64,000 nt of DNA from Promethearchaeota archaeon. Its GTDB lineage: Archaea; Asgardarchaeota; Lokiarchaeia; Sigyniarchaeales; SOKP01. The notes under the pieces were generated by a model. That model saw only the letters and a list, made by a program, of their open reading frames with translations, did not search any database and was not told the origin of the DNA. Both the position numbers and the translations under genes were made by a program. Numbering within the stretch: the first letter of the stretch is position 1; each line of letters starts with the position of its first letter. The stretch is taken from contig RDOA01000012.1 in the NCBI GenBank assembly GCA_011364925.1, positions 1 through 64,000 on the forward strand. The letters run 5' to 3'. Shown here piece by piece: positions 1 to 64,000 of the stretch.

Positions 1-107
1 GAAGTAATTTCCTCGTTGTCCACATTTTTATAATACAGCTCTTTGTAAAATTTTAATGCATTTTTCATCGGACTATCTGATAAATCGCTCGCTTTATCTT
101 CTGGCAT
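1..107 (-). CDS. N-terminal fragment of a hypothetical protein (runs off the window edge)
   Basis: ATG at 107 opens MPEDKASDLSDSPMKNALKFYKELYYKNVDNEEITS with no stop before position 1. Confidence 0.6.
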   Translation of the reverse strand, partial: MPEDKASDLSDSPMKNALKFYKELYYKNVDNEEIT

Positions 108-267
108 TAATATCTCGACGATTTTAATCTTTTCTTAATTCTTAATATTATTTCTGTGTTTTTAAATGATATGTATATTCTTTAAAATTAATTTTTAGAA
201 ATAATATCTAAAAGCGAGTATTCTGAAGAAGAAGTTGATATTTTAGACTGCTCTGAGATGGTAGGTC

Positions 268-291
268 TTGAGTAAATTTAAATTTCCTCAA
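268..291. promoter_or_regulatory. 24-bp near-perfect palindrome, candidate operator in a divergent promoter region
   Basis: TTGAGtAAATTTAAATTTcCTCAA, one mismatched pair; lies between divergent genes, and an HxlR regulator follows in the downstream operon. Confidence 0.4.
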
Positions 292-456
292 ATTTGAGTA
301 AGCAGTAGTTAATTAAAGTAAGTGTATTTTATTTCACTTAGTGGAAATCAAGCTACTTTGGGCTTTAAATACCATGTTTGTATATTGTAAATTAAGTTTA
401 ATTAAATTACCTAATATAAAAAAACAACCTAATATAATAACCTAAAATAAGGTGAC

Positions 457-1383
457 TTGAAAATGGTAAGCATGTTTGCGAACATGATAATGAAGAAGAT
501 GGAAGTACAAAAGGATTTTATTTTCGATATGAAGAATGTAAAGGAATTTAGAGTAGAATTTGAAAAAATGTTCTTAAAGATGAAGCCTGCTAAAGGTATA
601 GCTCTCGAAGAAATTCGAATAGGAAATATTTCCGCAGAAAAATATTCGAATTCAGAAGACTCAAATTCAAGGGTCATGCTATATTTGCATGGGGGAGGAT
701 ATTTTAGCGGATCCTATATGTCTCACAGAAGGTTCGTATCGATATTGTGCAAGAAGTTACATCTAAATGCATACAGTATAAATTACCGGCTTGCTCCAGA
801 AGATCCATATCCCGCTGGTTTAGATGACGCGTTTTATGCATATAAATGGTTATTGGAAGAGGAATCCATTCCGGCAGAAAGCATAATTATCATGGGTGAT
901 TCTGCTGGAGGGGGGTTGGCCCTGTCATTACTCTATCGAATTAGAATACAAAATATACCTCAACCAAAAGCGGTTATATGTTTGTCTCCTTGGACTGACA
1001 TGAGCTTAACTAGTGAAACTATTAAGACGAAAGTTGATGAAGATGTTTTCTTTAATTTGAAAAATTTAGCAACTAGTGCTATAGCTTATTATCAGAAGGA
1101 GTCTCCCGAAAATCCAGAAATCTCGCCTATTTTTGCTGATTTCAACGGATTTCCCCCGATATTTATACAAGTAGGGACAAGAGAAATGTTACTAAATGAT
1201 TCTTTAATTATTGCAGAAAAAATGAAAAACCAGGGAGTTTCCGTGACTGTTGATATGTGGGAAGGAATGTTTCATGCGTTTCTAATTTTTGCTGCAATTC
1301 CAATTATAGGAAAAATGACACCTGAATTTAAGAAAGCTTTGAAAAATGTCCAGAAGTTCGTAGAGAGTCTTGAGATGGTATAA
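457..1383 (+). CDS. Alpha/beta hydrolase, hormone-sensitive-lipase family esterase
   Basis: HGGG oxyanion motif, YRLAPE, GDSAGG nucleophile elbow, catalytic His in GMFHAF. Confidence 0.92.
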   Translation: MKMVSMFANMIMKKMEVQKDFIFDMKNVKEFRVEFEKMFLKMKPAKGIALEEIRIGNISAEKYSNSEDSNSRVMLYLHGGGYFSGSYMSHRRFVSILCKKLHLNAYSINYRLAPEDPYPAGLDDAFYAYKWLLEEESIPAESIIIMGDSAGGGLALSLLYRIRIQNIPQPKAVICLSPWTDMSLTSETIKTKVDEDVFFNLKNLATSAIAYYQKESPENPEISPIFADFNGFPPIFIQVGTREMLLNDSLIIAEKMKNQGVSVTVDMWEGMFHAFLIFAAIPIIGKMTPEFKKALKNVQKFVESLEMV

Positions 1384-1439
1384 TCAAAAAACAATTTTTT
1401 TATTTTATGAATTATGAGATAGAAAGGAGTTGAGCCTTT

Positions 1440-1913
1440 ATGGAAAAAATGATGAAAGAAATGAGTATTGTATGGAAAGAGATGGGTGAACAAATACCAT
1501 TAATGCGTAAAGCGGTGAGGGAGGGACTTAAAAAAGATTTTGAAGCTTTTTCACATGATGATGCACATATTCAACAAGAATTAGGTTTCTTAAATGAGGC
1601 ATTACAATTTTTACAAAAAAAATGGACGATGGATTTAATATATATCATTAGAATTAAAGGGAAGTCATATTTCAATGATATTCGTCGAGCTTTGCCAGAT
1701 ATAAATTCACGCACGCTTTCGACACGCTTGAAGGAGTTTGAAGAAAATTATATTGTAACTCGAACTGTGAGTTCAGAACCTATTAGAGTCTCTTATGAAC
1801 TTACCAAATTGGGGGAAGGTGTATATGAACTATTACTTCCATTACTTATTTTTTTTGCTCGTGAAAAAATGAAAATAGATCAAAAGAAAAAGAAAGAGGT
1901 GCGTACGTTATGA
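1440..1913 (+). CDS. HxlR-family winged-HTH transcriptional regulator
   Basis: KWT...FNDIRRALPDINSRTLSTRLKEFE...PIRVSYELTKLG. Confidence 0.9.
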   Translation: MEKMMKEMSIVWKEMGEQIPLMRKAVREGLKKDFEAFSHDDAHIQQELGFLNEALQFLQKKWTMDLIYIIRIKGKSYFNDIRRALPDINSRTLSTRLKEFEENYIVTRTVSSEPIRVSYELTKLGEGVYELLLPLLIFFAREKMKIDQKKKKEVRTL

Positions 1914-1940
1914 TTTTAATAATTTTGGCTTATATCTTTT

Positions 1941-2100
1941 CTAGTCTATCACTTCTAATGAGTAGCTTGTCCAACTACTCGCGTTAAATTTAGATCCCCA
2001 CCCACTCTACACATACAAGGGGAAAAAAACTTCATTGTTCCTATTGAAGGAACACTAGATCTATTCGCAAAGCTGGTTGAATCCGGTGTACCAGCAGCTT
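1941..2100. ncRNA. Candidate structured non-coding RNA or cis-element (strand unknown)
   Basis: GC-enriched island with several stems: GAGTAG/CTACTC (1960-1980); TAGATC/GATCTA (1991-2063) enclosing CCCC/GGGG and TGTTCC/GGAACA; GCTGGT/ACCAGC (2072-2095) followed by a T-run. Confidence 0.4.
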
Positions 2101-2237
2101 TATTTTTTTTAAATCTATTACTAAAAAAAATTATCCTAAATTGGAGTTCTCATAAAGATTTTTATATTTTAAACGAATAAAAATTTTAAAATTAAATTAA
2201 AATATTTACAATAGAAAGAAGATTAATTGGTGATTCA

Positions 2238-2930
2238 ATGTTATTTCCACAAAATGAGCTTGACAACATAAAGAGAGAAATGGCTAAATTGAAAAGTGAA
2301 GTAGTGCTGAAATTCTTTACCGATTTCAAAACTCAAGACGATGGTTCGAAGAAAAGGGTGTGTATGGCATGTGAAGGTGCTTATAATCTCTTAAAGACAC
2401 TTGAGGAATTATCAAACGGAAAGTTCAGCGTTGAAGAAATTTCTATTGAAGAAACTCCAGAACAAGCAATAGAATATAAAGTTTCTAGGATTCCCGCTAT
2501 ATTATTCGTGAACGACGATGGTAAGGAAATCGTTCGATATTCCGCATATCCTACTGGATCTGAATTTGTGCCTTTCCTAAACAGTATTCAATATTTCTCT
2601 GGTGTAAGACCTTATTATGCAGACCAAATTCTTACCCACCTTAAGAAAATTGATGAATCAAATATGAAAATTTTCATAACTCCCACATGTCCTTATTGTC
2701 CAGCGACTGTGCCAGTCTTAACTCTATTTGCTATTGTGTCTAAGGGAAAAATTACTGCTGAAGTTATCGATGTTAATTTAAATCCCGATGTAGCAATTAA
2801 GTATGATGTCCAAGGCGTTCCACTTACAGTTGTTAACGAAACTGAAAGAATAGTTGGAATGTTTACTCCACAAGATTTGCTAGACAAACTAACAAAAGGT
2901 CAAAGAGATTTTGGAGGAATGTATGCTTAA
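2238..2930 (+). CDS. Protein disulfide oxidoreductase (two thioredoxin folds, PDO/AhpF-N type)
   Basis: CMAC and CPYC motifs, cis-Pro motifs RIP and GVP. Confidence 0.88.
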   Translation: MLFPQNELDNIKREMAKLKSEVVLKFFTDFKTQDDGSKKRVCMACEGAYNLLKTLEELSNGKFSVEEISIEETPEQAIEYKVSRIPAILFVNDDGKEIVRYSAYPTGSEFVPFLNSIQYFSGVRPYYADQILTHLKKIDESNMKIFITPTCPYCPATVPVLTLFAIVSKGKITAEVIDVNLNPDVAIKYDVQGVPLTVVNETERIVGMFTPQDLLDKLTKGQRDFGGMYA

Positions 2931-2956
2931 TCTATTTATGTAGAGGTATTATAAAA

Positions 2957-3640
2957 ATGTCTCAGGATGATAAATATAAAGAAATTATTAGAAAAGAGAT
3001 GACTAAACTCACTAAACCTGTGAGGATTAAGGTTTTTACTTCCCAACGTACAGAAACTAATGGAACTAAAATAAGAGCTTGCATGGATTGTGGACAATTT
3101 ATGGCTCTTTTAAGAATTTACGAAGAAAATTCTAATGGATTGCTGACAGTAGAAGAATTATCAATAGATAATAATCCCGAATTTGCTAGGCGTTACGACA
3201 TTCAAAGAGTACCAACCATTTTGTTTGTAGATAACGAAGGGAGAGAATTAATCCGTTATTTAGCAGCTCCAAAGGGAGGTGAAATCCAACCGTTTGTCCA
3301 AGCACTCTTTACATTTGCCGGCGCTCCCAATTATTATGAGGCTACAATAAAGCAAAATCTTGACCGTATTCAACCCTCAACTATTAAAATAATGATAACA
3401 GAGACGTGTCCATATTGTCCAAGTGTTGTTACCACTGCGTCTCAGTTTGCGCTTGCTTCTGGAGGAAAGATTAGAACGGTGGTAATAGATATTCAAGCAA
3501 ACCCCGATATAGGGCAATATTATGACGCTGCAGGTGTGCCATATACTATCATTAACGATAGAAAAACTCTCGTTGGTATGGTAGGGGCAAGTGAAATACT
3601 AAGGGCTCTTATTGGAGGAAATATAAGGGTACAATACTAA
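2957..3640 (+). CDS. Protein disulfide oxidoreductase paralog 2
   Basis: CMDC and CPYC motifs, RVP and GVP. Confidence 0.88.
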   Translation: MSQDDKYKEIIRKEMTKLTKPVRIKVFTSQRTETNGTKIRACMDCGQFMALLRIYEENSNGLLTVEELSIDNNPEFARRYDIQRVPTILFVDNEGRELIRYLAAPKGGEIQPFVQALFTFAGAPNYYEATIKQNLDRIQPSTIKIMITETCPYCPSVVTTASQFALASGGKIRTVVIDIQANPDIGQYYDAAGVPYTIINDRKTLVGMVGASEILRALIGGNIRVQY

Positions 3641-3697
3641 ATTAACACTCAAATTTCGAATACTTAACGCTATAATTTAATTTTAACTCAAGAGCTT

Positions 3698-4363
3698 GTG
3701 AAAAACTTGACAATATCGAATGTTTATAAAAGAATGATTCAGGTAGAGGCGAAAAAATTAACCAACTCTGTAAATTTGAAGATTTTTACTACCTCGACCA
3801 ACCTTCAAGAATCTGTAAAAATGTTAGAAGTTATGGAGATTTACAAGAAGGCAACTAATGGGTTAATTAAAACTGAAGAGTATAGATTTGAGACTAATTC
3901 TGAACTCGCTAAAAAGTATAATATTCAACAAGCTCCCGCGATTTTGTTAGTAAATTCTGAGGATGACCCAATAATTCGTTATTTAGCAGTACCATCAGCT
4001 GCAAAAATTCAACCATTCGTAGAAACATTGAAAGTATTTACCGGAGCTCCAAATTATTATGAAAATGCTATAAAAGAAAAGTTGGATAAAATTAATCCTT
4101 CTGTTATAAAACTATTAATAACTGATTATTGTGCGTATTGCTCTACTATTATTTCAATATGTAGTTTGTTCACATTAGCGTCCGAGGGAAAATTACAAAC
4201 TGATATTATTGACATCATGACTTTTCCGGAAATTGGTGAACAATATGAAGTTACAACCGTTCCAACTTTAGTTATTAATGAAGACAAGATTATAGTAGGT
4301 AATGTTAACGCTGAAGAACTTCTATATGAAATTTTAAATAAATCTATACGAATAAAAAATTAA
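3698..4363 (+). CDS. Protein disulfide oxidoreductase paralog 3 (N-terminal CxxC lost)
   Basis: Colinear with paralog 2 (IRYLA.P...IQPFV...GAPNYYE); only CAYC retained. Confidence 0.82.
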   Translation: MKNLTISNVYKRMIQVEAKKLTNSVNLKIFTTSTNLQESVKMLEVMEIYKKATNGLIKTEEYRFETNSELAKKYNIQQAPAILLVNSEDDPIIRYLAVPSAAKIQPFVETLKVFTGAPNYYENAIKEKLDKINPSVIKLLITDYCAYCSTIISICSLFTLASEGKLQTDIIDIMTFPEIGEQYEVTTVPTLVINEDKIIVGNVNAEELLYEILNKSIRIKN

Positions 4364-4397
4364 TAAGATTAAACATTACTCTTTGGTGGATTAAAAG

Positions 4398-5342
4398 ATG
4401 TTCAATATCGATATGGAAGGTATTAACGCTGAGAAGACTTACGATCTTATCGTACTAGGTGGTGGACCAACTGCAATTGGTTGCGCTATCTATGCTGCCC
4501 GATTTGCGATGGATGTATTAATTATTGGGAAGGTATTTGGAGGTTTAATTGCAACAACTCATGTTGTCGAAAATTATCCTGGAATCACCTCTACAAGCGG
4601 TCAGGGATTAATGGAAATGTTTAAGGACCACCTGAATTCCTTAAGTATTCCCTACATTTCAGATGAGATTAGGAGTATAGAGCGAATAGATGATCATTTT
4701 GTTCTGCATTCGTTTTTTCAAAAGTTCAAAGCAAAAAGTGTAGTCATCGCCACTGGATCTGAAAGGAAGAAGCTAGGAATTCCTGGTGAGGAAGAATTTT
4801 CCGGAAGAGGAGTTTCTTACTGTGCTACATGCGATGGTCCCTTTTATAAAGATAAAAGAGTATGTGTGATAGGTGGAAGTGATTCTGCAGCAAAAGAGGC
4901 TCTATTTTTATCTCAAAATGTTAAAAAAGTCTTCATTGTTTATCGGGGTGAAGAAATACGAGCAGAACCAATTAATAAAAAAAGGGTTGAAGATAACGAA
5001 AAGATCGAAATCATCTATAAAACCAATATTACAGAAATTAAAGGCGATAACAATGTCAAATCTGTGATTTTCGATAATGGTAAGGAATTTGAAATTGATG
5101 GAGTGTTTATCGAAGTAGGATCTAACCCTAATTCTGGTTTAGCCAAAAGAATAGGAGTTAAAACAAATGAGAAAGATGAAATTATAATTAATAGGAAGTC
5201 AGAAACAAATGTTGCTGGAATCTTTGCTGCTGGCGATGTTGCAGACGCACCATTTAAACAAGCCATAACCGGAGTAGCAGAAGGAGTAATAGCCGCCTAT
5301 TCAGCCTTTGATTACGTTAAAGAAATTAACATTGAATACTAG
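4398..5342 (+). CDS. trxB: Thioredoxin reductase
   Basis: GGGP FAD motif, ENYPG, GRGVSYCATCDG, GGSDSA, FAAGD. Confidence 0.93.
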   Translation: MFNIDMEGINAEKTYDLIVLGGGPTAIGCAIYAARFAMDVLIIGKVFGGLIATTHVVENYPGITSTSGQGLMEMFKDHLNSLSIPYISDEIRSIERIDDHFVLHSFFQKFKAKSVVIATGSERKKLGIPGEEEFSGRGVSYCATCDGPFYKDKRVCVIGGSDSAAKEALFLSQNVKKVFIVYRGEEIRAEPINKKRVEDNEKIEIIYKTNITEIKGDNNVKSVIFDNGKEFEIDGVFIEVGSNPNSGLAKRIGVKTNEKDEIIINRKSETNVAGIFAAGDVADAPFKQAITGVAEGVIAAYSAFDYVKEINIEY

Positions 5343-5443
5343 TATGGTCAGCTTTCACTAAAATGTTAATCTTTATATCTTACTAAAAAAAGGCTAATAA
5401 ATATAAAACAAAGAAATTTAATTTTTATTAGGAATGGCAAATA

Positions 5444-5761
5444 ATGAGTAAGAAAATTATGGAAGAAGAATCTCCAAGGCCTCAAATTGTAAGAATGGAC
5501 CAAGTTTTTGCTGTCGGTGGGACATTTGAAGATCCTTCAGAGTTTACGCGTAAGGTTAATAAAAACTTAGTAATTTTGAATCAAAGTGATAGGAATTGTA
5601 AGATAAAAGATATAAAATTTAATGCTTTTACCGATCCTCGCTATTCTATGGCTGGTCCTATTTTACTCGCGTTTATTATTGCAGAAGTTGATGTCGATAT
5701 CACTGCTGAATTAGAGGATACGAGTAAGCAGAAAAAAAAGAAAAAGAAAAAACGTCACTAA
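5444..5761 (+). CDS. Small hypothetical protein with poly-Lys C-terminus
   Basis: Clean 105-aa ORF ending KQKKKKKKKRH. Confidence 0.65.
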   Translation: MSKKIMEEESPRPQIVRMDQVFAVGGTFEDPSEFTRKVNKNLVILNQSDRNCKIKDIKFNAFTDPRYSMAGPILLAFIIAEVDVDITAELEDTSKQKKKKKKKRH

Positions 5762-5787
5762 ACACCTTTTTCCAATAAAATTATCAC

Positions 5788-6456
5788 TTAGAAGTCTCCA
5801 AGAGGGATAAGACCGTTATAAAAAATTGTTTTACCATCAAAACTGAGTTGTACTACATTTATATCTATTTTTCTCAGTCTAGCTTCAGATAATTTGTTTG
5901 CAAATTTAAGATCAGTATTAAAGTTAGGTTTAAATTTTGAAGCTTTGCGAAATACCAAAAAAAGAAGCATTCCGTTGTTGTCAATAATTTCCTGTACGTG
6001 TCGAGTTCCACGTTCAGTAGGAGCGTCAGGAAATAAAGCTAAATCTCCCTTTACAAGGGTAACTCCCTTAACTTCCAAAGGAATGCCATCCAATACAAAA
6101 TCTATCCTGCTTTTCCCAATCCGCACTTCTTTTCTTATATTCTTTGCGTTCTTAGTTTTAGAGAGTAGTGGAAAAACCCTCAAAGCGATTTCAGAATGAA
6201 TGGATGTATCTATAATTACCCACTCCTCTCGAAACTTTACTGCTTTAACATAATAGTCGAGTTTACCACGAGAATCAGTGAATAGAATGTCTCTTCCTCT
6301 AACTAATAATTCCGTTAATCTCCCAGGATCGTGAATGTGAGCTAAATTTATCTCATGATTATATCTAATTTCGCTCACAAACCTATTTGGACGAGTCAAA
6401 AACACTCCTTTTTTGAGATTTGGAAGTTGAATAAGCGGTATCTTGCTTTTTTGCAT
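5788..6456 (-). CDS. sfsA: SfsA family nuclease (sugar fermentation stimulation protein)
   Basis: RPNRF, HIHDPGRL, SRIDF, EVKGVTL, FPDAPTERG. Confidence 0.93.
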   Translation of the reverse strand: MQKSKIPLIQLPNLKKGVFLTRPNRFVSEIRYNHEINLAHIHDPGRLTELLVRGRDILFTDSRGKLDYYVKAVKFREEWVIIDTSIHSEIALRVFPLLSKTKNAKNIRKEVRIGKSRIDFVLDGIPLEVKGVTLVKGDLALFPDAPTERGTRHVQEIIDNNGMLLFLVFRKASKFKPNFNTDLKFANKLSEARLRKIDINVVQLSFDGKTIFYNGLIPLGDF

Positions 6457-6573
6457 TCAAAACTACTAAAAATGGGATTTATTTAATTAAATTTATTTAT
6501 ATTTGATTTAAATACATTTCATTATATAATATAAACTATAGAGATAAATGGAGTTTCTTATTAAACTAATATA

Positions 6574-6813
6574 ATGAGTGATAAAGCTGATAAAAGCAAT
6601 ATTGTTAACTATAAATTTCATCACGTGGATATAAGCAAGTGTAAAAGATGCAAAGCTTTTTCGTGTGAAGACGCATGCTTTAGAGGAATTTATGAAGTTT
6701 TAAATAAAGATACTGAACCTATGTGTGTTGTAGTAGAAGATCGAGAAGATAATTGTGTTAAATGTCATATTTGTACAACAGCATGCAAATTAAAAGCAAT
6801 TACTATAGACTGA
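6574..6813 (+). CDS. 4Fe-4S dicluster ferredoxin
   Basis: CKRCKAFSCEDAC and CVKCHICTTAC. Confidence 0.88.
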   Translation: MSDKADKSNIVNYKFHHVDISKCKRCKAFSCEDACFRGIYEVLNKDTEPMCVVVEDREDNCVKCHICTTACKLKAITID

Positions 6814-6920
6814 ATTTTGGTTGAGTAAACTTTTTCCACAATTTATAAAATATAAGTATATTTTTAATTTGTAAAATCATTATCTAAATATAGGATTAAA
6901 ATTAGTTATGGAAATTAGTT

Positions 6921-7472
6921 ATGATTTCGGATAGATTAAAGCTTGATGATATTGATCGTAGAATAATTACTTTAGTGCAAGAAGACCCAAACCTTACTCA
7001 TACCCAAATTGCAGAAAAAATTAATAGATCACAACCAACCGTAGGGATGAGAATAAAAAAGCTCGAAAAGGAAGGAATCCTCCAATTCCAACCAGGTATT
7101 AACTTCCGCAAGGTAGACTTGTACCTCTCAACTGTGGAGCTAAATACTAAACAACCAAACGAGATTCTCGAAATGGCTAAATTCTGCCCTTTCATGCTAA
7201 ACGCGTTCCGGTTAAGTGGATCTCACAATATATGCATTTTACTTGCAAGTTCTAAGCTTGATAAATTAGATAATATCGTTAATTATCATTTTAGAAGCAA
7301 CCCTGATGTACAAAGCGTTTCAATGAATATGATAACTGAAATCGCAAAGGATTTCATACTCCCAGTAGATTTCGATAGTGAAGACCACAATCCTACGCTT
7401 GAATCGGGATGTGGCGAAAAATGTAAGTTTAAATTGGCTAAACGGAAAGGATTGGTCAATAAAGTAGAATAA
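6921..7472 (+). CDS. Lrp/AsnC family regulator with Cys-containing tail
   Basis: LDDIDRRII..., HTH IAEKINRSQPTVGMRIKKLEKEG, RAM domain, C-terminal CGEKC. Confidence 0.9.
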   Translation: MISDRLKLDDIDRRIITLVQEDPNLTHTQIAEKINRSQPTVGMRIKKLEKEGILQFQPGINFRKVDLYLSTVELNTKQPNEILEMAKFCPFMLNAFRLSGSHNICILLASSKLDKLDNIVNYHFRSNPDVQSVSMNMITEIAKDFILPVDFDSEDHNPTLESGCGEKCKFKLAKRKGLVNKVE

Positions 7473-7482
7473 AAAATCTTTT

Positions 7483-8052
7483 TTAGCTTTCTTCTTCGCT
7501 TATATCGAATTTATATTTAGGCTGGTTTATATTCATATTGCAATCAGGGCCGCAGATATTTGAATGGTAATCGAACTTCTCTATTTGGAAATCAATTGGA
7601 ACAACAAAGTCATGAACAGATTCAATTAAAATATTTGTTTTAACATTTATTACATTTGGATCCTTTCTAAAGCATAGATCTACCAATTTTTCTATGGTTT
7701 GAAGATCTGAAGCTGCAATAAAGCATAACAAATTAAACTCTCCAGATATTTTGAAAGCGTGATTAATGAAAGGACATCTTTCTATCTTTCCGACAATAGT
7801 TTCTACATCCTTAGTCGCGACGAAGACGATAGCTACTTTAATATCAACTTTTTTAATGTTGAATCCAACTTGTTTGGTAAGAAGATGTTTTCTTTCCAGT
7901 TTGATAATTCTCGCACCAACCGCAGGTTGAGATTTTTCAATTTCTCTTGCTATATCGCTATGAGTAACAGATGGATCTTTTTCTAGCATTTCTATAATTT
8001 TATAATCGTCATCATCAATTCCTAATATTTCCTTAAAAGTTTTTTTGATCAT
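7483..8052 (-). CDS. Lrp/AsnC family regulator, convergent paralog
   Basis: IDDDDYKII..., IAREIEKSQPAVGARIIKLE, ISGEFNLL, C-terminal CGPDC. Confidence 0.9.
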   Translation of the reverse strand: MIKKTFKEILGIDDDDYKIIEMLEKDPSVTHSDIAREIEKSQPAVGARIIKLERKHLLTKQVGFNIKKVDIKVAIVFVATKDVETIVGKIERCPFINHAFKISGEFNLLCFIAASDLQTIEKLVDLCFRKDPNVINVKTNILIESVHDFVVPIDFQIEKFDYHSNICGPDCNMNINQPKYKFDISEEES

Positions 8053-8292
8053 GATTCCACACTTTATAATTCTTACTTTCTCAGTATTTCAAATATATCT
8101 CTACCAAATATTTCAAAATTAGATAATAATATAAATCTATACTTGATAGCTTTAAAATTTTTAAAATTTAGAGTTAAAAAAAATAACAATTTAATAACAT
8201 TTATTTTCCAATTATAAAAATGATGTATAAAAGGAGCTTTATAACTTTAATTTTCTATAGATTCAAGATTTAGTGTTTATTAGACTCAAAAC

Positions 8293-8347
8293 AAACTCTT
8301 AACGATATTTATTGCATATCATTAAACTCTTAAAGATATTTATTGCA
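8293..8347 (+). repeat. 24-bp direct repeat, 31-bp period
   Basis: AAACTCTTAAcGATATTTATTGCA (8293-8316) and AAACTCTTAAaGATATTTATTGCA (8324-8347). Confidence 0.85.
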
Positions 8348-8391
8348 ATGTTTAATAAGAAACGCATTTTTAGGATTCATGGTGAGAATCG

Positions 8392-9309
8392 ATTAAATTT
8401 CTTATTATCACATCAGAAGAAGATAAAGCATCTATGAATATGCGAGGGATTCTTTTGGATTCTAAAAAGTACTCGAATACAGAAATAGATTTAGTTTGGG
8501 ATGGAAATCCAGTACTTGTATTAGATGCCGTCTCAGCTGAAAAACAGAACGAAGAATATTTAAAACAAAACCAAATCTATTTAGCTTTGACTTCAAAACC
8601 ATTAATTTTCTTAGATGAATTTAATATTGTTAAAAGTAGACTAAATCCAGATTTAATCATATTCGCTAGCAGACATAGTTCAGCTACAGCAAAACCGGCA
8701 TTCTTAGTACATACTACCGGAAACTGGAGTAGTAATAATGAGTTTGGAGGCAACCCTAAGGATTTATCCAAGACGAGTGCGCTACTTCATAAAGCTGGTT
8801 TTCATTCTTTAGAGAGGCAAATTAAGAAATATAATTTTGCAAAGTTTTCAGTAGATATTGAAGTAACTCATCATGGCCCAACAACTTTAGATGTTCCGTT
8901 AATTTTCATGGAATTAGGAAGTAGTAAACAAGAATGGATAATAAAAGAAGCGGGAGAACTGGTAGCTAACGCAATAATCAATACAGTATTTAAATATCTA
9001 GATTTTAAGAAGCAGGATAATCAACAAGTTGCTTTAGGATTTGGCGGAGCTCACTATGCTCCTAACTTTAAGAGGTTATTAACTAACAATAGTATCGCGT
9101 TATCATTTATTTGCCCTAAATATTACATCCGAGAATTAAACGAGGAGCTAATTAAACAGATGATTAGGAACACATTAGAAGAAATTGATTATTTCATAGT
9201 AGATTGGAAAGGCACTAATTCTGTAGATAAAAAACAATTGATTCCATTACTGGAGAAATTTGATATTCCAATTAAAAAAACGAGAGATTTTTCAAACATA
9301 TCAACTTGA
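8392..9309 (+). CDS. dtdA: Archaeal D-aminoacyl-tRNA deacylase (DTD2/GEK1 family); probable ATT start at 8392 (ORF track start 8434)
   Basis: FASRHSS, VHTTGN, EVTHHGPT, FMELGS, GFGGAHYAP; in-frame upstream IKFLIITSEEDKAS matches the family N-terminus; GGTGA at 8381-8385. Confidence 0.9.
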   Translation: MKFLIITSEEDKASMNMRGILLDSKKYSNTEIDLVWDGNPVLVLDAVSAEKQNEEYLKQNQIYLALTSKPLIFLDEFNIVKSRLNPDLIIFASRHSSATAKPAFLVHTTGNWSSNNEFGGNPKDLSKTSALLHKAGFHSLERQIKKYNFAKFSVDIEVTHHGPTTLDVPLIFMELGSSKQEWIIKEAGELVANAIINTVFKYLDFKKQDNQQVALGFGGAHYAPNFKRLLTNNSIALSFICPKYYIRELNEELIKQMIRNTLEEIDYFIVDWKGTNSVDKKQLIPLLEKFDIPIKKTRDFSNIST

Positions 9310-9312
9310 ATA

Positions 9313-10182
9313 CTACTTATCTTTTGCTTTTTCGTAATATTCTATTAAGTTATTATAAACATCATGGCAAGCGATATAACCCTGAGTGGCTGCTTTCTGT
9401 AAGACTTTGTTGAGGATTTCTGGATGTTCAATATTATCACTAACACTAACATTGACATTTAATTCTCTTATATTGTAATAACTGCGATAAAAAAGAGTCG
9501 GCCAATCTACTAACGGACGGATTGTTTGATTATATGTTTTCATACCTTCTTCTGATAATACTAAATCTTGCTTTAAACTATAAGAAAGAGACTTTCCTTT
9601 TTTTACTTTTTTTAGAAATCCGTCTGAGATAATTTCGGTCATTATTTTTTTCAGATCAATTGCCTTGAGTCGAATATTAATTTTTTTAAGATTGTCTTGA
9701 ATCTCTGAAATAGATTGTTCTTTAAATTTAATTATAAAGTAATTTCTCGCAAGTATATTATATTTTAATGGCACTGTATCGTGGTCTAATTGATTATATT
9801 GGATCAAATTTCCTAAAATCTCTTTAGCGACAAAATATTTAAGAATTAATTGATCCTCTTTACTAAAATTAGTTAAAAAATCATTGGAATCTTTAAAATA
9901 AGAGTGGTATAGAGCGGTAAGGAGTGATTTAATTGCATTAACACCATCTTCGAAAGATAATTTTACAATATTTAAAGCTTCAATTCTGTAATCTATATCT
10001 GTTAGAAATTTCTCTTTCTCTATTTTTATATAACGAACCAAGTGAGGTTCTAGCTTTAAAGAAGCAAGATTCTCTTCCCATTCTTTTTTAAAGCGAAAGG
10101 ATTGCGTATTTGCAATAGTGTAGAGTTTATAAGAAACTGAATAGAGTTTATTCAAGAATTCTTCTCCAGATACATCTGTCAT
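9313..10182 (-). CDS. Hypothetical protein, possibly with an internal winged-helix segment
   Basis: 289-aa ORF; LKKIMTEIISDGFLKKVKKGKSLSYSL resembles a wHTH recognition helix and wing. Confidence 0.7.
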   Translation of the reverse strand: MTDVSGEEFLNKLYSVSYKLYTIANTQSFRFKKEWEENLASLKLEPHLVRYIKIEKEKFLTDIDYRIEALNIVKLSFEDGVNAIKSLLTALYHSYFKDSNDFLTNFSKEDQLILKYFVAKEILGNLIQYNQLDHDTVPLKYNILARNYFIIKFKEQSISEIQDNLKKINIRLKAIDLKKIMTEIISDGFLKKVKKGKSLSYSLKQDLVLSEEGMKTYNQTIRPLVDWPTLFYRSYYNIRELNVNVSVSDNIEHPEILNKVLQKAATQGYIACHDVYNNLIEYYEKAKDK

Positions 10183-10308
10183 CTACGAAACCCTTAATTT
10201 TCTTGCTCCTAATTTTTAAAATTAATAATTATTAAACGCTAAAAAGTATTAAAGTTTTTTTAAAAAAAGTATTATACTATTATAATTTAAAATCACTAAA
10301 AAAATAAG

Positions 10309-10704
10309 GTGCTAACTGACTTGAAAATTGAACATATTGCTGTTAGTTCGAATTCTATAGAAGATAGCGATACTTTTTTTATGGAACTACTAAATCTGAA
10401 AAAAGAGAGAGATTTTATTGTCTCAGAAGGCCTTATGGAACAATTTTTTGGAGTAAGAAAAACACAGCGAGTTATAAGGTATGGAAATGAAAATATTAAT
10501 GTTGAAGCTTTCATAATGGACGACGATAGTTACGCTTTAGATAAATTCACTCATACTTGTTTACAAATTGAAGATCGCGAAAGACTTATAGATAGAGCAA
10601 AAAAATTAAAGTTTAATGTGATAAAAATACCAAGAAAAAATAATGAAGGGTTTTACTTATTTTTAAAAGACAGTTTCGGTAATTTATTTGAGATTAAAGA
10701 ATAA
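10309..10704 (+). CDS. VOC/glyoxalase family protein
   Basis: IEHIAV, THTCLQI, LFLKDSFGNLFEI. Confidence 0.85.
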   Translation: MLTDLKIEHIAVSSNSIEDSDTFFMELLNLKKERDFIVSEGLMEQFFGVRKTQRVIRYGNENINVEAFIMDDDSYALDKFTHTCLQIEDRERLIDRAKKLKFNVIKIPRKNNEGFYLFLKDSFGNLFEIKE

Positions 10705-10780
10705 TAACATTTTTTAGAATAGATTTTTATTTAAACATAGGAAGTATATTAGACATATAATATGGATGTGATTAAAACAA

Positions 10781-11554
10781 ATGCCGCGATCTTTTAAGTT
10801 AAAATTAGTCTTAGGAGGGTCGCAAGGTTCAGGCAAATCCACATTCATTAGTAGTAATCAGCCCGGAAATAGCCCAATTGGCGTATCTTTTGAATCTATC
10901 GAATGTTTCGTTAATGATGGGGATCATTTCAAGTTTATTGTTTGGGATTTGAAAGACTGTGAGAGATTTAGATTCCTTTTTCCTTATTTTTGTCGAGGCG
11001 CATATGCAGGACTACTCTGTGTTGATTTATCCGATGAAGAATCATTTTCTGACTTAAATAGATGGATAACTCTTTTTAAAGAGAGTGCTGGAAATATTCC
11101 AATAATATTAATTGGGACAAAATCTGATTTGGGTGCGTTTCAAGAGCAAGAGGAACTTATTAAAGATTTAGTTGTTAAAGAGGGACTTGAGTATGTAGGA
11201 CCATCTTCTATGCTAAATATGGAGGAAAAACTAAACGAAGTGTTTACAACATTAATTCAAAAGCTTGTTCCAAATATTTCTATAGATTACTTTCATATTT
11301 CTAAAAAGGAAGATGATGAAGAATTTAAGATTTTAGAAAGGTTTTTTGATCATTGTCCTATATGTAAAAAGGTGAACCATCACAGCGCAAACTTGAAAAG
11401 AATTTACGCTAACAAAACTAATCCTAACACCATGGGATTAAGAGAAAATCTTCTAAGATTAGTAGATAACCTAGATATCATTAAATATGAATATCCAAAT
11501 CGAATTAGCGTAGGTATTCCTTGTTGTGAGTGTTATAAAAAATTATTCAATTAG
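10781..11554 (+). CDS. Ras/Rab-like small GTPase (degenerate G3) fused to a C-terminal Zn-binding domain
   Basis: G1 GSQGSGKST, WDLKD in place of DxxG, ERFR...YFCRGA, G4 GTKSD; C-terminal CPIC and CCEC. Confidence 0.8.
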   Translation: MPRSFKLKLVLGGSQGSGKSTFISSNQPGNSPIGVSFESIECFVNDGDHFKFIVWDLKDCERFRFLFPYFCRGAYAGLLCVDLSDEESFSDLNRWITLFKESAGNIPIILIGTKSDLGAFQEQEELIKDLVVKEGLEYVGPSSMLNMEEKLNEVFTTLIQKLVPNISIDYFHISKKEDDEEFKILERFFDHCPICKKVNHHSANLKRIYANKTNPNTMGLRENLLRLVDNLDIIKYEYPNRISVGIPCCECYKKLFN

Positions 11555-11558
11555 TTTA

Positions 11559-12365
11559 TTAGTCATCCCATACAACAGAGCTCAGTAAATGTTCTATACG
11601 CGTTCGACGGGGTCTCACAAACTTTGTTCGACTCAACTTTCTTTCTAAAAGAAGAGTTCGTTCGAGATTAGTAGAGTTTACTATCGATACTTCCAAATCT
11701 CCCTCATTTAGAATAATATGATTGAAGCATGGTTTGTCATCAGCTCGAACTTTATTAGAAGTAGAAGTCCCACAGTAGAGGAATGTCGTTGGTCCAATAA
11801 CATATGCATGTGGTACATGTCTATGTCCCATTAATACTAGATCAATTTCAAATAGTTGAGTAAATTCAATGATTTCACCAGCATCTCTCACAGTAGTGAA
11901 TTTCTGTCCAGAAAGAGGAACTGGTATCAAGTGATGATGGAGTGCTAATACTCTATTTTCGAGGTTTTTATCGAAACACCTACCGCAAAAATCAAGTTGT
12001 TCATCTCCAATCATTCCTTCACTCATATCATCCCTTGCTGAACAGAGTCCTACAATGATTGTATCTAATCCTTCTAATATTAGTCTAGAACGCCGTGGTC
12101 CAATTATTTTCTCAAAATATATTAACCCTGAATTTTTAGCGTCGTGATTCCCCGGAACTATTAACATTTTGGTAATATTTCTAATTCTCTGGATATAGGG
12201 AAGAATCGCAAGGAATTGTCGAACTCTTCCTTTATGAACTAAATCCCCTGTACAGACTACAGCGTCGGGTTTATTGTCCTCAATATATCCAATGATATTT
12301 TCCATACATTCAGGGATAAACTCAGAGCCATAATGCCAATCACTTATTTGTATGATGTCAACCAT
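11559..12365 (-). CDS. Calcineurin-like metallophosphoesterase (Icc/CpdA-like)
   Basis: SDWH, GDLV, GNHD, HH, GHRH. Confidence 0.92.
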   Translation of the reverse strand: MVDIIQISDWHYGSEFIPECMENIIGYIEDNKPDAVVCTGDLVHKGRVRQFLAILPYIQRIRNITKMLIVPGNHDAKNSGLIYFEKIIGPRRSRLILEGLDTIIVGLCSARDDMSEGMIGDEQLDFCGRCFDKNLENRVLALHHHLIPVPLSGQKFTTVRDAGEIIEFTQLFEIDLVLMGHRHVPHAYVIGPTTFLYCGTSTSNKVRADDKPCFNHIILNEGDLEVSIVNSTNLERTLLLERKLSRTKFVRPRRTRIEHLLSSVVWDD

Positions 12366-12693
12366 GTATGCATTACCTTTAACAATATCCTATTTAATAG
12401 GTGTTTTAATGCATATTAAATTTTAAACTATATTAAAGAAATTTAATTTAGTTTAGAAATAGTTTTAGTAAATAACACAAAATAATAAAAATCTGTTCTC
12501 AAATCGAGTTAAAATGACTAAAAAATCACTGAAAACTTAATTGTTCATTTAATATAGTATGCGTTTTTCTAGATTGAGATATATTTTCCAGTATAATTTT
12601 ATCCTTACAGTTAACGCATATATTTCCTAGTTTTAAATATCGAATGTTTTTACACTCTGGACAAAAAAACTTATCATATATTATTTTCATTTT

Positions 12694-12912
12694 CTAAATT
12701 TCACCTTTTAATTTAATTATTTTTCTTATATCATCGTAAATGCGATTTAGGGTGTTATCAATTGATCTTTCAAGTGGAGTACTCGAAACTTTACTTTTTA
12801 AGCTAATGTAATCATTCTTTTGAGCCTCTAAATTTAATGCAATTTCATTAAACATATTTATCACATCTTTTTCTCTTTTAAATATTAATATCTTGTAAAG
12901 CTTAAAATTCAT
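12694..12912 (-). CDS. Small hypothetical protein (start may be the internal ATG near 12855)
   Basis: 72-aa ORF with amphipathic helical character in an otherwise empty gap. Confidence 0.35.
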   Translation of the reverse strand: MNFKLYKILIFKREKDVINMFNEIALNLEAQKNDYISLKSKVSSTPLERSIDNTLNRIYDDIRKIIKLKGEI

Positions 12913-13007
12913 TTCACCATAGAATATAGTGAATATATTGATCTATATAGATGGAAATTAAGAGTTTAGAGAGAGACAATGTAAAAAATTACAAGTATTA
13001 ATTTTGC

Positions 13008-15971
13008 CTATATATTTAACTTTTCTTTTAATTTTGTTATTACATTTAGGGAACTTGTCTCTTTTTTATCAACGAGGCCTTGTCCATAATCTGCACGACC
13101 TCCACCTTTTCCTTCAAAATGTTCAACCACTTCTTTAACTAAATTACCAATATTTAGATTCAACTTATTAAAAATATCCTTACTCGCCATGCCTAAAACT
13201 TCAATCCCCTTCTTGTTTTTATCTACAAATAGGGTTATTATAGGCTCTTCTTTTTTATGGACTCGTTTACTTAGATTCTGGAGATCTTTCAATGTGATAT
13301 CCTCAAAAGAATTAATTAGTAATTTAACATCCTTGTAGAGCACTGCCTTTTTAATTAGATCACTAACATATTCATCGCTTAGTAAATTCCCTACATTCTT
13401 CAGTTTTGTTTTAGCATCGTTCCACTCTTTAAATAATTTCTTCACTTTTTTTGGAATATCTTCCTTTTTAGTGTTGAGTATCCTAGATAATTCCGTTAAG
13501 AGTTCTACTTCAACCATTTTAGTAGATTTTAAAACCATGTCGCTTTCATTGAATTTTCCCGTTTGTATTGCTTTATTTAAATTCTTCCATTTGTCTAATA
13601 ATTCTTCAACTCTCCCTACAATTTTACTCTGGCTCACTTCCAATAATGATTCTAATTGAGAAAGAATAAGCGAATCTTCTACTTCTAATTCTTTTGTGGC
13701 AGAACCAGCAGTAAAAGTCAATCTTACTATACCATCTTGAATCTTTTGTGATTTAATTAGTTTAATTCTTCCCGCTTCTGATGTGTTATTTAAGTGAGTT
13801 CCACCACAGGCTTCAACATCTACTCCTGGGATCTCAACAATCCTGATATTTTTACCAGGTACTGCACCTCCTTGATAAATTGTCATCCCGTATTTTTGTT
13901 CGGCTTCTGTTCGAGGAAGGAAAGAAAGCTTCATCTCAATTGCCTTCTTAACGATCTCGTTTGCTTTGTTCTCTATTTTGAGTAGATCTTTTCTCGTTAT
14001 TTGTTTATAATGGGTGATGTCCAAGGTGGAATGCTTCACAGTCTTCTTAGCTCCAGCTTGATTAACATGAGCTCCCAGTATAGAACGAGCAGCAGCATTA
14101 ACAATATGAGTTGCAGTATGGTGTTGTGAGAGTTGCGTGCGCCATTCTTTATCAACTTCTACCTTTACTACATCGCCTTCCTTAAATTTTGGTTTCTCTG
14201 ATAAAATGTGTATTATGTAATTACCTTGTTTTATTACATTATTGAATTTTTGACCATTTATCGTTCCAATATCATGTAATTGACCTCCTGAAGTAGGATA
14301 GGCGACAGACTGGTCAAGAATCACTTTATTATCCACAATCTTTAAAACTTTAGCTTTGTTTGTTGTTTTTGTGTAGTCGTTATAATAAAGAGATTTAGTC
14401 TCCAAATCACCGTTAAAATCTATTTTAGTTTCTTCTTGAGCTGTGTCGAGCTGTTCTTTCTTTTCGTGTCTTTCTACTACTAGACTGTAAAAATTATCGG
14501 GGATTCTTACTGTTCTACCGAATTTTTTTGCGGTTTCTTTTACCATCTCTGGATTAATTCCTCTTGAGTCATAGATTTCAATCAAGGTTTCAGTCGAAAT
14601 ATCTCCTTTAGTAAATAACTTCTCCAAAATTTTACTAGCTTTCTTCTTAGTCGCATAATATTTCTCCTTTTCAACGATTAAAATCTTCTTAACATCATCC
14701 AATCGTTCAGAGACTTCAGGGAAAAGGTCTTTTAGTTCCTCCGCGTGCCATCTGCACACTTCTGAAAGATCTAGCTCCCATCCGAATTTATCAATAAAAC
14801 TTATCGCGCGCCTTAAAATAACTCTAAGGTTATATCCACCGCCCACATTAGATGGTAGCTTCCCATCATTAATCGCAAATAATAATGTTCTTGTATGGTC
14901 GGCAATTGAGTAGATAGCAGTCATAGGCATAACCTTTTCTTGTAAATCTTTTTTATCCATTTTTAATTCTGCTGATACTCTATCCCAGGCAGCGTCCATA
15001 TCGTCAACTTCATCCATATTTAAATACGCAGAGTATCGTGAGAATTCGTCGTATAAATCAAAATCTATTTTAATTTTGGTTAAGTCTTTTAATTTAGTTA
15101 ATACATATGGAAAGATGGCTTCATACATGTTTGGAGTACCTTGTGAAAACCAAGTAACGCGCTCTTGCCCCAATCCCATATCAAGGACTTTAAGTTTTAA
15201 CTCTTGAGGGCCTTCAGGTGTTTGCTCGAACATTGTGTAGACTTGATTAAAAAGTTCCACACCTCTACTAAAAAATTCGAGACTACAACCAAACGAGCCA
15301 CCTCCTGCCCAACTATCTTCATGAATTGTAATTTCTTCTTTTGGTAACCCTATACCCTCATGAATAAAAGCATGGATATCTAAAAAAAGTTCACCTTGGT
15401 TCCATTCTTCTGGTTGTACAAAAACATGCTGACCAATCATTACAAAACCAGTATTGTGTGAGCCTGTTAAGCCTACATTCTCAATGTCATTAAATCTCAA
15501 ACAAAATTGTGGTATGATAATTTTTTTTGCAGGTGGTTCGACTTCACCCGTAATAACATAAGGTTGAAAAGCTGATATCGATGCTATGGTGAATTCTGAT
15601 GTGGGATTCCATCTCGCCACGCATGGATATCTTTTGATTGGTAAATATCCTCTAGGTTCTAATATTTCGACAAATTTTTGCCATACGCCTACAAAAGAAA
15701 GTTTCACTTTAGCAGGATTATTAGTAGTTACTTGAAATCCACCAGAACATACTGGTTCTCCGCACACAGTTCTTTCTTTTAGCATAGTCCAGAAGTAATT
15801 GCCGCAACAATCACAGTGCTTTCTCATGTATCCTAACTGTCTTAGTTCTTGGGTTGGGAAATAATTATCTGGATTCTTAGATGCTATTATTTTAAATATT
15901 TTTTTTAGCTCCTTGTCGTTAGTAGCGTCTTTCAATTGTAATCTTTCTTCATTGGATAACATATGAATCAA
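13008..15971 (-). CDS. alaS: Alanine--tRNA ligase, archaeal type
   Basis: N-terminal CxxC Zn finger, ARW...FTIASI, DMGLGQER, ADHTR, editing motifs HHTATH and CGGTH, C-Ala GKGGG. Confidence 0.97.
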   Translation of the reverse strand: MIHMLSNEERLQLKDATNDKELKKIFKIIASKNPDNYFPTQELRQLGYMRKHCDCCGNYFWTMLKERTVCGEPVCSGGFQVTTNNPAKVKLSFVGVWQKFVEILEPRGYLPIKRYPCVARWNPTSEFTIASISAFQPYVITGEVEPPAKKIIIPQFCLRFNDIENVGLTGSHNTGFVMIGQHVFVQPEEWNQGELFLDIHAFIHEGIGLPKEEITIHEDSWAGGGSFGCSLEFFSRGVELFNQVYTMFEQTPEGPQELKLKVLDMGLGQERVTWFSQGTPNMYEAIFPYVLTKLKDLTKIKIDFDLYDEFSRYSAYLNMDEVDDMDAAWDRVSAELKMDKKDLQEKVMPMTAIYSIADHTRTLLFAINDGKLPSNVGGGYNLRVILRRAISFIDKFGWELDLSEVCRWHAEELKDLFPEVSERLDDVKKILIVEKEKYYATKKKASKILEKLFTKGDISTETLIEIYDSRGINPEMVKETAKKFGRTVRIPDNFYSLVVERHEKKEQLDTAQEETKIDFNGDLETKSLYYNDYTKTTNKAKVLKIVDNKVILDQSVAYPTSGGQLHDIGTINGQKFNNVIKQGNYIIHILSEKPKFKEGDVVKVEVDKEWRTQLSQHHTATHIVNAAARSILGAHVNQAGAKKTVKHSTLDITHYKQITRKDLLKIENKANEIVKKAIEMKLSFLPRTEAEQKYGMTIYQGGAVPGKNIRIVEIPGVDVEACGGTHLNNTSEAGRIKLIKSQKIQDGIVRLTFTAGSATKELEVEDSLILSQLESLLEVSQSKIVGRVEELLDKWKNLNKAIQTGKFNESDMVLKSTKMVEVELLTELSRILNTKKEDIPKKVKKLFKEWNDAKTKLKNVGNLLSDEYVSDLIKKAVLYKDVKLLINSFEDITLKDLQNLSKRVHKKEEPIITLFVDKNKKGIEVLGMASKDIFNKLNLNIGNLVKEVVEHFEGKGGGRADYGQGLVDKKETSSLNVITKLKEKLNI

Positions 15972-16161
15972 AAGCGAAGGTTTGATAATCGTCTAATATT
16001 TTTAATTAATACAATTAATGACATCCTAAAATCTTTTTCTCTTAATTATGGATATTAAATCTGATGGAGATATTGTTTTTTACGAAATTGTAAAATCTTT
16101 TATATAGGAGTAAGATAATAAATCGTAACTTTATGAATACATGATAGAGAGGTGAAAATAT

Positions 16162-16470
16162 ATGGTAAAAATAATGATGGTCGCTAAATACCCTCCTCAT
16201 AAATTAAACGAAATAATTAAAACTTATATGAGAACTGACAAACCAGCTTACCCAGATTTTTTGAAGAAGGTAGAACACTGGGCTGCACAAATTACTGACG
16301 ACAAACAGAAAACATACGCAGTATATGAATGTCCAGACGATAAGATTATTGAAAGTATGACTGCTCTAGCTAAAAGATTCAATTTCTATGCGACTGTAGA
16401 AGGATATACATTTAAAATGGAACTTCTTATGGAAGCCGAAGCTGCCATTAAAGAGTTTTTAAAAAAGTAG
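16162..16470 (+). CDS. Small ferredoxin-like-fold hypothetical protein
   Basis: 102-aa ORF with strong GAGGTGA ribosome-binding site. Confidence 0.7.
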   Translation: MVKIMMVAKYPPHKLNEIIKTYMRTDKPAYPDFLKKVEHWAAQITDDKQKTYAVYECPDDKIIESMTALAKRFNFYATVEGYTFKMELLMEAEAAIKEFLKK

Positions 16471-16510
16471 GTCTTAATAAATAATATAAAATTTTTTTAA
16501 TTTTTTGATT

Positions 16511-16951
16511 TTATTCTAACTTCAAAATTTGGAGTCGCGAATATCCTTCCTTTATGAAATCATAATCTAGGAGCTCTATCTTTTCTGGGATTATTTTCAA
16601 GAGGAGTTTTCGTTTTCCTCGGACAATTTTTTGAGCTTTATCAAACTCTTCGTCTCCTTCCCTCAAAAAAAGGAGGCGATCTTTCCCTGAGGCTGTAATC
16701 TGTATACCCTGTATTTTACCCGTATTCATCGGAGTATATATACCAATACTGATGTTTGGATTTTCTTCGATATTCTTTACTTTTTTCCCGGGAGCAGGAC
16801 CTACATAGATATTAAAATCATTAGAATTCTTATCCATGTAAAAATCCATGGGTGTTGCTCTCGGTATCTTATCCGAACAAGTACAAAGTACAAGCACCTT
16901 TCTCTCTTTTAAAAATTTTCTTATCTCTTTTTTTAAATCTTCCTCGGGCAT
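16511..16951 (-). CDS. Pyridoxamine 5'-phosphate oxidase-like FMN/F420-binding split-barrel protein
   Basis: VLCT...PRATPM...KKVKNIEENPNISI. Confidence 0.82.
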   Translation of the reverse strand: MPEEDLKKEIRKFLKERKVLVLCTCSDKIPRATPMDFYMDKNSNDFNIYVGPAPGKKVKNIEENPNISIGIYTPMNTGKIQGIQITASGKDRLLFLREGDEEFDKAQKIVRGKRKLLLKIIPEKIELLDYDFIKEGYSRLQILKLE

Positions 16952-17074
16952 TACATTTCCTATGATAAAATCACCTTATATCAGTTAATATTCGTATAAG
17001 ATTTTCAAAAAGAAAAGCTTAATGATAACAAGGTCGATTTTACGAAATACTACATACTTAATTCTATTTTAAAG

Positions 17075-18211
17075 CTATCTTAAGCTATATAATGGAAATT
17101 CAGTTCCATTTACTGCCGCTTGCACATATGGAGAGATTGGGCCTCGACCTAAAGCCATTATTCTTATCTTAGATCCTAATGATGGATTTAGGGAAGTCCC
17201 GAATTTAAGTGAAGCTTCTTCAGGAATTTCACTTGATATTGTTGAGATAATTCTATCAATTTTAGACAAAGATAATTGATGATCTCCCGAAACTGAAACA
17301 ATGCATTTGTCAACTTTCTTAGTGTCGGGTTCTAAGAGAGGATTATGCAGTGCCAATTTTGACTTTTTTATAAGATCAGCTTCTTCCCCTAGAGATTCAG
17401 TTATACCGATTAATCCTGAAGGTAAATCCCCCTTTTTTTCAAGAACTTTTCTTACATCAGCGTAATCAATGTTTATCAGACCACAGTTATTAATTAAGCC
17501 AATTATTTCTTTTATAGACCTAATTAAAACTTCGTCCATTACCTTAAACCCAGCTAAAATTGGCAATTTTTGGTTAAAACGAAGTAGATTATCGTTTGGA
17601 ATAGGTATTAAGGTATCAGAATATTTAATTAGTTCTTTTAAACCTTTACTTGCTCTTAATCTTCTTTCTGTTCCTTCGGATGTAAAGGGAACCGAACAGA
17701 AAGAAACAATGGTTGCCTTATTCTTTTTTGCTTCTCGGGCAATAACAGGTGCTGCCCCAGTACCAGTGCCTCCTCCCAAGCCAAATGTTAAAAACACAAC
17801 ATCAGCGTTTAACACTTGAGATAGGCGATCGACATCCTCCTCAGCTGCAGCATTACCAATACTAGGATCGTTTCCTGACCCTAAACCGTTACATGTTTCC
17901 TTTCCAATTAATAATTTTTGATTTGAGCTAGAATAATACAAATCATGTGCATCAGTATTGATATTTAGAGTTTCAACAAATTCTGAATCTATGTCCTGCA
18001 TTCGAGAAACAGTATTATTACCGGCTCCACCCACCCCAATGACTAACGATTTTATTTTTAAAACTTTCAATAAATCAGAAAGGTACGTATCATTATCTAA
18101 ATTCGAAGAATTATTAGAATTCACATTATGATGGGCAATTTCGTTAAATCTAGATCTTACCGATACTCGTGAGTTTACGATTTCGCTTATATCAAAGGTA
18201 TCTTCATCCAT
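17075..18211 (-). CDS. ftsZ: Cell division GTPase FtsZ
   Basis: GVGGAGNN, NTD, GLGSGNDP, GLGGGTGTGAAP, PFTSEG, T7 loop GLINIDYADV. Confidence 0.94.
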   Translation of the reverse strand: MDEDTFDISEIVNSRVSVRSRFNEIAHHNVNSNNSSNLDNDTYLSDLLKVLKIKSLVIGVGGAGNNTVSRMQDIDSEFVETLNINTDAHDLYYSSSNQKLLIGKETCNGLGSGNDPSIGNAAAEEDVDRLSQVLNADVVFLTFGLGGGTGTGAAPVIAREAKKNKATIVSFCSVPFTSEGTERRLRASKGLKELIKYSDTLIPIPNDNLLRFNQKLPILAGFKVMDEVLIRSIKEIIGLINNCGLINIDYADVRKVLEKKGDLPSGLIGITESLGEEADLIKKSKLALHNPLLEPDTKKVDKCIVSVSGDHQLSLSKIDRIISTISSEIPEEASLKFGTSLNPSLGSKIRIMALGRGPISPYVQAAVNGTEFPLYSLR

Positions 18212-18548
18212 AAAAAGTTATCTCTAAGAGGAATAATTAGTTAATAATATGTGTATTATATCCAAGTAATATAAGGAAGTAATATGCATGTAATATTAGG
18301 AAAACATGCGACAAACATCCTATTCAAATTTTCTTTGGTTTCATGATAATTTTTAAAAAGAAAAAATTTCAACACCTTTATTGTTAAAATTTTTAAAACT
18401 AAATATTCTAAAAATTTAGAGAAATAAGGAACTAATTACTCTTTTTATTCAACTTAGTTAAGTGTCCGTAAGTATAAAAATATAAAAAGCCGAGTGCAAA
18501 AATTTAAAAGACTGAAGACTATGTTATATATGCTCGGGGTTAACAATT

Positions 18549-18788
18549 ATGGAAATTGAAATGAATAACAACGCAACTGAAACTTCTTTCAATGATTCAG
18601 AAAGGGAGGATTTAATCAAAGTCAGAGCTATAATTAGTTGCCCTTCTGGAGATTATAAGAAAAAGTTTAGAAATGAATTTCCTAGAAAAGATCTGGAGCT
18701 CATGGTCGTTGCTTTCAAAATCTTTGATTTTATGACTTGTTCTAAATGTGGTGAACTCTTAAATCTTAACCTCGAATTTGAAATCTGA
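18549..18788 (+). CDS. Small putative Zn-ribbon protein
   Basis: CPSG...CSKCG. Confidence 0.55.
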   Translation: MEIEMNNNATETSFNDSEREDLIKVRAIISCPSGDYKKKFRNEFPRKDLELMVVAFKIFDFMTCSKCGELLNLNLEFEI

Positions 18789-18859
18789 TTTGTTTAATTA
18801 AGAGTTGGGTTAAATCTATATAAAAGTGAACATAACTCTTGTCCCAATCCTTAGAATAA

Positions 18860-20170
18860 CTAAATACTAAGTTTAATCTGCCCATAGGTTCCACCTCCCC
18901 CGGGAGTGTATTCTATTTTATCTTGCCTTATTGCTTCTATAACAAATCCAACTCTTTCGTCGTATTTTTTGATATCTTCAATTGGAACGTTTAATATAAT
19001 ATCAAATTCTGTTCCTAGTTTTTCAATTATATTATTATATGCGTTCATCACGGTTGTACTTGAAGCACTTTTAATATTTTTAACAGAACGAATGATATCT
19101 ATTAATGGTACAGCGTTTATATAAGACGGTCGATGTTCGGGGTGAATAGGCACTCTTGATGTAGAAATCACTTCAATTCTCTCACTTACTCCTAATTTAA
19201 TCTTAACATTTTTTGTAAATTTTTCCTTGCAAGCAGGACAGGTCATTCTTTCTTTAGCGACATTTTCGATATATTCTTGTTTAGATTTAATAGGATCGTT
19301 TGTAATGATTTTAATAAACTCGTCTGATATTGCGTATTGATTAAAAAGAGAATTGCCTTGTTTTGCAGTCTTTTTGAATAATATTCTTCTTCTACATTTA
19401 TTGCAGAACATATTGTAATATTTTCCTAACTTAGGGTGAAGTCCTACATTTAAATTAACTTTACGTCTACTTTTTCCCTCAATCGCTAAAACTACCTCTT
19501 CAAAAGAGGGATTTTCCATAGTAAGTCTGTTAAATTCTCTACCTAAGGATCTAGGACTTTCAGAATGAGCATCACTATTACTTAAGAATGTGATATGTTT
19601 AAGACAATCTAACCTATCTGCTAAATCTGTATTAGCGGATAATCCTAACTCTAAAAAGCTCACTTTTTTTGTAGCATCTTGATAACATTCTTCAAGTGTT
19701 TTGAATTTATTTTGACGAAATATAGCTTTAAATGGTGTAAAAGCGTGTGCGGGTCCAATAATCGCTCCATAATCGGTGATTATATCCACAAGCTCGGCCG
19801 GACTTAAGTTTACTCTTGGACGACCTCCCCATTCATCCAAGATATTTTTTGAATAAGAACTAATCTTTTTTTGAACATCTCTTACCGAAGAAAAATTGGG
19901 AAAGAAAACTACTTGATGAACGCTTTCTTGGTCTTCAATTTCAGTTTGTAAGATGAAATATACACCTTTATACGAAAGTGATCCGTCATTTTCCTTTATC
20001 AAGTTTTTTTCTAAATATTTTAACCAATTTGGTTGTAATACATCTCCGGTTCCAAGGATATCAAGTCCTTTTTTCTTACATGTTTCAACCATTGTATCTA
20101 AATTTAAATTTTTTGATACTGCTATTGAATGAGGAGAATGGATATGTAAATCAGAATTGAAAGACTCCAT
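18860..20170 (-). CDS. PHP-domain protein, endonuclease Q / TIGR00375-like
   Basis: DLHIHS, GTGD, GPAHAFTP, ELGLS, SNSDAHS, LGREFN, GKY, Zn finger, GGGGTYG. Confidence 0.88.
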   Translation of the reverse strand: MESFNSDLHIHSPHSIAVSKNLNLDTMVETCKKKGLDILGTGDVLQPNWLKYLEKNLIKENDGSLSYKGVYFILQTEIEDQESVHQVVFFPNFSSVRDVQKKISSYSKNILDEWGGRPRVNLSPAELVDIITDYGAIIGPAHAFTPFKAIFRQNKFKTLEECYQDATKKVSFLELGLSANTDLADRLDCLKHITFLSNSDAHSESPRSLGREFNRLTMENPSFEEVVLAIEGKSRRKVNLNVGLHPKLGKYYNMFCNKCRRRILFKKTAKQGNSLFNQYAISDEFIKIITNDPIKSKQEYIENVAKERMTCPACKEKFTKNVKIKLGVSERIEVISTSRVPIHPEHRPSYINAVPLIDIIRSVKNIKSASSTTVMNAYNNIIEKLGTEFDIILNVPIEDIKKYDERVGFVIEAIRQDKIEYTPGGGGTYGQIKLSI

Positions 20171-20194
20171 CAGTTCATCAAAAAATTCAATCCA

Positions 20195-21268
20195 TTAAAT
20201 ACCATTTGCTTTTAATTTAGACCCTAGCTCAATCCATTCTTTAGCTTTGTCAATATTTCCTAACTTCTCATGGCAACGCGCCGCTGATTCCCAAAAATCT
20301 ACTTCTGAAGGGTCGAGAGAAACAACTTTATCGAAGTGAATCAATGCTTTTTTATAATTATTTTTTACATCGCAATATATCTTCCCTAATTTCTTAAGAG
20401 CATTTATATTATCTGGATCCATTTTCAGAGTATTTTGATAATAAAAAATAGCCTTATCGTAATCATGTAACGCGTTATAACTGAATGCTAAATTTTCGTA
20501 TAGCACCGGATCTTCCTCTTGGAGTTTTAAGGCTTCCTTATAACAGTTTATTGATTTTTCATAGTCTTCTTTAAAGGTATAAGAAAGACCAAGATTATTC
20601 CAAGCTTCAATGAAGGTAGGGTCGATTTCTGTCGCTTTTTTATACGAATCAATAGCTAAATCGTAGTTGTTTGTCTCATACGCAACGTCTCCTAAATCAA
20701 ACCACAATTCAGCATTATTAGGGTCAAGATCGATGGCTTTTTTATAATACTTTATTGCTTCATCATAGTTCTGAGTATCGTAATATATTATGGCAAGATT
20801 GTTATGGAGAAGAAGCTCATCCGGATTAATCTTTAAAGCTTTTTTATAGCAATTTATAGCTTCTTCATACTGTTCCTTGTCTCTGTAGATTAAAGCAATA
20901 TTATTCCAAACATCTGTATAGCTTGGTTCGTATTCTAAGGCGATTTTGTAATATTTTAATGCATTATCATGATCTTCTAAATCTTCGTATGCAAATCCCA
21001 TGTTATAGTAAGCAACTGCATCATCAGGGTCTATTTCAATTGCTTTTTGATAGCATTTTATTGCTTCTTCATATTGGCGTAGCATGCTAAATGAGAGTCC
21101 AAGATTATTCCACACTTCTGAAAAATAGGGGTTGATTTCTATAGCCCTTTCATAAGCTTCTATTGCTTCCTCAAATGCGTTTTCATCGTAATACGCATCT
21201 GCTAAATTGATCCACGCATCAACATCATTAGGATCTAATTCTGCTGACTTTTTGTATCTCTCAATCAT
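20195..21268 (-). CDS. Tetratricopeptide repeat protein (about 10 TPRs)
   Basis: Repeated WNNLG...YEEAIKCYQKAIEIDP 34-residue units. Confidence 0.95.
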   Translation of the reverse strand: MIERYKKSAELDPNDVDAWINLADAYYDENAFEEAIEAYERAIEINPYFSEVWNNLGLSFSMLRQYEEAIKCYQKAIEIDPDDAVAYYNMGFAYEDLEDHDNALKYYKIALEYEPSYTDVWNNIALIYRDKEQYEEAINCYKKALKINPDELLLHNNLAIIYYDTQNYDEAIKYYKKAIDLDPNNAELWFDLGDVAYETNNYDLAIDSYKKATEIDPTFIEAWNNLGLSYTFKEDYEKSINCYKEALKLQEEDPVLYENLAFSYNALHDYDKAIFYYQNTLKMDPDNINALKKLGKIYCDVKNNYKKALIHFDKVVSLDPSEVDFWESAARCHEKLGNIDKAKEWIELGSKLKANGI

Positions 21269-21339
21269 TTTAAAATCAGATAATCTATAGAAAAATAAAG
21301 TTTGATTACTATTATTTTTTTTGGATTTTTAAAATATTT

Positions 21340-22386
21340 TTAATTACTAGCAATAACTATCATTTTATCATGAATTTGGTCTGTCAACAATATTCTCAGA
21401 TGGGGTTCATCAGTTTTAAATCTTACTTCTTCTAACTTACCCTCAACGAGTACAGACTCGCCTTCAATTGCCTGTTCACAAAACCTTCCTCGAAAAGAGC
21501 TAACTTCACTTATGTTATCTAATTTGATACTTTTTCCAATAATTTTGCTTTCTAGCACTTTTACACAGCTAATTTCATATGAACAGGGAGTAAAGATTGA
21601 ATTGGTTGAATCTATTAGATTTGCTTTTACTTTAATCCTTCCTAGATTTTTGAATTGATAATCGTAGTATGTTCCCTTCCAGTCATTAGGATCTTTTATA
21701 TACCTGATAAAGAAATCGATTCCATGGTATTTTCCTTGATGTAACTTCCTTTTTTCACTCTTTAAAAAACTCTCGAAACTAATGTTAGAACCTCCTACCC
21801 TCCATTTATAGTGGTCTTTATATTCAGATAAGTTGTAGGATCTACAATCGTTTGGAGTGAGAAGAATTTGTTTTAACTTATCTTGAAACTCTAAAATATT
21901 ATGAGTTCCATATATCATTATATCTATATCAGAATCAGCCAAACCCAATCCAATCATTGGTGATCCAGAAATTCCAATTGCATCTTCTGGTATTGATCCG
22001 TCTGTAATTAATAATTTACAAAGATTTCTGGAATGAAGCTCCAGTTTTGTTAATTCTTTTTTCAAATTAAGCAATTTATAATATTCTTTGGGAGTGTATA
22101 TTTTCTCTATATCTCCATTTTTTACGCCCTGAACTCTTAAATCAAGTTCCTTTGAAAAAAAAATAAATTGAGGGTATTTTTCTTCGAGTTTCAAATATCT
22201 TTCGTCCAATGAATAGATTTTTCTATATTTTCTGCCTTCCTTTATTCGTTCACCATTCTGATCGGGAACAAACCTTAAAAAACAAATTTTGCGATCTCGA
22301 GGATGGTGATAACCTTTTATATCAAAAAACAAATGGTCATCTTTGGTTTCGAGGTAATCCCCTTCAATTCCTTTTGGAATGTTCAT
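21340..22386 (-). CDS. Archaeal nucleotidyltransferase-domain protein (COG1665-like)
   Basis: GISGS...DSDIDIMIYG Pol-beta motif; N-terminal EGDY...HP; C-terminal OB-like GKLEEV. Confidence 0.8.
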   Translation of the reverse strand: MNIPKGIEGDYLETKDDHLFFDIKGYHHPRDRKICFLRFVPDQNGERIKEGRKYRKIYSLDERYLKLEEKYPQFIFFSKELDLRVQGVKNGDIEKIYTPKEYYKLLNLKKELTKLELHSRNLCKLLITDGSIPEDAIGISGSPMIGLGLADSDIDIMIYGTHNILEFQDKLKQILLTPNDCRSYNLSEYKDHYKWRVGGSNISFESFLKSEKRKLHQGKYHGIDFFIRYIKDPNDWKGTYYDYQFKNLGRIKVKANLIDSTNSIFTPCSYEISCVKVLESKIIGKSIKLDNISEVSSFRGRFCEQAIEGESVLVEGKLEEVRFKTDEPHLRILLTDQIHDKMIVIASN

Positions 22387-22406
22387 AAGTCTTTTAAATT
22401 TAGTAA

Positions 22407-23510
22407 TTAATATTTTGAAGGTGTCTTCGATTTTATTTGATACTTGGGAATTTCTTTTATTTTTTGTAATTCTCTTTCAAACTCTTTTTTCTCTTTAAGA
22501 AATCTCTCCTTATCACTATCTAACTTTTGCCTTTCTTTTCTTATTGAAATCTTCTCATCTTCTATTTTTGATTTTTCTTTTTCTATATTTTTTATGTCAT
22601 CGTTTAATTTTTTCAATTTCTTTTCTGAATTCTGAATTTTATGTTCTAATGAATAATAAGCGTCTTCTGCTTGAGGCACCTTTCTGTCTAATTCTTTCAG
22701 TCGAGCTTCTTGCCCTTTTTTCTTACGTTCTAGTTCTCTAACATCATTATCAACATTTTCTTTAAATTTTCCTAGTTTTTCTTTCTTTTTCTCAATATCG
22801 CGGGCTTTAAGGTTCAAATTTTGTTTCTTGTATCGAACTTTTTCTTTTTCATCTTTTAACCTTCTTTTTTCATCTTCAATTCGATTTTTTTCATCTGTGA
22901 TTTCTCTTTTCAAATTATTAATTTCTTTGTTTAAATTATCCCGTTCTCTTGTTAAGTTTTTAACTTCGTTTCTTAAGTCCATTAAATTGTTTTCTAACTT
23001 TTCAATTGTTCTTTCTAATGCGTCTTCTCTCCGTTCCATTCCAGGTAATTTCGTTTTTATTTCTTTAATTCTTTCTTTTGCTTTTGCTTTTTCTTTTTCT
23101 ATATTTCTCTTTTCGTTCTCTAGTTCTTCCCTAATGCCATCTAACTTCTCTTGATATCGCTCTAAATCAGCAGTTTTCTGATCTAGCTCTCTCTCTTTCG
23201 CATGTAGTTCGTTTTTACTACTGTTTATTTCGTTTCTCATTCTATCTAATTCCAATTTTAAGTCCTCGTATTGCTTTTGAAGTTCTCTGACTTCAAGTTC
23301 TTTTTGTTTTCTTTTTTTTTCTAATTCTTCAATATTTTCGTTATATCCGTCAATTTTATTGATTACTCGCTCCCATTCATTCTTCTCCTTATTCAATTTA
23401 ATTCTTTCTTCTTTAATTTTTTTAAGAAGCTTCCCATCAACGCTTTTATCTAACTCTTCCTCAGGAGTTTTTTCTCGGATTTGATACTTTGGAATTGGTT
23501 TTTCCTTCAT
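22407..23510 (-). CDS. Long coiled-coil protein with the same motif at both termini
   Basis: About 330 aa of charged heptads; IPKYQIREKTP at the N-terminus and IPKYQIKSKTP at the C-terminus. Confidence 0.85.
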   Translation of the reverse strand: MKEKPIPKYQIREKTPEEELDKSVDGKLLKKIKEERIKLNKEKNEWERVINKIDGYNENIEELEKKRKQKELEVRELQKQYEDLKLELDRMRNEINSSKNELHAKERELDQKTADLERYQEKLDGIREELENEKRNIEKEKAKAKERIKEIKTKLPGMERREDALERTIEKLENNLMDLRNEVKNLTRERDNLNKEINNLKREITDEKNRIEDEKRRLKDEKEKVRYKKQNLNLKARDIEKKKEKLGKFKENVDNDVRELERKKKGQEARLKELDRKVPQAEDAYYSLEHKIQNSEKKLKKLNDDIKNIEKEKSKIEDEKISIRKERQKLDSDKERFLKEKKEFERELQKIKEIPKYQIKSKTPSKY

Positions 23511-23690
23511 GCCATTTCTTTAACTCATATTACCTAATATTATTAATATATTGATTCGAATTCTAAAGTGTTTGTAATTTCTTTTAAAGAGGATTTTTGA
23601 TTTAGTCAATTTTATTTAAATAGCTTAATTTCCATTATTTTCTTAAATATAATTTAAATGTACTTAATCTAAATTCATGGTGTTAATCTA

Positions 23691-24092
23691 ATGGATTTTG
23701 ACGAGGAATTTGATAAGGAGTTCGACGAAGAATTGGAGGAGGATTTTGACGAAAACTTAGATGAAGATTTTGACGAACCTACTTCAAAAACTCCTCCTGA
23801 CGATGTTAAAGTTAAGACTCCAGAACCTCATCTCCCTCCTGAAGGAAAAAAGATATCTGTATTTTTTCTTTCTACTATTGGTCCGGGAGAAAAAAAACAA
23901 AAATTACTAGTATATACTGGTAATAAAGTTGGAGACATTAAAGATACTGTGGCAAATTTGTTTGCGCTAGATCCATCCGATTTCCATTTGTCTTCAGGAG
24001 GAGTGACAATGGATGAGACATCTTACCTAAGCGATTATAATGTAGATGAAGGAGATGACATATTATTAATTCCTGCTAGCGTAGCAGGTTGA
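23691..24092 (+). CDS. Ubiquitin-like protein with acidic N-terminal extension, ending ...SVAG
   Basis: Beta-grasp pattern KVGDIK...FHLSSGGVTMDE...LSDYNVDEGDDILLI (compare ubiquitin [28 protein letters not shown]); free C-terminal Gly. Confidence 0.88.
   Translation: MDFDEEFDKEFDEELEEDFDENLDEDFDEPTSKTPPDDVKVKTPEPHLPPEGKKISVFFLSTIGPGEKKQKLLVYTGNKVGDIKDTVANLFALDPSDFHLSSGGVTMDETSYLSDYNVDEGDDILLIPASVAG
23694..23777 (+). repeat. In-frame degenerate 12-bp tandem repeat (7 units) encoding [D/E/N][F/L][D/E][E/K]
   Basis: gattttgacgag gaatttgataag gagttcgacgaa gaattggaggag gattttgacgaa aacttagatgaa gattttgacgaa. Confidence 0.8.
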
Positions 24093-24133
24093 GAACTAAG
24101 AAAGATATAAAAATCTTAAATTATTTTTTCATT

Positions 24134-24922
24134 CTATTTTTTTCTCGATGGTATTAACGCGATCTCGTCATCGTCGTCAATAGAATAATCCCTTATCTGC
24201 TTTGATTCGTCTAACAATATCCCACCGGTGGATAGGAGAAAATCTTCTAAAGCATAATCAAATAGAATTCCGACTTGTTCCTTGAGGATATTTACTAATT
24301 CTGAAGTTTCAATAACGATTATTTTGGTTTTCTCGCCAGGTTCGACTAATGATCTTACATAAACGCGAATCTTATCATCCATTCCAATAGTGGTCAGTGG
24401 TGGGTTGTACTGCACTTTTTCATTAGTTCTTTCCTTATATTGCAAGATATCTTTAATTAACCGTTTTCTTTCGCTAGGTTCAAAATATAGCATTTCTCTG
24501 ATAAAAAAGATTTTATCCATCTTTGATAACCCTAGCAAATCAATTTTGTCTAATTCTTCTCTATTGAACAATGTAAAAATGTAATCGTCGAAGGTCTCAA
24601 TTTTTTCAAAAGTTTCATCGCTATCTGCATATTGATCTACTAATGGCATAGCTTCGAAGTAATCTTCGATTAGTTCGCTTGTAGTTCTATGTATTGGATT
24701 TAACTTTTTAGCGTATTTATCTTTTTTTATCTTTTTAGCGGGACTACCCGTAGAAGATACAACGGTATAGATCGTGCCCGTTGACAATACCGCAACGCTC
24801 CCAACAGTTAGAAAGAGGAATAGAGGTAAACTTTCTATCTGCATTAAGAAAAAAATCAAATAGAGTATTGCAAAAACAATGTAAAGAGTTAAAATACTTA
24901 GAATTCTAAATTTTTTTTTCAT
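24134..24922 (-). CDS. Membrane-anchored (2 TM) protein with C-terminal non-conjugatable Ubl domain
   Basis: Two hydrophobic N-terminal segments; C-terminal PGEKTK...DFLLSTGGILLDESKQIRDYSIDDDDEIALIPSRKK is paralogous to the neighbouring Ubls. Confidence 0.85.
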   Translation of the reverse strand: MKKKFRILSILTLYIVFAILYLIFFLMQIESLPLFLFLTVGSVAVLSTGTIYTVVSSTGSPAKKIKKDKYAKKLNPIHRTTSELIEDYFEAMPLVDQYADSDETFEKIETFDDYIFTLFNREELDKIDLLGLSKMDKIFFIREMLYFEPSERKRLIKDILQYKERTNEKVQYNPPLTTIGMDDKIRVYVRSLVEPGEKTKIIVIETSELVNILKEQVGILFDYALEDFLLSTGGILLDESKQIRDYSIDDDDEIALIPSRKK

Positions 24923-25000
24923 GGTTTTTTGGCGAATCTATTCTCTAAATTTATGATTTAAATGGTATCTAATAAATCGCATTGGTATAACTTTGTAATT

Positions 25001-25675
25001 TTATATATCATAAGGAACTGATTTTCTAATATTCTCATATCTCTTGGAGTCTAATTTATATAAATCTCTTTTTTTATCTTTTTCAATTGATATTAATTTT
25101 AAATTCATTAAAATTTCAAGATATTTTTTAATTGTATTGTAATTACCTTTTAGGATAGAAGCTATTTCAGTAATTTTCAAAGAATTATCTTCACTCTTTA
25201 ATAGATTTATAATCTCACGAACGATTTCTTGCTTTAAATAATAATATATCTCGTCTAAATCTGGATCTGAATCGTAATCAAAAATAATTCTTTGATTCTC
25301 TATTTTCTTCGACCGTGTAAATCTGAACTTTTCTAAACATGATAAATGCCATAACGCTTGATTACTTCCAATATTTATTGCTTTCATTATTTCATTTACA
25401 TTGGATGGAGTCTTTCGGATATAATTATAAATTTCATTTCGGATTGGATGTTCAATAATGTTATTTTTCATTAATCTAGTTCCAGGGATTAGAATTCTTT
25501 TTTTAATAAGGTTTTTAATAAAGATTTCGATACTATTTCTGTTCAATTCAGGATTAGCTCTTACCCTATTATTGATGAACACCACGATATCTTCGACAGA
25601 AAAGAACGGTTTCTTTTTTAAATATTCCTCTATTAGACCACAGACAATAGATTGAAGGCTATCAGGCTTGCTCAT
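25001..25675 (-). CDS. Tandem winged-HTH (ArsR-like) regulator
   Basis: RNEIYNYIRKTP...WHLSCLEKF and KITEIASILKGNYNTIKKYLEILMNLKLI. Confidence 0.8.
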   Translation of the reverse strand: MSKPDSLQSIVCGLIEEYLKKKPFFSVEDIVVFINNRVRANPELNRNSIEIFIKNLIKKRILIPGTRLMKNNIIEHPIRNEIYNYIRKTPSNVNEIMKAINIGSNQALWHLSCLEKFRFTRSKKIENQRIIFDYDSDPDLDEIYYYLKQEIVREIINLLKSEDNSLKITEIASILKGNYNTIKKYLEILMNLKLISIEKDKKRDLYKLDSKRYENIRKSVPYDI

Positions 25676-25944
25676 AAGCTTATTGTTTTAATGTGTTGAA
25701 TTATACGATTTTTATAATCAAATCTTCTCTCTAAAAGGATATTTTTCAATTTATATATATTGATAAACAATCATTTAATTTATAAGTATATTAAACTAGG
25801 CATTTTAATCTTAATGAATACATTTTTTACATATAACTTAAAAATCTTCAAAATCATTCCAATCGGTTTTTTAACTCAATATTTTCACCATTAATATAAG
25901 TCTAAAAAAAAACTTAAACTAAAAAAACCAAGGAAGCGATTTGA

Positions 25945-26277
25945 ATGAGTTTTGAAGAAGATTTTGATGAGGAATTAGAACCAGTTAAATCTAAAACCCC
26001 ATCAAGTAAAACACCCTCAACAGGTAAGAAGTTGACTTTATATTTTATGTCAACTATTGGTCCTGGTGAAAAGAAGGAGAAGTTAACTGTCAATGATGCA
26101 AATCGGGTAAGTGATATTAAACAGACATTAGGAAATCTATTCGGTCTTGATCCAGATGAATTTCACTTATCATCTGGAGGTGTTACAATGGATGAGAATA
26201 GTCAATTAAAAGATTATAATGTCAATGACGGCGACGACATTCTTTTGATTCCAGCAAGTACTGCGGGATTAAATTAA
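25945..26277 (+). CDS. Ubiquitin-like protein with acidic N-tail and AG-LN pro-peptide end
   Basis: Close paralog of 23691..24092 (STIGPGEKK, FHLSSGGVTMDE, DYNV.DGDDILLIPAS.AG); directly upstream of the E1. Confidence 0.9.
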   Translation: MSFEEDFDEELEPVKSKTPSSKTPSTGKKLTLYFMSTIGPGEKKEKLTVNDANRVSDIKQTLGNLFGLDPDEFHLSSGGVTMDENSQLKDYNVNDGDDILLIPASTAGLN

Positions 26278-26310
26278 ATTTATATATCATTCTTTTCATA
26301 AAATTAATAA

Positions 26311-26345
26311 AAGGGCTTTAAGCCCTTCAATTTTTTTATTTTTTT
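26311..26345 (+). terminator. Inverted repeat plus T-tract between Ubl and E1
   Basis: AAGGGCTT-T-AAGCCCTT (26311-26327) followed by caatttttttattttttt. Confidence 0.55.
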
Positions 26346-26356
26346 GAACAATATTA

Positions 26357-27592
26357 ATGGTGATAATATTGCATAAGGATTCAGATTTTTTTGCAAAGGG
26401 ATTGTCAGAAGAAGAGAGAGACTTATACGATCGTCAATTTCGTTTAGAAGGATGGTCCCAAAAATTAGTAAAAAAATCGAGAGTTTTAATCGCGGGAGTA
26501 GGAGGGTTAGGATGTGAAATTGCTAAGAATTTAGCTATGTTAGGGGTAGGCCATATAGATCTCGTGGATCTAGATATCATCGAACACTCTAACTTAAACC
26601 GCCAAGTTCTGTTTGCAGGCGCAAAGCTGGGAGAACCGAAAGCAATTGCGGCTGCAAAAAAGTTAGCTGAAATTAATCCTAATATTATTGTTAATGGATA
26701 CCATTCATCGTTAGAACGATTAGAGCCCTCTCTCTACTATAATGCTGATGTTGTTATAGGGGGACTTGATTCAATGAATGCGAGATTAAATTTAAACGCT
26801 CAATGTATTAGATTTAGGAAACCATTAGTAGATGGAGGGGTTTCTGGCTATTATGGACATGTATATACAATATTCCCATATCGGAATGCATGTTATGAAT
26901 GCAATCCGCTGCCAGATGTGGCAAGTGATGAAATGGCAGCTTGTACCGTAGTTGGTATCCCTCGAAAAAGAATTCATTGCGTTTTTAAAGGAGATATGGC
27001 CTTCAAAGAAAAATTTGATAGAGATCCGAATCCTAAAAATGTAGAAGAGATAAGGTTTATTCAAAAAGTTGCAAATGAACTTGTTACAAAACACAATTTC
27101 TTTCCTGAATATACAGAAGATGATATTGTAAAAATTATTGATCGCCATGATCCAGGAATTATAACAATAAACGCAACAATATCAGCTTTACAATCTCACG
27201 AAGCGATTAAAATCCTTCATTGGAAAAACGGTCATAAAGGATTAGGTGAACCAATTATAAATTATATGATATTTAATGCTATGACAATGAAATTATACCA
27301 CATTGAAAAGAAGAGAAATCCAGAATGTTCTCAATGTGGTAAAAATGTGAGACGCGTTGTAATTAAAATGAGAGAAAACTCTCCATGCATGAATATAATT
27401 AAAATATTACAAAAAAATGGATACAAATTAGAATCGGAATTTGAACCAGTATTAACTCTTTTGGATTTTAACGATATAATTGTTCTAGATTTAGAGCAAA
27501 ATCCAATTCAAAATGGTTTGAGGATTTACGAATTTCTCACGGTTGCGGGGTTTGAAGGAGGAGAAATATACGTAACCTTAAAATTTAAATAA
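26357..27592 (+). CDS. Ubl-activating enzyme E1 (ThiF fold, UBA2/UBA3-like)
   Basis: YDRQ, GVGGLG, SNLNRQ, Zn site CYEC...CSQC, catalytic-Cys motif ACT followed by PRKRIHC, C-terminal extension. Confidence 0.93.
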   Translation: MVIILHKDSDFFAKGLSEEERDLYDRQFRLEGWSQKLVKKSRVLIAGVGGLGCEIAKNLAMLGVGHIDLVDLDIIEHSNLNRQVLFAGAKLGEPKAIAAAKKLAEINPNIIVNGYHSSLERLEPSLYYNADVVIGGLDSMNARLNLNAQCIRFRKPLVDGGVSGYYGHVYTIFPYRNACYECNPLPDVASDEMAACTVVGIPRKRIHCVFKGDMAFKEKFDRDPNPKNVEEIRFIQKVANELVTKHNFFPEYTEDDIVKIIDRHDPGIITINATISALQSHEAIKILHWKNGHKGLGEPIINYMIFNAMTMKLYHIEKKRNPECSQCGKNVRRVVIKMRENSPCMNIIKILQKNGYKLESEFEPVLTLLDFNDIIVLDLEQNPIQNGLRIYEFLTVAGFEGGEIYVTLKFK

Positions 27593-27658
27593 ATAATTTA
27601 TCCAAAATATAAATCTAATAAAAAATTATAAAAAAAAACAAAAAACGGGGTTAAAGAT

Positions 27659-28186
27659 ATGAGTATAAGAAGTAGTCGAGTCTCTCGAGATTTTGCGGGA
27701 CTTAAAAGATTGCTAAAGGAAGGTACCATCATCCAATTAAAGCCATTTAATCCAAAAAAAAAGAGTATTGATCACTTAGCTTTAACGGTTAAAGGTCCTA
27801 AAGGAACAGCTTACGCAGGAGGATTGTTCAGATTGGAAATGAAGTTTCCTGTTCAGTACCCTAAACAACCTCCTTTTGTGAGATTGCACACTCCTATTTG
27901 GCATCCAAATTTTTGGCCAAAACCTAATGAATATAAAGGACAAAGAAATATTTGCTTAGCGTTAGTAGATCCGTCTCTAGTGGGGACAAAAGGTGGATGG
28001 AGCCCTTCGAAAACAGCTGTTACAGTTGTTCAAGCAATCATTGCTATGCTCAACACGCGAGGTAAGTATGTCAATCCAACTGATGTGTTTAATAAAAAAG
28101 CAGCGATAGAAATGATAAAGGATCCTAAAATGTTTGAAAAGAAAGTGAAAAGCTTAACTAAGAAATACGCTAAGGATAAATGGTGA
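27659..28186 (+). CDS. Ubl-conjugating enzyme E2 (UBC fold)
   Basis: GPKGTAYAGGLF, FP.QYP..PP, WHPN, ICL catalytic Cys, WSPS. Confidence 0.95.
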   Translation: MSIRSSRVSRDFAGLKRLLKEGTIIQLKPFNPKKKSIDHLALTVKGPKGTAYAGGLFRLEMKFPVQYPKQPPFVRLHTPIWHPNFWPKPNEYKGQRNICLALVDPSLVGTKGGWSPSKTAVTVVQAIIAMLNTRGKYVNPTDVFNKKAAIEMIKDPKMFEKKVKSLTKKYAKDKW

Positions 28187-28193
28187 TTATGGA

Positions 28194-29003
28194 ATGGGCA
28201 TTGACGAAAATAATTCTAGTTCCATTAGAGATGCGATAAAACAGAGAATTAAAGAGAAAATTAAAAAAGAACTCCTCGAAGAAGTGTACACTGAATTACA
28301 ATTAGAAGAATTACAAGAAGAAATAACCGCTGAATTTATCGATGTAAAACCGATAAATCACTCTAAATATATCAAAGCTAACCTTGAACCAATTCCAATG
28401 GAACCCGTAGTAGAAACTGTGGCTAGAAGCGATAAAATTGAAGCGACTATAACAATCACGATAAAAGCAGTTCTTAAAATCGCCAGTCATTCTCTCAAAT
28501 ATGCGCATTCAAAAATACCTAGAGAACAATGGGTAGAAGTAATTGGCTTACTCGCTGGAAAGTATAATGAGTCTAACGGAATATTACATATTGAAGATGC
28601 TTATCCAATGGGGCATGGTACAGCGGTGTATGCTGAAATAAAGGATTATAAGAATTATGTTAGAGCTTTTAAAGATATCAAGAAAAAAAAGGGCTTATTC
28701 ATAGCAGGATGGTATCATAGCCACCCAAGTTATAGTTGCTTTATGTCAAGGGAAGATTTAAGCACACAGGCTAGATATCAAAAGCTTTGGGACAAAGCCG
28801 TTGCACTCGTAATCGATCCATTTTTAATTAACGGAAGATCAGTTGGATTTGAAATTTACCGCGCAAATTTTAAAACAAAGAAATGGTTTTCAGTGCCTTT
28901 TGAAATTAAAGGGCATTTAGATATTCGCATGTTACCGGAGATTATAGAATTCATGAATCCGATAATAGAAGGGAAACCAGCCTATTTAGAATATGATGAG
29001 TAA
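28194..29003 (+). CDS. JAMM/MPN+ metallo-isopeptidase (Rpn11/CSN5-like)
   Basis: EVIGLL, GWYHSHP-x5-S-x2-D, Q..YQ, AVALVIDP. Confidence 0.93.
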   Translation: MGIDENNSSSIRDAIKQRIKEKIKKELLEEVYTELQLEELQEEITAEFIDVKPINHSKYIKANLEPIPMEPVVETVARSDKIEATITITIKAVLKIASHSLKYAHSKIPREQWVEVIGLLAGKYNESNGILHIEDAYPMGHGTAVYAEIKDYKNYVRAFKDIKKKKGLFIAGWYHSHPSYSCFMSREDLSTQARYQKLWDKAVALVIDPFLINGRSVGFEIYRANFKTKKWFSVPFEIKGHLDIRMLPEIIEFMNPIIEGKPAYLEYDE

Positions 29004-29035
29004 AGAAAATAAGTTAATATTGTGATGTTTAAACC

Positions 29036-30157
29036 ATGGTTAAAAATAAAACCTTAACAATCATTTTTGCTATTTTTTTAGTTATTGGGGTAATTCATGG
29101 TTTAATCTCTCTTTCTTTTTTAAATTTTGCAACCTGGGTTTTAATAGGATTATGGGTAATATTTACAATAAAATTATATGTAAACATAAAACGGCACCGT
29201 GAGTTTAATTCGCCACATAATACTGCATTTTTTGTCATTATTCCGTTAACTATTGGAATATTTTACTCAATTTGGGGCTATTATACAGGAATTCTAGGAG
29301 AAAATTTACTCGGTGGAGTATATTTTAGTCTATGGAGCTTAATTTTTGCTTTTCCTTTTGTGATCTATGGATCCTACTCATTATATCGATGTTTCAAGAA
29401 ATACAATGTAATATATTTTGGGACCAAAGCTGTGAAAGCCCGAAAATTGGGATACATTCTTTCTTTTTCAGTTCTTATTTTTATTTTGATTTATTGGATA
29501 AGTTTTTATAGCGCAATTGAGAGTTTTCCGTTGGATTTGAATCTCTTAATACTATTTATAGCTACAATTTTAGTCGTAATAATATTTGGTTTTACTAATT
29601 CTCGTCCATCATTACCTACTTTAACACGCGATTATATTGCAAATCGTACTAGAACAATAAACAATTTAACTACGCCTACAACACAACGACAGCGTTTACG
29701 GACTACAAGAGTAACCGCTCCTACTCCATCTACTAGAGCAACAACACAAACTTCAAGATCGAGAACTCATTCGTCAAGAATAACCCCTACATCACATAGA
29801 CAAACTACAAGAACTAAAACAACAAAAGTTACACACACAACTACTGTTAAACCTACTTCCAAAATTCGGAATATTAATAATTATAAACCCAGAGCATCGT
29901 ATTTGTCATTAGAAGATTTTAAGTGTATCTTTTGTTTTAAGCTACCAAAACTTCCTGATGACAAGGGTCGAGGAGTGGTTATATGTCCAAATTGCAGATA
30001 TCCCTCCCATGCGGATGAATTCAAAGATTGGATGCGCACTTCAAATCTTTGTTCGCGTTGTAGTGCTCCTATTCCTACCAGCTTTAGGCGTAATCCCAGT
30101 ATAGTAAGTGTAAAGAACTACATTATTGCTTATAAACAATTGTTAAAACGCAAATAA
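29036..30157 (+). CDS. Multi-pass membrane protein with Thr/Arg-rich linker and C-terminal RING-like domain; putative E3 ligase
   Basis: About 6 hydrophobic segments; CIFC...CPNCRYPSH...W...CSRC; last gene of the E1-E2-JAMM run. Confidence 0.78.
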   Translation: MVKNKTLTIIFAIFLVIGVIHGLISLSFLNFATWVLIGLWVIFTIKLYVNIKRHREFNSPHNTAFFVIIPLTIGIFYSIWGYYTGILGENLLGGVYFSLWSLIFAFPFVIYGSYSLYRCFKKYNVIYFGTKAVKARKLGYILSFSVLIFILIYWISFYSAIESFPLDLNLLILFIATILVVIIFGFTNSRPSLPTLTRDYIANRTRTINNLTTPTTQRQRLRTTRVTAPTPSTRATTQTSRSRTHSSRITPTSHRQTTRTKTTKVTHTTTVKPTSKIRNINNYKPRASYLSLEDFKCIFCFKLPKLPDDKGRGVVICPNCRYPSHADEFKDWMRTSNLCSRCSAPIPTSFRRNPSIVSVKNYIIAYKQLLKRK

Positions 30158-30265
30158 AGAGGAACGATTTTTAATTCTATTAAGTGAGTTTTTCTATTTC
30201 TAATATTTATTATATTTTCGTAAATTCTAATATATATATATTAAAAAAGTGTTAACGAAAGAAAA

Positions 30266-30826
30266 ATGAATAAAGAAAGCGTACAAGAACTAATCACACA
30301 ACTTATTAAGGAGATTGAAGGGAATGAGGGAGAATTACGCCCTGCCACGAAAGAAACTCCAAGACGAGTAGCCAATGCGTATAGCGAAATATTTGATGGC
30401 TATCGAACAGACATAGACAAGGAAGTGAAAGTCTTTAAAGCAAACTATAGCGAGATTATTGTATCTAAAGATATTAAGTTTTATAGCATGTGCGAGCACC
30501 ATATTCTCCCTTTCTACGGTACTGTTGACATTATATATATGCCAGGCGAGTATCTTTTAGGAATTTCAAAATTCGCACGAGTAGTTAATTATTTTTCTCA
30601 TAGATTAAATGTTCAAGAAAAGATGACAGATGACATTGCAAATTATTTAATGACCTGTTCGTTAAAACCAAGAGGAGTGATGGTTATAGTCAAAGGTACT
30701 CATTTATGCGAGATAATGAGGGGTGTAAAGCAGTCTAATCCTTTAATAATAACATCTGCTATAAAGGGAATATTTAAAACTAACCTTGCTACGAGATCAG
30801 AAGCGTTGGAACTATTAAATTTATAA
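30266..30826 (+). CDS. folE: GTP cyclohydrolase I (type IA)
   Basis: ETPRRVA, SMCEHHILPF, GISKFAR, QE, HLCEIMRG. Confidence 0.95.
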   Translation: MNKESVQELITQLIKEIEGNEGELRPATKETPRRVANAYSEIFDGYRTDIDKEVKVFKANYSEIIVSKDIKFYSMCEHHILPFYGTVDIIYMPGEYLLGISKFARVVNYFSHRLNVQEKMTDDIANYLMTCSLKPRGVMVIVKGTHLCEIMRGVKQSNPLIITSAIKGIFKTNLATRSEALELLNL

Positions 30827-30884
30827 CCCTAAACATATTATTACTGACAATAGTTATTTTTTTATCAAAATCATAAAAATTTTT

Positions 30885-32066
30885 GTGTGGGTTATGTCCA
30901 AAACCTTCATACATAGTAATTACGGTTTGATTGGAGTCGGCTTAGAATTTAAAAAGAACATCACAGTCGAAGTTAATGAAGATGGAATAATTAATAATCT
31001 TTCTTATGATGATGTAAGAGAAGATATCAATATTTCGTCGAAACATCCTACTTTTTTATTAATACCTGGTTTGATTAATTCTCATATTCATATTTGTGAC
31101 AGTTTTGCTAAAGAACAAGGTTTTAATAAAAATTTAATAGAAGTTGTCGCCCCTCCTAATGGGATTAAACATAAATTGCTAGAAAATACTTCAGAAGCGA
31201 TCAAAGTACAAGGAATAAAAGAAGCAGTTAAGGATATGTTAGCTAATGGCATAACTCTGTTCGTAGATTTTAGAGAAAATGGAATAATTGGCGTTAACAT
31301 ATTAAAAGATGCTTTAGAAAATTCACCAATTAATTGCATTATTTTAGGAAGATTCAAAAATCTTGAAGAAGCAGAGGTTATTATAAAAAAAGCTAATGGA
31401 ATTGGATTTGCAAGTTATGATCAGCTTTCTCAAGATCATAAAAATATAATAATTGGATTAAAAAATAAATATAGAAGCAAGATTATTGCTTGTCACGATG
31501 CAGAGTTATCACGGAACGAGTTACTATTGAAGGATATAATAAGAGATGGAATAATTGATGTTGTTATTCACGGGACGCACTATACGATGGAAGATTTAAA
31601 AAAGATTAAGGAAAACCATATAATGTTAGTTTTATGCCCAAGATGTAATGGTTATTTTGGGTGTGGTTTTCCACCTATTAAGGAATTATGCTATCTAGAA
31701 ATCCCTGTTAGTCTTGGAACAGATAATGTAATGGCAAATAACATTGATTTATTTGAAGAGATGCGTTATTTATATAGGATTTTCCGTGTATTGGCTGCTA
31801 ATAAAAGTAAGAATATTTTAACATCAAAAGAGCTGTTAAAAATGGTAACTATTAATGCTGCAAAAAACTTTGGTCTGTTAGAGAAATTTGGTTCTATTTC
31901 AGTGGGAAAATATGCGGATTTTTCTCTATTAAGCCTTTCTGATTCAAATTATTATTCACATGAGTTTGATAGTGAAAATATTTATAACATAATTGTTCAA
32001 AGAACAAGGGCAGAGAATATAAAAAGGACTTATATTAAAGGTGAGGTAGTATCTGAAAGAAAGTGA
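30885..32066 (+). CDS. Amidohydrolase / nucleoside-deaminase family protein
   Basis: PGLINSHIH, VIHG, CPR, LGTDN, TINAA, GSISVGKYAD. Confidence 0.88.
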   Translation: MWVMSKTFIHSNYGLIGVGLEFKKNITVEVNEDGIINNLSYDDVREDINISSKHPTFLLIPGLINSHIHICDSFAKEQGFNKNLIEVVAPPNGIKHKLLENTSEAIKVQGIKEAVKDMLANGITLFVDFRENGIIGVNILKDALENSPINCIILGRFKNLEEAEVIIKKANGIGFASYDQLSQDHKNIIIGLKNKYRSKIIACHDAELSRNELLLKDIIRDGIIDVVIHGTHYTMEDLKKIKENHIMLVLCPRCNGYFGCGFPPIKELCYLEIPVSLGTDNVMANNIDLFEEMRYLYRIFRVLAANKSKNILTSKELLKMVTINAAKNFGLLEKFGSISVGKYADFSLLSLSDSNYYSHEFDSENIYNIIVQRTRAENIKRTYIKGEVVSERK

Positions 32067-32724
32067 ACATCCTTATGTGATTTTAAGTGCTGCTATGACA
32101 ATTGATGGAAAAATTGCATCAAAAAATGGAGATCCAGAAATTTCTGATGAAGAGGATTGGAAATCTGTTCATAAACTTCGAACAGAGGTGGATGCGATTA
32201 TGGTTGGTAAAGGATCCATACTGAAAGATAATCCCAAATTACATATAAAATATTACGATCATAACGGGTACTATCGTATTGTATTGGATAGCAATCTTTC
32301 CATTCCAATTGATTCGAATATTATTACCTATGAACCCGATACTTATCCAACTATTATAGTAACAACCGAAAACGCTCCTGTTGATCGAATTAGGGAATTT
32401 GAAGCAAAAAATGTAATTATTATTAAGTCTGGAAGTGGGAATGAAGTTGATATTGTTAAATTGATGCCCATTTTATACGGAAAAGGCATAAAGAGGATCC
32501 TTTTAGAAGGTGGGGCCAGATTAAATTGGAGTTTTATCAAAAATCATTTAGTAGACGAAATTAGAATCACAATAGGACCCTGGATGGTAGGGGGTAAGGA
32601 TGCCTTGAGTTTAGTGGAAGGAGAGGGTTTCGCAAAAATGTGTGAAAGCCCAAGATATTGCTTATCAAATGTGAAGAAGAACAATAACTATATAACTCTT
32701 TATTATAAGAAAGAAAAACCATGA
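32053..32724 (+). CDS. arfC: 2,5-diamino-6-ribosylamino-4(3H)-pyrimidinone 5'-phosphate reductase (RibD-C / Rib7 type); probable CTG start at 32053 (ORF track start 32077)
   Basis: PYVILSAAMTIDGKI, HKLR..VDAIMVG, DNPKL, LLEGG; GGTGAGGT at 32040-32047. Confidence 0.85.
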   Translation: MKESEHPYVILSAAMTIDGKIASKNGDPEISDEEDWKSVHKLRTEVDAIMVGKGSILKDNPKLHIKYYDHNGYYRIVLDSNLSIPIDSNIITYEPDTYPTIIVTTENAPVDRIREFEAKNVIIIKSGSGNEVDIVKLMPILYGKGIKRILLEGGARLNWSFIKNHLVDEIRITIGPWMVGGKDALSLVEGEGFAKMCESPRYCLSNVKKNNNYITLYYKKEKP

Positions 32725-33848
32725 AAACCACTAAAGAAATAGAACAATTGGAAAAGATACCAATAAAAGCGCTGAAAGAAAAAATTAAAAGTATAAGAGA
32801 AGAACTTCCTAAAGAAGAACAGAATATTGTTACTTTTTCTAAGAACTTTACACTTTCTCTTTCAAACTATTGTCAAAATCAATGTGGATACTGTTTCTAT
32901 AACCAGCATGTATCTAAAGAGATTCTAGAACAGTATATTGCACTAATTGAAGAAAATAAAATTAATGATTTAATCCAAGCAGCAATAAAATTTGGATGCA
33001 CAGAAGCTTTACTAATGTCTGGTGAATCTCCTGATAAGTTCGAAGTAGTTCAAAAAGAATTGGAAAAAAGAAACTATAGCAATTTCAACCAATTTGTGAA
33101 AAGATTAAGCGAAAAGTTGTTAGAATTCAATCTTTTACCCCATACAAATATAGGTGCGCTCTCATTCGATGAATTAAAATATTTAAAGGATACAAATGCT
33201 AGTATGGGTTTAATGATTGAGAGTACCTGTGAAACTCTTTCCAAACCTGGTGGTGTTCATGAAAATTCACCAAATAAAACGCCAGAAACTAGAATTAAAC
33301 ACATTATAGACGCGGGAAAGTTAAAGATTCCCTTTACTACAGGCTTATTATTAGGAATTGGTGAGAGATTTCAAGATCGCATAAAGGATTTGTACTTAAT
33401 CAAAGAACTTCATCAAAAATATGGTCACATCCAAGAAGTAATAATACAAAATTTTACAGAAAAATCGAGGATTCCCTATCATCCGAAAAAACCAATAAAT
33501 ATAGAAGAAACTCTCAAAACTGCGGGTGTTGCAAAATTAATATTTGAAAACGATATAGCGATTCAAGTTCCTCCTAATTTAATTCAAAATTACGAAAAGG
33601 AAGCTTTAGAAATGGGAATTGATGATTTTGGAGGCATATCTCCATTTACTATAGATTATATTAACCCCCACCACGCTTGGCCAAAAATACCACTCTTAGA
33701 AAAGTTATGCATGAGTTTTGGATATGAACTTAAGGAAAGGCTTCCTATATATAAGAAATTTATAGATAAAAACGGATTTTGTTCTGAAATTATTAAAAAA
33801 ACGATAAAAAGGATTGATCTGAATGTTAGAAGCGAAAAAGATTCTTAG
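32721..33848 (+). CDS. cofG: FO synthase subunit CofG (radical SAM)
   Basis: VTFSKN, CQNQCGYC, LPHTN, NASMGLM, IPFTTGLLLGIGE, HIQEVIIQNF, QVPPNL, DFGGISP. Confidence 0.93.
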   Translation: MKTTKEIEQLEKIPIKALKEKIKSIREELPKEEQNIVTFSKNFTLSLSNYCQNQCGYCFYNQHVSKEILEQYIALIEENKINDLIQAAIKFGCTEALLMSGESPDKFEVVQKELEKRNYSNFNQFVKRLSEKLLEFNLLPHTNIGALSFDELKYLKDTNASMGLMIESTCETLSKPGGVHENSPNKTPETRIKHIIDAGKLKIPFTTGLLLGIGERFQDRIKDLYLIKELHQKYGHIQEVIIQNFTEKSRIPYHPKKPINIEETLKTAGVAKLIFENDIAIQVPPNLIQNYEKEALEMGIDDFGGISPFTIDYINPHHAWPKIPLLEKLCMSFGYELKERLPIYKKFIDKNGFCSEIIKKTIKRIDLNVRSEKDS

Positions 33849-34923
33849 AAAAGCTGAAGATTCAGTTGAGATTAGCCCGGATGAAGCTTTAATCCTATTA
33901 AAAATCACGGGTAAAGATTTCACAGCTTTACAACAGACTGCTGATCAGATTTGTTTTGAGAAGAAGAATAATCTCGTAAGTTTTATCATAAATCGAAATA
34001 TAAATTTTACAAATGTCTGTTATCAAGGATGTAAATTCTGCTCGTTTTCTGTTTCAAATAAAAATAAAGACAGTTTTTTAAAAACTATTGAAGAAATAAG
34101 AGAGGATGTTACTGAAGCTAAGAACGCAGAATGCACTGAAGTATGCATCCAAGGAGGGATTAATCCAGAATTAGATTTCGACTATTATTTAGAGATTTTG
34201 AAAATAGTAAAGGAGATTGATTCAAATATCCATACTCACGCTTTTTCTCCTCAAGAAGTGTTCTATATGTCAAAATTATACGGCTCATCGATTTATGATG
34301 TGTTAAAGGAGTTAAAAAAAGCAGGTTTAGATTCTATGCCAGGAACAGCAGCAGAAATTTTAGTAGATGATATCAGAAAAGTTATTTGTCCAAATAAAAT
34401 TACCACTTCTCAATGGATTGATGTGATAAAATCAGCACATGAATTAGGAATCCCCACTACTTCGACTATGATGTATGGTCACATTGAAGATTTAAAGGAC
34501 AGAATAGAACACCTCGAGATTTTAAGGAATATACAGAAAGAAACTTCCGGGTTCACCGAATTTGTCCCTCTACCCTTTGTTAAAGAAAATCCTCTTTTAT
34601 CTAAATTGACAGATTTCCCTCTAAAACCTAGCTATGGAATGGCAGATTTAAAATTGTTTGCGGTAGCAAGAATTTTCCTCAACAATTACATTGATAATAT
34701 TCAATGTTCTTGGGTAAAGTTGGGCCCAAAATTCGCTCAAGTTTCTCTATATTACGGAGTAAACGACTTTTCTGGTACGTTAATGGAAGAGAACATTTCA
34801 AAAAGCGCAGGAGCCGAATTTGGAGAATATTTAGCTCCGGAAGAGATGATCTCTATCATTAAAGCTGCCGGCAAGAAACCTGTGCAGAGGGATACGCTCT
34901 ATAAATTATTAAAATTCTACTGA
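33823..34923 (+). CDS. cofH: FO synthase subunit CofH (radical SAM)
   Basis: NRNINFTNVCYQGCKFCSF, EVCIQGG, SMPGTAAEIL, TMMYGH, NIQCSWVKLG, GTLMEENIS. Confidence 0.93.
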   Translation: MLEAKKILRKAEDSVEISPDEALILLKITGKDFTALQQTADQICFEKKNNLVSFIINRNINFTNVCYQGCKFCSFSVSNKNKDSFLKTIEEIREDVTEAKNAECTEVCIQGGINPELDFDYYLEILKIVKEIDSNIHTHAFSPQEVFYMSKLYGSSIYDVLKELKKAGLDSMPGTAAEILVDDIRKVICPNKITTSQWIDVIKSAHELGIPTTSTMMYGHIEDLKDRIEHLEILRNIQKETSGFTEFVPLPFVKENPLLSKLTDFPLKPSYGMADLKLFAVARIFLNNYIDNIQCSWVKLGPKFAQVSLYYGVNDFSGTLMEENISKSAGAEFGEYLAPEEMISIIKAAGKKPVQRDTLYKLLKFY

Positions 34924-34934
34924 TTATTAAAACT

Positions 34935-36812
34935 CTAACGATTCCTTGTATCTTGAAGAAAATTTAAAATGTAGCGCTGAGCTATCAAATCTGAACTAAT
35001 CTTGCCCAAAACCTTACCCTCTTGAACAACGGGCATAGCTGAGATCTGATATTGTTCGAATTCCCTTACGATATCTAAAATATTGAAATCTGGAGCGGCG
35101 GTGACTACTTTTTTTGTCATAATTTTAGTGACAATTCCATCACAAAATCCTTCCGCGGAAGCCTTTGTTATATCCCAATCTGTAACCACACCAACTAATT
35201 TATCATCTGAGATGACAGCAATTATCCCACTATTATTATCTATCATGGATTTAGCTGCATCTTGAATTGTACTACTTGAATCTATCATTGGTATGGTAAC
35301 CATTATATCCTTAACTGTAAGTTCACTTTCTTTAGCGTTAAGTCGTTGAAGACTTATTCGCTCAGCAGCTTGAGACGGTAAAATGTCTTGGTGTGTAGTT
35401 AAAATATCAATTAATTCAATCATATTATTACGAATTACATTTTCGCGATACTCTACACCGGCTTCTAGGCGGTTTTTCGAGAGTTTTCTGAATTTGGCAG
35501 AATTATTTTGTAGCCATCTTTCCACAGCTTCCTTATTTCCAAGAATCTCTGGCGGAAATTGAACTTCCTCTGGCGATTTAACAATGTGTTCTTGAGCAGC
35601 AAAAATTACTCCTCCAGAATTAACCAAATAATCGTTGGCTATCATTACTCCCTTTTCACGATAGACTATCTGTTCCATTCGTGTTCTAGCAGCTTTTCTG
35701 TTTGGATCTGGAGAATAAGTATTTGCTCCTTCTATGATAACCTTCCAATTGCCCATATGCTCAACTAGCATGGATGCATTATCTGAGGGCCTTACTCCTA
35801 AATAATTAAATATCGGGGCTGCAGGTACAAAACAAAAAGCATTTTCACGTAGTAGATCATTTGCATTTGTAGAGAACTTTGTTGGATGTTTATATCCTTC
35901 AGCGATTATGTTATTTTCAAAGTAGGTTTGCGTTGCCATTTTTTTATTCTCCCAAAACTCAAATAATTCTTCAGTTGGAAGACCTGCAAAATTATAAAGA
36001 TACCCTTCTAGGTCGCTTATACCTATTACTCTGGCGTTAGGAATTCGCTCTTTAAGTATTCGTGTAGCGTGAGCACCAACCGCACCAAATCCTTGTATCA
36101 AAATAGTTAATTCTTGATTAGCTGGAATTTCTAAATTTTCGAATTGTGGAAGTACTCTCATTCGGGGAAGTATTTCCAGTAGAGTTTGTAATGCTATGAT
36201 AACCCCTCCAGCAGCAGCTCCGAGTTCATCGATTCTATTTCCACCCATATCTGCGGGTTTAGAAACAGCGCTATCAAGACCGTTTTCCATCGCTATTAAT
36301 TTCATATCGGCATCATTGGTACCAACATCAGGTCCAGGTACGTAAATTTCTTTATATCTGCGAATTAATCGCGCAAATCCTCTTACTATCTCTTCATGAA
36401 TATCATCAGGTAAATTTCTTTCTGCCACTATCCCCGATTTTCCACCCCCATAAGGAAGATTCGCAGCCGCATTCTTTAATGTCATTCCCCTTGCTAGATT
36501 TTGGATATCTGAAGGTTTAATATCGGGGAGCATTCTTATACCCCCCATTGACGGAGAACCCATACTTAGGTTATCTACCACAAGGTATCCTCCAATTTCT
36601 AATTCGGAATTCTCGTCCCAAACGCAAGCTACAATTTGCGGTCCCAATTCATCCCTTACGATCCCTAATCGAGATAATAAATGTTCGTCAAGGTTGCTGA
36701 ACTCTAAATAACATTTTCCATCTTCTTTTTTAAGACGTGTTAACAACATCGCTTCAGGAAGGTGAGATTTAAGAAAAATTTCCATTTCTTTAGGTATCAT
36801 GATTGATCTCAC
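34935..36812 (-). CDS. Glu/Leu/Phe/Val dehydrogenase with C-terminal CBS pair
   Basis: GGIRM, MTLKNA, GGGKSG, GPDVGT, QGFGAVG, EGAN, NSGGV; CBS motifs VGVVTDWDI and AMPVV. Confidence 0.88.
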   Translation of the reverse strand: MRSIMIPKEMEIFLKSHLPEAMLLTRLKKEDGKCYLEFSNLDEHLLSRLGIVRDELGPQIVACVWDENSELEIGGYLVVDNLSMGSPSMGGIRMLPDIKPSDIQNLARGMTLKNAAANLPYGGGKSGIVAERNLPDDIHEEIVRGFARLIRRYKEIYVPGPDVGTNDADMKLIAMENGLDSAVSKPADMGGNRIDELGAAAGGVIIALQTLLEILPRMRVLPQFENLEIPANQELTILIQGFGAVGAHATRILKERIPNARVIGISDLEGYLYNFAGLPTEELFEFWENKKMATQTYFENNIIAEGYKHPTKFSTNANDLLRENAFCFVPAAPIFNYLGVRPSDNASMLVEHMGNWKVIIEGANTYSPDPNRKAARTRMEQIVYREKGVMIANDYLVNSGGVIFAAQEHIVKSPEEVQFPPEILGNKEAVERWLQNNSAKFRKLSKNRLEAGVEYRENVIRNNMIELIDILTTHQDILPSQAAERISLQRLNAKESELTVKDIMVTIPMIDSSSTIQDAAKSMIDNNSGIIAVISDDKLVGVVTDWDITKASAEGFCDGIVTKIMTKKVVTAAPDFNILDIVREFEQYQISAMPVVQEGKVLGKISSDLIAQRYILNFLQDTRNR

Positions 36813-36907
36813 AAAATGCTTATTACATCTTCATATATGATTTATTATAATTTAAAATTGTTTTAACATTTTTAATTAATTAAAATTACTATTAATAAAT
36901 CCTTATT

Positions 36908-38761
36908 ATGACTCAGAAAGACAAAAAACTTCTACTTATAGGTATCGATCAGGCAATTCCTTATCTAATTAATAAGTTCATCAAGGAGAACGCAATTCCA
37001 AACATAGCTAGATTATGTGAGAATGGTGTATTAGCAGAGGCATATTCTTGTGCCCCTTGTGATACTCCTACTAACTGGACTACAATTGCTACTGGAGCCA
37101 AAACAGCGACTCATGGTGTCACGAGTTTTTATTTGCACTTACAAGGTGAACCTTTAGATTTAGGCGCAAAGTTAAGGTCGCGAACTCAATTATCTCGATA
37201 CTGCCAAGCAGAATTTATATGGGATGTTGCTGAAAAAAGAGGTCTAGTCCCGTTTATAATCAATTATCCCTCTGGATGGCCTGGTAATTTTAAAAAAGGG
37301 GCTATGAGTCTATACACTTGGAGAACACCCGAATCGTATCAGAGGATGGTAAGTCCCTCGAAATCGTATAAATTCACTATGAAAGCTACAAAGAATACAC
37401 TCAGTGGAAGTGGGGATGAAGATTTAATAAAACTAGTTTTGATAATTAAAGGGAAAAGTATCGTTAGTCCACACACTGAGAAAATTATACTTTCGATTAA
37501 CAGCGCAGGTGATATATCATTGATCATAAATGGAGTGCAAGAATTTATAAAAGAAATGGAATGGAGTAGCTGGATGAAAATAAGGATAAATACCACTAAT
37601 GGGATTTTACCATGTTTTTATAGGATAATGATCGTTGGCTTTAATGATGAAATTGTTACAATTAAACGCTCGACAGTGTATAATGCAAAAGGATGGACAA
37701 ATCCTGAGTCTTTCGGAGAAGAATTAATTAAAAATGTATTTGAGTACGATTTTCCTCACGAGCACGAAGTCGAATTTATGACTAAGGAAAAGATAAGTTC
37801 TTATTTGGTATCGGCGCGAAATGAGGCCTTAATGCTTGCTGAAGCGATTAAATACGCCAAACGATCGTTAAATTGGGATGTGTGTTATTTTCATTATCAT
37901 CCTTTAGATACTATAAATCACGAATCCCTTGCTTATATGCATAAAGAATCCCCTTTTTATACCGAAGTAAAAGCTAAAAAAACTTTCAATACTGTAGAAA
38001 CAGCTTATAAAATAGTGGACGAGTTAGTCGGAAACCTGATCAATCATTGCATAGAAAAAGATACGACTGTTGTATTTATTTCGGATCATGGTGCTATTCC
38101 AACTTGGAAAACAATAAACATTCCTTCATTTTTTATGAAATCAGGTTTAACTAAATACAACTGGAATGAATCTGAGAAAAAGTACGTAATAGATTGGAAA
38201 GAATCAATTGCATTTCCCTATATGGAACCTCCATTTGTTTGGGTTAACCTTAAGGGTAGAGATCCACATGGAGTTGTAAAAAGCTCAGAATATGAAGATG
38301 TAAGAGATTCAATTATTGAAACACTTTATAGCTTAAAGGATCCTAACACTAATGAAGGAGTTATCGAGCAAGCTTTAAGAAAAGAAGAAGCGAGTAATCT
38401 TGGATTGAACGGAGAGAGGATTGGAGATGTGGTGTATTTTCTCAAACCTCCATATGGAATTTTCGATGGAAATTTAGGAACGCTCGATGCAAGTAGTATG
38501 ACAAAAAGTGAGTATAATAAATCAGACATAGATATGTCTCGCTCTTTTTTTGGAGCTCATGCGTATTATCTCCCCACTACCCGATTTGGCAATTATTCGA
38601 TTTCTGTACCGTTTATAATAAGTGGTCCAGGAATTAAAAAAGGTATTAAACTAGATAATATCGTAAATCTGGTTGATGTTGTTCCTACCCTCTCCCATTT
38701 GCTAAATATCCCCGAGCCTAAAAATTCAGAAGGTTGCATTTTATATGAAATAATGGAGTAG
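36908..38761 (+). CDS. Alkaline phosphatase superfamily, type I phosphodiesterase/nucleotide pyrophosphatase
   Basis: LIGIDQ, DTPTNWTTIATG, DTINH, SDHG, VNLKGRDP, VDVVPTL. Confidence 0.88.
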   Translation: MTQKDKKLLLIGIDQAIPYLINKFIKENAIPNIARLCENGVLAEAYSCAPCDTPTNWTTIATGAKTATHGVTSFYLHLQGEPLDLGAKLRSRTQLSRYCQAEFIWDVAEKRGLVPFIINYPSGWPGNFKKGAMSLYTWRTPESYQRMVSPSKSYKFTMKATKNTLSGSGDEDLIKLVLIIKGKSIVSPHTEKIILSINSAGDISLIINGVQEFIKEMEWSSWMKIRINTTNGILPCFYRIMIVGFNDEIVTIKRSTVYNAKGWTNPESFGEELIKNVFEYDFPHEHEVEFMTKEKISSYLVSARNEALMLAEAIKYAKRSLNWDVCYFHYHPLDTINHESLAYMHKESPFYTEVKAKKTFNTVETAYKIVDELVGNLINHCIEKDTTVVFISDHGAIPTWKTINIPSFFMKSGLTKYNWNESEKKYVIDWKESIAFPYMEPPFVWVNLKGRDPHGVVKSSEYEDVRDSIIETLYSLKDPNTNEGVIEQALRKEEASNLGLNGERIGDVVYFLKPPYGIFDGNLGTLDASSMTKSEYNKSDIDMSRSFFGAHAYYLPTTRFGNYSISVPFIISGPGIKKGIKLDNIVNLVDVVPTLSHLLNIPEPKNSEGCILYEIME

Positions 38762-38826
38762 GTAAATAATTTTCTTTAAATTTTAATCATGATTTTACTA
38801 TTAAACCAATTCAAAGTGGGTTAAGA

Positions 38827-39117
38827 ATGATAACGATAATTGCTACACTTCAAGTTAAACCAGGAAAAATGGTTGAAGCCATTGAAGTTCTAAAAGAAAT
38901 GGCTGCAAACATTAAATCTTCAGAACCAGGAACGTTGCAATACATCCCCCATACTGTAAAGGGAGAAGGACTCGAGAACACTATAATTTTCTACGAGAAA
39001 TATGAAAATGAAGAAGCTTTTCAAGTTCATAGTAAAAATCTAAGAATAACGGCAGCTAACTTGGCTCCTTTGTTAGCTCCTGGAAGAGATATTAAATCAT
39101 GTTTTGAAATTAAATAA
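38827..39117 (+). CDS. Antibiotic biosynthesis monooxygenase (ABM) family protein
   Basis: IATLQVKPGK...EPGTLQY...FYEKYENEEAFQVH. Confidence 0.88.
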   Translation: MITIIATLQVKPGKMVEAIEVLKEMAANIKSSEPGTLQYIPHTVKGEGLENTIIFYEKYENEEAFQVHSKNLRITAANLAPLLAPGRDIKSCFEIK

Positions 39118-39125
39118 CTTTTTTT

Positions 39126-40700
39126 TTATTTATCCTGGATATATGGTTTTCCAGAAAACAAACAGAATTCTGCTTTCTTTAATTCACGTCCTAAATAATT
39201 TATATGTTGTAAGTTTGTAGTCAATTTTAGTTCGAGAACTTTTTTGCTAAGTGCTTCAGCGTTGCTCCCTATTAGAGTTTTGAGAAGTATATCGTTATTA
39301 GAAAAAAATAAAATGTAAATCTCTTTAGAGTAGTGGTTCACATAAAGTTTAAAATAACCATTTTTATCGGGTGAATATTCTGGATCGTAATCCTTTACGG
39401 TAATTGCTTCAGATGTATCAAGAATGGGAATAATTTGACTAGTTTTGCCTTTTGCTTTGAAAACACTAATTCCATGATTTATTGGAGGAGATTTTTTATG
39501 TTTTGAAATGTAATTAAGCTTTACACTCTCTTTGAGCTCTCTTACTCCTCCTATTAATTTAGTACTGTGTTCAACTGTAAATAAAATCCCCATATCTAAT
39601 TCAATAGCTATGCTTGCTAATAATCCGTTGATCCCAACCGAATCAATATCCATAAGTTCTACTACATTAGATATCCCAAAAAAAAGTGGTGATTTTAAAT
39701 TCATATTCATTTCTTTTGAAACTTGTTTTTTATAGAGAAAATATGCTTCTAGAGAGTTACAAATTCCAGGAGTAATAGGCGTTTCTAATAGAGGATCAGC
39801 AATTAATTTTTTAAAACCTTGTCGTCGTAATTCTTGAGTTAATTTAAACAGATTTTTAACTCTTATCTCAGGTTCTTTAGGAAAGTAAGCTGCTTTAATG
39901 TTCGTAGGTAATATAACAATAGGGATATCTTTAGGGAGACTCAGAAAGTTTTTATAGTTTCCAATGTCTAAACTTAAGATTAAATCTATTCCTTCGTCTG
40001 CAGCAGCAAGAATTTCGTCTTTATCCATTGAATCAATACTAATTAGAACATTAAAATTATCTCGAATGAGTCGAACTATTTCCTTTACTCTATCTGGATA
40101 AGACTTGTTTGCAACGCATCCAATATCAACAATATCCGCACCTGATTTAATATAATGGTCTACTTTTCTAAGGATTGCGTCGTTGCTTTTTTCTGGACAA
40201 TTGACAATTTCAGCAATAATTGGGGGTGGAAGATCGTTTCCAATCATTATTTTAGAGGTTTTTTCGTTTATAAAAAAAGTATGGTAACCAATATTTTCTT
40301 TCGCGGTTTTAATTTTCTTTTTAACGATTTCTTCATAATCTCGCTCACCAGAACTCTCAAATACTTTATTTGCGGGAGTTTTATTTGATAATTTAACACT
40401 ATCAATATTGTTTAAAATCCAAGGGAGATCAGATGCAAATTCAGGACCTTTTTTTATTTCAACTGAGTTTTCTTCTTCTAATTTGGTAGTGTCCCATTGT
40501 ATGAAACCGGGAAGTAATACTAAATCAAATCTGGTGGGATCTGTACTTTTAAGTAAGTCACTAACCATACTTTCAGTTAAAAAAGCAGATATAGTTATGG
40601 GAGCTTTAAGAATTTCAATCTTATGTTGTGTAATCGGTGTTGTGATTCCTATAATGATAGGATAGCTACTTTTGCCTGTAATTATTAAAATTCTCTTAAT
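39126..40700 (-). CDS. Dihydropteroate synthase-like protein (methanopterin pathway); probable ATT start at 40700 (ORF track start 40568)
   Basis: Family N-terminus KRILIITGK...ISAFLT, KGP..ASDLP, GADIVDIG, SIDS, NVVELMDIDSVGIN, HINYLGRELKKAE. Confidence 0.85.
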   Translation of the reverse strand: MKRILIITGKSSYPIIIGITTPITQHKIEILKAPITISAFLTESMVSDLLKSTDPTRFDLVLLPGFIQWDTTKLEEENSVEIKKGPEFASDLPWILNNIDSVKLSNKTPANKVFESSGERDYEEIVKKKIKTAKENIGYHTFFINEKTSKIMIGNDLPPPIIAEIVNCPEKSNDAILRKVDHYIKSGADIVDIGCVANKSYPDRVKEIVRLIRDNFNVLISIDSMDKDEILAAADEGIDLILSLDIGNYKNFLSLPKDIPIVILPTNIKAAYFPKEPEIRVKNLFKLTQELRRQGFKKLIADPLLETPITPGICNSLEAYFLYKKQVSKEMNMNLKSPLFFGISNVVELMDIDSVGINGLLASIAIELDMGILFTVEHSTKLIGGVRELKESVKLNYISKHKKSPPINHGISVFKAKGKTSQIIPILDTSEAITVKDYDPEYSPDKNGYFKLYVNHYSKEIYILFFSNNDILLKTLIGSNAEALSKKVLELKLTTNLQHINYLGRELKKAEFCLFSGKPYIQDK

Positions 40701-41789
40701 TTAAATCACTCCATAATCATTTTTATCAAACGGAATATATATATCGTCAAGAATTGTACCTTTAGCCTCCTTAATTTTTAAATTATTAATTATAGGTTCA
40801 AATTCGCCCCCCAATAAACCATTTGCTATGAAAGCAGCGCCTTGAGCAGCATGTTTCGAAGTTTTACCGAAAGATCTCATAAGTCTAACAGGGTATAAAT
40901 CTTCTAACCTATCATGAATAATTTCTTTAAGATACTGTAATTCTGACGATCTTCCAGCTAACATTATTTCCATTATTTTATTTTTATTGGAATACGATGA
41001 ACTAATTGATAAAATTGCTTTAATCAATTCTGATAAGTAAGCATTAAGAGCCAAGTTAGTTTGTGAATCTCTTTTAGCACGGGATATGATTTCATTTAGC
41101 GATAAATTTAATTGACCTGCAATGAAAGATAATCCACCACTATAAATGACCTTTTTGTTAATCTTTTTGAGTAAATACGCAAGTTCTCCATCAAGACTTC
41201 CACAAGCTCGTAATCCCATAATGTTAGAGCCTCCAATTCCATCAATCACTTGTCCGTTTTCAATAGCTAAGATCGATGTAAAACCGTATCCAATTTCAAT
41301 CATGATAAAATTAGAATTGTTAGGACTAATATCTAACCTTTCTACTTGATCTCTTATTCCTGTAACAGCTGTGCATAGCTTATCTGCCGTTCCCATATCA
41401 ATCTTATTTATTTTACGATACCTAGGAATGGTAGGTAAATGCTTAATACCGGGAATGACAACACTAGGAATTTTTTCCGCTCTAATTAATCGAAGAATTT
41501 CACCTAACCCAATTAATTTATTCTTCTCCCTACCACCGAATTTTAAAAGGATTAGAAATACATCTTCTTCCGTTATCTCGGAAACTTTTTTTAAGGGTAA
41601 TCCAAATCCGCTTGGAGCTACAAGTAAATCAATATTATCCACTGATTTTATTATTTTTAAAGCTTTACTCGGGTCTTCTATTAATTCTTTTGAAGGAATA
41701 GAGGTATCTAAGATAATTTCTTTGTTTGCTATTCCAAAAAAATCCCACGATTTAGATCCTGGATCTACTCCAATTACCCGAAACAACAA
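40701..41789 (-). CDS. DUF1464 family protein (ASKHA fold)
   Basis: GVDPGSKSWD, APSGFG, HLPTIP.YRK.NKIDMGTADK, AAQGAA.IANGLLGG. Confidence 0.85.
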   Translation of the reverse strand: MLFRVIGVDPGSKSWDFFGIANKEIILDTSIPSKELIEDPSKALKIIKSVDNIDLLVAPSGFGLPLKKVSEITEEDVFLILLKFGGREKNKLIGLGEILRLIRAEKIPSVVIPGIKHLPTIPRYRKINKIDMGTADKLCTAVTGIRDQVERLDISPNNSNFIMIEIGYGFTSILAIENGQVIDGIGGSNIMGLRACGSLDGELAYLLKKINKKVIYSGGLSFIAGQLNLSLNEIISRAKRDSQTNLALNAYLSELIKAILSISSSYSNKNKIMEIMLAGRSSELQYLKEIIHDRLEDLYPVRLMRSFGKTSKHAAQGAAFIANGLLGGEFEPIINNLKIKEAKGTILDDIYIPFDKNDYGVI

Positions 41790-41923
41790 AAATCAAGTTC
41801 TATTTAATTTACTAATATTCAAAGTTCAATATTTCTTTTTATTTTTGGTATTTATTCTAAAGTATTAAAAGAATTTGGATATATTCTTACCTATACCACA
41901 GTAAAATATAATAATCGTGTTTA

Positions 41924-42673
41924 ATGTCCTCTAACTTTCAAATAGATATCACATCTATAGGTTTAAAAGCGAATTACTTATACGAAATCTTAGCCACTAC
42001 ATTTTCGATAGAAAATAACCAAATAATTCCTAATACTGCAAGTATGGGTATTAGGTTGGTAGATAAGCAAACTATAACTATTTGGCCTTATCAAAATACA
42101 ACTACTTATAAGAATATAGAAAACAACAAACTTCTCGTAATAAACCTTGTTGATGATGTGTATCTATATGCAATTGCGTCTTTAAAAAATTATTTCGTCC
42201 CTAAAGTTAATAGAGGTTTGACAGAAGATTATTATAATTATTCTACTATTATTGTTGAAGATAAGGATAAGGACATAGTTAAGAAAGTTATGTCGATAGA
42301 TTCTATTCACATTCCTTATTTAAAACAAGCGTGGGCTATTATTGCTTGTGTAACAACCAACAAGGTTAAAATCCAAAAATTCGATGATTTAGGCAAATCA
42401 GAGGTAATTGAAATTAGTTTAAAGGTAATTCATTACGAACAATTCCGAGAATCTTATAAATTATATAACAGAGCCGAGAATTTGGCTTTGGAAACTATAA
42501 TTTTAGCTACTAAATTAAATGTTGCCATAGAAAAAAAAGACGAGGTCTTAATTGGAACTATTAAAACCAAAATAGAAGAGAATACCAGTAATATAAACAG
42601 ATTTGGAAAAAATTTGAGTGCCTTGAAGGCGATTGAGCTTGTTCACAATTACATAAAAGGATTCGGAGTCTAG
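41924..42673 (+). CDS. DUF447 family protein
   Basis: YEILATT...PNTASMG...TTTYKN...NRA...LETIILAT. Confidence 0.75.
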   Translation: MSSNFQIDITSIGLKANYLYEILATTFSIENNQIIPNTASMGIRLVDKQTITIWPYQNTTTYKNIENNKLLVINLVDDVYLYAIASLKNYFVPKVNRGLTEDYYNYSTIIVEDKDKDIVKKVMSIDSIHIPYLKQAWAIIACVTTNKVKIQKFDDLGKSEVIEISLKVIHYEQFRESYKLYNRAENLALETIILATKLNVAIEKKDEVLIGTIKTKIEENTSNINRFGKNLSALKAIELVHNYIKGFGV

Positions 42674-43065
42674 CTTATATTGCTTATTTTTTCAATGAAC
42701 ATCAAGGGATAGTTAAGTTCTTCGACCCACTCTACTTTTGCGGTTATTTGAACATTTTTAAACTCAAGAACGACTATCGCGGATATTAAATTTCCAGAGA
42801 TTTCGTCATAATCAAATTCACTCTCTTTTTTACCCTTAATTCTGTCCCAATCGAGATTGATTTTAACCGATTTCACGTAAGGTTGACATGAGATTGACGC
42901 TTCGATACCTTTTTCTATTGATTCAACAATTTCTCTATTCGATGAGATTGGTAGCCCACTTAAAATGTGATAAAGAGCTCCTAATTTTATACCAACTTCA
43001 AAACAGGCTCGTTCTCTATCGGATATATCAGAAGAAAAATAAGAGTTTTCATTTCCTTTCGACAT
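42670..43065 (-). CDS. mptD: Archaeal dihydroneopterin aldolase
   Basis: SDRERACFEVGIKLGALYH, QPYV, ELNYPLM. Confidence 0.9.
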   Translation of the reverse strand: MSKGNENSYFSSDISDRERACFEVGIKLGALYHILSGLPISSNREIVESIEKGIEASISCQPYVKSVKINLDWDRIKGKKESEFDYDEISGNLISAIVVLEFKNVQITAKVEWVEELNYPLMFIEKISNIS

Positions 43066-44081
43066 TAATTCTCATCTACAAATTCAATTTTTGCTCCATC
43101 ATTATTTGGCTTGCATAAGTAGATATGTCCACTTCTACCGTTAAAGTGCATCTGAACATCTCTTAGAAGTTTATTTGCCTCCTCTTCAGATTCGACAATC
43201 CCAACTACACTTGGACCAAAAGAAGACATACCATACGCTTTTACTCCATATTCTTTAAAGAAAGCGAGAGCGTTTTTTACGATTTCATGCTGTAAAGAAA
43301 TCTCAATTTTTTTGAATCCTATGTTCTGTATTCTATTTAAACCTTCACCAAAGCATTTTAAATCCTTTTTAATGATTCCTGGTACAATTTTCATTAGAAT
43401 TTGGTGCGAAACTTCATTAACTTCTTCTTTTGGGATGGGAGCATGACTTTGAAATATACTAATTTCTTCGTCACCATACGCTCCCTTCTTAACATTAGGT
43501 ATTACTAGTACGAATCTCCAATGCTCTGGAATAGGATATCTTAAGATTGTAAGGGCAGGATTAGCTTCTTTTGACGCTGAGGAAGGTAAAAATGTTTCCT
43601 TTTCTTTTCCAAACCCGAATTCATGACCCGCATCGACTATAAAACCACCTCTTTCGAATCCCCTCCAACCAATGCCTGAAGTTCCACCTCGATTAACAAG
43701 TTTGGTTAAATCTATAATTGAGACATCATCAATCTTTTTCAATTTAGTAATCGCTACAGCAATAGCCAAGGATAGTTGAGTTTTTGATCCTAATCCTACA
43801 TGGCTTGGAAAATATCTTTTAAGGTTAAAGTGAAAGTTTTTATTATTTACATTGAATGCTTTAAATATTTTCGACGCTTGTTCATTAATTACTTCGATTG
43901 ATTCGCGGTAATACTTATGAGCTTCAATCTTAAATTCTTCTGCATGGTTTGTTGCTTCAAAGATGACATTTGGTCGATCTAGCATTAGACCAATTCCACC
44001 ATCGACTCTACCGGTGTATCCGTTTTCATCTATTAATGATAAATGGATTCTACATGGTGTTGTAATTCTAATTTTTACCAT
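43065..44081 (-). CDS. mptG: Beta-ribofuranosylaminobenzene 5'-phosphate synthase (GHMP family)
   Basis: TPCRIHLSLID...GRVDGG, HVGLGSKTQ, RGGTSGIG, GGFIVDAGH, GMSSFGP; start taken at the MVKIR ATG. Confidence 0.9.
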   Translation of the reverse strand: MVKIRITTPCRIHLSLIDENGYTGRVDGGIGLMLDRPNVIFEATNHAEEFKIEAHKYYRESIEVINEQASKIFKAFNVNNKNFHFNLKRYFPSHVGLGSKTQLSLAIAVAITKLKKIDDVSIIDLTKLVNRGGTSGIGWRGFERGGFIVDAGHEFGFGKEKETFLPSSASKEANPALTILRYPIPEHWRFVLVIPNVKKGAYGDEEISIFQSHAPIPKEEVNEVSHQILMKIVPGIIKKDLKCFGEGLNRIQNIGFKKIEISLQHEIVKNALAFFKEYGVKAYGMSSFGPSVVGIVESEEEANKLLRDVQMHFNGRSGHIYLCKPNNDGAKIEFVDEN

Positions 44082-44174
44082 TTCAAACGAAGAATTATAT
44101 AAATTCAGAACTATGAATAGGAATTCTTTCAATAATTTAAATGTGTTATAATTATCAATTCCGAATTTATAGCT

Positions 44175-46325
44175 TCAAAAGCCGGAAAATATTAAAAATC
44201 CAAAACGTATAATCCCTCCAATCAAAATAGCCAACCCTACTTCTAAAATTGCGATTTGGGCAGCATATTTCCAGTTTGTTTGCTTTGCGATTAAAATTAT
44301 TGTAGCAAAGCAAGGTATGTATAACATCGTAACAAGGCTAAACACAATCATCTGGACGGGAGATAATAATACTATAAGGCTACTGTTTAAAGAATTAGCT
44401 AAAACTGATAATAAAACTAATGTTAACTCCTTCCTCAAAATTCCGTATATTAAAAACACCCCAGTTATAGAGGGTAAACCCAACCATAAAAACGTAACAG
44501 GATATAAAATGGTATTTATCGGCTCTAAAGCGTTAAATATCAAAAGAATTTCTAACACTATTCCAAGAATTATTATTATAGGTAAAGCTTTAAATATGAA
44601 TTCTTTAGAGCGAACCCATGTTTGCTTAATGATAACTTTAAAGTTAGGTACTCGATACTCGTGCATTTCCATTATTAATTCTGTACATTGTCCTGGTAGT
44701 GTTTTATTCAACAATTTTCCGACTATAAAAATAACAGTGAAATTAATGATAAACAAAATAAGAATCCAATAAAAACCTAAATATCGTCCCACTAAACCTA
44801 ACACAACAGTCATTGTTGCAGCGCAGGGTATAAGAGAAGTAAGAGCGACAGAAATTTTTTTTTCACGTTCAGTCTCCATTATTCTACATCCGGCACATGC
44901 AGGAACATTACACCCAAATCCTAAGATCATCGGAATTATCGTTTTACCATGAACTCCAAGGGAATGCATTACTCTATCCATAAGAAATGCAGCTCTCGGT
45001 AAATATCCCGAATCTTGGAGAATTTCTATTACTAAAAAGAATGGAATCACATAAACTAAAACACCTCCTATAGCTCCAAATAAACCTCCTAAGCCACCAT
45101 CCCATATAATTTTAACCCAGATATTATTTTCACCAAAATTAGCATGTATAAAATTACTCCATATTGTAAATCTATCATCAAGTAAGCCACCGAGGAAATC
45201 TCCAATAGAAAAAGTAAAAAAATATATCCCAAATATAACCAAGAGCAATATTATATATCCAAAAATTGAATGCGTAGTTAGATGATCAATAAAATCTGAA
45301 ACTGTTGTTCTTTTAACATTTTTCTTAGCTTTCGTTATTAGCACGAAATCTACGACTTTCTTTATTTTATTATAGATTTCCGATGAAATTATAGTATTGA
45401 TATCTTCACCATGTAGTTCTTCAAGTTGCTCTCTATAACCCTTAGATAACTCTATAATCCTACTCCCTTCTTGATTTTCGGTAAATATTTTAAGAACCTC
45501 ACTATCATTTTCAAGTAATTTTATCGCTAAAAACCTTGAGGGATAGTTACAAGATGAAAACTTCTGGGTGTATCTATCAATATTTTCAATTAATACTGAT
45601 ATCTTGAGCTCAACTTCTTTTCCAAAATTAGTAATTTCAAATAAATTTGGGAATTCAAAAGTTTTTTGGATATTTACTTTAGGATCACTTCTCTCGTGGA
45701 TATGTTCGACTCGATAATAATGGTGGCCGTGATGACTTGAAGCTTTTGACCTTCTTCTCATATAATGGCTGTGAGGATGGCGATAAACTACAAGTTCAAT
45801 TGCTTCTTCTAACAATTGATGAACTCCTGTTCCATGAACTGCAACCAATGGAAGGACAGGAAGTTTAAATATTTTTTCTAATTCTTTAAAATCTAAATCA
45901 AGATTCCTCTTTCTTAGCAAATCCATTTGATTTATAGCTAAGATCATTGGTATTTTTAGTTCTAGTAATTGAAAAGTGAAAAATAAATTCCTTTCCAGAT
46001 TTGTAGCATCAATAACATTTATGATGAGGTCAACATCATCAGATACCACATATTCTCTACTTACAATTTCTTCTAATGAATAAGTTGAAAGAGAATAAAT
46101 ACCAGGCAGATCAACAATATTAAAATGGTAGCCTAAAAAATCTAAATAGCCTTCCATTTTTTCAACAGTTTTTCCAGGCCAATTTCCAATTGTTTGACTA
46201 AGTCCTGTAAGTTGATTGAATATAACTGATTTCCCAACATTTGGATTACCTGCTAATGCGATGTTTATAGTGTTTTTGTTACTCTTTCCGTTCTTTGATT
46301 TATTGCTGGGCAAATGGCAACTCAT
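44175..46325 (-). CDS. feoB: Ferrous iron transporter B
   Basis: GNPNVGKS, GNWPGKTVE, DLPG, DSGYLPRAAF, GFGCNVPA, LYIPC. Confidence 0.96.
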   Translation of the reverse strand: MSCHLPSNKSKNGKSNKNTINIALAGNPNVGKSVIFNQLTGLSQTIGNWPGKTVEKMEGYLDFLGYHFNIVDLPGIYSLSTYSLEEIVSREYVVSDDVDLIINVIDATNLERNLFFTFQLLELKIPMILAINQMDLLRKRNLDLDFKELEKIFKLPVLPLVAVHGTGVHQLLEEAIELVVYRHPHSHYMRRRSKASSHHGHHYYRVEHIHERSDPKVNIQKTFEFPNLFEITNFGKEVELKISVLIENIDRYTQKFSSCNYPSRFLAIKLLENDSEVLKIFTENQEGSRIIELSKGYREQLEELHGEDINTIISSEIYNKIKKVVDFVLITKAKKNVKRTTVSDFIDHLTTHSIFGYIILLLVIFGIYFFTFSIGDFLGGLLDDRFTIWSNFIHANFGENNIWVKIIWDGGLGGLFGAIGGVLVYVIPFFLVIEILQDSGYLPRAAFLMDRVMHSLGVHGKTIIPMILGFGCNVPACAGCRIMETEREKKISVALTSLIPCAATMTVVLGLVGRYLGFYWILILFIINFTVIFIVGKLLNKTLPGQCTELIMEMHEYRVPNFKVIIKQTWVRSKEFIFKALPIIIILGIVLEILLIFNALEPINTILYPVTFLWLGLPSITGVFLIYGILRKELTLVLLSVLANSLNSSLIVLLSPVQMIVFSLVTMLYIPCFATIILIAKQTNWKYAAQIAILEVGLAILIGGIIRFGFLIFSGF

Positions 46326-46396
46326 TCTTAACTAACCTTTTAGAATGTTCTAAAATTTAGATAGATTTCACATAAATTTACATTTTATAGCAAGAA

Positions 46397-46735
46397 TCAG
46401 TTTTTACAAGCTCTGTTGCATTCTACTATAATTTTTGAAGCTAGTCCCCTGCCTATGACTAAAGCCGAACCTTTTACGATTATTTCTAAGGGTCCTTTAA
46501 ACGGAGCATTTTTAGTTTTAGTAATTTTTACTCCTGGTACAACCCCAAGATTTGCAAGTCGAGTTTTTGCATTACGACCTGCGTTAACGCGTAATACAAC
46601 GACTTCCTCACCTTTTTCACATTCTGTTAAACATTTAACTAGAGGGGTTCCATTAGCTTGGTTTTCTTTGTTTTGAATTGATTTCTGTAACATTTTCATA
46701 TTCAAACCTTTATATAATATATCAATTGAAACCAT
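46397..46735 (-). CDS. feoA: Ferrous iron transport protein A
   Basis: RLANLGVVPG...APFKGPL...LVIGRGLA; upstream of feoB. Confidence 0.92.
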   Translation of the reverse strand: MVSIDILYKGLNMKMLQKSIQNKENQANGTPLVKCLTECEKGEEVVVLRVNAGRNAKTRLANLGVVPGVKITKTKNAPFKGPLEIIVKGSALVIGRGLASKIIVECNRACKN

Positions 46736-47028
46736 TTAAATTTTTTAGTTATATTTAATTATGTTTGAAATTTCTCTTAAAAATGAAAAGTAAACCTTAA
46801 TTACATCTCAACTAGTCGCGATAATTGAATAAATTAAATATTTAATCAGAGATTTATTAGAAAATATTCTAACTCTTTTTCGTTATTACCTTCACACTTT
46901 ATTAAGAAGCAACATTATTTGCTTTTTTTCATCATATTTCGATTCCAGATCAATTAAGTTGCTAATTTCAATCCCATTTTTAGGTTCTCCTAATTATTTA
47001 CTTTTTGAATGCTAAGATGGTTCATTAT

Positions 47029-48141
47029 TTATTTCAAAAAGTAGTCAAATAAAAGGAGTATAAATTCCATTATAAAAATAAAACTGAGCAAAATTTCAAG
47101 GTATAATAGGAATTTTTCATTGATATTAGTTTGAGTAACACTATATATATTTTCAAGCGTTTCCAAACTAAATCGTATACTTTTACTCCACTGTTCTAAT
47201 TGAAATAAGTCAGATAAATGTCTATATATTTCAGCTAAATAATAATCTCCAATTAATTTTGAGACGTTTTCAATATTTTGTAGTAAAAATAATAAATCAT
47301 ATCTTAATCTAATTAAACGTCCTAATTTCTTTTTTAATCTTCTAAATAAACTTCGACTTCTAAAATAAATTTTACGGATATCTTCTTCTGCTATTGCTAA
47401 CCTTCTATCTAAAAGCTTGTGTATTGCTCGTAATTCAAGTAATTGATAGTTTGCAATCTCAACAACAAGCAATATATCGTCATAATCTAAACTTGGATCA
47501 ATAATTAGACATCTATCAAAATCAAAGACTAGATAATCTTTTTTCAAAAATGAAAAAGTCTTTTTAAATGTATTATCAATTTGTTCTTTACTGAGATTTA
47601 ATTCAGGGTTTTCTCCCATAAGTAAAGCAGAAATATAATTCTTATTTTTCTCGACAAATTCTTTAGGGTTTCCAAGATCATCAGTTAAGCAATATAATGT
47701 GTATTTTTCATGTTCAGATTCACCAAATAGATAACCCTCTTCACCAATGCAATCTCTTATTTGCTTATACACTTTATTATGATGATATTTTAAAAAATTG
47801 TTTATTTGAAATTTACCATCATCAGTATTAAATGCGATTTTTTTCAATTTATGTAGCTCATTTAGAGGTAAATTGTGAAAATCAATCCTTGCAATCAAAG
47901 AAATTACGCCTTCTGCATAGATCTTAACATTTAATGATATTTTTTCAATATTTTTTAGTTCAGAAGTTATCTTCTGAGTAACTTCTAAATTTAATGGATC
48001 AGGAAAATCAACGTACGCAGGTGTGTCTTTAGTTTTGATAATCTTTTTATCTTGGATAGCAGGAATCAGAGTAGTAGCTTTTTTCAAGTCTATATTACGA
48101 CCAACATCAGTTAAACGTAAAAAAATTAGTTCTCCGTTCAA
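47029..48141 (-). CDS. RMD1/DUF155-like protein with C-terminal TM
   Basis: EIANYQLLELR, IGDYYLAEIY, LEILL plus TM helix. Confidence 0.65.
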   Translation of the reverse strand: MNGELIFLRLTDVGRNIDLKKATTLIPAIQDKKIIKTKDTPAYVDFPDPLNLEVTQKITSELKNIEKISLNVKIYAEGVISLIARIDFHNLPLNELHKLKKIAFNTDDGKFQINNFLKYHHNKVYKQIRDCIGEEGYLFGESEHEKYTLYCLTDDLGNPKEFVEKNKNYISALLMGENPELNLSKEQIDNTFKKTFSFLKKDYLVFDFDRCLIIDPSLDYDDILLVVEIANYQLLELRAIHKLLDRRLAIAEEDIRKIYFRSRSLFRRLKKKLGRLIRLRYDLLFLLQNIENVSKLIGDYYLAEIYRHLSDLFQLEQWSKSIRFSLETLENIYSVTQTNINEKFLLYLEILLSFIFIMEFILLLFDYFLK

Positions 48142-48259
48142 AACAAAATTTACCTTGATTAAATAAAAATTTTGTATCTAGTTGAATATACAGATTTTTT
48201 ACTTTTTAAAAAATTTTTTTACTTTAGAAATCTCATTATTTAATATAAATTAATGTAGT

Positions 48260-49672
48260 TTGATTTATGCACTGAAGGTTTTATTTTTGAGTGATTTAGA
48301 AGGTTTGACAAGAAGATTGTTAATACAAAATAAATCTGAAGAAGAAATTCTTAAAAGATTAGTTCAAGAATACATCGATTTTAAGGATATTAGTGAGGAG
48401 CTAGCATATAGGTTTGCAGAAGCAATCTTAGCAGAGTGCAAGGAAAGCGATATATCTCATGTTACAGAACCTTTTATTAGAGATCTTCTAGGAATAAATA
48501 AGGCTAACGTGACGGTAGGGAAACAAGGTGTTGGATGTCGAGGTGTAGGAGATTTTTTTGTTCATAAATTAATAGCAAATTTATCAGAGACTAAAAAACA
48601 ACCTTTTTTATCTCCAACTTCTTTGGATGACGCTGGAGCAGTTAAATTGGGGGATTTAGAAAGAAAGGATGAAATTATAATCGTTTCTAAAATGGAGGGT
48701 ATTCACAGTCGATTGAGTGATTTTCCTTTTATCTGTGGATTTCACGTTACTCGAGCGTGTCTACGAGATTTGTATGTAAAAGGAGCAGAACCTTTTTCGA
48801 TTATGGTTGATGTACATTTAGCTGATGATGCTGATGTGGGAAAATTATTTGACTTTATAGCAGGAGTTTCCACGGTTGCTGAATTATCAGGTGTACCTAT
48901 AACTGCCGGTTCTACACTTAGAATCGGGGGAGATATGGTTATTGGAAATAGGTTAGTAGGAGGGATTAGCGCAGTAGGAATCGCTCGAAATCAATTATTG
49001 GCAAGACGCAATATTCAAGTTGGAGATAAAATATTGATGACTGAAGGGGCGGGAGGTGGAACAATAACCACTACAGCAATATATTCGGGAAACCATAATG
49101 TTGTAACCGAGACAATGAATATAAAGTTCCTTGAAGCTTGTAAGACAATTTTAAATTCGAATTACATCAATGAAATTCATGCTATGTGTGACGTGACGAA
49201 CGGAGGTCTTAGAGGTGATCTCTATGAAATAAACTATGAAGCTAAAGCGGGTGTAACAATCTACGAGAAAAATGTCCGAAATCTTGTTAATCCTAAGGTT
49301 CTGGAACTATTAGAAAAACAGGGAGTTGATTATTTGGGTGTGTCTCTTGATGCTCTTTTGATTTATTGTCCAGAAAGCGTTTCAGAACAAATAATTAATG
49401 ATTTAACAGCCCAGAATATTAGTTGCTCTGAAATCGGGTATGTTGATGATTCTAACCAAGTAAACATGGTTTTTGAAGGGGAAGAAAAAAAATTAATACT
49501 CCCCCAATTCCGAGAATCTGCCTATACCAGAATTAAACAAGAAATAGGAAATGGAACTCCTGAAATGATTCAAGAAATGGAAATGAAGATTGAAAAAGCT
49601 GCTTCCGAAGCTTTGAAAAAGAAGGAAAGAATTACCGAATATATTAAAAATAAAAGTTTAAAAATAGAGTAG
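48260..49672 (+). CDS. AIR synthase (PurM)-related protein; start probably TTG at 48287
   Basis: GVGCRG.GDFFVH, DDAG, GIHSRLS, DVTNGG. Confidence 0.85.
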   Translation: MIYALKVLFLSDLEGLTRRLLIQNKSEEEILKRLVQEYIDFKDISEELAYRFAEAILAECKESDISHVTEPFIRDLLGINKANVTVGKQGVGCRGVGDFFVHKLIANLSETKKQPFLSPTSLDDAGAVKLGDLERKDEIIIVSKMEGIHSRLSDFPFICGFHVTRACLRDLYVKGAEPFSIMVDVHLADDADVGKLFDFIAGVSTVAELSGVPITAGSTLRIGGDMVIGNRLVGGISAVGIARNQLLARRNIQVGDKILMTEGAGGGTITTTAIYSGNHNVVTETMNIKFLEACKTILNSNYINEIHAMCDVTNGGLRGDLYEINYEAKAGVTIYEKNVRNLVNPKVLELLEKQGVDYLGVSLDALLIYCPESVSEQIINDLTAQNISCSEIGYVDDSNQVNMVFEGEEKKLILPQFRESAYTRIKQEIGNGTPEMIQEMEMKIEKAASEALKKKERITEYIKNKSLKIE

Positions 49673-49675
49673 TGT

Positions 49676-50422
49676 TTGATTTTGTTAGTCAAATTTTTAG
49701 GTACAAATGGTTGGTATTCCACATTCAGTAATACTACTTGTACTTTAATCGATTCGGATAATTATTACATTGTCTTCGATGCTGGAGATGGAATATATAA
49801 ATTAGATAATTATATTCAAGAAATTAAACCTATAATTATATTTCTTAGTCATACGCATCTTGATCACATTATTGGATTACATATTTTAAGTAAATTTAGA
49901 TTCAAACAAGAAGTTAAAATTTATGGGTATAAAGGAACTAGAAATGCTTTAAACACTCTTTTAAACCATCCATTCACCACAGCTTTATCCGATTTACCCA
50001 GTAAGATTGAAATCTGTGATTTCAAGGAAGGTATACATAATAATCCATTAAATTTTACAAGTAAAAAGCTTATTCATTCAGATGTTTGTGTTGGTTTTAA
50101 AATTAATATAGAAAATAGAATAATTTCATATTGTACCGATACAGGTGTGTGTGATAACTTGTATTCATTGTCAGAAAATGCTGATTTATTAATTAGCGAA
50201 TGTTCATATAAACCTGGACAGGAGAAATGGGGTTGGCCTCATCTTAAACCCGAGGAGATTGCTCTTGTAGCAAAAAACTCTAATGTTCAGCAGCTAATTC
50301 TTACTCATTTTGACGCTAGTATTTTTCTATCTATGGAAGAACGAAAAAGAACCGTTAAAAAGGCAAAAAAGATTTTTCCACAAACAATTGCCGCTTATGA
50401 TGGATTAGAATTGACATTATAA
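49676..50422 (+). CDS. Metallo-beta-lactamase fold hydrolase (RNase Z-like)
   Basis: FLGT, DAGDG, SHTHLDHIIG, TDT, LILTH, AYDGL. Confidence 0.88.
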   Translation: MILLVKFLGTNGWYSTFSNTTCTLIDSDNYYIVFDAGDGIYKLDNYIQEIKPIIIFLSHTHLDHIIGLHILSKFRFKQEVKIYGYKGTRNALNTLLNHPFTTALSDLPSKIEICDFKEGIHNNPLNFTSKKLIHSDVCVGFKINIENRIISYCTDTGVCDNLYSLSENADLLISECSYKPGQEKWGWPHLKPEEIALVAKNSNVQQLILTHFDASIFLSMEERKRTVKKAKKIFPQTIAAYDGLELTL

Positions 50423-50495
50423 CATGATCTAGATATTAGAAAGAATTTTATTTGTAATCAATTAATAATTTATCGGGAAATTTATTCAAAAAATA

Positions 50496-50681
50496 ATGAA
50501 ACAAGAAATTGGAGAAGGTACACCTCACCAAAAAGATGATATGGAAAAAGTGATTGGTATAGTTGCTAAAAAATCGTCAGAAAAACGAAATAGCATGATA
50601 AATTATATTAAAAACATTCAATTTAAAAAAATAAAAAAAAGAATAGAAGTTTTAATAATTCTTGACTTTATATTTCTGTAA
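50496..50681 (+). pseudogene. Relic copy of the C-terminus of the AIR synthase-related gene
   Basis: KQEIGEGTP..KDDME......AKKSSEKRNSMINYIKN aligns with KQEIGNGTP..IQEME......ASEALKKKERITEYIKN. Confidence 0.7.
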
Positions 50682-51689
50682 TTTGAAGATTTTATAGAAA
50701 TCTTCTATGGTTGTTAGACATACTATCACTATTAAAGCAACGAAACCTAGCCTATATATATTATAGAATTCTACTGGAATTCCCACTTGAATCCATGGTT
50801 CTGAGAAGTAAGGAAATATCTCAGGTCGGTTCATTAAATATAAAAGCAGTGGAATCCATAAGAATTTAACAGCTATTATGAAGCCATGAAGTATTTGATG
50901 AGTTTCTGGTTTTCTATTACCAATAATTCCACGAGCAATATCCAAAATACATTCGAAAATCAAAAGTAAACCAGCAAATCTGAGAGCTACTAAGAAGTCA
51001 GAGATAAACATAAATGTTGGGAACGGCTGAAAAAGCAATAAAACCCCGAATATTAAGCCAATGCTAGCAGCAATGACTTCACCAATAGGCTTAATAAATG
51101 GTTTTAAAGGTTTAGCTGTTATTTCTGATACAGTCAAACCTGCTTCCTCAGATTTTTCTTGTTCTGACTTAAGTAATCTTTGCTTTTTCTTAGATTTAAA
51201 ATCTTCTGGGAAATACCCCTCCATGGATAAAACTACAAATATAATTGATATTATAACAAATGATGCCAGTAAACCCATTTGGATCCCTGTGACAAATCCA
51301 TCAATTAACAGTTCCCATGAGATAACCTCGGTTAAGATGCTAGCAATCATTCCCACTAAATTAAGAGTAATTATTACTGCAAATACAATTCCTAACACTC
51401 GAGTATATACAGGCCACATTTGTTTAGTAATATATACCTTTGGATCTCCACGTCGCTTGTACTTTTTTGCAATACTCTGAGGAGTGCCCATCTGAGCGAT
51501 GGCTTTTCTTACTGATTGTTCGGTAGTTTGCTCTGTCTCCGATATTTCTGCAGCTTTTTGCCATATATGCTTTTCTAGTTCGGCTAATATTTCTTTATGT
51601 TCACTTTTATCTTTTAACCAATCAGGAAAAGATTTCTTCACTTTCTTCATAAATTCTTTAACTAATTCTTCTTGATTTTGTTGATTCAT
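50652..51689 (-). CDS. HAAS-domain membrane protein
   Basis: EILAELEKHI...AIAQMGTPQSIAKKY followed by several TMs. Confidence 0.8.
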   Translation of the reverse strand: MNQQNQEELVKEFMKKVKKSFPDWLKDKSEHKEILAELEKHIWQKAAEISETEQTTEQSVRKAIAQMGTPQSIAKKYKRRGDPKVYITKQMWPVYTRVLGIVFAVIITLNLVGMIASILTEVISWELLIDGFVTGIQMGLLASFVIISIIFVVLSMEGYFPEDFKSKKKQRLLKSEQEKSEEAGLTVSEITAKPLKPFIKPIGEVIAASIGLIFGVLLLFQPFPTFMFISDFLVALRFAGLLLIFECILDIARGIIGNRKPETHQILHGFIIAVKFLWIPLLLYLMNRPEIFPYFSEPWIQVGIPVEFYNIYRLGFVALIVIVCLTTIEDFYKIFKLQKYKVKNY

Positions 51690-51711
51690 ATTTATTACCT
51701 CGTGATTTTAA

Positions 51712-52150
51712 TTAGCGTTCAATATTATGCCTATAAACATCGCAAAATAGAAGTTCGTTATTAGAGAGATTTGATTAATAAGTTCAATTAAGATAGAAGA
51801 TATAGCGATCTAGTTTTAGATTTACATTTACATTAAATAGGGGAGCTAAAGCTTCTATTAATTTAGAAAAAATCCCTCTAAATAGTTGAATACTTATATA
51901 CCATAATTTTTCATAATATAAAACTTTTTTCTTCTTCCGAGTTTATCTGGTTTATATTTTATAATTCTTTCCCCTTCAGTCTTTATTAATGTGTGGTATA
52001 ACGTACCATCGTTAATTAATTGAATTTTGGTTATAACTTAGAATAAATCTTCTGAAATTTGAAAGCCATGCACAAATTCATCACTATTGCTCATGATATT
52101 CATTAAAGTACCCAAAATAGGTATTGATCTTTTGAATATTGATTTTAATT
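51712..52150 (-). pseudogene. Degraded PadR-family regulator (not in the ORF track)
   Basis: ...EFVHGFQISEDLF*...DGTLYHTL...GRRKKFY...YGI*VFNYLEGFF/frameshift/SKLIEALAPLF...; lies directly upstream of the HAAS gene. Confidence 0.75.
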
Positions 52151-52225
52151 TAGTGGTACATCCTAAAAATTTAGAATCTAATACTTAAGGACTTTAGAAG
52201 GAAAATAATATTACACTTATTATTA

Positions 52226-53062
52226 TTATCTATTCTCTTCATTAAGAATTAAGATTTCATTCAGTGAACCTGATCTAAATCCTTCTAAATCGATTGTAAC
52301 ATAACAAAAACCTAATTCTTTTAATTTAGTCTTAATATCTTCAATGTTTTCATCCGTCATAACCTTCGAAATATCTTTTGGTAATAGTTCGATTCGCGCT
52401 AGTTTACCATCGTGAAGCCTGACTCGTAACTGATTTAAATCGTAAGAATTTTTCAAGAATTTTTCAGCTTCTCTTATCATATTTAATTTTTCCTCGTTAA
52501 TCTCCTGATTATAGGGGATTCGGGACGAAAAACACGCCATGGAAGGCTTTGATTGCACATCTAAATTAAAGTACTTACAGATTTCTCTAATTTCTTGCTT
52601 ATTGATCTTGTAATCTATATAAGGAGTAACAATATTTAGTTCCTTTAAGGCTTGCATACCTGGTCTATAATCAGATAAATCATCGAGATTTGACCCATCT
52701 AAGATTATATCAAAGTTCCTTTCTGCTTTAATTTTAATTATGTCTTCGTACAAACCTGTTTTGCAGATATAGCACCTATTTTTAGGATTGATGCGAAAAT
52801 TTTCGTCCTCTAAGGGATTACGCTCTATTATTAAATGATTTATATTATGATTTTGTGCAAATTCACTAGTTAATCGAATCTCATCGTCAGGATAGAGGAT
52901 TGATTTTTCAGTTACTAGCAAAGTTTCTTTAGCATATTTATTAGACAGGTATGCTAATAAACTGCTATCAACACCTCCAGAAAATGCAACTATCGCTTTT
53001 TTACTTTTTAAGAAGGTTACTAGACTTTCCAACTTATTTTTCAGATTTTTAGGCAAATCCAT
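52226..53062 (-). CDS. larE: ATP-dependent sacrificial sulfur transferase LarE
   Basis: AFSGGVDS, RCYICK, DGSN.DD..DYRPG, KPSMACFSSRIPY, RVRLH, GFRSGS. Confidence 0.93.
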   Translation of the reverse strand: MDLPKNLKNKLESLVTFLKSKKAIVAFSGGVDSSLLAYLSNKYAKETLLVTEKSILYPDDEIRLTSEFAQNHNINHLIIERNPLEDENFRINPKNRCYICKTGLYEDIIKIKAERNFDIILDGSNLDDLSDYRPGMQALKELNIVTPYIDYKINKQEIREICKYFNLDVQSKPSMACFSSRIPYNQEINEEKLNMIREAEKFLKNSYDLNQLRVRLHDGKLARIELLPKDISKVMTDENIEDIKTKLKELGFCYVTIDLEGFRSGSLNEILILNEENR

Positions 53063-53138
53063 CGTTAACCTAATTCCTTAGAACACATGAAGAAAAATAA
53101 ATTTTTATTTTAAAAAATATAAATACATTTCTTTTTGT

Positions 53139-53891
53139 TTAGGTTTTATTAATTTCATCTGATTTAAAGCTCCTTAATATGAGAAACGCTATAGGTATTA
53201 ACCAAATAAACGCAGAAAAAAGCATCATCCATTCAAGAAAAGATCTCGTTGTTGTAATCGGTGGAAAAATAAACAATATAGTTGCAATAAATGGTCCTAC
53301 CATCATGTAGAGCCCTAACAATCTCGGAAAGAGTGTCTTTTTTAAGTAAAAAAGGATGGCTATTCCATTAAGAAACGCTCCAATAGCTAGTCCTGCGAAT
53401 ACAATAACTGAAAATGTAAAATGTAATCCCAATTTGGTGGTTCTATCCTCACTAAATAATCCCACTCCAAACAATCCAACTGCGCCTGCAAGGAGAGAAA
53501 GCAATCCAAAAAAAGCAATTACATCAAGATGGATATAATAAATTCTTTTAAATAGTGAATTATTTGAATCAAGAATAATACTTTCAGTTCCTGACATTAA
53601 TATTTTTGTCATGTAGAAGAAAACAGGTACGAGAAAACAAGCGGTTATCATCGCAATAGTATCTAAAATTAGAGGAGCAGGAGTAAACCGAATAGATCCT
53701 AAATCACTAATGTAGTTGTCAATTATATTATAACTTTCTGGACCAAAAAAATATGCGATTATCACCCCAATAAGGAGTCCAGGCAAGAAAGTTACTAAAC
53801 TTACATAAACACATATTTTAATTAAGTTTTGATTTAAAAATTGGTTAAAAAAACGATTAATTGGCAATACTATTGAATTAAGCAGGCTCAT
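53139..53891 (-). CDS. DUF998-like membrane protein
   Basis: YNIIDNYISDLG, GVGLFSED...LH, several TMs. Confidence 0.75.
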   Translation of the reverse strand: MSLLNSIVLPINRFFNQFLNQNLIKICVYVSLVTFLPGLLIGVIIAYFFGPESYNIIDNYISDLGSIRFTPAPLILDTIAMITACFLVPVFFYMTKILMSGTESIILDSNNSLFKRIYYIHLDVIAFFGLLSLLAGAVGLFGVGLFSEDRTTKLGLHFTFSVIVFAGLAIGAFLNGIAILFYLKKTLFPRLLGLYMMVGPFIATILFIFPPITTTRSFLEWMMLFSAFIWLIPIAFLILRSFKSDEINKT

Positions 53892-54082
53892 GCATGGTAA
53901 AATTTATACTTGCGTTTAAAATTATGGTAAAATAAAAAATTGAAACAAAATAAGAATTGAATAAAGGAACAAGATAACTTTAATAAAGGTTGTATAGTAA
54001 CATAGAATATTGAGAATCTTTCTTAATACTAATGCTTTAAAGTATCAGAATTTAGGAAATTAAACAAATCTAATATCTATAG

Positions 54083-54658
54083 GTGGATATAATGACATTT
54101 CTAAATAATTTGTGGCTTTTTTATGGTATTGATTATATTATTGCTTATTCTACTCAAATATGGGCAAATCGTAAAAGAGGAGAGCCTTTTGATGATCCTG
54201 AATTTTTATTTTCTGATAAAAAGATTGTAGTTATTGCATTATTGTGGCTTTTTGGAGGATTAATAATTAGTCTATTTGTTCCTGTAAATCTTGGGTTGTT
54301 ATTTTATATTGGCTTTCCACTCAATATATTGGGCTTAGTTATTGGAGAACTTTCTCTGTATTCTTTTGCTCACAATAAGGGGCTTACTACGTCTAGAATT
54401 CATCGCTACTCGAGAAATCCCATATATGTTGGAACGACAATCATGTATTTGGGCTTAACATTGATGGGTTTGTCGGAATCAATCTGGAGCATCGTCTTCT
54501 TTATTTATTTTATTGTTACTATACCATATTTCCACTGGACTGTTCTCCTTGAGGAAGCTTTTTTAATCAAGAAATATGGTGATCGGTACCAACAATATTT
54601 AAAAATTACTCCAAGATATCTTGGAATACCAAAAAAAAGAACTGAAATTTCTTCATAA
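54083..54658 (+). CDS. Isoprenylcysteine carboxyl methyltransferase / PEMT family membrane protein
   Basis: YSRNPIY.G, EEAFL..KYG..Y..Y...TPRY. Confidence 0.85.
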   Translation: MDIMTFLNNLWLFYGIDYIIAYSTQIWANRKRGEPFDDPEFLFSDKKIVVIALLWLFGGLIISLFVPVNLGLLFYIGFPLNILGLVIGELSLYSFAHNKGLTTSRIHRYSRNPIYVGTTIMYLGLTLMGLSESIWSIVFFIYFIVTIPYFHWTVLLEEAFLIKKYGDRYQQYLKITPRYLGIPKKRTEISS

Positions 54659-54739
54659 GATAATAGTTAATTCAAATTCATTTCTATTTAAGTTAGTTAA
54701 TCAGAACTTATTATTAATTAAAAAAAAAAGGAAAAATAA

Positions 54740-55975
54740 TTAGTAAATTTTCTTTAATTTAGCATATTTCCCAACCTTAACGAAGTGTTCGATTATCCCG
54801 ATAATAATTCCGATGATAATTATTATAATGACCCAGAAATAAACAATATACTCAGGATTTGCAGGGTTTATCGATGGGATGGTACCGCCTGATAACAACG
54901 AAATTGGGAATATTTCTGGTTGGTTAAGGAGTAATAAGAACACAGGAATGTAGGCTAGGTTGTATATTGCTCCTATGACTAAAAATACTTGTTGTCCTGT
55001 GTAATTACTTACTCCAATGACGAGTCGAATTAGATCAATTAATCCACTGACAAAAACTAAGAATCCAAAAAGTTTAAGCCAATTAAGGAAAGCTGCGTCA
55101 ATCCCCGTGACTGGAAAAGGTTGGATTATTAAAATTAAGCCAAAAATAATTCCCGCAGACATACCAAAGATTAGTTCACCCACAGTAACAGGTTGAGTCT
55201 TTTTAACTAACTTTTTCTGTTTTGCTTCTTCTATTTTTTGCTTTCTTAACGCTTTTGCTTCCTCTAATTTTTGTTTTCGAAGAATTTCAGCTTCTGCTCG
55301 TTTTTCTTCCCTTAAGGCTTTAGTCTCTGCGATTCTTTCTTCTATTCTGACTTTAGCTGCAGCTAGTTTTTCTCTTGCAAGCATTCTAGCCTCTTCTATA
55401 CGTTGTTGGGTGTAAGCTCTTGCTTCAGCCATATCTTCTTCAGTAAAAGTAAATGGGAAAATAAGAGCTAGGCGTTTGGGGATGACCCCAAAATCTTCGG
55501 GTAAAAAGCCCTCCATCGAAAAATAAACAAACGCTATTGTTATAACAATAGCAGCAATTAAACACCCTATCCAGATTCCAGAGAACATTCCTCCTAATAC
55601 TTCCCACCAAAGTCTAAAGAAGAATTGAAACACTGCGACTATGATATTGATGAAAATGACAACCCCAAAAAAGAAGAATAAGGTTCTTAAGTAAAAATCA
55701 AAAAGCTCTTTAGTTATATAGAATTTGGGTGTTCCTCGGTTTTTATATAGCTTCGCTATGCTTTGAGGAGTTCCCAGTCGCCTTATAGCTTCTTCGATAT
55801 CAGCGTCAGTTATTTCTTCTCCTCGGGCAATTGCTCTTGCTTCACCGTATAGCTGAGCTTCTAAATCTTCTAAAACATTCTTCAATTCTTCTTCTTTCCA
55901 TTTTAACCATTCAGGAAGTTTTTGTTTCACTTGGTTAATATAATTTTTAACAATCTGATTTTCAGATTCACTCAT
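54740..55975 (-). CDS. HAAS-domain membrane protein with internal coiled-coil insert
   Basis: Paralog of 50652..51689 (LPEWLK, GTPQSIAK, SMEGF.PEDF, QPFP); 11-residue-like EEAKALRKQK repeats. Confidence 0.82.
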   Translation of the reverse strand: MSESENQIVKNYINQVKQKLPEWLKWKEEELKNVLEDLEAQLYGEARAIARGEEITDADIEEAIRRLGTPQSIAKLYKNRGTPKFYITKELFDFYLRTLFFFFGVVIFINIIVAVFQFFFRLWWEVLGGMFSGIWIGCLIAAIVITIAFVYFSMEGFLPEDFGVIPKRLALIFPFTFTEEDMAEARAYTQQRIEEARMLAREKLAAAKVRIEERIAETKALREEKRAEAEILRKQKLEEAKALRKQKIEEAKQKKLVKKTQPVTVGELIFGMSAGIIFGLILIIQPFPVTGIDAAFLNWLKLFGFLVFVSGLIDLIRLVIGVSNYTGQQVFLVIGAIYNLAYIPVFLLLLNQPEIFPISLLSGGTIPSINPANPEYIVYFWVIIIIIIGIIIGIIEHFVKVGKYAKLKKIY

Positions 55976-56102
55976 GATAATTCATTAGTTTGTTTTATAT
56001 CTTTGATTAGAAAATAATCCAATATTTTTATAATTTGTAATACCTAAATTCTATTAAATAAAATGGAGACCGATTTTCGATAAGAGTTAGGTAAAGATAC
56101 AT

Positions 56103-57530
56103 ATGAAAGAAATTCCATTGAAGACTAAAGAAAAAGCAAAGAGAAGACAGTTTGGTCTGCATTTAACCTCCGTAGACATATTTTATAAATATATCTTTCC
56201 TGAAATTAAAGATCGCCTTGAAGATTATTTATGGGTCGATCTCTACGCAGGTGAAGGTAATCTAATCCTACCGATACTAGAAGAAATCCCCGTAGATCAG
56301 CGAATAACTTTCTTTCAAAATCATATTTATTTATATGATATTCAAAAAGACATGGTTCAGAAGTGCATTAAAAATGCAGAATGTTATGGGATTCCAAAAG
56401 AAATAGCGGAAAACAAGATAAAAATACGGGATAATCTTGGAGATTTCCCCCAAATCTTAAAAAAACAAAATTGTTCTATATTTCACGTAACAAATCCACC
56501 ATATCTATACTTGGGCTATATTCGAAAGCATAATGAAACTAAAAAGTATCTAGAATATTTTGAAGGATTAAACAAGGGATACCAAGATTTATATCAAATT
56601 GCAATGATGAATGATTTGCGAAACGAAATAGGAGATTTAATATATGTCATTCCAACTAATTTCTTATTTGGAGCTTCTGTTTCAAATAAGTTTCGAGCAG
56701 ATTTTTTGAAATTTTACACAATTACAAAAATGATTATATTTGAAACATCAATGTTTGATTATACAGGTACAAATATATGTATCTGTTTTCTTAAAAGAAA
56801 AGAATTTCCTAGAGACAATCCTCAATTATTCGAAGGTTTAAAGTTTAAAGATAAAAAAATTTCGCTGAAGAGATATTACAATTTAAAGCCGAAATACAAG
56901 TACCGTGCTGGTTCAGAGTTTGACACATTTTTAGAAGAAAGCCGTGCTCAAAATACACTTAAGATAAGTTATTACTTTAAAAAGGAGGAAGTGGTTAATA
57001 ATCCAGGATCCTTAGAAATCAAAGTTATTGATGCTAATAAATATGAGAACAATCAATATAAGAATTTGATTCTTAAGGTGAATAACAAGTTGAGTGAAAA
57101 GTTAAGGAACAACATTCTTTATGCTCAAACTGTTGATACTGGTTCCATTGATGGAAGAGTAGGATTAGGAATTATTAAGGAACATTTCGGAGTCGACGGG
57201 ATATTTGTTTCGGGAAATACTTATCGAACTCATCCCATTCAGATTTTTCTCGAACCTGTACTTGCTTATAACGACCAAATTTTATTAAGAAATTATTTTA
57301 ATATAATCCTAGAATATTTTAGGAGGGAACTCGATAGTGAATTTTTAACTACATATAAATATTCTAACGCAGATTATACGAGAAAATATTTAGGGCTTAC
57401 TCAAGTTAGGGGTTTGATCGAAACATTTCCGTACGACTTTAAAGAGAGTGATAAGAATTCTTTAAAATCATATATAAAGAAGAATGAGATTAAAAACATT
57501 TTTAAGCTAATTCGTGAAGCTAGCAATTAA
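56103..57530 (+). CDS. N6-adenine DNA methyltransferase (motif I before motif IV), orphan
   Basis: QFG.H.T, DLYAGEG, TNPPY, DLY, IPTNFL. Confidence 0.85.
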   Translation: MKEIPLKTKEKAKRRQFGLHLTSVDIFYKYIFPEIKDRLEDYLWVDLYAGEGNLILPILEEIPVDQRITFFQNHIYLYDIQKDMVQKCIKNAECYGIPKEIAENKIKIRDNLGDFPQILKKQNCSIFHVTNPPYLYLGYIRKHNETKKYLEYFEGLNKGYQDLYQIAMMNDLRNEIGDLIYVIPTNFLFGASVSNKFRADFLKFYTITKMIIFETSMFDYTGTNICICFLKRKEFPRDNPQLFEGLKFKDKKISLKRYYNLKPKYKYRAGSEFDTFLEESRAQNTLKISYYFKKEEVVNNPGSLEIKVIDANKYENNQYKNLILKVNNKLSEKLRNNILYAQTVDTGSIDGRVGLGIIKEHFGVDGIFVSGNTYRTHPIQIFLEPVLAYNDQILLRNYFNIILEYFRRELDSEFLTTYKYSNADYTRKYLGLTQVRGLIETFPYDFKESDKNSLKSYIKKNEIKNIFKLIREASN

Positions 57531-58399
57531 ATACTAGCAAACAAGAACGCAATTAAGCCAATAAACATTCCTATCTTCAAGGATAAACTAATTTTCTTCA
57601 AATCTCTTACCTCTAATTTCGAAGTTAGCATTAAAAAGAAAGTATAAGCTACCTCAATTAACCCGACAATCATTAAAACAATAAAAAGAGGAAGATTTAG
57701 AATATTGGTTGATATAGGCAATATAAAGAATATTATTGCGATTACTGCAAAAATTAAAGCAATGTTCCGTGAGTTTTTGACTCCAAATTTTATAGCTAAT
57801 GTTTTAACCCCTTGTTTTTTATCTCCTTCAATATCTTCGCACCCTTTAATAATTTCCCTGGATACTAAAAGAGAGAATGCAGTAATAAAGAAATAGAAGA
57901 TGTAAAGAGGAATAAATATACTATTTAGTAAAGCTCCATATACTAAACCAATCGAAAAAGATATACCTACAACAAGATTTCCAAAAAATCCGCTTTTTTT
58001 TCCCCATTTAGCATAAACCCATCCAATAAACCCGAAAAACGAAGCTAATATAAAATTCAGTAAGCTAAGATTAAATAAGATGGTGTTAACAATACATAAT
58101 ATTATCCCAAAACTAAGATAAATAATGAAAAGTAATTTTGCCTGCTTTAGGGTTATTGAACCTCTTGGAATAGGCCGATCTGGTCTATTAATTTTATCTA
58201 TTTCTACATCGTAGATATCATTAATAACCATACCGGAAGCTGCAATAAAAATATAAGTAAATACGCCTAAAATAATATTTATAACAAGTATTTCTACCGG
58301 AATATCTATACGAGTATTTAATAAGCCTATAATGACTGAAAGGGCTCCCATTACGCAATTAATAGGGCGTGCTATTTCAAGTGTATCTTTTAATTTCAT
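57527..58399 (-). CDS. Digeranylgeranylglyceryl phosphate synthase (UbiA family)
   Basis: RPINC, NDIYDVEIDKINRPDRPIPRG, REIIKGCEDIEGD. Confidence 0.92.
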   Translation of the reverse strand: MKLKDTLEIARPINCVMGALSVIIGLLNTRIDIPVEILVINIILGVFTYIFIAASGMVINDIYDVEIDKINRPDRPIPRGSITLKQAKLLFIIYLSFGIILCIVNTILFNLSLLNFILASFFGFIGWVYAKWGKKSGFFGNLVVGISFSIGLVYGALLNSIFIPLYIFYFFITAFSLLVSREIIKGCEDIEGDKKQGVKTLAIKFGVKNSRNIALIFAVIAIIFFILPISTNILNLPLFIVLMIVGLIEVAYTFFLMLTSKLEVRDLKKISLSLKIGMFIGLIAFLFASI

Positions 58400-58420
58400 A
58401 ATTAAGCAAAAATAGGTGTT

Positions 58421-59248
58421 TTATTTCAAACAATAATTTTTCTTAGTATTTTTTCCCGCGTCCTTGATTTCATCAATAATTGTTTTTAACGAATTTCCAT
58501 TATCTTTTAATACTTTACTTTCTAAATATGTTCCCATTACTATAATATCCGCCCCTGCTTCAACGAAATTTCTAGCATCTTCTTTAGATCTAACACCTCC
58601 CCCTACAATTATAGGTATATTCAAGAGATTTGAACTGAGTCGAATAATTTCAGCGGGTATTTTTTTGCTGCCTGAACCAGCTTCTAAATATATTAACTTA
58701 AAACCGAAATATTCTGCTGCTAGGCAATAAGCTGCTGTCAATTTGGGTTTTTCTCTTGGTAGCAGTTTAGCCTTACTAATCCATCCAGCAGTACCCCCAG
58801 GTTCTATTATTAAATATCCCGTTGAGATGATTTCTAGCTTCGACAATTTCACTGTGTACGATGCTATAGCTTGTTGCCCTATGATAAAATATGGATCTTC
58901 CGAGTTTAAAATTGACATAAATAAAATAGCATCAGCATGCTTTGACACATTTGCTACACTTCCGGGAAATATTATGATTGGCAAATCAACATTCTCTTTG
59001 ATTGCGAGGACTGTCTCGTCAACAAAATTTTGGTCAAAAACAGTGCTCCCACCAATTAAAATAGCGTCAGTTCCTGCTTGTTCTGCATAAAGAGCAATTT
59101 TTCCCGCTTTAGAGGGATTTTGTTTAATGGGATCCGGATCAATAAGAGAAAAATGGAGGGTTCCATCACAATTTATTTTGTTTACTAAATACTCGTAGGT
59201 ACCTGTTTTAACTGCGTTATTTGTTAATGTGCCAACCATAAAACTCAC
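58421..59248 (-). CDS. Geranylgeranylglyceryl phosphate synthase (group II)
   Basis: LIDPD, GTDAILIGGS, FPG, YLEAGSG, VGGG. Confidence 0.94.
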   Translation of the reverse strand: MSFMVGTLTNNAVKTGTYEYLVNKINCDGTLHFSLIDPDPIKQNPSKAGKIALYAEQAGTDAILIGGSTVFDQNFVDETVLAIKENVDLPIIIFPGSVANVSKHADAILFMSILNSEDPYFIIGQQAIASYTVKLSKLEIISTGYLIIEPGGTAGWISKAKLLPREKPKLTAAYCLAAEYFGFKLIYLEAGSGSKKIPAEIIRLSSNLLNIPIIVGGGVRSKEDARNFVEAGADIIVMGTYLESKVLKDNGNSLKTIIDEIKDAGKNTKKNYCLK

Positions 59249-59257
59249 ATAATATAA

Positions 59258-60661
59258 TTATTTTACTTTTTTAGCATTTATTAACATTCTTAAAATTTTA
59301 TCATATACTTGAATAGCACGCGATTTCCATTCTTCAAATTTTTCAATAGTAAGTGGAAAATTCTTATAATGCCTTGAAATTTCATTCATCCGAATTCGTA
59401 AATAATTCAAGTCTAACAGCAGGTTTGGTTTGGAGATTCCTTTTATCGCCTTACTTACTAAACTAATTAAAGGTAATTCAAATTCTCCAGTTGAAGAGAT
59501 TTCTAGTATTTCTTCACCACTCAATAAATCTTGTTGTAAAGCAAAGTTTAAATCTTCGTTAGAAAGTATTTGGAGAGTCATTCTTAGCAAGTCTAGTGAA
59601 GCAAATTCAGCTCCAAAACTGGTCATAACTTCGTAGTTGTAATTCCATAATGTGTCAACAGAATAATCTCCTTTTTCAATTGCGTTAAGTGCTGTATTGG
59701 CAGCAAAGAAACCTCCCCTCATTGAAGGATCAATACCTCCTCCATGAAGGGGGTTTACTTGACAAGCAGCATCTCCAACAAACATAATTCCATTGTCAGT
59801 ACATGACCAAAGGGGTCGTCTTATAGACACTACACCTCCACCAGAAGAAAGAATCTTGTATTTTGAGGTTTTTATGAATTCTTTAAAGACATTTTGCTGA
59901 TATAATTCTTTTACCTTACCTTTAAGGTCCATAAACGCTCCAAGACCAATATTGAGGGAAGATTCATTTTTAGGAAAATACCATATATAACCTCCTGGTG
60001 CTTTTTCTTGATTTAAAATAATGGAAATATAATCGGGGTCATTAATTTTTATGTCCTGAGGAGAAAATTTCACAATCTCCCTATAGCAAAGAATACTATC
60101 TTCTTTTAGTACCTCTTTCTCAACTAGTGTGCTTTTTAATTTCTTCCGAAGGGGAGAATAATACCCGGAAGCATCAATTAAAAGTTTAGAGTGAAGCTCC
60201 GCTTTTTCGCCATTACTGAGTTTTACTTTTACTCCAGAAACCGTATTTTGGTCATATATTAAATCAAGGGCCATTGTTTTATCATAAAAATGTTCAATAC
60301 CGGCGTCTAGAGCTTCGTTCAATAATCTTTGACCAAATTCAACCCTATTAACGATATAGCCAGCTTGTCTTGGATCAGTTAAATCAATGCATTTCTTTAG
60401 GTTCGGGGTGTATAATTTAGCACCTTTGATTTTGCATGAAAGTTCATCATCTCTTGGATGTTTAATGTTAAGAAAATCAAATATATCGGTACCAACCGCA
60501 TCTCCACAAATTTTATTCCCGATTTCTTTTTTTTCTTTACTATCGATTAGACAGACACTCAAACCTTTTTCAGTGGTAAAACGGGCAGCAATACTACCTC
60601 CTGTTCCCGCACCAACAACAATAACATCAAAAGTTTTATTTAAATTTTCCATAGAAACCAA
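59258..60661 (-). CDS. Geranylgeranyl reductase family flavoprotein
   Basis: VGAGTGG, KICGDA, PGGYIWYFP, GDAACQVNPLHGGGI. Confidence 0.9.
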   Translation of the reverse strand: MVSMENLNKTFDVIVVGAGTGGSIAARFTTEKGLSVCLIDSKEKKEIGNKICGDAVGTDIFDFLNIKHPRDDELSCKIKGAKLYTPNLKKCIDLTDPRQAGYIVNRVEFGQRLLNEALDAGIEHFYDKTMALDLIYDQNTVSGVKVKLSNGEKAELHSKLLIDASGYYSPLRKKLKSTLVEKEVLKEDSILCYREIVKFSPQDIKINDPDYISIILNQEKAPGGYIWYFPKNESSLNIGLGAFMDLKGKVKELYQQNVFKEFIKTSKYKILSSGGGVVSIRRPLWSCTDNGIMFVGDAACQVNPLHGGGIDPSMRGGFFAANTALNAIEKGDYSVDTLWNYNYEVMTSFGAEFASLDLLRMTLQILSNEDLNFALQQDLLSGEEILEISSTGEFELPLISLVSKAIKGISKPNLLLDLNYLRIRMNEISRHYKNFPLTIEKFEEWKSRAIQVYDKILRMLINAKKVK

Positions 60662-60686
60662 GATTACAAAAAGATTTAAGTTATTT

Positions 60687-61421
60687 TTATATTAAAGTCA
60701 GCAAGAATACTATGGCCACCGTAGCTATAGGGACGGTTAAATCGTCCCAAGTTGATGGAGATATTAACTCAACGATCGTTGCTAAAGCACTCATTATTAG
60801 AGAATAAATAAGAGCAATTTCAAGTGTAAGATGGTTTTGTGTAATTGAATTTGTGAAAATAGTAAAAGCAAAGAAACAAAGTAAAAATCCACTTATGAAG
60901 AAAGTTAATGATCCTTCTATTGTTCGCGTACTCTTTAACCAGGGTAGCTTAATATTCATTTTCCCATATTTCTTACCAATTATCGAGGCGAGAGTATCTG
61001 AAACAATCATTAATAATATCCCCGCTATAGGGAAATACATTTTTCCTGGAGCTACTATAACAAAAAATGTTATCAATATCGTAATTGATAAACAATAATG
61101 AAACGGTCCTTCTAAGTATCCCACTTTTTCTTCTGCTTCTTCTCCAATTGAATCATATAGCTCCTTTAATTGTTTCACGCTGCTTTTTTTCGAACTTAGA
61201 AGAGTTAAAAGAGTCATCGAACCAGCTAATATTACGGCAAACCATGGCCAGGTATAAAAAGGTGTTGTTAAGACCGCTAATCCAGCAAGAAGATGTACGG
61301 CTTTACGAGCTTGGAATTTAGTGATTTTATCCCTTTTTTTCAACTGAACAGGTATTAGAATAGTAGCAAGCACATATATAAATGTTAATAGAAGAATCAA
61401 TAAATCCAGTAAGATGTTCAT
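60687..61421 (-). CDS. Polyprenol kinase family (SEC59/VTE5) membrane protein
   Basis: RKAVH, DTLASIIGKKYG, RTIEGS, DDLTVP. Confidence 0.85.
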   Translation of the reverse strand: MNILLDLLILLLTFIYVLATILIPVQLKKRDKITKFQARKAVHLLAGLAVLTTPFYTWPWFAVILAGSMTLLTLLSSKKSSVKQLKELYDSIGEEAEEKVGYLEGPFHYCLSITILITFFVIVAPGKMYFPIAGILLMIVSDTLASIIGKKYGKMNIKLPWLKSTRTIEGSLTFFISGFLLCFFAFTIFTNSITQNHLTLEIALIYSLIMSALATIVELISPSTWDDLTVPIATVAIVFLLTLI

Positions 61422-61607
61422 GGTGTTCAGTTCTTTTTTTGTAGTTTTGTTATTAACACTGATAAATTTTTATTGTATTTAAAATAAAATCAGATTAATT
61501 CTAATATTAAGTGTGATAAAGGATGAAAACATAAATTATTGCATTCAGATAAAGTTAATTCTTATTTTGCATTTTCATAGATACTTTAGTTAAAAGAGAA
61601 ATGAATT

Positions 61608-63647
61608 ATGAACGAAATATATTCTGAAGAAGAACTCAAAAACTTACCCTTCATGAATGAATCTTTAGAGTTGGAAAAAAGAGTAGAAGACTTACTAAGC
61701 AGATTAACTCTTGCTGAGAAATTTAAACTATGTGCGGGTAGAATGATGTGGCACACGAAACCAATTAAAAGATTAGGGATTAAATCTTTCACTATGTACG
61801 ATGGACCTCACGGTGTTAGACCCGACACTATGGGAGAGAAAAGAAGCACTTATTTTCCGGTTGCTATTTGTAGAGCAGCCACGTGGGATTTGATGCTTTC
61901 ATACGAATTTGGAAAAGCAATCGCAGAGGAAACTCGTGAACTCGGTGCACATATGTTGCTCGCGCCTGGAATAAATATTCAAAGAACTCCTATGAACGGA
62001 AGAACATTTGAATATCAGACTGAAGACCCGTACCTAAACAAACATTTAGCTATTGCTACTGTGAAAGGAGTTCAAAGTCAAAGAATAGCGGCGTGTGTGA
62101 AACATTTCGCATGTAATAACCAAGAGACGAACAGATTTACCGAAAGCTCTGAAGTAGACGAACGCACTTTACAAGAAATATACTTACCTGCTTTTAAAGC
62201 TACAGTACAAAAAGCCGATGCTTGGTCGTTCATGACATGCTATAATAAAGTAAACGGAATCTACGGTTCAGAAAATTATAACTTGTTAAGAAAGAGATTA
62301 ATGGATGAGTGGGGGTTTAGAGGATTTGCTGTTTCAGATTGGAATGCAACAGCCTATACTAACACAGGAGGATGTGTTAGAGCCGGACTATCTTTAGAAA
62401 TGCCTACAGCTAAAAAATACAGTAAAAGTGAACTAACTAAAGCATTCGAGAATGGTGAATTCACCTTAGAAGATCTTGATGAAAACATAAGAAGATTGCT
62501 AAGAGTGATGTTTTTGGTTGGACTATTCGATGATCAGAGTAAATTACCTAAGGGTTGCAGAAATACTCCAGAACACCAACAGTTAGCTCGAAAAATTGCT
62601 GAGGACGGGATTGTTCTTCTAAAAAATGAAGGAGATTTACTGCCATTAGATATTAATAAAGTAAATAAATTAGCTGTTATTGGACCAAACGCTAACTTTC
62701 GGTTAGGAGAAGCTGACATATGGTCTGGAGGAGGAAGTTCGCAAAATTTTCCTCCTTATGAAATAAGTCCCCTTGATGGTCTAAAGCACAAATGCAAAAA
62801 TAAGGTAGAAATAATAGAGGATCCCTCATTAGCAGATATTACTATTATATTTGCTGGGCTAAACCACAATAATGGAATGGATGCTGAAGGGGAAGATAAA
62901 AAAGAACTTGGATTACCTTCAGAACAAGTTAATTTAATTAAGAATGCGATTCAAAAGAATGCTAATACAATTGTCGTGCTAATTAGTGGTAGTCCTGTAG
63001 CTATGGATGATTGGATCGAACAAGTACCTTCTGTTGTCGAAGCTTGGTACGGTGGGATGGAAGCAGGAACAGCTTTAGCAAACGTTTTATTTGGAGATGT
63101 AAACCCTTCTGGAAAACTTACGATGACATTTCCAAAGAAGTTGTCAGATTCACCAGCTCATAATTCCGAGAGAAGTTATCCCGGAGGTGATAAGGTTTTT
63201 TACGATGAGGGCATTTTCGTCGGATATCGTCATTTTGACACAAATGGCATTGACCCACTCTTCCCTTTTGGTTATGGATTATCGTATACGACTTTTGCTT
63301 ATAATAATTTAACGATAAATAAAAAAAAGATAAACGCAGACGACACGATTAAAGTATCCGTTGACATCACTAACACAGGGGATAGAGTAGGAAAAGAAAT
63401 CGTACAATTATATGTTAATGATATTGAATCTAGTGTTGAAAGACCACAAAAAGAATTAAAGGGATTCAAGAAAGTCGAGCTTAAGCCTGATCAAACGGAA
63501 ACCATTGTGTTTGAATTGAATAAGGATGATTTCTCTTATTATAATCCAGTTGAAAACTCTTGGGTTGTAGAAAAAGGATGGTTTAAAATATTAGTGGGGA
63601 GTTCTTCTAGGACCATTCACCTTGAAGGAGAAATAGAATTTTCATAA
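61608..63647 (+). CDS. Glycoside hydrolase family 3 beta-glucosidase
   Basis: DGPHGVR, GRTFEY, KHFACN, SDW nucleophile, C-terminal FnIII with ELKGF. Confidence 0.95.
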   Translation: MNEIYSEEELKNLPFMNESLELEKRVEDLLSRLTLAEKFKLCAGRMMWHTKPIKRLGIKSFTMYDGPHGVRPDTMGEKRSTYFPVAICRAATWDLMLSYEFGKAIAEETRELGAHMLLAPGINIQRTPMNGRTFEYQTEDPYLNKHLAIATVKGVQSQRIAACVKHFACNNQETNRFTESSEVDERTLQEIYLPAFKATVQKADAWSFMTCYNKVNGIYGSENYNLLRKRLMDEWGFRGFAVSDWNATAYTNTGGCVRAGLSLEMPTAKKYSKSELTKAFENGEFTLEDLDENIRRLLRVMFLVGLFDDQSKLPKGCRNTPEHQQLARKIAEDGIVLLKNEGDLLPLDINKVNKLAVIGPNANFRLGEADIWSGGGSSQNFPPYEISPLDGLKHKCKNKVEIIEDPSLADITIIFAGLNHNNGMDAEGEDKKELGLPSEQVNLIKNAIQKNANTIVVLISGSPVAMDDWIEQVPSVVEAWYGGMEAGTALANVLFGDVNPSGKLTMTFPKKLSDSPAHNSERSYPGGDKVFYDEGIFVGYRHFDTNGIDPLFPFGYGLSYTTFAYNNLTINKKKINADDTIKVSVDITNTGDRVGKEIVQLYVNDIESSVERPQKELKGFKKVELKPDQTETIVFELNKDDFSYYNPVENSWVVEKGWFKILVGSSSRTIHLEGEIEFS

Positions 63648-63714
63648 TAAAAGAAAATAAAATTTCAATAAAAAAAAGATTAAGTATTGTTAACTTACAA
63701 TATAAAGATTGGAT

Positions 63715-64000
63715 CTATTCGAAATAATGCGCGCCTTCTTCCATCGCGATGCTTTGTATCTCACCAAAAGCGATTGCGTCCTGAAGGTTACCATCAATAA
63801 CTAAATCTCCGGCCATATACGCGCTTGTAGAGTCTATCTCACCAGAGGACAAACCTGCCCAAATTGCTCCAGTAGCAGACAATGTGACGCTTGGATCTTC
63901 TCCCTCTCCTTCTCCATATTCCACTGTTCCATCACCCATTTTAACCCAATACTTATAATCAACGTCAGTCATTACAAGTTGGACAACAGTGGTATCAATG
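63715..64000 (-). CDS. SCP2 sterol/lipid-binding domain protein (5' end outside the window)
   Basis: GEGEDPSVTL...GEIDSTSAYMAGDLVIDGNL. Confidence 0.85.
   Translation of the reverse strand, partial: IDTTVVQLVMTDVDYKYWVKMGDGTVEYGEGEGEDPSVTLSATGAIWAGLSSGEIDSTSAYMAGDLVIDGNLQDAIAFGEIQSIAMEEGAHYFE

Follow-up and report, generated by a model that had tools for sequence, protein, structure and literature searches.

In the accessible parts of the published reports, the ubiquitin operons of Caldiarchaeum subterraneum and of Asgard archaea encode ubiquitin, an E1, an E2, a small RING protein and an Rpn11-like JAMM protein, and Hatano et al., within this group of papers, describe a discrete ubiquitin region in Lokiarchaeota (PMC5654768, PMC9192718, 10.1101/2023.07.25.550441). 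The archaeal ubiquitin sites given in the same parts of these papers are coiled-coil lysines of Rad50, K201 of Vps23, and K4, K53 and K68 of ubiquitin, with no linear acceptor consensus reported there; in the C. subterraneum cascade, as described in the accessible part of PMC5654768, four lysines of non-native Rad50 are modified. SUMO chains branch on consensus lysines of the N-terminal tail, the chain sites being K11 of SUMO-2/3 and K15 of Smt3 (PMC2727700), and Ubc9 directly recognises the psi-K-x-E consensus (10.64898/2026.09.10.750468). Koestlbacher et al. describe their 'Asgard Ufm1 homologues' as having extended disordered ends and matches that are partial or multi-domain, and the accessible portion of the main text mentions neither a motif nor substrates (PMC12962969).

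The window, a 64-kb stretch of a Lokiarchaeia genome, contains what is, by sequence, a module of ubiquitin-like modifiers (Ubl), E1, E2, JAMM and a membrane RING protein. Its genes and their neighbours are as follows.

22407..23510, minus strand: coiled-coil protein CC, 367 aa, with an internal duplication of about 123 residues and four motif copies (K14, K154, K277, K362)
23691..24092, plus strand: Ubl-1, 133 aa, with an acidic tail bearing the motif at K33 and at K42, a beta-grasp core and the terminus ASVAG-stop
24134..24922, minus strand: TM-Ubl, a membrane-anchored paralog of the module Ubl, lacking both a terminal Gly and the motif
25001..25675, minus strand: winged-helix protein (wHTH), a neighbour at the family level only, with the motif in 0/83
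25945..26277, plus strand: Ubl-2, 110 aa, with an acidic disordered tail bearing the motif at K17 and at K22, a beta-grasp core and the end ASTAG plus LN
26357..27592, plus strand: E1, ThiF family, with near-equal best matches to the SUMO E1 SAE2, UBA1 and UBA3
27659..28186, plus strand: E2, with HPN, C99 and a conserved insertion beside the active site; candidate motif reader
28194..29003, plus strand: JAMM metallo-isopeptidase, catalytic motif intact
29036..30157, plus strand: multi-pass membrane protein, 373 aa, with a C-terminal RING-like domain; candidate E3

The module resembles Caldiarchaeum-type operons in that the same enzyme classes lie within one operon, and Ubl, E1, E2, RING and JAMM are co-encoded with intact catalytic motifs: the catalytic Cys motif of the E1 is retained in 126/126 sequences, that of the JAMM protein is unbroken in 113/113, and H82-P83-N84 of the E2 is invariant. 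It differs in that the Caldiarchaeum-type modifiers end in di-Gly and the RING is small and soluble, whereas here we find an STAG end and a 373-aa membrane RING-like protein with Glu at one Zn ligand position (100/103). Elsewhere the source genome encodes another E2 and a Ubl that has no tail and terminates in AGG. Relatives of the module are present in Helarchaeales, in Hodarchaeales and in the cultured Ca. Lokiarchaeum ossiferum, which has all of the module genes (E2 NEF87_002994, Ubl NEF87_002996). The CC gene is divergent from the Ubl gene in Lokiarchaeia, Helarchaeales and Borrarchaeum-like genomes, and we regard CC as a candidate multi-site substrate or scaffold.

An earlier note on this DNA had reported a shared xKTP peptide, twice in each of CC, Ubl-1 and Ubl-2 and always in disordered sequence. 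All six peptides are present, but CC has four copies, those at K154 and K277 having been missed.

23463..23480, minus strand: CC copy 1, IREKTP (K14), N-terminal
23043..23060, minus strand: CC copy 2, IKTKLP (K154), at an interior proline break
22674..22691, minus strand: CC copy 3, LDRKVP (K277), at an interior proline break 123 residues past copy 2
22419..22436, minus strand: CC copy 4, IKSKTP (K362), C-terminal
23778..23795, plus strand: Ubl-1 tail copy, PTSKTP
23805..23822, plus strand: Ubl-1 tail copy, VKVKTP
25984..26001, plus strand: Ubl-2 tail copy, VKSKTP
25999..26016, plus strand: Ubl-2 tail copy, PSSKTP

Disorder is indicated for the Ubl-2 tail, the sole copy region checked, where the AlphaFold model has a pLDDT of about 48-50 at residues 1-20 and of 86-90 in the core, with no packing of the tail back onto the core seen; the two interior CC copies, however, lie outside long disordered regions. 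Among the 3,588 predicted proteins of the genome, KTP is at background (194 versus 172 expected). The pattern [IV][KR]xKTP, for which the earlier note had proposed a proteome-wide scan, matches only seven times, four of them in CC, Ubl-1 and Ubl-2, although this pattern was picked post hoc and the orthologs provide the independent test. The sharing of [IV]KSKTPS by two unrelated proteins also held up, with KSKTPS found twice versus 0.06 expected, both times in the module. CC, Ubl-1 and Ubl-2 are the top three of all 3,588 proteins in motif density, as scored with a pattern derived from these families. Hexamers common to proteins of the window differ in their synonymous codons, which excludes a DNA repeat or gene conversion there and places the conservation at the protein level.

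As read from orthologs, the conserved core of the motif is hydrophobic-x-x-K-[T/I/V/L]-P, with the hydrophobic residue (psi) at -3 and Pro at +2. K-x-P occurs far more often than in composition-preserving shuffles, both in Ubl tails (353 versus 61±7) and in the CC ends (109 versus 60±7 and 133 versus 49±7), although the counted sequences are kin and such counts overstate their independence. The motif is present in 198/200 free-Ubl tails, most of which hold two sites, while only 2/965 Ubl core lysines lie within it, and K17, P19, A107 and G108 of Ubl-2 are invariant in 60 diverse Ubl members. Among 81 CC orthologs, 79 have K-x-P within the first 45 aa, both exceptions being N-truncated gene calls, and 157/168 interior prolines fall within K-x-P (30±5 in shuffles); in 46 aligned C-terminal tails K362 and P364 are invariant and I359 is kept in at least 90%. 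The psi-K-x-K-T-P consensus of the earlier note did not survive this comparison: [IV][KR]xKTP fits only 81/200 Ubl tails, and its first lysine is free (K in 96/191 sites after psi, otherwise E, A, Q, T, S or R) while the second is invariant. The direct parallel it drew with psi-K-x-E likewise fails, psi-K-x-E/D being found in 2/179 Ubl tails.

The motif lysine is not exchanged for arginine in CC. The 81 orthologs contain 396 instances of K-x-P and none of R-x-P, which is also absent from each of nine lineage groups, although Arg is abundant in the CC interior (K:R = 4482:2565) and is freely found at positions -1 and -2. The motif lysine therefore behaves as chemically required. An identical hexamer in a membrane protein not linked to the module has K replaced by R in 5/17 orthologs. 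The motif lysine is also lost from two second-paralog Ubls.

Beyond the window, the motif is carried by unrelated linked families, namely CC, disordered K/P-rich proteins and a tandem RHH-like protein, and it is essentially missing from the E1, JAMM, RING, TM-Ubl and wHTH proteins; TM-Ubl orthologs include none with a Gly end and give loose motif matches in 3/80. In Heimdallarchaeia the module neighbours with the motif are a disordered K-x-P-repeat protein and the tandem RHH-like protein, the latter having the motif in 11/11 linkers. The termini of the disordered partners are enriched in K-x-P (50 versus 23 and 52 versus 20 shuffled) and their middle region is not (43 versus 36±5); overall they contain 146 K-x-P and 10 R-x-P, KIP being the commonest form. 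The motif spans unrelated folds and acidic, lysine-poor Ubl tails, across classes with E2s 55-60% identical. A tandem-motif match in the module-negative genome G032 is not a counterexample but a scar left where the same locus was deleted, with CC gone together with the module, and the coiled-coil matches of other genomes without the module come from different families that lack the motif. Across the genomes compared, the motif is co-inherited with the module enzymes. A profile scan for more substrates in the source genome gave isolated single matches only; the one candidate followed through its orthologs, C3:4038, was rejected since its motif lysine is not kept. CC had no informative match in the ESM Atlas (best 0.79). 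The nearby TPR protein, suggested earlier as a reader, is missing from the module in a neighbouring genus and in all distant lineages examined, and a nucleotidyltransferase neighbour is not conserved with the module.

The arrangement is like that of SUMO in that the flexible N-terminal tail of the Asgard Ubl has the same lysine motif as the candidate substrates, and in that the motif combines an upstream hydrophobic residue with a fixed +2 residue. The tail extends a beta-grasp core with fold Z scores of 12-14 to ubiquitin, ISG15 and SUMO. The code itself differs, with psi at -3 rather than -1 and Pro rather than Glu at +2, and the Ubl has a single-Gly end (STAG, with A107-G108 invariant in 60 members) rather than di-Gly. 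The locus also differs in having one E1 gene, a JAMM protein and a membrane RING. The Ubl core is nearer to ubiquitin and ISG15, and the E2 shows no preference for Ubc9 in its sequence matches, which are tied among several ubiquitin E2s; Ubc9 is not among its best 36 sequence or best 50 fold matches, an absence that excludes nothing. The E1 scores 130 bits to SAE2, 130 to UBA1 and 117 to UBA3. In a positional match with Ubc9 (numbering of residues 68-134 verified against the PDB), W86 of the E2, an aromatic, aligns with Ubc9 Y87, and D143 lies near Ubc9 D127. The region matching the Ubc9 +2 pocket has been reshaped and contains conserved aromatics: Ubc9 K74, K76, S89 and T91 are not kept and the E2 has F73, R75, a nine-residue stretch and N97, such that Ubc9 K74 and S89-G90 are matched by F73 and the stretch. 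Position 73 is F/Y in 229/230, and the conserved insertion next to the active site reads W86-P-x-P-x-E91-Y92-x-G-x-R96. A sister Asgard E2 family also has an aromatic at 73 and a post-HPN insertion, so these features are not specific to the motif. The targeting logic would be like that of psi-K-x-E with a different code, and the system is not SUMO.

UFM1 ends in a single Gly with IP-x4-G spacing, and UFC1-type E2s lack the HPN motif. The module Ubl shares the single C-terminal Gly and IP-x4-G spacing, but its E2 is of the canonical HPN type and its E1 is UBA1/2/3-like, in contrast to UFC1 and UBA5. A patchy Asgard-wide distribution is a further likeness to the Asgard Ufm1 homologues, as far as the accessible part of their description goes. 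All of 60 Ubl members match PF00240, the Ufm1 profile PF03671 does not appear in the 25 families listed out of their 28, and a PF03671 search gave no match in five genomes, the source genome included; a remote structural kinship with UFM1 is nevertheless possible. UFM1 is also not in the best 50 fold matches of the Ubl, where absence excludes nothing.

We think it rather likely, from conservation of the sequences, that a dedicated Asgard Ubl system uses psi-x-x-K-[T/I/V/L]-P as its acceptor-lysine consensus, both for Ubl chains and for multi-site tagging of co-encoded substrates. The conserved motif, with its invariant lysine, occurs in the tails of the modifiers as well as in a linked protein that is not an enzyme, which fits the acceptor or docking role proposed earlier, though not in the psi-K-x-K-T-P form. 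Given the intact catalytic motifs, the Ubl, with a mature end ...STAG, would be activated by the E1 and handed to Cys99 of the E2, which probably reads the motif; the E2, aided by the membrane RING, would place the motif lysine by means of psi at -3 and the proline at +2. Isopeptide bonds on lysines of the Ubl's own flexible tail would give chains, which may branch because most tails carry two sites. The same bond would form on co-encoded substrates, in the window the coiled-coil rod with its four sites and in Heimdallarchaeia the disordered K-x-P-repeat and tandem RHH-like proteins, and the JAMM protein would reverse conjugation. RING systems are not usually known to have a strict acceptor consensus, which counts against the acceptor model, as does the modification of four Rad50 lysines in the C. 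subterraneum cascade. Complex prediction of the E2 with the CC tail (332-367) scores 0.43 versus 0.02 for the best control, with 78% contact agreement between runs and partner pLDDT of at least 62; this is a pass of the weak class, which gives no contacts by which to place the lysine, and we note that the mark was met by 58/80 solved and 2/110 mismatched pairs, and at 0.60 or below by 7/80 and both mismatches.

The weak prediction suits non-covalent docking equally well as catalysis. A lysine-specific pocket of some module protein, for example the E2, RING or JAMM, could bind the peptide, such that Ubl tails and a multivalent partner recruit or compete while conjugation occurs elsewhere. The spacing of motif repeats, 5-9 residues apart, suits avidity, and some binding pockets take Lys and refuse Arg. 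Basic docking positions nevertheless usually tolerate Arg, which is found here in 0/396 cases yet is accepted at adjacent positions and in the out-of-locus copy, and a site in the modifier's own tail parallels SUMO chain sites; we consider docking somewhat unlikely. Strict Lys in a fixed context would suit any lysine-modifying enzyme, and methylation or acetylation of the motif lysine by an enzyme encoded elsewhere might regulate the module, but in the loci read no such enzyme accompanies it, the only conserved lysine-modifying machinery is E1/E2/RING, and the motif clusters within the module instead of being distributed across the proteome, so we regard this as improbable.

A proline-directed phosphorylation switch, raised in the earlier note, would make T-P essential. 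Terminal copies do favour Thr strongly (166/174 in Ubl tails; in the CC ends, 87/100 and 110/127), and T-P may have a secondary regulatory role there. Interior CC copies, however, have I/V/L in 151/152 and Thr in none, Ser, the expected phosphosite exchange, appears once in about 400 terminal sites and replaces T less often than V/I, KIP is commonest in the disordered partners, and no kinase was recognised in the module; as the defining feature such a switch is very doubtful. We give as little credence to coincidence of composition or structure, by which K/P-rich ends, helix-breaking prolines and local duplication would produce the motif. Lysine is abundant in these proteins, both interior copies of CC lie within one 123-residue duplication, and the middle of the disordered partners is unenriched, but the excess over shuffles, the differing codons, and the occurrence in lysine-poor Ubl tails and unrelated folds across classes stand against it, and conservation already largely refutes it.

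Returning to the acceptor model, Ubl fusions ending in STAG include a HerA-type ATPase, a VWA protein and a Zn-ribbon protein. More tentatively, it is possible that this is a second Asgard Ubl pathway, Hodarchaeales included, in which the E2 itself reads psi-x-x-K-x-P in the modifier tail and in multi-site scaffolds. Such a pathway would assemble branched chains along a rod close to the membrane, might attach Ubl-fused cargo covalently to that rod, and would be SUMO-like by convergence or ancestry.

We found no description of the motif or of an acceptor consensus in the literature covered, which comprised papers outside subscription. Little is established about which proteins archaeal Ubls tag and how a lysine is chosen, since reconstitutions have relied on a foreign substrate or on a protein of the ESCRT machinery. 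The motif points to particular lysines in particular co-encoded proteins from several Asgard classes, including Hodarchaeales. Since all of the genes are present in the cultured Ca. Lokiarchaeum ossiferum, the prediction is testable in vitro and in existing proteomes. Asgard archaea are the closest relatives of eukaryotes, with Hodarchaeales the proposed sister group. If the acceptor model is true, a prokaryote would possess two features that have until now been hallmarks of SUMO, consensus-directed conjugation and tail-linked chains.

All six xKTP peptides that the earlier note described in the coiled-coil protein (CC), Ubl-1 and Ubl-2 are present at the positions given there. They lie in a module with the following gene order:

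CC, 367 aa, 22407..23510 (-), divergent from Ubl-1
Ubl-1, 23691..24092 (+)
Membrane-anchored Ubl (TM-Ubl)
Winged-helix protein (wHTH)
Ubl-2, 25945..26277 (+)
E1
E2
JAMM
Membrane RING-like protein

Across the genome's 3,588 predicted proteins KTP sits at background (194 vs 172 expected), but CC, Ubl-1 and Ubl-2 hold four of the seven matches to [IV][KR]xKTP and both matches to KSKTPS. Because synonymous codons differ between the shared hexamers in the window, conservation is at the protein level. The psi-K-x-K-T-P pattern proposed earlier is too narrow, matching only 81 of 200 distinct free-Ubl tails; the residue following psi is lysine at 96 of 191 Ubl-tail sites. K-x-P is present in 198 of the 200 tails, twice or more in 177, with 353 occurrences in Ubl tails against 61±7 in shuffles, and it occurs at 2 of 965 lysines in Ubl cores. 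Ubl-2 residues K17 and P19 are invariant among 60 members with identity down to 50%. These alignments give psi-x-x-K-[T/I/V/L]-P as the consensus, where psi is I, V, L or M, or Pro if the copies are in tandem. Ranked by its density, CC, Ubl-1 and Ubl-2 take the first three places in the proteome, which reflects privacy of the motif rather than significance, the consensus being derived from these same families.

In 81 CC proteins K-x-P is enriched at both ends, and K362 and P364 are invariant in CC orthologs. Interior prolines have a lysine two residues before them in 157 of 168 cases, against 30±5 in shuffles and a proteome background of 7%; this brings the window's CC to four copies, the two terminal ones already described (K14, K362) and interior copies at K154 and K277, spaced 123 residues within an internal duplication. 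The 81 proteins contain 396 K-x-P and no R-x-P, an absence that holds within each of nine lineage groups, and yet arginine is plentiful (interior K:R 4482:2565) and tolerated at -1 and -2. An unlinked membrane protein with an identical hexamer, used as a control, has K replaced by R in 5 of 17 orthologs. By this comparison the motif lysine is required, with two exceptions. Heimdallarchaeia-type loci replace CC with a disordered protein of 170-290 aa, a candidate counterpart by position, whose 5-16 K-x-P repeats are concentrated at both ends; here R-x-P occurs 10 times and K-x-P 146. Two Heimdallarchaeia (L221:5324-5680, Heimdallarchaeota LC_3; L223:5379-5732) have also lost the lysine from their second Ubl paralog, leaving RVP or NVP, which would make that paralog a chain cap comparable to SUMO1.

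Other carriers were observed. In Hodarchaeales the gene of a tandem RHH/VapB-like protein lies divergent from that of the Ubl (L204:12041-12421 and orthologs); the linker of this protein carries I-x-x-K-[T/I/L/N]-P in 11/11 sequences, and the protein is possibly a Ubl-regulated repressor of the operon. Many relatives have extra solitary Ubl-2 copies outside the operon that keep the motif tail (L096:10424, L097:10163, L099:1752, L100:6483). The Ubl also forms the C-terminal part of fusion proteins with HerA/FtsK-type ATPase, CDC48-N-like+VWA, Zn-ribbon-like and other domains:

L201:1910-3718
L203:13072-14814
L083:9691-11448
L195:12703-14658
L185:8557-9237

Several fusions have the motif in the linker, and because the STAG end is often kept they could be conjugatable cargo. 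The motif is essentially absent from the module enzymes, TM-Ubl and wHTH.

The class to which the window's relatives belong (Promethearchaeia/Lokiarchaeia) has the Ubl in 131 of 153 genomes; in profile searches several further families of the phylum were positive and others negative, e.g. 0/55 in one family. Carriers include Helarchaeota, Sigynarchaeum, Borrarchaeum, Hodarchaeales, Heimdallarchaeota LC_3 and the cultured Ca. Lokiarchaeum ossiferum. The E1 Cys motif (126/126) and JAMM catalytic motif (113/113) are intact, and HPN and C99 of the E2 and A107-G108 of the Ubl are invariant. The RING-like domain (29036-30157) follows several membrane helices and a linker rich in Thr and Arg; it has Glu at a Zn-ligand position in 100 of 103 orthologs and no Pfam RING match. 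An unannotated ~195-aa membrane protein with no Pfam match lies between the RING and K-x-P-repeat genes of Heimdallarchaeia-type loci (L205:10306-10890 and orthologs). The module is a separate pathway, because the genome encodes, at other sites, a Ubl that lacks the tail and ends in AGG, and another E2, which belongs to a sister family (C22:12682-12933 and C41:1-498); genomes without the module have this E2 family too. In one module-negative genome (a single 4,361,485-bp contig) a scar (L262:10113-10342) joins the last codons of a decayed CC tail, two motif copies still readable, to a decayed RING C-terminus on the opposite strand, with the entire intervening module missing. An FtsZ/tubulin-like gene, a small Zn-binding protein, a PHP hydrolase, a TPR protein and a nucleotidyltransferase-like gene (17075-22386) flank the module in the window's genus and the next, the TPR protein in the former only. 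This suggested motif reader falls outside the conserved module.

Ubc9 contacts psi-K-x-E directly, reading the +2 Glu via K74, K76, S89 and T91 (10.64898/2026.09.10.750468). Set against verified Ubc9 numbering, the module E2 has F73, R75, W86 (for Y87) and N97 and, where Ubc9 has S89-G90, nine conserved residues that include E91-Y92 and R96; the pocket aromatics could pack against the motif proline. The sister Asgard E2 family also has an aromatic at 73, and a different insertion. Structure prediction of the E2 with CC residues 332-367 yielded summary scores rather than a contact list: 0.43 against 0.02 for the best control, 78% contact agreement and partner pLDDT of at least 62. Of 80 solved pairs 58 attain the same mark, but just 7 of the 80 do so with a score no higher than 0.60; of 110 mismatched pairs 2 attain it, both in that low range. 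The predicted complex is weakly supported.

We consider it probable, from the conservation pattern, that the motif is an acceptor-lysine consensus. Lysines in the Ubl tails would accept Ubl chains, co-encoded substrates would be modified at multiple sites, the JAMM would reverse attachment, and the membrane RING would probably place conjugation near the membrane. A lysine-specific docking site, which the weakly supported E2 complex would fit just as well, is a less likely account, and some other modification of that lysine is improbable. The T-P phosphoswitch suggested earlier is very unlikely: threonine is favoured in terminal copies, but it is absent from interior copies and hardly ever exchanged for serine, which argues for a steric preference. 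Coincidence is equally remote given the shuffled tails.

SUMO chains branch at K11/K15, inside psi-K-x-E of the N-tail (PMC2727700). The working logic is similar, a modifier N-tail carrying the chain-site consensus, although consensus, C-terminus and E2 pocket all differ, placing the Asgard module outside SUMO. The Ubl core is nearest ubiquitin/ISG15, the best E2 matches tie among ubiquitin E2s, and those of the E1 tie between SAE2 and UBA1. Operons of this type are already known (PMC5654768, PMC9192718). The module Ubl, with no match to Pfam Ufm1, may or may not belong to the Asgard Ufm1 homologues reported in PMC12962969. Our search of non-subscription literature found no description of the motif, which is real, deeply conserved and directly testable.

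What the first reader, a model, noticed from the sequence alone, without database searches (positions are those of the whole stretch)
23691..26277. Ready and pro-form Ubl pair: ...SVAG* versus ...STAG-LN*
Seen: two close paralogs, one ending in a free Gly and one with a 2-residue cap; neither has di-Gly. Established: E1 adenylation needs a free C-terminal Gly, JAMM proteases can mature Ubl precursors, and single-Gly ends occur in UFM1 and ATG8. Inference: Ubl-2 is gated by the JAMM enzyme while Ubl-1 is constitutively activatable, giving two-tier control. The two are also in separate transcription units.
Basis: partly seen in the sequence, partly recalled or inferred. Interest (0 to 1): 0.7.

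Follow-up and report, generated by a model that had tools for sequence, protein, structure and literature searches.

The report
Asgard ubiquitin-like pair with throw-away tail
Two sister ubiquitin-like tag genes of a Loki-type Asgard archaeon do differ as described (one ends at its reactive glycine, the other carries two extra residues), but in relatives this tail comes and goes on both genes, so it is an ordinary disposable precursor tail and not a built-in two-level switch.

Summary
Ubl-1 (23691-24092) ends ...IPASVAG*. Ubl-2 (25945-26277) ends ...IPASTAG-LN*. They are 67% identical, neither has Gly-Gly, and they sit in separate transcription units.

The locus is the Lokiarchaeial (Promethearchaeota) eukaryote-type ubiquitylation cluster: Ubl, a canonical-type E1, a UBC E2, an Rpn11-like JAMM and a membrane RING protein. 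Its gene order is conserved in about 50 species.

The cap is not paralog-specific:
- Among 51 loci holding both genes, 31 are free/free, 9 have only Ubl-2 capped, 8 have both capped and 3 have only Ubl-1 capped.
- At least 6-8 state changes occur on the E1 tree.
- The window's three nearest relatives have free Gly on both genes. LN is read where they have a TAA stop (here TTA).

Tandem poly-Ubl genes elsewhere (...STAG|acidic N-extension...) imply cleavage after Ala-Gly. The JAMM's nearest solved relative is Caldiarchaeum Rpn11, which trims pro-ubiquitin, and the JAMM is kept in loci with no caps.

Most likely the tail is short, labile and removed by the JAMM. A conserved two-tier design is not supported. 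This is a new member of a known kind, of modest interest. The scan reached a similar "drifting cap" verdict on a different Asgard Ubl.

The parts
23691..24092 (+). Ubl-1: 133-aa ubiquitin-like modifier with a long acidic N-terminal extension, ending in free Ala-Gly (Gly133 = GGT 24087-24089, stop TGA 24090-24092); monocistronic
   Evidence: Orthologues occupy the same position in 52 loci; 41 of these end in free Gly and 11 are capped. The N-extension has a median of 51 aa and is 44% acidic.
25945..26277 (+). Ubl-2: 110-aa ubiquitin-like modifier that leads the enzyme operon; the mature end is Ala107-Gly108 (GGA 26266-26268), followed by a 2-residue cap Leu-Asn (TTA AAT 26269-26274) and stop TAA
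   Evidence: (PF00240 30.1 bits against a cut-off of 25.4). AlphaFold2 gives a beta-grasp for residues 29-103 with pLDDT about 90. Foldseek's top hit is Caldiarchaeum ubiquitin.
26269..26274 (+). The cap itself: TTA AAT, read where the nearest relatives have the stop TAA followed by 3' untranslated sequence
   Evidence: alignment A1: window GGA TTA AAT TAA against L004/L005/L008 GGA TAA ACT TA.... The LN tail is not seen in any of 120 homologue clusters.
26311..26345 (+). Conserved stem-loop (AAGGGC-TTT-GCCCTT) followed by T7-A-T7, lying between Ubl-2 and E1: a terminator- or attenuator-like element
   Evidence: (z = -2.55), and 59 (present in 52 of 62 loci by a strict pattern; the others carry compensated stems such as GGGG...CCCC).
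24134..24922 (-). Membrane protein with a C-terminal Ubl domain that lacks the Gly (ends IPSRKK): a non-conjugatable third paralog
   Evidence: Conserved between the two free Ubl genes in about 55 loci, always ending IPxRK/NK....
25001..25675 (-). ArsR-type winged-helix protein, divergent from Ubl-2
   Evidence: PF01022, E 1.8e-7; conserved position.
26357..27592 (+). E1-like activating enzyme of the canonical type (ThiF fold, CxxC zinc site, catalytic Cys aligned with that of SAE2)
   Evidence: PF00899, E 4e-58.
27659..28186 (+). UBC-type E2 (HPN motif and Cys present)
   Evidence: PF00179, E 7e-25.
28194..29003 (+). Rpn11-like JAMM/MPN+ metalloprotease with an intact HSH-x7-S-x2-D motif; candidate maturase and deconjugase
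   Evidence: sequence; PF01398, E 2e-15; best solved relative is CsRpn11, 6fjv, E 1.4e-17.
29036..30157 (+). Multi-pass membrane protein with a C-terminal RING-like zinc finger; candidate E3

Best explanation
Both genes encode conjugatable ubiquitin-like modifiers of one Lokiarchaeial family. Its hallmark is an invariant ...IP-x-S-x-Ala-Gly end, and that Gly is the residue a canonical-type E1 adenylates. Residues after the Gly form a short, evolutionarily labile, disposable tail. The tail appears and disappears through small changes at the stop codon on either paralog. It is tolerated because the cell has an endopeptidase that cuts after Ala-Gly. That enzyme is most probably the Rpn11-like JAMM in the same operon, whose main conserved job is likely deconjugation. 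In this genome Ubl-2 therefore needs one trimming step (loss of Leu-Asn) and Ubl-1 does not, but this is a young, lineage-specific accident and not a conserved two-tier control. The stable differences between the paralogs lie elsewhere. Ubl-1 has a long acidic N-terminal extension, a few distinct beta-grasp residues and its own transcription unit. Ubl-2 heads the enzyme row and is followed by a conserved hairpin plus T-run. Shown here: the sequences, the conservation, the lability, the synteny, the fold and the enzyme types. Inferred: cleavage after Ala-Gly, the JAMM as the maturase, and E1 activation of Ala-Gly.
For: (1) Ala-Gly is invariant. All 120 closest clusters end IP[AS]S[ST]AG plus 0-3 residues, 34 of them with no tail. 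The same holds in 80 genomic loci and in representatives clustered at 50% identity, with tails of 0-6 residues. (2) The cap is labile on both paralogs. The 2x2 table is 31/9/8/3, with at least 8 and 6 changes on the E1 tree of 48 loci and no detectable link between the two states. (3) The window's nearest kin (E1 up to 92% identical) have free Gly on both genes, and the window has TTA where they have the stop TAA. In L013, Ubl-1 has TGT where the window and L004 have the stop TGA, and it reads CYIERI up to the same downstream TAA. (4) Cleavage after Ala-Gly is implied by head-to-tail poly-Ubl genes. P0121 has three units and P0122 has two, and each junction is ...STAG followed by an acidic stretch like the N-terminus of the single-unit proteins. 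(5) The JAMM motif is intact. Its best solved relative is CsRpn11, which cleaves the 87-aa Caldiarchaeum pro-ubiquitin to expose Gly78 (PMC6043591). A Helarchaeial pro-ubiquitin with a 4-residue tail is also described (10.1101/2023.07.25.550441). (6) The JAMM is retained in 25 of 31 free/free loci; the other six are cut by a contig end or an N-run. Maturation therefore cannot be its only role. (7) Only short caps persist: 1-4 aa on Ubl-2 and 2-7 aa on Ubl-1, against medians of 27 and 9 codons if the stop of free-Gly genes were simply read through. (8) The E1 and E2 are of the canonical type and the E1 catalytic Cys is aligned. The fold is closest to Caldiarchaeum ubiquitin.
Against: There is no biochemistry for this family. 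Cleavage after Ala-Gly, the identity of the protease and E1 acceptance of a penultimate Ala are all inferred. CsRpn11 was characterised on a Gly-Gly substrate and is highly specific. The genome has about seven other JAB/MPN open frames, so another enzyme could be the maturase. Some caps, such as YF, are stable across whole clades (10 of the 62 operon loci; 38 of the 120 clusters). That could reflect selection on the peptide, although the surrounding non-coding DNA is equally conserved. The cap-length comparison is not corrected for phylogeny. A kinetic consequence of the LN cap in this one organism cannot be excluded.
Confidence: 0.72

Rival explanations
1. One reading: the cap is a regulatory gate. 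Ubl-2 supply is limited by JAMM activity while Ubl-1 is constitutively activatable, giving two-tier control of conjugation.
For: In this genome the asymmetry is real. The two genes are in separate transcription units, and Ubl-2 is co-transcribed or co-located with the JAMM. The same asymmetry (Ubl-1 free, Ubl-2 capped) is the commonest mixed state, at 9 of 20 mixed or capped loci. Plant ATG8 families also hold cleavage-free and cleavage-requiring paralogs, for which a fast-response role has been proposed but not shown (PMC7669990).
Against: 31 of 51 loci have no cap on either gene, 8 have caps on both and 3 have the reverse asymmetry. There are at least 6-8 state changes on a shallow tree. The window's nearest relatives are free/free and the cap differs from their stop codon by one base. 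Cap sequences are unrelated to one another and AT-rich, like the 3' flank they come from. The JAMM is kept where there is nothing to mature.
Confidence: 0.08
2. The tail is removed, but by a protease other than the operon JAMM (one of the other JAB/MPN proteins or an unrelated peptidase); the operon JAMM only deconjugates.
For: The genome has about seven JAB/MPN open frames, one of them next to another ThiF-type gene on contig C65. The operon JAMM is conserved irrespective of caps. CsRpn11 is very substrate-specific.
Against: Synteny of this JAMM with Ubl-2 is universal in complete loci. Its nearest characterised relative does both jobs, and no non-JAMM DUB homologues are reported in archaea (PMC6043591).
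Confidence: 0.12
3. The LN cap is not biological: it is a sequencing or assembly error, or a rare strain variant in a metagenome-derived assembly, at the stop codon (TAA read as TTA).
For: The LN tail is unique among 120 homologue clusters and 62 operon loci. The nearest relatives all carry TAA at that codon. The assembly has 112 contigs and 4.2% estimated contamination.
Against: The window also differs from its relatives at neighbouring positions (a C/T change and a 4-base insertion just downstream), as expected of real divergence. Capped orthologues are common, so nothing about the state is implausible.
Confidence: 0.05
4. Capped copies are never cleaved and act non-covalently, like ubiquitin-domain proteins, so Ubl-2 here has left the conjugation pathway.
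For: A non-conjugatable Ubl domain does exist in the locus, in the membrane protein ending IPSRKK.
Against: Capped and uncapped orthologues are equally well conserved, at over 80-90% identity including the IPASTAG end. Capped copies keep the operon-leader position before E1. Poly-Ubl genes argue for cleavage.
Confidence: 0.03

Closest known systems
Caldiarchaeum subterraneum ubiquitin operon (pro-CsUb, E1, E2, small RING, CsRpn11; PMC5654768, PMC6043591)
   Same: The gene set is the same: Ubl, canonical-type E1, UBC E2, RING and an Rpn11-like JAMM in one cluster. The Ubl is made with a short C-terminal tail that must be removed. The JAMM is the nearest solved relative of the one here, and CsUb is the best structural match to Ubl-2.
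   Different: CsUb ends Gly-Gly plus 9 residues, whereas here the end is Ala-Gly plus 0-7 residues. This locus has two free Ubl paralogs plus a membrane Ubl-domain protein. The RING protein is a multi-pass membrane protein, and each Ubl carries a disordered N-terminal extension. Nothing here has been tested biochemically.
Helarchaeial Asgard ubiquitin system with pro-ubiquitin (GG + Ser-Pro-Lys-Asn; 10.1101/2023.07.25.550441)
   Same: It is an Asgard E1/E2/RING cascade with a short-tailed pro-form; the mature form was shown to be conjugated in vitro.
   Different: It has a Gly-Gly end, is linked to ESCRT genes and is a different Ubl family. The Lokiarchaeial STAG family was not addressed in the papers I could search.
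Plant ATG8 isoforms with exposed Gly (ATG8h/i) versus ATG4-dependent isoforms (PMC7669990)
   Same: Paralogs in one genome differ in whether the reactive single Gly is already exposed, and the state varies between related species.
   Different: ATG8 is lipid-conjugated through ATG7/ATG3 and trimmed by a cysteine protease. Here the enzymes are of the canonical E1/UBC type and the candidate protease is a JAMM.
Eukaryotic ubiquitin, NEDD8 and SUMO precursors and polyubiquitin genes
   Same: They have variable, non-conserved residues after the reactive Gly. Head-to-tail poly-modifier genes need endoproteolytic release; compare P0121 and P0122.
   Different: Eukaryotic precursors are trimmed mainly by cysteine DUBs or ULPs (general knowledge). 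The repeating unit here includes an acidic N-terminal extension, and the penultimate residue is Ala.
UFM1 (single Gly, 2-residue propeptide)
   Same: It has a single Gly at the end and a 2-residue cap.
   Different: The E1 here is far closer to UBA2/UBA1/UBA3 than to UBA5 (E 1e-36 against 1e-14), the E2 is a classical UBC, and no UFM1 structure is among the top fold matches. The resemblance is only superficial.

Membership tests
Ubiquitin-family beta-grasp modifiers (Pfam PF00240) | Beta-grasp fold (beta-beta-alpha-beta-beta-3/10-beta) | tested here: met
   The AlphaFold2 model of Ubl-2 has residues 29-103 at pLDDT about 90. All 500 Foldseek matches counted have E <= 0.001; those listed are ubiquitin-type beta-grasp chains, and the best is Caldiarchaeum ubiquitin 6fno_D (E 1.3e-7).
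Ubiquitin-family beta-grasp modifiers (Pfam PF00240) | Sequence match above Pfam's gathering score | tested here: met
   Ubl-2 scores 30.1 bits against a cut-off of 25.4. Ubl-1 alone scores 17.7 bits, below the cut-off, but is 67% identical to Ubl-2.
Ubiquitin-family beta-grasp modifiers (Pfam PF00240) | C-terminal Gly-Gly | tested here: not met
   Both paralogs and all relatives have Ala-Gly. A single conserved terminal Gly is present.
Ubiquitin-family beta-grasp modifiers (Pfam PF00240) | Covalent attachment to targets through the terminal Gly | not testable with these tools
   Inferred from the invariant Gly and the adjacent E1, E2 and RING genes.
Archaeal eukaryote-type ubiquitylation operon (Caldiarchaeum/Asgard type) | Ubl, E1, E2, RING-type protein and Rpn11-like JAMM encoded together | tested here: met
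   Pfam hits; the same order in about 50 loci. The RING was read from the Cys/His pattern only; there is no Pfam hit.
Archaeal eukaryote-type ubiquitylation operon (Caldiarchaeum/Asgard type) | JAMM with a complete metal-binding motif (E...HxHx7Sx2D) | tested here: met
   HSHPSYSCFMSRED is present in ORF 28194-29003 and aligns with CsRpn11 across the motif.
Archaeal eukaryote-type ubiquitylation operon (Caldiarchaeum/Asgard type) | JAMM trims the Ubl precursor to expose the Gly | not testable with these tools
   Shown for CsRpn11 only (PMC6043591).
UFM1 / ATG8-type single-Gly systems | Non-canonical E1 (UBA5 or ATG7 type) and a matching E2 (UFC1, ATG3 or ATG10) | tested here: not met
   The E1 is nearest SAE2, UBA1 and UBA3 (E 1e-36 to 1e-32), against 1e-14 for UBA5 and 7e-8 for ATG7. 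The E2 is a classical UBC.
   All four combinations occur; there are at least 8 and 6 changes on the E1 tree; the nearest kin are free/free.

The most novel reading that the evidence does not exclude
In some Lokiarchaeial lineages, this one included, the short tail after Ala-Gly is a genuine gate, so that release of the operon-leader Ubl depends on JAMM activity while the acidic-tailed Ubl-1 is always ready. More broadly, the whole STAG family would then be a ubiquitin-type system in which a canonical E1 and an Rpn11-like protease have co-adapted to an Ala-Gly end, with polyubiquitin-like precursor genes already present in Asgard archaea.
Probability: 0.08. Interest if true: 0.55.

Novelty: new member of a known kind. 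Interest (0 to 1): 0.33.

Why it matters
Asgard ubiquitin-type systems are the best available models for how eukaryotic ubiquitylation began. This analysis shows that the main Lokiarchaeial modifier family has a fixed Ala-Gly end, not Gly-Gly. It also shows that precursor tails drift freely on both paralogs, and that tandem poly-modifier genes exist. Together these predict an Ala-Gly-specific trimming activity, probably the Rpn11-like JAMM. The practical point for anyone reconstituting this pathway is to express the modifiers ending at Gly and not to read regulation into the tail. The specific claim of two-tier control would have been a new regulatory principle, but the comparative evidence argues against it.

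Tried and rejected
- UFM1/ATG8-like system: rejected. The E1 and E2 are of the canonical type and the fold is nearest ubiquitin, ISG15 and NEDD8.
- Cap as a paralog-specific trait: rejected.
- Coupling between the cap states of the two paralogs: the independent-pairs test had too few informative pairs, so there is no evidence either way.
- Sigma-70 promoter scan: not meaningful for an archaeon. Only the terminator-like hairpin was used from it.
- Literature on an Ala-Gly Lokiarchaeial Ubl: nothing specific was found. Hatano et al. 2022 does not discuss C-termini. Absence from the searched library is not proof that the feature is unpublished.
- TGA recoding at the Ubl-1 stop: unlikely, because orthologues use TAA, TGA or TAG at that position.
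- Simple neutral read-through as the sole origin of caps: not sufficient, since observed caps are much shorter than virtual read-through lengths. Only short tails seem to persist.
Full report
**What is there.**
- The ORF at 23691-24092 (+) encodes a 133-aa protein ending ...LLIPASVAG, with stop TGA.
- The ORF at 25945-26277 (+) encodes a 110-aa protein ending ...LLIPASTAGLN, with stop TAA.
- The two are 67% identical over 95 residues, E 2e-46.
- Ubl-2 passes Pfam's ubiquitin model (30.1 bits against a cut-off of 25.4). Ubl-1 scores 17.7 bits, below the cut-off.
- A third copy of the domain (37% identical to Ubl-2) forms the C-terminus of a 262-aa membrane protein at 24134-24922 (-). It ends IPSRKK with no Gly.
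- The whole genome (3.9 Mb, 112 contigs) holds only these three copies.

**Surroundings.**
- Downstream of Ubl-2, on the same strand, lie four genes:
  - a ThiF-fold E1 (26357-27592);
  - a UBC E2 (27659-28186);
  - a JAB/MPN+ protease (28194-29003) with an intact HSH-x7-S-x2-D motif;
  - a multi-pass membrane protein with a RING-like finger (29036-30157).
- Ubl-1 stands alone between two minus-strand genes, so the two Ubl genes are in separate transcription units.
- Homologues are annotated as Promethearchaeota, i.e. Loki-type Asgard archaea.
- The gene order is nucleotidyltransferase-like(-), coiled-coil(-), Ubl-1(+), membrane-Ubl(-), wHTH(-), Ubl-2(+), E1, E2, JAMM, RING(+). It recurs in about 50 of the 80 genomic loci fetched.

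**What kind of system.**
- The E1 is closest to SAE2/UBA2, UBA1 and UBA3 (E 1e-36 to 1e-32). It is far from UBA5 (1e-14) and ATG7 (7e-8).
- Its ...ACTVVGIPRKRIHC segment aligns with the SAE2 segment GCTIRNTPSEPIHC. From my own knowledge, that segment carries the SAE2 catalytic Cys.
- The E2 is a classical UBC.
- The JAMM's best solved relative is Caldiarchaeum Rpn11 (6fjv, E 1.4e-17), followed by eukaryotic Rpn11 and CSN5.
- The AlphaFold2 model of Ubl-2 has a disordered N-terminus (residues 1-27) and a confident beta-grasp (residues 29-103).
- Its best structural match is Caldiarchaeum ubiquitin bound to its Rpn11. Ubiquitin variants, ISG15, NEDD8 and Hub1 follow. No UFM1 or ATG8 entry is among those listed.
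- A profile search of solved structures likewise returns ubiquitin.
- This is a canonical-type ubiquitylation cluster. The likeness to UFM1 or ATG8 is limited to the single Gly.

**The Gly is conserved; the cap is not.**
- Among the 120 closest protein clusters (all over 80% identical to Ubl-2), IP[AS]S[ST]AG is invariant. What follows is nothing (34 clusters), YF (38), RLI (10), YI (7) or some twenty other 1-3-residue tails. LN never occurs.
- In representatives clustered at 50% identity the same ...S-x-A-G end persists, with tails of 0-6 residues.
- Classifying genomic copies by position gives the following:

| Copy | Free Gly | Capped | Cap length |
|---|---|---|---|
| Operon-leader (Ubl-2) | 40 of 62 | 22 of 62 | 1-4 residues |
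| Upstream (Ubl-1) | 41 of 52 | 11 of 52 | 2-7 residues |

- Among the 51 loci with both genes:

| State | Loci |
|---|---|
| Both free | 31 |
| Only Ubl-2 capped (the window's state) | 9 |
| Both capped | 8 |
| Only Ubl-1 capped | 3 |

- On a maximum-likelihood tree of the linked E1 (48 loci), the fewest state changes are 8 for Ubl-1 and 6 for Ubl-2.
- The window's nearest relatives are L004, L005 and L008; the closest, L004, has an E1 92% identical. All three have free Gly on both genes.
- At the DNA level they read GGA TAA ACT TA..., where the window reads GGA TTA AAT TAA. The cap is therefore encoded by what is stop codon and 3' flank in the relatives.
- In L013, Ubl-1 has TGT where the window and L004 have TGA. 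It runs on to the same downstream TAA, giving CYIERI.
The inference that cap status distinguishes the two paralogs is contradicted.

**Evidence that the tail is removed.**
- Capped copies are as conserved as uncapped ones and keep their place before E1, so they are functional genes. A canonical E1 needs a free carboxylate on the Gly (established knowledge).
- Two metagenomic proteins are head-to-tail arrays of this Ubl. P0121 has three units and P0122 has two.
- Each junction in these arrays reads ...STAG, directly followed by an acidic stretch like the N-terminus of the single-unit proteins. The last unit ends STAG-VL or STAG-IY. Such genes make sense only if something cuts after Ala-Gly, as with polyubiquitin.
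- CsRpn11 cleaves the 87-residue Caldiarchaeum precursor to expose Gly78 and also deconjugates. No non-JAMM DUB homologues are reported in archaea (PMC6043591).
- A Helarchaeial pro-ubiquitin with a 4-residue tail has been described (10.1101/2023.07.25.550441).
- The operon JAMM is the best candidate, but the genome has about seven other JAB/MPN frames.
- The JAMM is present in 25 of 31 loci where neither Ubl is capped. The other six are cut by a contig end or an N-run. Trimming cannot be its only conserved role.

**The tails are not wholly neutral.**
- If the stop codon of free-Gly genes were simply read through, the extension would have a median of 27 codons for Ubl-2 and 9 for Ubl-1.
- Observed caps are 1-4 and 2-7 residues (Mann-Whitney p 2e-9 and 0.004, not corrected for shared ancestry).
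- Only short tails seem to be tolerated.

**What really distinguishes the paralogs.**
- Across loci, Ubl-1 has a longer and more acidic N-terminal extension (median 51 aa and 44% Asp/Glu, against 27 aa and 24%).
- Ubl-1 also differs at a handful of fixed beta-grasp positions: ISV versus LTL in strand 1, a Q/E and an E/Q swap, and VA versus LG.
- Ubl-2 is followed by a conserved stem-loop plus T7-A-T7 (26311-26345) before E1. This element is found in 52 of 62 loci by a strict pattern, with compensated stems in others.
- That element could let Ubl-2 be made in excess over the enzymes.

**Verdict.**
The mechanistic core is plausible and in line with known archaeal and eukaryotic precursors: a cap blocks activation and a JAMM can remove it.
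- The two-tier control reading is not supported, because the cap is a young, drifting character on both genes.
- A published parallel exists in plant ATG8 families, where exposed-Gly and cleavable isoforms coexist and vary between species (PMC7669990).
- I file this as a new member of a known kind, of modest interest. The more useful by-products are the invariant Ala-Gly end served by canonical-type enzymes and the poly-Ubl genes.
My conclusion rests on the analyses above and not on that note.

Noticed in passing
window 26311-26345: A stem-loop (AAGGGCTTTAAGCCCTT) followed by T7-A-T7 lies between Ubl-2 and E1. The whole 80-bp spacer is about as conserved as the coding sequence. The element is found in 52 of 62 loci, and other loci carry compensated stems (for example GGGG...CCCC in L083 and AGGC...GCCT in L028). 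It looks like a terminator or attenuator that could set the Ubl-to-enzyme ratio.
   Followed up: partly
P0121 (372 aa) and P0122 (250 aa), metagenomic proteins: These are head-to-tail tri- and di-Ubl genes of the same STAG family. Each unit includes its acidic N-extension and a KSKTP motif, and the junctions read ...STAG|ADDDFEDF.... They are polyubiquitin-like precursor genes, presumably from Asgard archaea.
   Followed up: partly
P0125, P0128, P0131, P0132, P0136, P0152 and others: Proteins of 270-565 aa carry this Ubl at the very C-terminus, ending ...STAG with or without a short tail.
   Followed up: no
window 24134-24922 (-): A membrane protein has a C-terminal Ubl domain that lacks the Gly (IPSRKK). 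It is conserved between the two free Ubl genes in about 55 loci. It is a non-conjugatable, membrane-anchored ubiquitin-like domain of unknown role.
   Followed up: partly
L019, L031, L037, L038, L047, L048, L052, L053, L055, L059, L065, L067, L072, L075, L077, L080, L082: Many other Lokiarchaeial genomes carry an extra stand-alone Ubl-2-like gene away from any E1/E2 (mostly free Gly, some capped IF, CF or IY). The window's genome has none.
   Followed up: no
own genome G000: C65:79-555 (-) and C65:798-1109 (-); C41:13-450 (-): A second ThiF-type open frame sits next to a JAB/MPN frame on contig C65, and a second UBC-type frame sits at the edge of contig C41. The genome may hold another Ubl-type pathway.
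   Followed up: no
window 23691-23850 and orthologues: The N-terminal extension of Ubl-1 is long (median 51 aa), 44% acidic and variable in length (0-94 aa). Both paralogs carry KTP-type motifs just before the beta-grasp. Other notes of this scan discuss these motifs as possible acceptor sites.
   Followed up: no
L079 (CP070831.1) 8699-8798; L083 7792-7891 and 13620-13719: Runs of 100 N interrupt these loci, in L079 inside E1. The apparent lack of E2, JAMM and RING there is a data gap and not a gene loss.
   Followed up: yes

Follow-up and report, generated by a model that had tools for sequence, protein, structure and literature searches.

What does a copy of a protein modifier do when it is anchored in the membrane and lacks the end by which modifiers are activated? 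This question is raised by an open reading frame (positions 24134-24922, minus strand) in a window of 64,000 nucleotides from a Promethearchaeota archaeon of the class Lokiarchaeia (contig RDOA01000012.1, positions 1 to 64,000). The frame is free of stops and encodes a protein of 262 aa, here called TM-Ubl. A preliminary description of the sequence had seen in it a transmembrane (TM) hairpin, a helical middle region and a ubiquitin-like (Ubl) domain derived from soluble Ubls, and had proposed, by analogy with eukaryotic scaffolds of membrane E3 ligases, an adaptor or decoy that recruits E1, E2, JAMM or an AAA ATPase to the membrane. The ubiquitin-like systems of Asgard archaea are investigated as precursors of the eukaryotic system; we know of no account of how they are regulated or how they are connected to the membrane.

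The TM-Ubl gene and its neighbours

The locus comprises, in this order, a gene for a coiled-coil protein (minus strand), Ubl-A (plus strand), TM-Ubl (minus strand), a gene for a winged-helix protein (wHTH, minus strand) and, on the plus strand, the genes for Ubl-B, E1, E2, JAMM and a TM protein with a Cys/His finger. Ubl-A (23691-24092, plus strand) ends in SVAG, and its gene is convergent with the TM-Ubl gene. Ubl-B (25945-26277), which ends in STAG-LN, opens a presumed regulated operon (25945-30157, plus strand) that continues with E1 (ThiF), E2 (UQ_con), JAMM and TM-RING, as we call the TM protein, whose Cys/His finger is C-terminal and whose gene lies about 4 kb from TM-Ubl. Relatives have the same layout even where their TM-Ubl has diverged to 57-61% identity. 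The TM-Ubl family gave 421 matches at E ≤ 0.001, and TM-Ubl was found in 86 of the 151 genomes, always as a single copy, and in 4 of the 29 genera sampled. A chance ORF or a pseudogene was rejected on the basis of these 421 homologs, the single-copy orthologs in 86 genomes and the conserved synteny. Comparison of sequences was sufficient to document the architecture, the paralogy, the synteny and the phyletic pattern of TM-Ubl.

Membrane anchor and topology

The domain order of TM-Ubl is TM-TM-tail-Ubl, where the tail is the helical middle domain and the Ubl is a C-terminal beta-grasp domain. Hydropathy analysis revealed two hydrophobic stretches at approximately residues 7-27 and 33-55. The first of them, TM1 (24842-24904, minus strand; hydropathy 2.0-2.7 in 19-aa windows), is preceded by the flank MKKKFR with four K/R and is hydrophobic in all orthologs, and TM2 (24758-24826, minus strand) was delimited by hydropathy and ortholog alignment. 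The two helices are joined by a loop of about 5 residues (MQIESL) that contains no K/R. Behind TM2 follows PAKKIKKDKYAKK, and residues 56-80 hold 8 K/R versus 1 D/E; they belong to a Lys-rich juxtamembrane linker (aa 56-84; 24671-24757, minus strand) that was modelled with low pLDDT. Because both flanks carry K/R and the loop is free of them, both termini of TM-Ubl are cytoplasmic by the positive-inside rule. The TM hairpin of the preliminary description corresponds to these two stretches with both ends in the cytoplasm. An extracellular Ubl, which had been set beforehand as the finding that speaks against that description, was rejected because of the charge distribution and the type-I topology of homologous tail carriers; the topology analysis instead puts the Ubl in the cytoplasm. 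The middle part was poorly described in a full-length AF2 model built on 33 orthologs (pLDDT 30-65); it was helical in this model as well as in a model of the domain alone, in agreement with the helical middle region noted earlier.

The Ubl domain and its Gly-free end

The Ubl domain (aa 184-258; 24149-24373, minus strand) is a paralog of both free Ubls. Residues 184-260 aligned without gaps to Ubl-A (23691-24092) with 39% identity (E 8e-17) and to Ubl-B (25945-26277) with 37% identity (E 9e-19), and the earlier claim that the domain derives from the soluble Ubls is supported by this 37-39% identity to both free neighbours. In the AF2 model, residues 184-258 form a beta-grasp (pLDDT 75-86) composed of four strands (184-191, 198-205, 228-232 and 252-258) and one helix (210-221). 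Foldseek matched this model to ubiquitin, ISG15 and the ubiquitin of Caldiarchaeum (6fno) at E of about 1e-6, with TM by target of 0.76-0.93 and rmsd of 1.2-2.0 Å. The model and the matches to ubiquitin and ISG15 confirm the beta-grasp fold. The Pfam family PF00240 detected TM-Ubl at E 4.4e-4 with 20.4 bits, below the cut-off of 25.4 bits, whereas Ubl-B passes with 30.1 bits. The PGEK loop of the free Ubls is retained in this domain, as are their LS-x-GG and DY motifs.

After the last strand, TM-Ubl ends in IPSRKK and contains no Gly, whereas its free paralogs end in SVAG (Ubl-A) and STAG-LN (Ubl-B). The C-terminal SRKK together with the stop codon occupies positions 24134-24148 (minus strand) and, having no Gly, offers no site for E1 activation. 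The Gly-free end, which had been noticed in this one protein, turned out to be a trait of the whole family: 63 of the 120 best homologs end in ALIPSRKK, nearly all others end in close variants, and a single one of the 120 terminates with Gly (ALVPNYLG). The same Gly-free end was present in 33 fetched TM-Ubl ortholog loci. Since E1 adenylation calls for a C-terminal Gly (GG or AG), the Ubl domain of TM-Ubl is, as judged from its sequence, non-conjugatable. Every element of the preliminary observation was confirmed.

The tail is a mobile domain of Lokiarchaeial surface proteins

The middle region constitutes a domain of its own, the tail (aa 85-166; 24425-24670, minus strand). A profile of this domain (alignment A4) matched the target over 24428-24685 at E 5.5e-30. 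The domain is helical, has a length of about 85 aa and contains a three-helix core (aa 118-167). When it was refolded alone with a deeper alignment of 61 diverse sequences, the model reached a pLDDT of 73 overall and of 81-91 over the three-helix core. Sequence-profile searches of Pfam, NCBIfam and the PDB with the tail domain returned no match above threshold. A fold search of the middle domain, proposed as a check in the preliminary description, assigned no known fold: Foldseek found nothing in the PDB at E ≤ 0.001, and the best hits of VIA-align (wide) were generic helical bundles with Z of at most 4.5. An atlas search with the tail model retrieved only its own family and one Promethearchaeota cluster, and a query of the protein atlas by features gave no usable matches. 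The tail was also compared with the U7BR of Cue1 (Pfam PF18499), the E2-binding region of a membrane-anchored ERAD factor. Four of the 61 tail domains matched this family, the best at E 0.01 and all below cut-off; the target itself did not match, and the fold searches of the tail model by Foldseek and VIA-align gave no support for it.

A profile of residues 1-183 was searched against 1.84 billion representative proteins and gave 73 matches, of which a few are full-length relatives of TM-Ubl. Most of the other matches are proteins of 276-2081 aa that end in the tail domain, often with TM2 in front of it. The long tail carriers contain FG-GAP repeats, right-handed beta-helix/NosD, LamG/TSP3 or a WD40-type propeller, and they possess an N-terminal signal-type helix and one TM helix directly before the tail domain. 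Nearly all representatives have 0-9 residues behind the tail (105 in P0160), and a recognised domain in this position was found in the TM-Ubl family only. Of the 151 genomes sampled from the class, 118 encode the tail domain, in at most 20 copies each. In its sequence distribution, the tail is a separate, mobile domain that ends Lokiarchaeial surface proteins.

TM2 of TM-Ubl is common to the pre-tail TM helix of the surface-protein carriers, which the profile of residues 1-183 matches from approximately position 32, and TM1 probably occupies the position of their signal peptide. In TM2 the polar residues S42, S47, T50, Y52 and T53 are invariant, and the motif G-S-x-x-x-S-x-x-S/T-x-Y-Y is shared among pre-tail TM helices (alignment A3). 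The conservation of polar residues (G-S...S..S/T.Y.Y/T) in the pre-tail membrane helix, including 24758-24826, across distant carriers hints at a contact or a cleavage site inside the membrane.

Variations of the tail region were observed among the carriers. In many of them (P0144-P0189) the TM helix and the tail are separated by a Cys-rich ribbon (CPxC...YCxxC...CWSC), which is zinc finger-like by appearance (for example P0145, P0154, P0159 and P0185). Others end in a tandem double tail domain (P0137, P0140, P0148, P0151, P0155, P0178 and P0189, as well as L043, L045 and L046), so that two regulators per receptor might be bound.

The tail is paired with a three-winged-helix protein

Directly upstream of TM-Ubl and on the same strand, positions 25001-25675 (minus strand) encode the wHTH protein, a three-winged-helix protein of 224 aa. 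Its residues 152-195 match Pfam HTH_5 (E 1.8e-7), and its sequence matches in the PDB are wHTH DNA-binding proteins; the third winged helix (150-205) is the part that matches ArsR/SmtB-type DNA binders. The wHTH gene was found directly upstream of TM-Ubl in all 33 TM-Ubl loci. Further carrier loci were fetched from other genomes, and in 19 of these 20 a wHTH paralog lies directly next to the carrier gene in the same orientation, in some loci before it and in others behind it. The genome studied here contains a second tail carrier, a type-I membrane protein of 460 aa followed by a wHTH paralog of 223 aa (31% identity to the wHTH protein beside TM-Ubl, E 2e-29), and also a third, weaker carrier/wHTH pair. 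Fused tail-wHTH proteins or longer wHTH forms were not found at E ≤ 1e-5, which is weak evidence.

Trees of the tail and of the wHTH protein have the same deepest split (100/100), which separates pairs with the wHTH gene upstream from pairs with the wHTH gene downstream. The upstream class contains the TM-Ubl pair, one propeller receptor and one beta-helix receptor. The parallel trees are consistent with co-inheritance; they reflect a single event among related sequences and are no statistical proof of co-evolution.

In one subclass of carrier loci (L040, L041, L042, L048 and L054), a short wHTH paralog (137-181 aa) was also noted directly before the receptor gene; in L040, L041 and L048 it lies between the receptor gene and the full-length regulator.

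The complex of the wHTH protein (alignment A5) with the tail domain (alignment A4) was predicted in three runs, along with three controls. The ipSAE was 0.72-0.73 in the three runs and 0.01 in the best of the three controls. In calibration, 58 of 80 solved complexes attained this mark, as did 2 of 110 mismatched pairs; these counts apply only roughly here since self-built alignments were used. The runs shared at least 96% of their contacts, and the pLDDT of the partner was at least 81. On the side of the wHTH protein the interface is formed by residues 15-68 and 104-117, that is, by the first two winged helices, and the third winged helix (150-205) lies outside the listed contacts. On the tail side the interface lies within residues 85-166. 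The tail residues Y98, F116, F140 and E143 of the interface are invariant in the alignment of 33 TM-Ubl sequences, as are W109 and H110 of the wHTH protein in the alignment of 32 wHTH sequences, where K54 and G65 are nearly so. The prediction supports binding of the tail of TM-Ubl to the adjacent wHTH protein.

TM-Ubl shares the features of a tail/wHTH module, namely a TM helix followed by a tail of about 85 aa, an adjacent co-directional wHTH paralog and a predicted docking of the two proteins. It departs from the module in that it has no large ectodomain but a loop of about 5 residues, and in that its tail is not terminal. We are fairly confident of this architecture and of the pairing with the regulator.

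The gap of 78 nt between the wHTH gene and TM-Ubl (24923-25000) contains a TATA-like TTTAAAT, placed approximately 35 nt ahead of the start codon, and lacks a long run of T. Because of this TATA-like run, TM-Ubl may have a promoter of its own besides read-through, and wHTH and TM-Ubl are perhaps not one transcript.

The divergent promoter region and the history of the cassette

In all 30 loci compared, the wHTH gene and Ubl-B are oriented divergently, and their start codons lie 241-276 nt apart. The divergent intergenic region (25676-25944) contains CTTCAAAATCATTCCAA at 25846-25862. In the conservation profile, drawn from relatives with 71% mean identity across that region, this block is strongly conserved and adjoins a TATA-like run. 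It is not a palindrome. Neither the region upstream of Ubl-A nor six Ubl promoters of genomes lacking the wHTH gene contain the block. We regard 25846-25862 as a candidate operator. A genome-wide search for the block gave 8 matches at ≤2 mismatches, versus 1 for a control pattern. A regulon was considered and found unsupported, the best extra match lying inside a coding region.

Most genera of the class have an ortholog of the operon E2 (about 70% identity or higher), and an E2 match at E ≤ 1e-20, paralogs counted too, was found in 145 of the 151 genomes. At seven operon loci whose genomes lack TM-Ubl, a single Ubl gene is present and the wHTH gene is missing; the six that extend far enough on this flank show the Ubl gene and the coiled-coil gene in divergent orientation. 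The derived order, in which two Ubl genes flank the wHTH/TM-Ubl pair, was seen at two more loci, both from genomes that have TM-Ubl, and Ubl-A is present only at loci that also hold this cassette. Loci without TM-Ubl thus have one Ubl and no wHTH gene and derived loci have two Ubls, from which we conclude that the cassette entered one lineage together with the extra Ubl copies.

A role for TM-Ubl and the alternatives

We lean, with somewhat better than even confidence, towards TM-Ubl being a receptor-type tether without an ectodomain, which takes its cytoplasmic, non-conjugatable Ubl as input and couples the tagging system to transcription of the operon. TM-Ubl would be a member of a Lokiarchaeial two-gene signalling module that consists of a membrane protein with an inner tail and a three-winged-helix protein. 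Ordinary members of the module have a signal peptide and a variable surface domain, then one TM helix and the tail of about 85 aa. TM-Ubl would have lost the outer domain, the surface part being reduced to a loop of about 5 residues, and would have gained a copy of the locus's own Ubl behind the tail. According to the docking model, the tail would hold the wHTH protein at the membrane via its first two winged helices and would leave the third, ArsR-like winged helix free. The wHTH protein in turn would control the divergent promoter of Ubl-B-E1-E2-JAMM-TM-RING. The Ubl domain might then act as input: a Ubl surface without an activatable end could be engaged by a Ubl-recognising component, for which E1, E2, JAMM, the membrane RING protein or a proteasome/Cdc48-type receptor are candidates, and this engagement would alter the hold of the tether on the regulator or its release. 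Four elements of this scheme are inferred: that the wHTH protein binds DNA, where its operator lies, in which direction it regulates and what engages the Ubl.

It is possible, and here we are tentative, that TM-Ubl is a prokaryotic feedback sensor in which the dead-end Ubl serves as bait and its occupancy by the tagging or degradation machinery holds or frees the wHTH protein, thereby setting operon expression. If true, such a sensor would be an archaeal counterpart, made of unrelated parts, of the eukaryotic membrane-bound transcription factors under ubiquitin and Cdc48/proteasome, and it would have been assembled recently, when a receptor/regulator cassette entered the operon together with a copy of a Ubl.

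A scaffold of the HERP/Usa1/TMUB1 type would give the protein a different role, in which the Ubl recruits E1, E2, JAMM or an AAA ATPase to the membrane RING and the rest is anchor or spacer. Such a scaffold agrees with the cytoplasmic beta-grasp domain and its PGEK loop, LS-x-GG and DY motifs of free Ubls, with the TM protein with a Cys/His finger encoded 4 kb away, and with the observation that a yeast deubiquitinase targeting the Hrd1 ligase is modulated by the UBL of Usa1 (PMC6914336). However, no part of the protein is shared as widely as the supposed spacer, which pairs with wHTH genes, not with ubiquitin enzymes, and the TM-Ubl gene is co-directional with the regulator and not with E1, E2, JAMM and TM-RING. 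The enzyme operon moreover exists without a TM-Ubl gene in most genera sampled, as E2 orthologs (at about 70% identity or more) are found in most genera and TM-Ubl in 86 of 151 genomes and 4 of 29 genera. Beyond the UBL fold, Pfam and NCBIfam gave no sign of a relation to HERP, Usa1 or TMUB1, and the tail domain and its partner are left unexplained, so that we consider a scaffold of this type quite unlikely. What stands of the adaptor put forward in the preliminary description is a membrane-anchored, cytoplasmic, Gly-less beta-grasp paralog; what does not stand is a mere anchor plus a Ubl that scaffolds an E3, as the middle region is a mobile domain whose recurrent partner is a wHTH protein and not a ubiquitin enzyme.

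The tail and the Ubl are both given a task if TM-Ubl is an adaptor for a substrate, the tail bringing the wHTH protein and the Ubl bringing E2 or the membrane RING, so that the wHTH protein is tagged and then degraded or activated. Eukaryotes possess membrane-bound transcription factors that are handled by ubiquitin, such as Spt23/Mga2 in yeast and NRF1 in mammals. This explanation uses all three conserved features, the tail-wHTH docking, the Ubl surface and the neighbouring membrane ligase gene, and fits a cassette that reached the operon as a single unit. Yet the wHTH protein is here a putative substrate only, and other tail/wHTH pairs get by with neither a Ubl nor a ligase close at hand; we regard this explanation as unlikely. 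Very unlikely, in our view, is a decoy or inhibitor whose dead-end Ubl occupies JAMM or E1 at the membrane and damps the pathway independently of gene control. A Ubl that is non-conjugatable and yet keeps the conserved Ubl surface motifs would suit this function, as would the inhibition of Ubp1 by the Usa1 UBL in yeast (PMC6914336), but the conserved tail, its predicted grip on the wHTH protein and the strict adjacency of the wHTH gene would find no explanation.

Comparison with known systems

HERP (HERPUD1) and yeast Usa1 belong to the Hrd1 ERAD ligase complex as integral membrane proteins with a UBL domain (PMC6914336, PMC3967970). TM-Ubl resembles HERP, Usa1 and TMUB1 in its hairpin-type anchor and its cytoplasmic non-conjugatable UBL near a membrane RING ligase, and in these proteins the UBL is a binding or modulating module and not a tag. 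In HERP and Usa1 the UBL is located N-terminal to the anchor, whereas the Ubl of TM-Ubl is C-terminal, behind a separate tail domain. TM-Ubl differs from HERP, Usa1 and TMUB1 also in that the recurrent partner of its tail is a DNA-binding-type protein and in that its gene belongs to a regulator pair, not to a ligase operon.

SigI/RsgI and other bacterial anti-sigma/sigma pairs comprise many paralogous membrane proteins with different outer domains that hold a transcription protein (PMC10328401, PMC12203970). The tail/wHTH module is comparable to RsgI/SigI in having a single-pass membrane protein with interchangeable outer domains and a cytoplasmic transcription protein encoded next door, and by analogy it may represent a kinase-free route to gene control. 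It differs in that the partner is a three-winged-helix protein instead of a sigma factor and in that the holder is C-terminal and unrelated in sequence; to our knowledge, archaea have no sigma factors. Release in the RsgI type proceeds by regulated intramembrane proteolysis. TM-Ubl stands further apart from RsgI since its variable input, the Ubl, is cytoplasmic and its outer domain is missing; the resemblance is confined to the logic.

The ubiquitin operon of Caldiarchaeum subterraneum and Asgard archaea (Ub, E1, E2, RING and Rpn11/JAMM; 6fno) is of the same kind as the operon next to TM-Ubl. Descriptions of it concern free, conjugatable Ubls, whereas TM-Ubl is a membrane-tethered dead-end paralog of the modifier. 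Literature searches found no membrane-tethered dead-end Ubl joined to a regulator-docking domain, and no paper on a membrane-anchored Asgard Ubl like TM-Ubl or on the tail/wHTH module. TM-Ubl is built from an undescribed tail domain and is kin in kind both to UBL-domain membrane proteins and to membrane tethers of transcription proteins. Its locus offers a concrete link, made up of a non-conjugatable Ubl, a new small domain with a predicted hold on a DNA-binding protein, and the promoter of the neighbouring operon, through which an Asgard ubiquitin-like system may be regulated and connected to the membrane. TM-Ubl also suggests that the tail/wHTH module of Lokiarchaeia can take a cytoplasmic input, which would broaden the range of what the module may sense. 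Binding tests are easy because all three proteins are small, and soluble without the anchor.

Variants of the operon in other genomes

In one related genome (G029), the orthologous E2 gene is split in two by a TAA stop (G029:C123:16742-17295). In a genome of another genus, two Ubl fusions of about 255-295 aa are encoded just after the TM-RING gene (L063:10550-11326 and L063:11621-12514, both plus strand). They are composed of an N-terminal CxxC region, a coiled stretch and a C-terminal Ubl with a conjugatable IPSSTAG and a short extension. These proteins are N-terminally extended pro-Ubls, a kind of fusion different from TM-Ubl.
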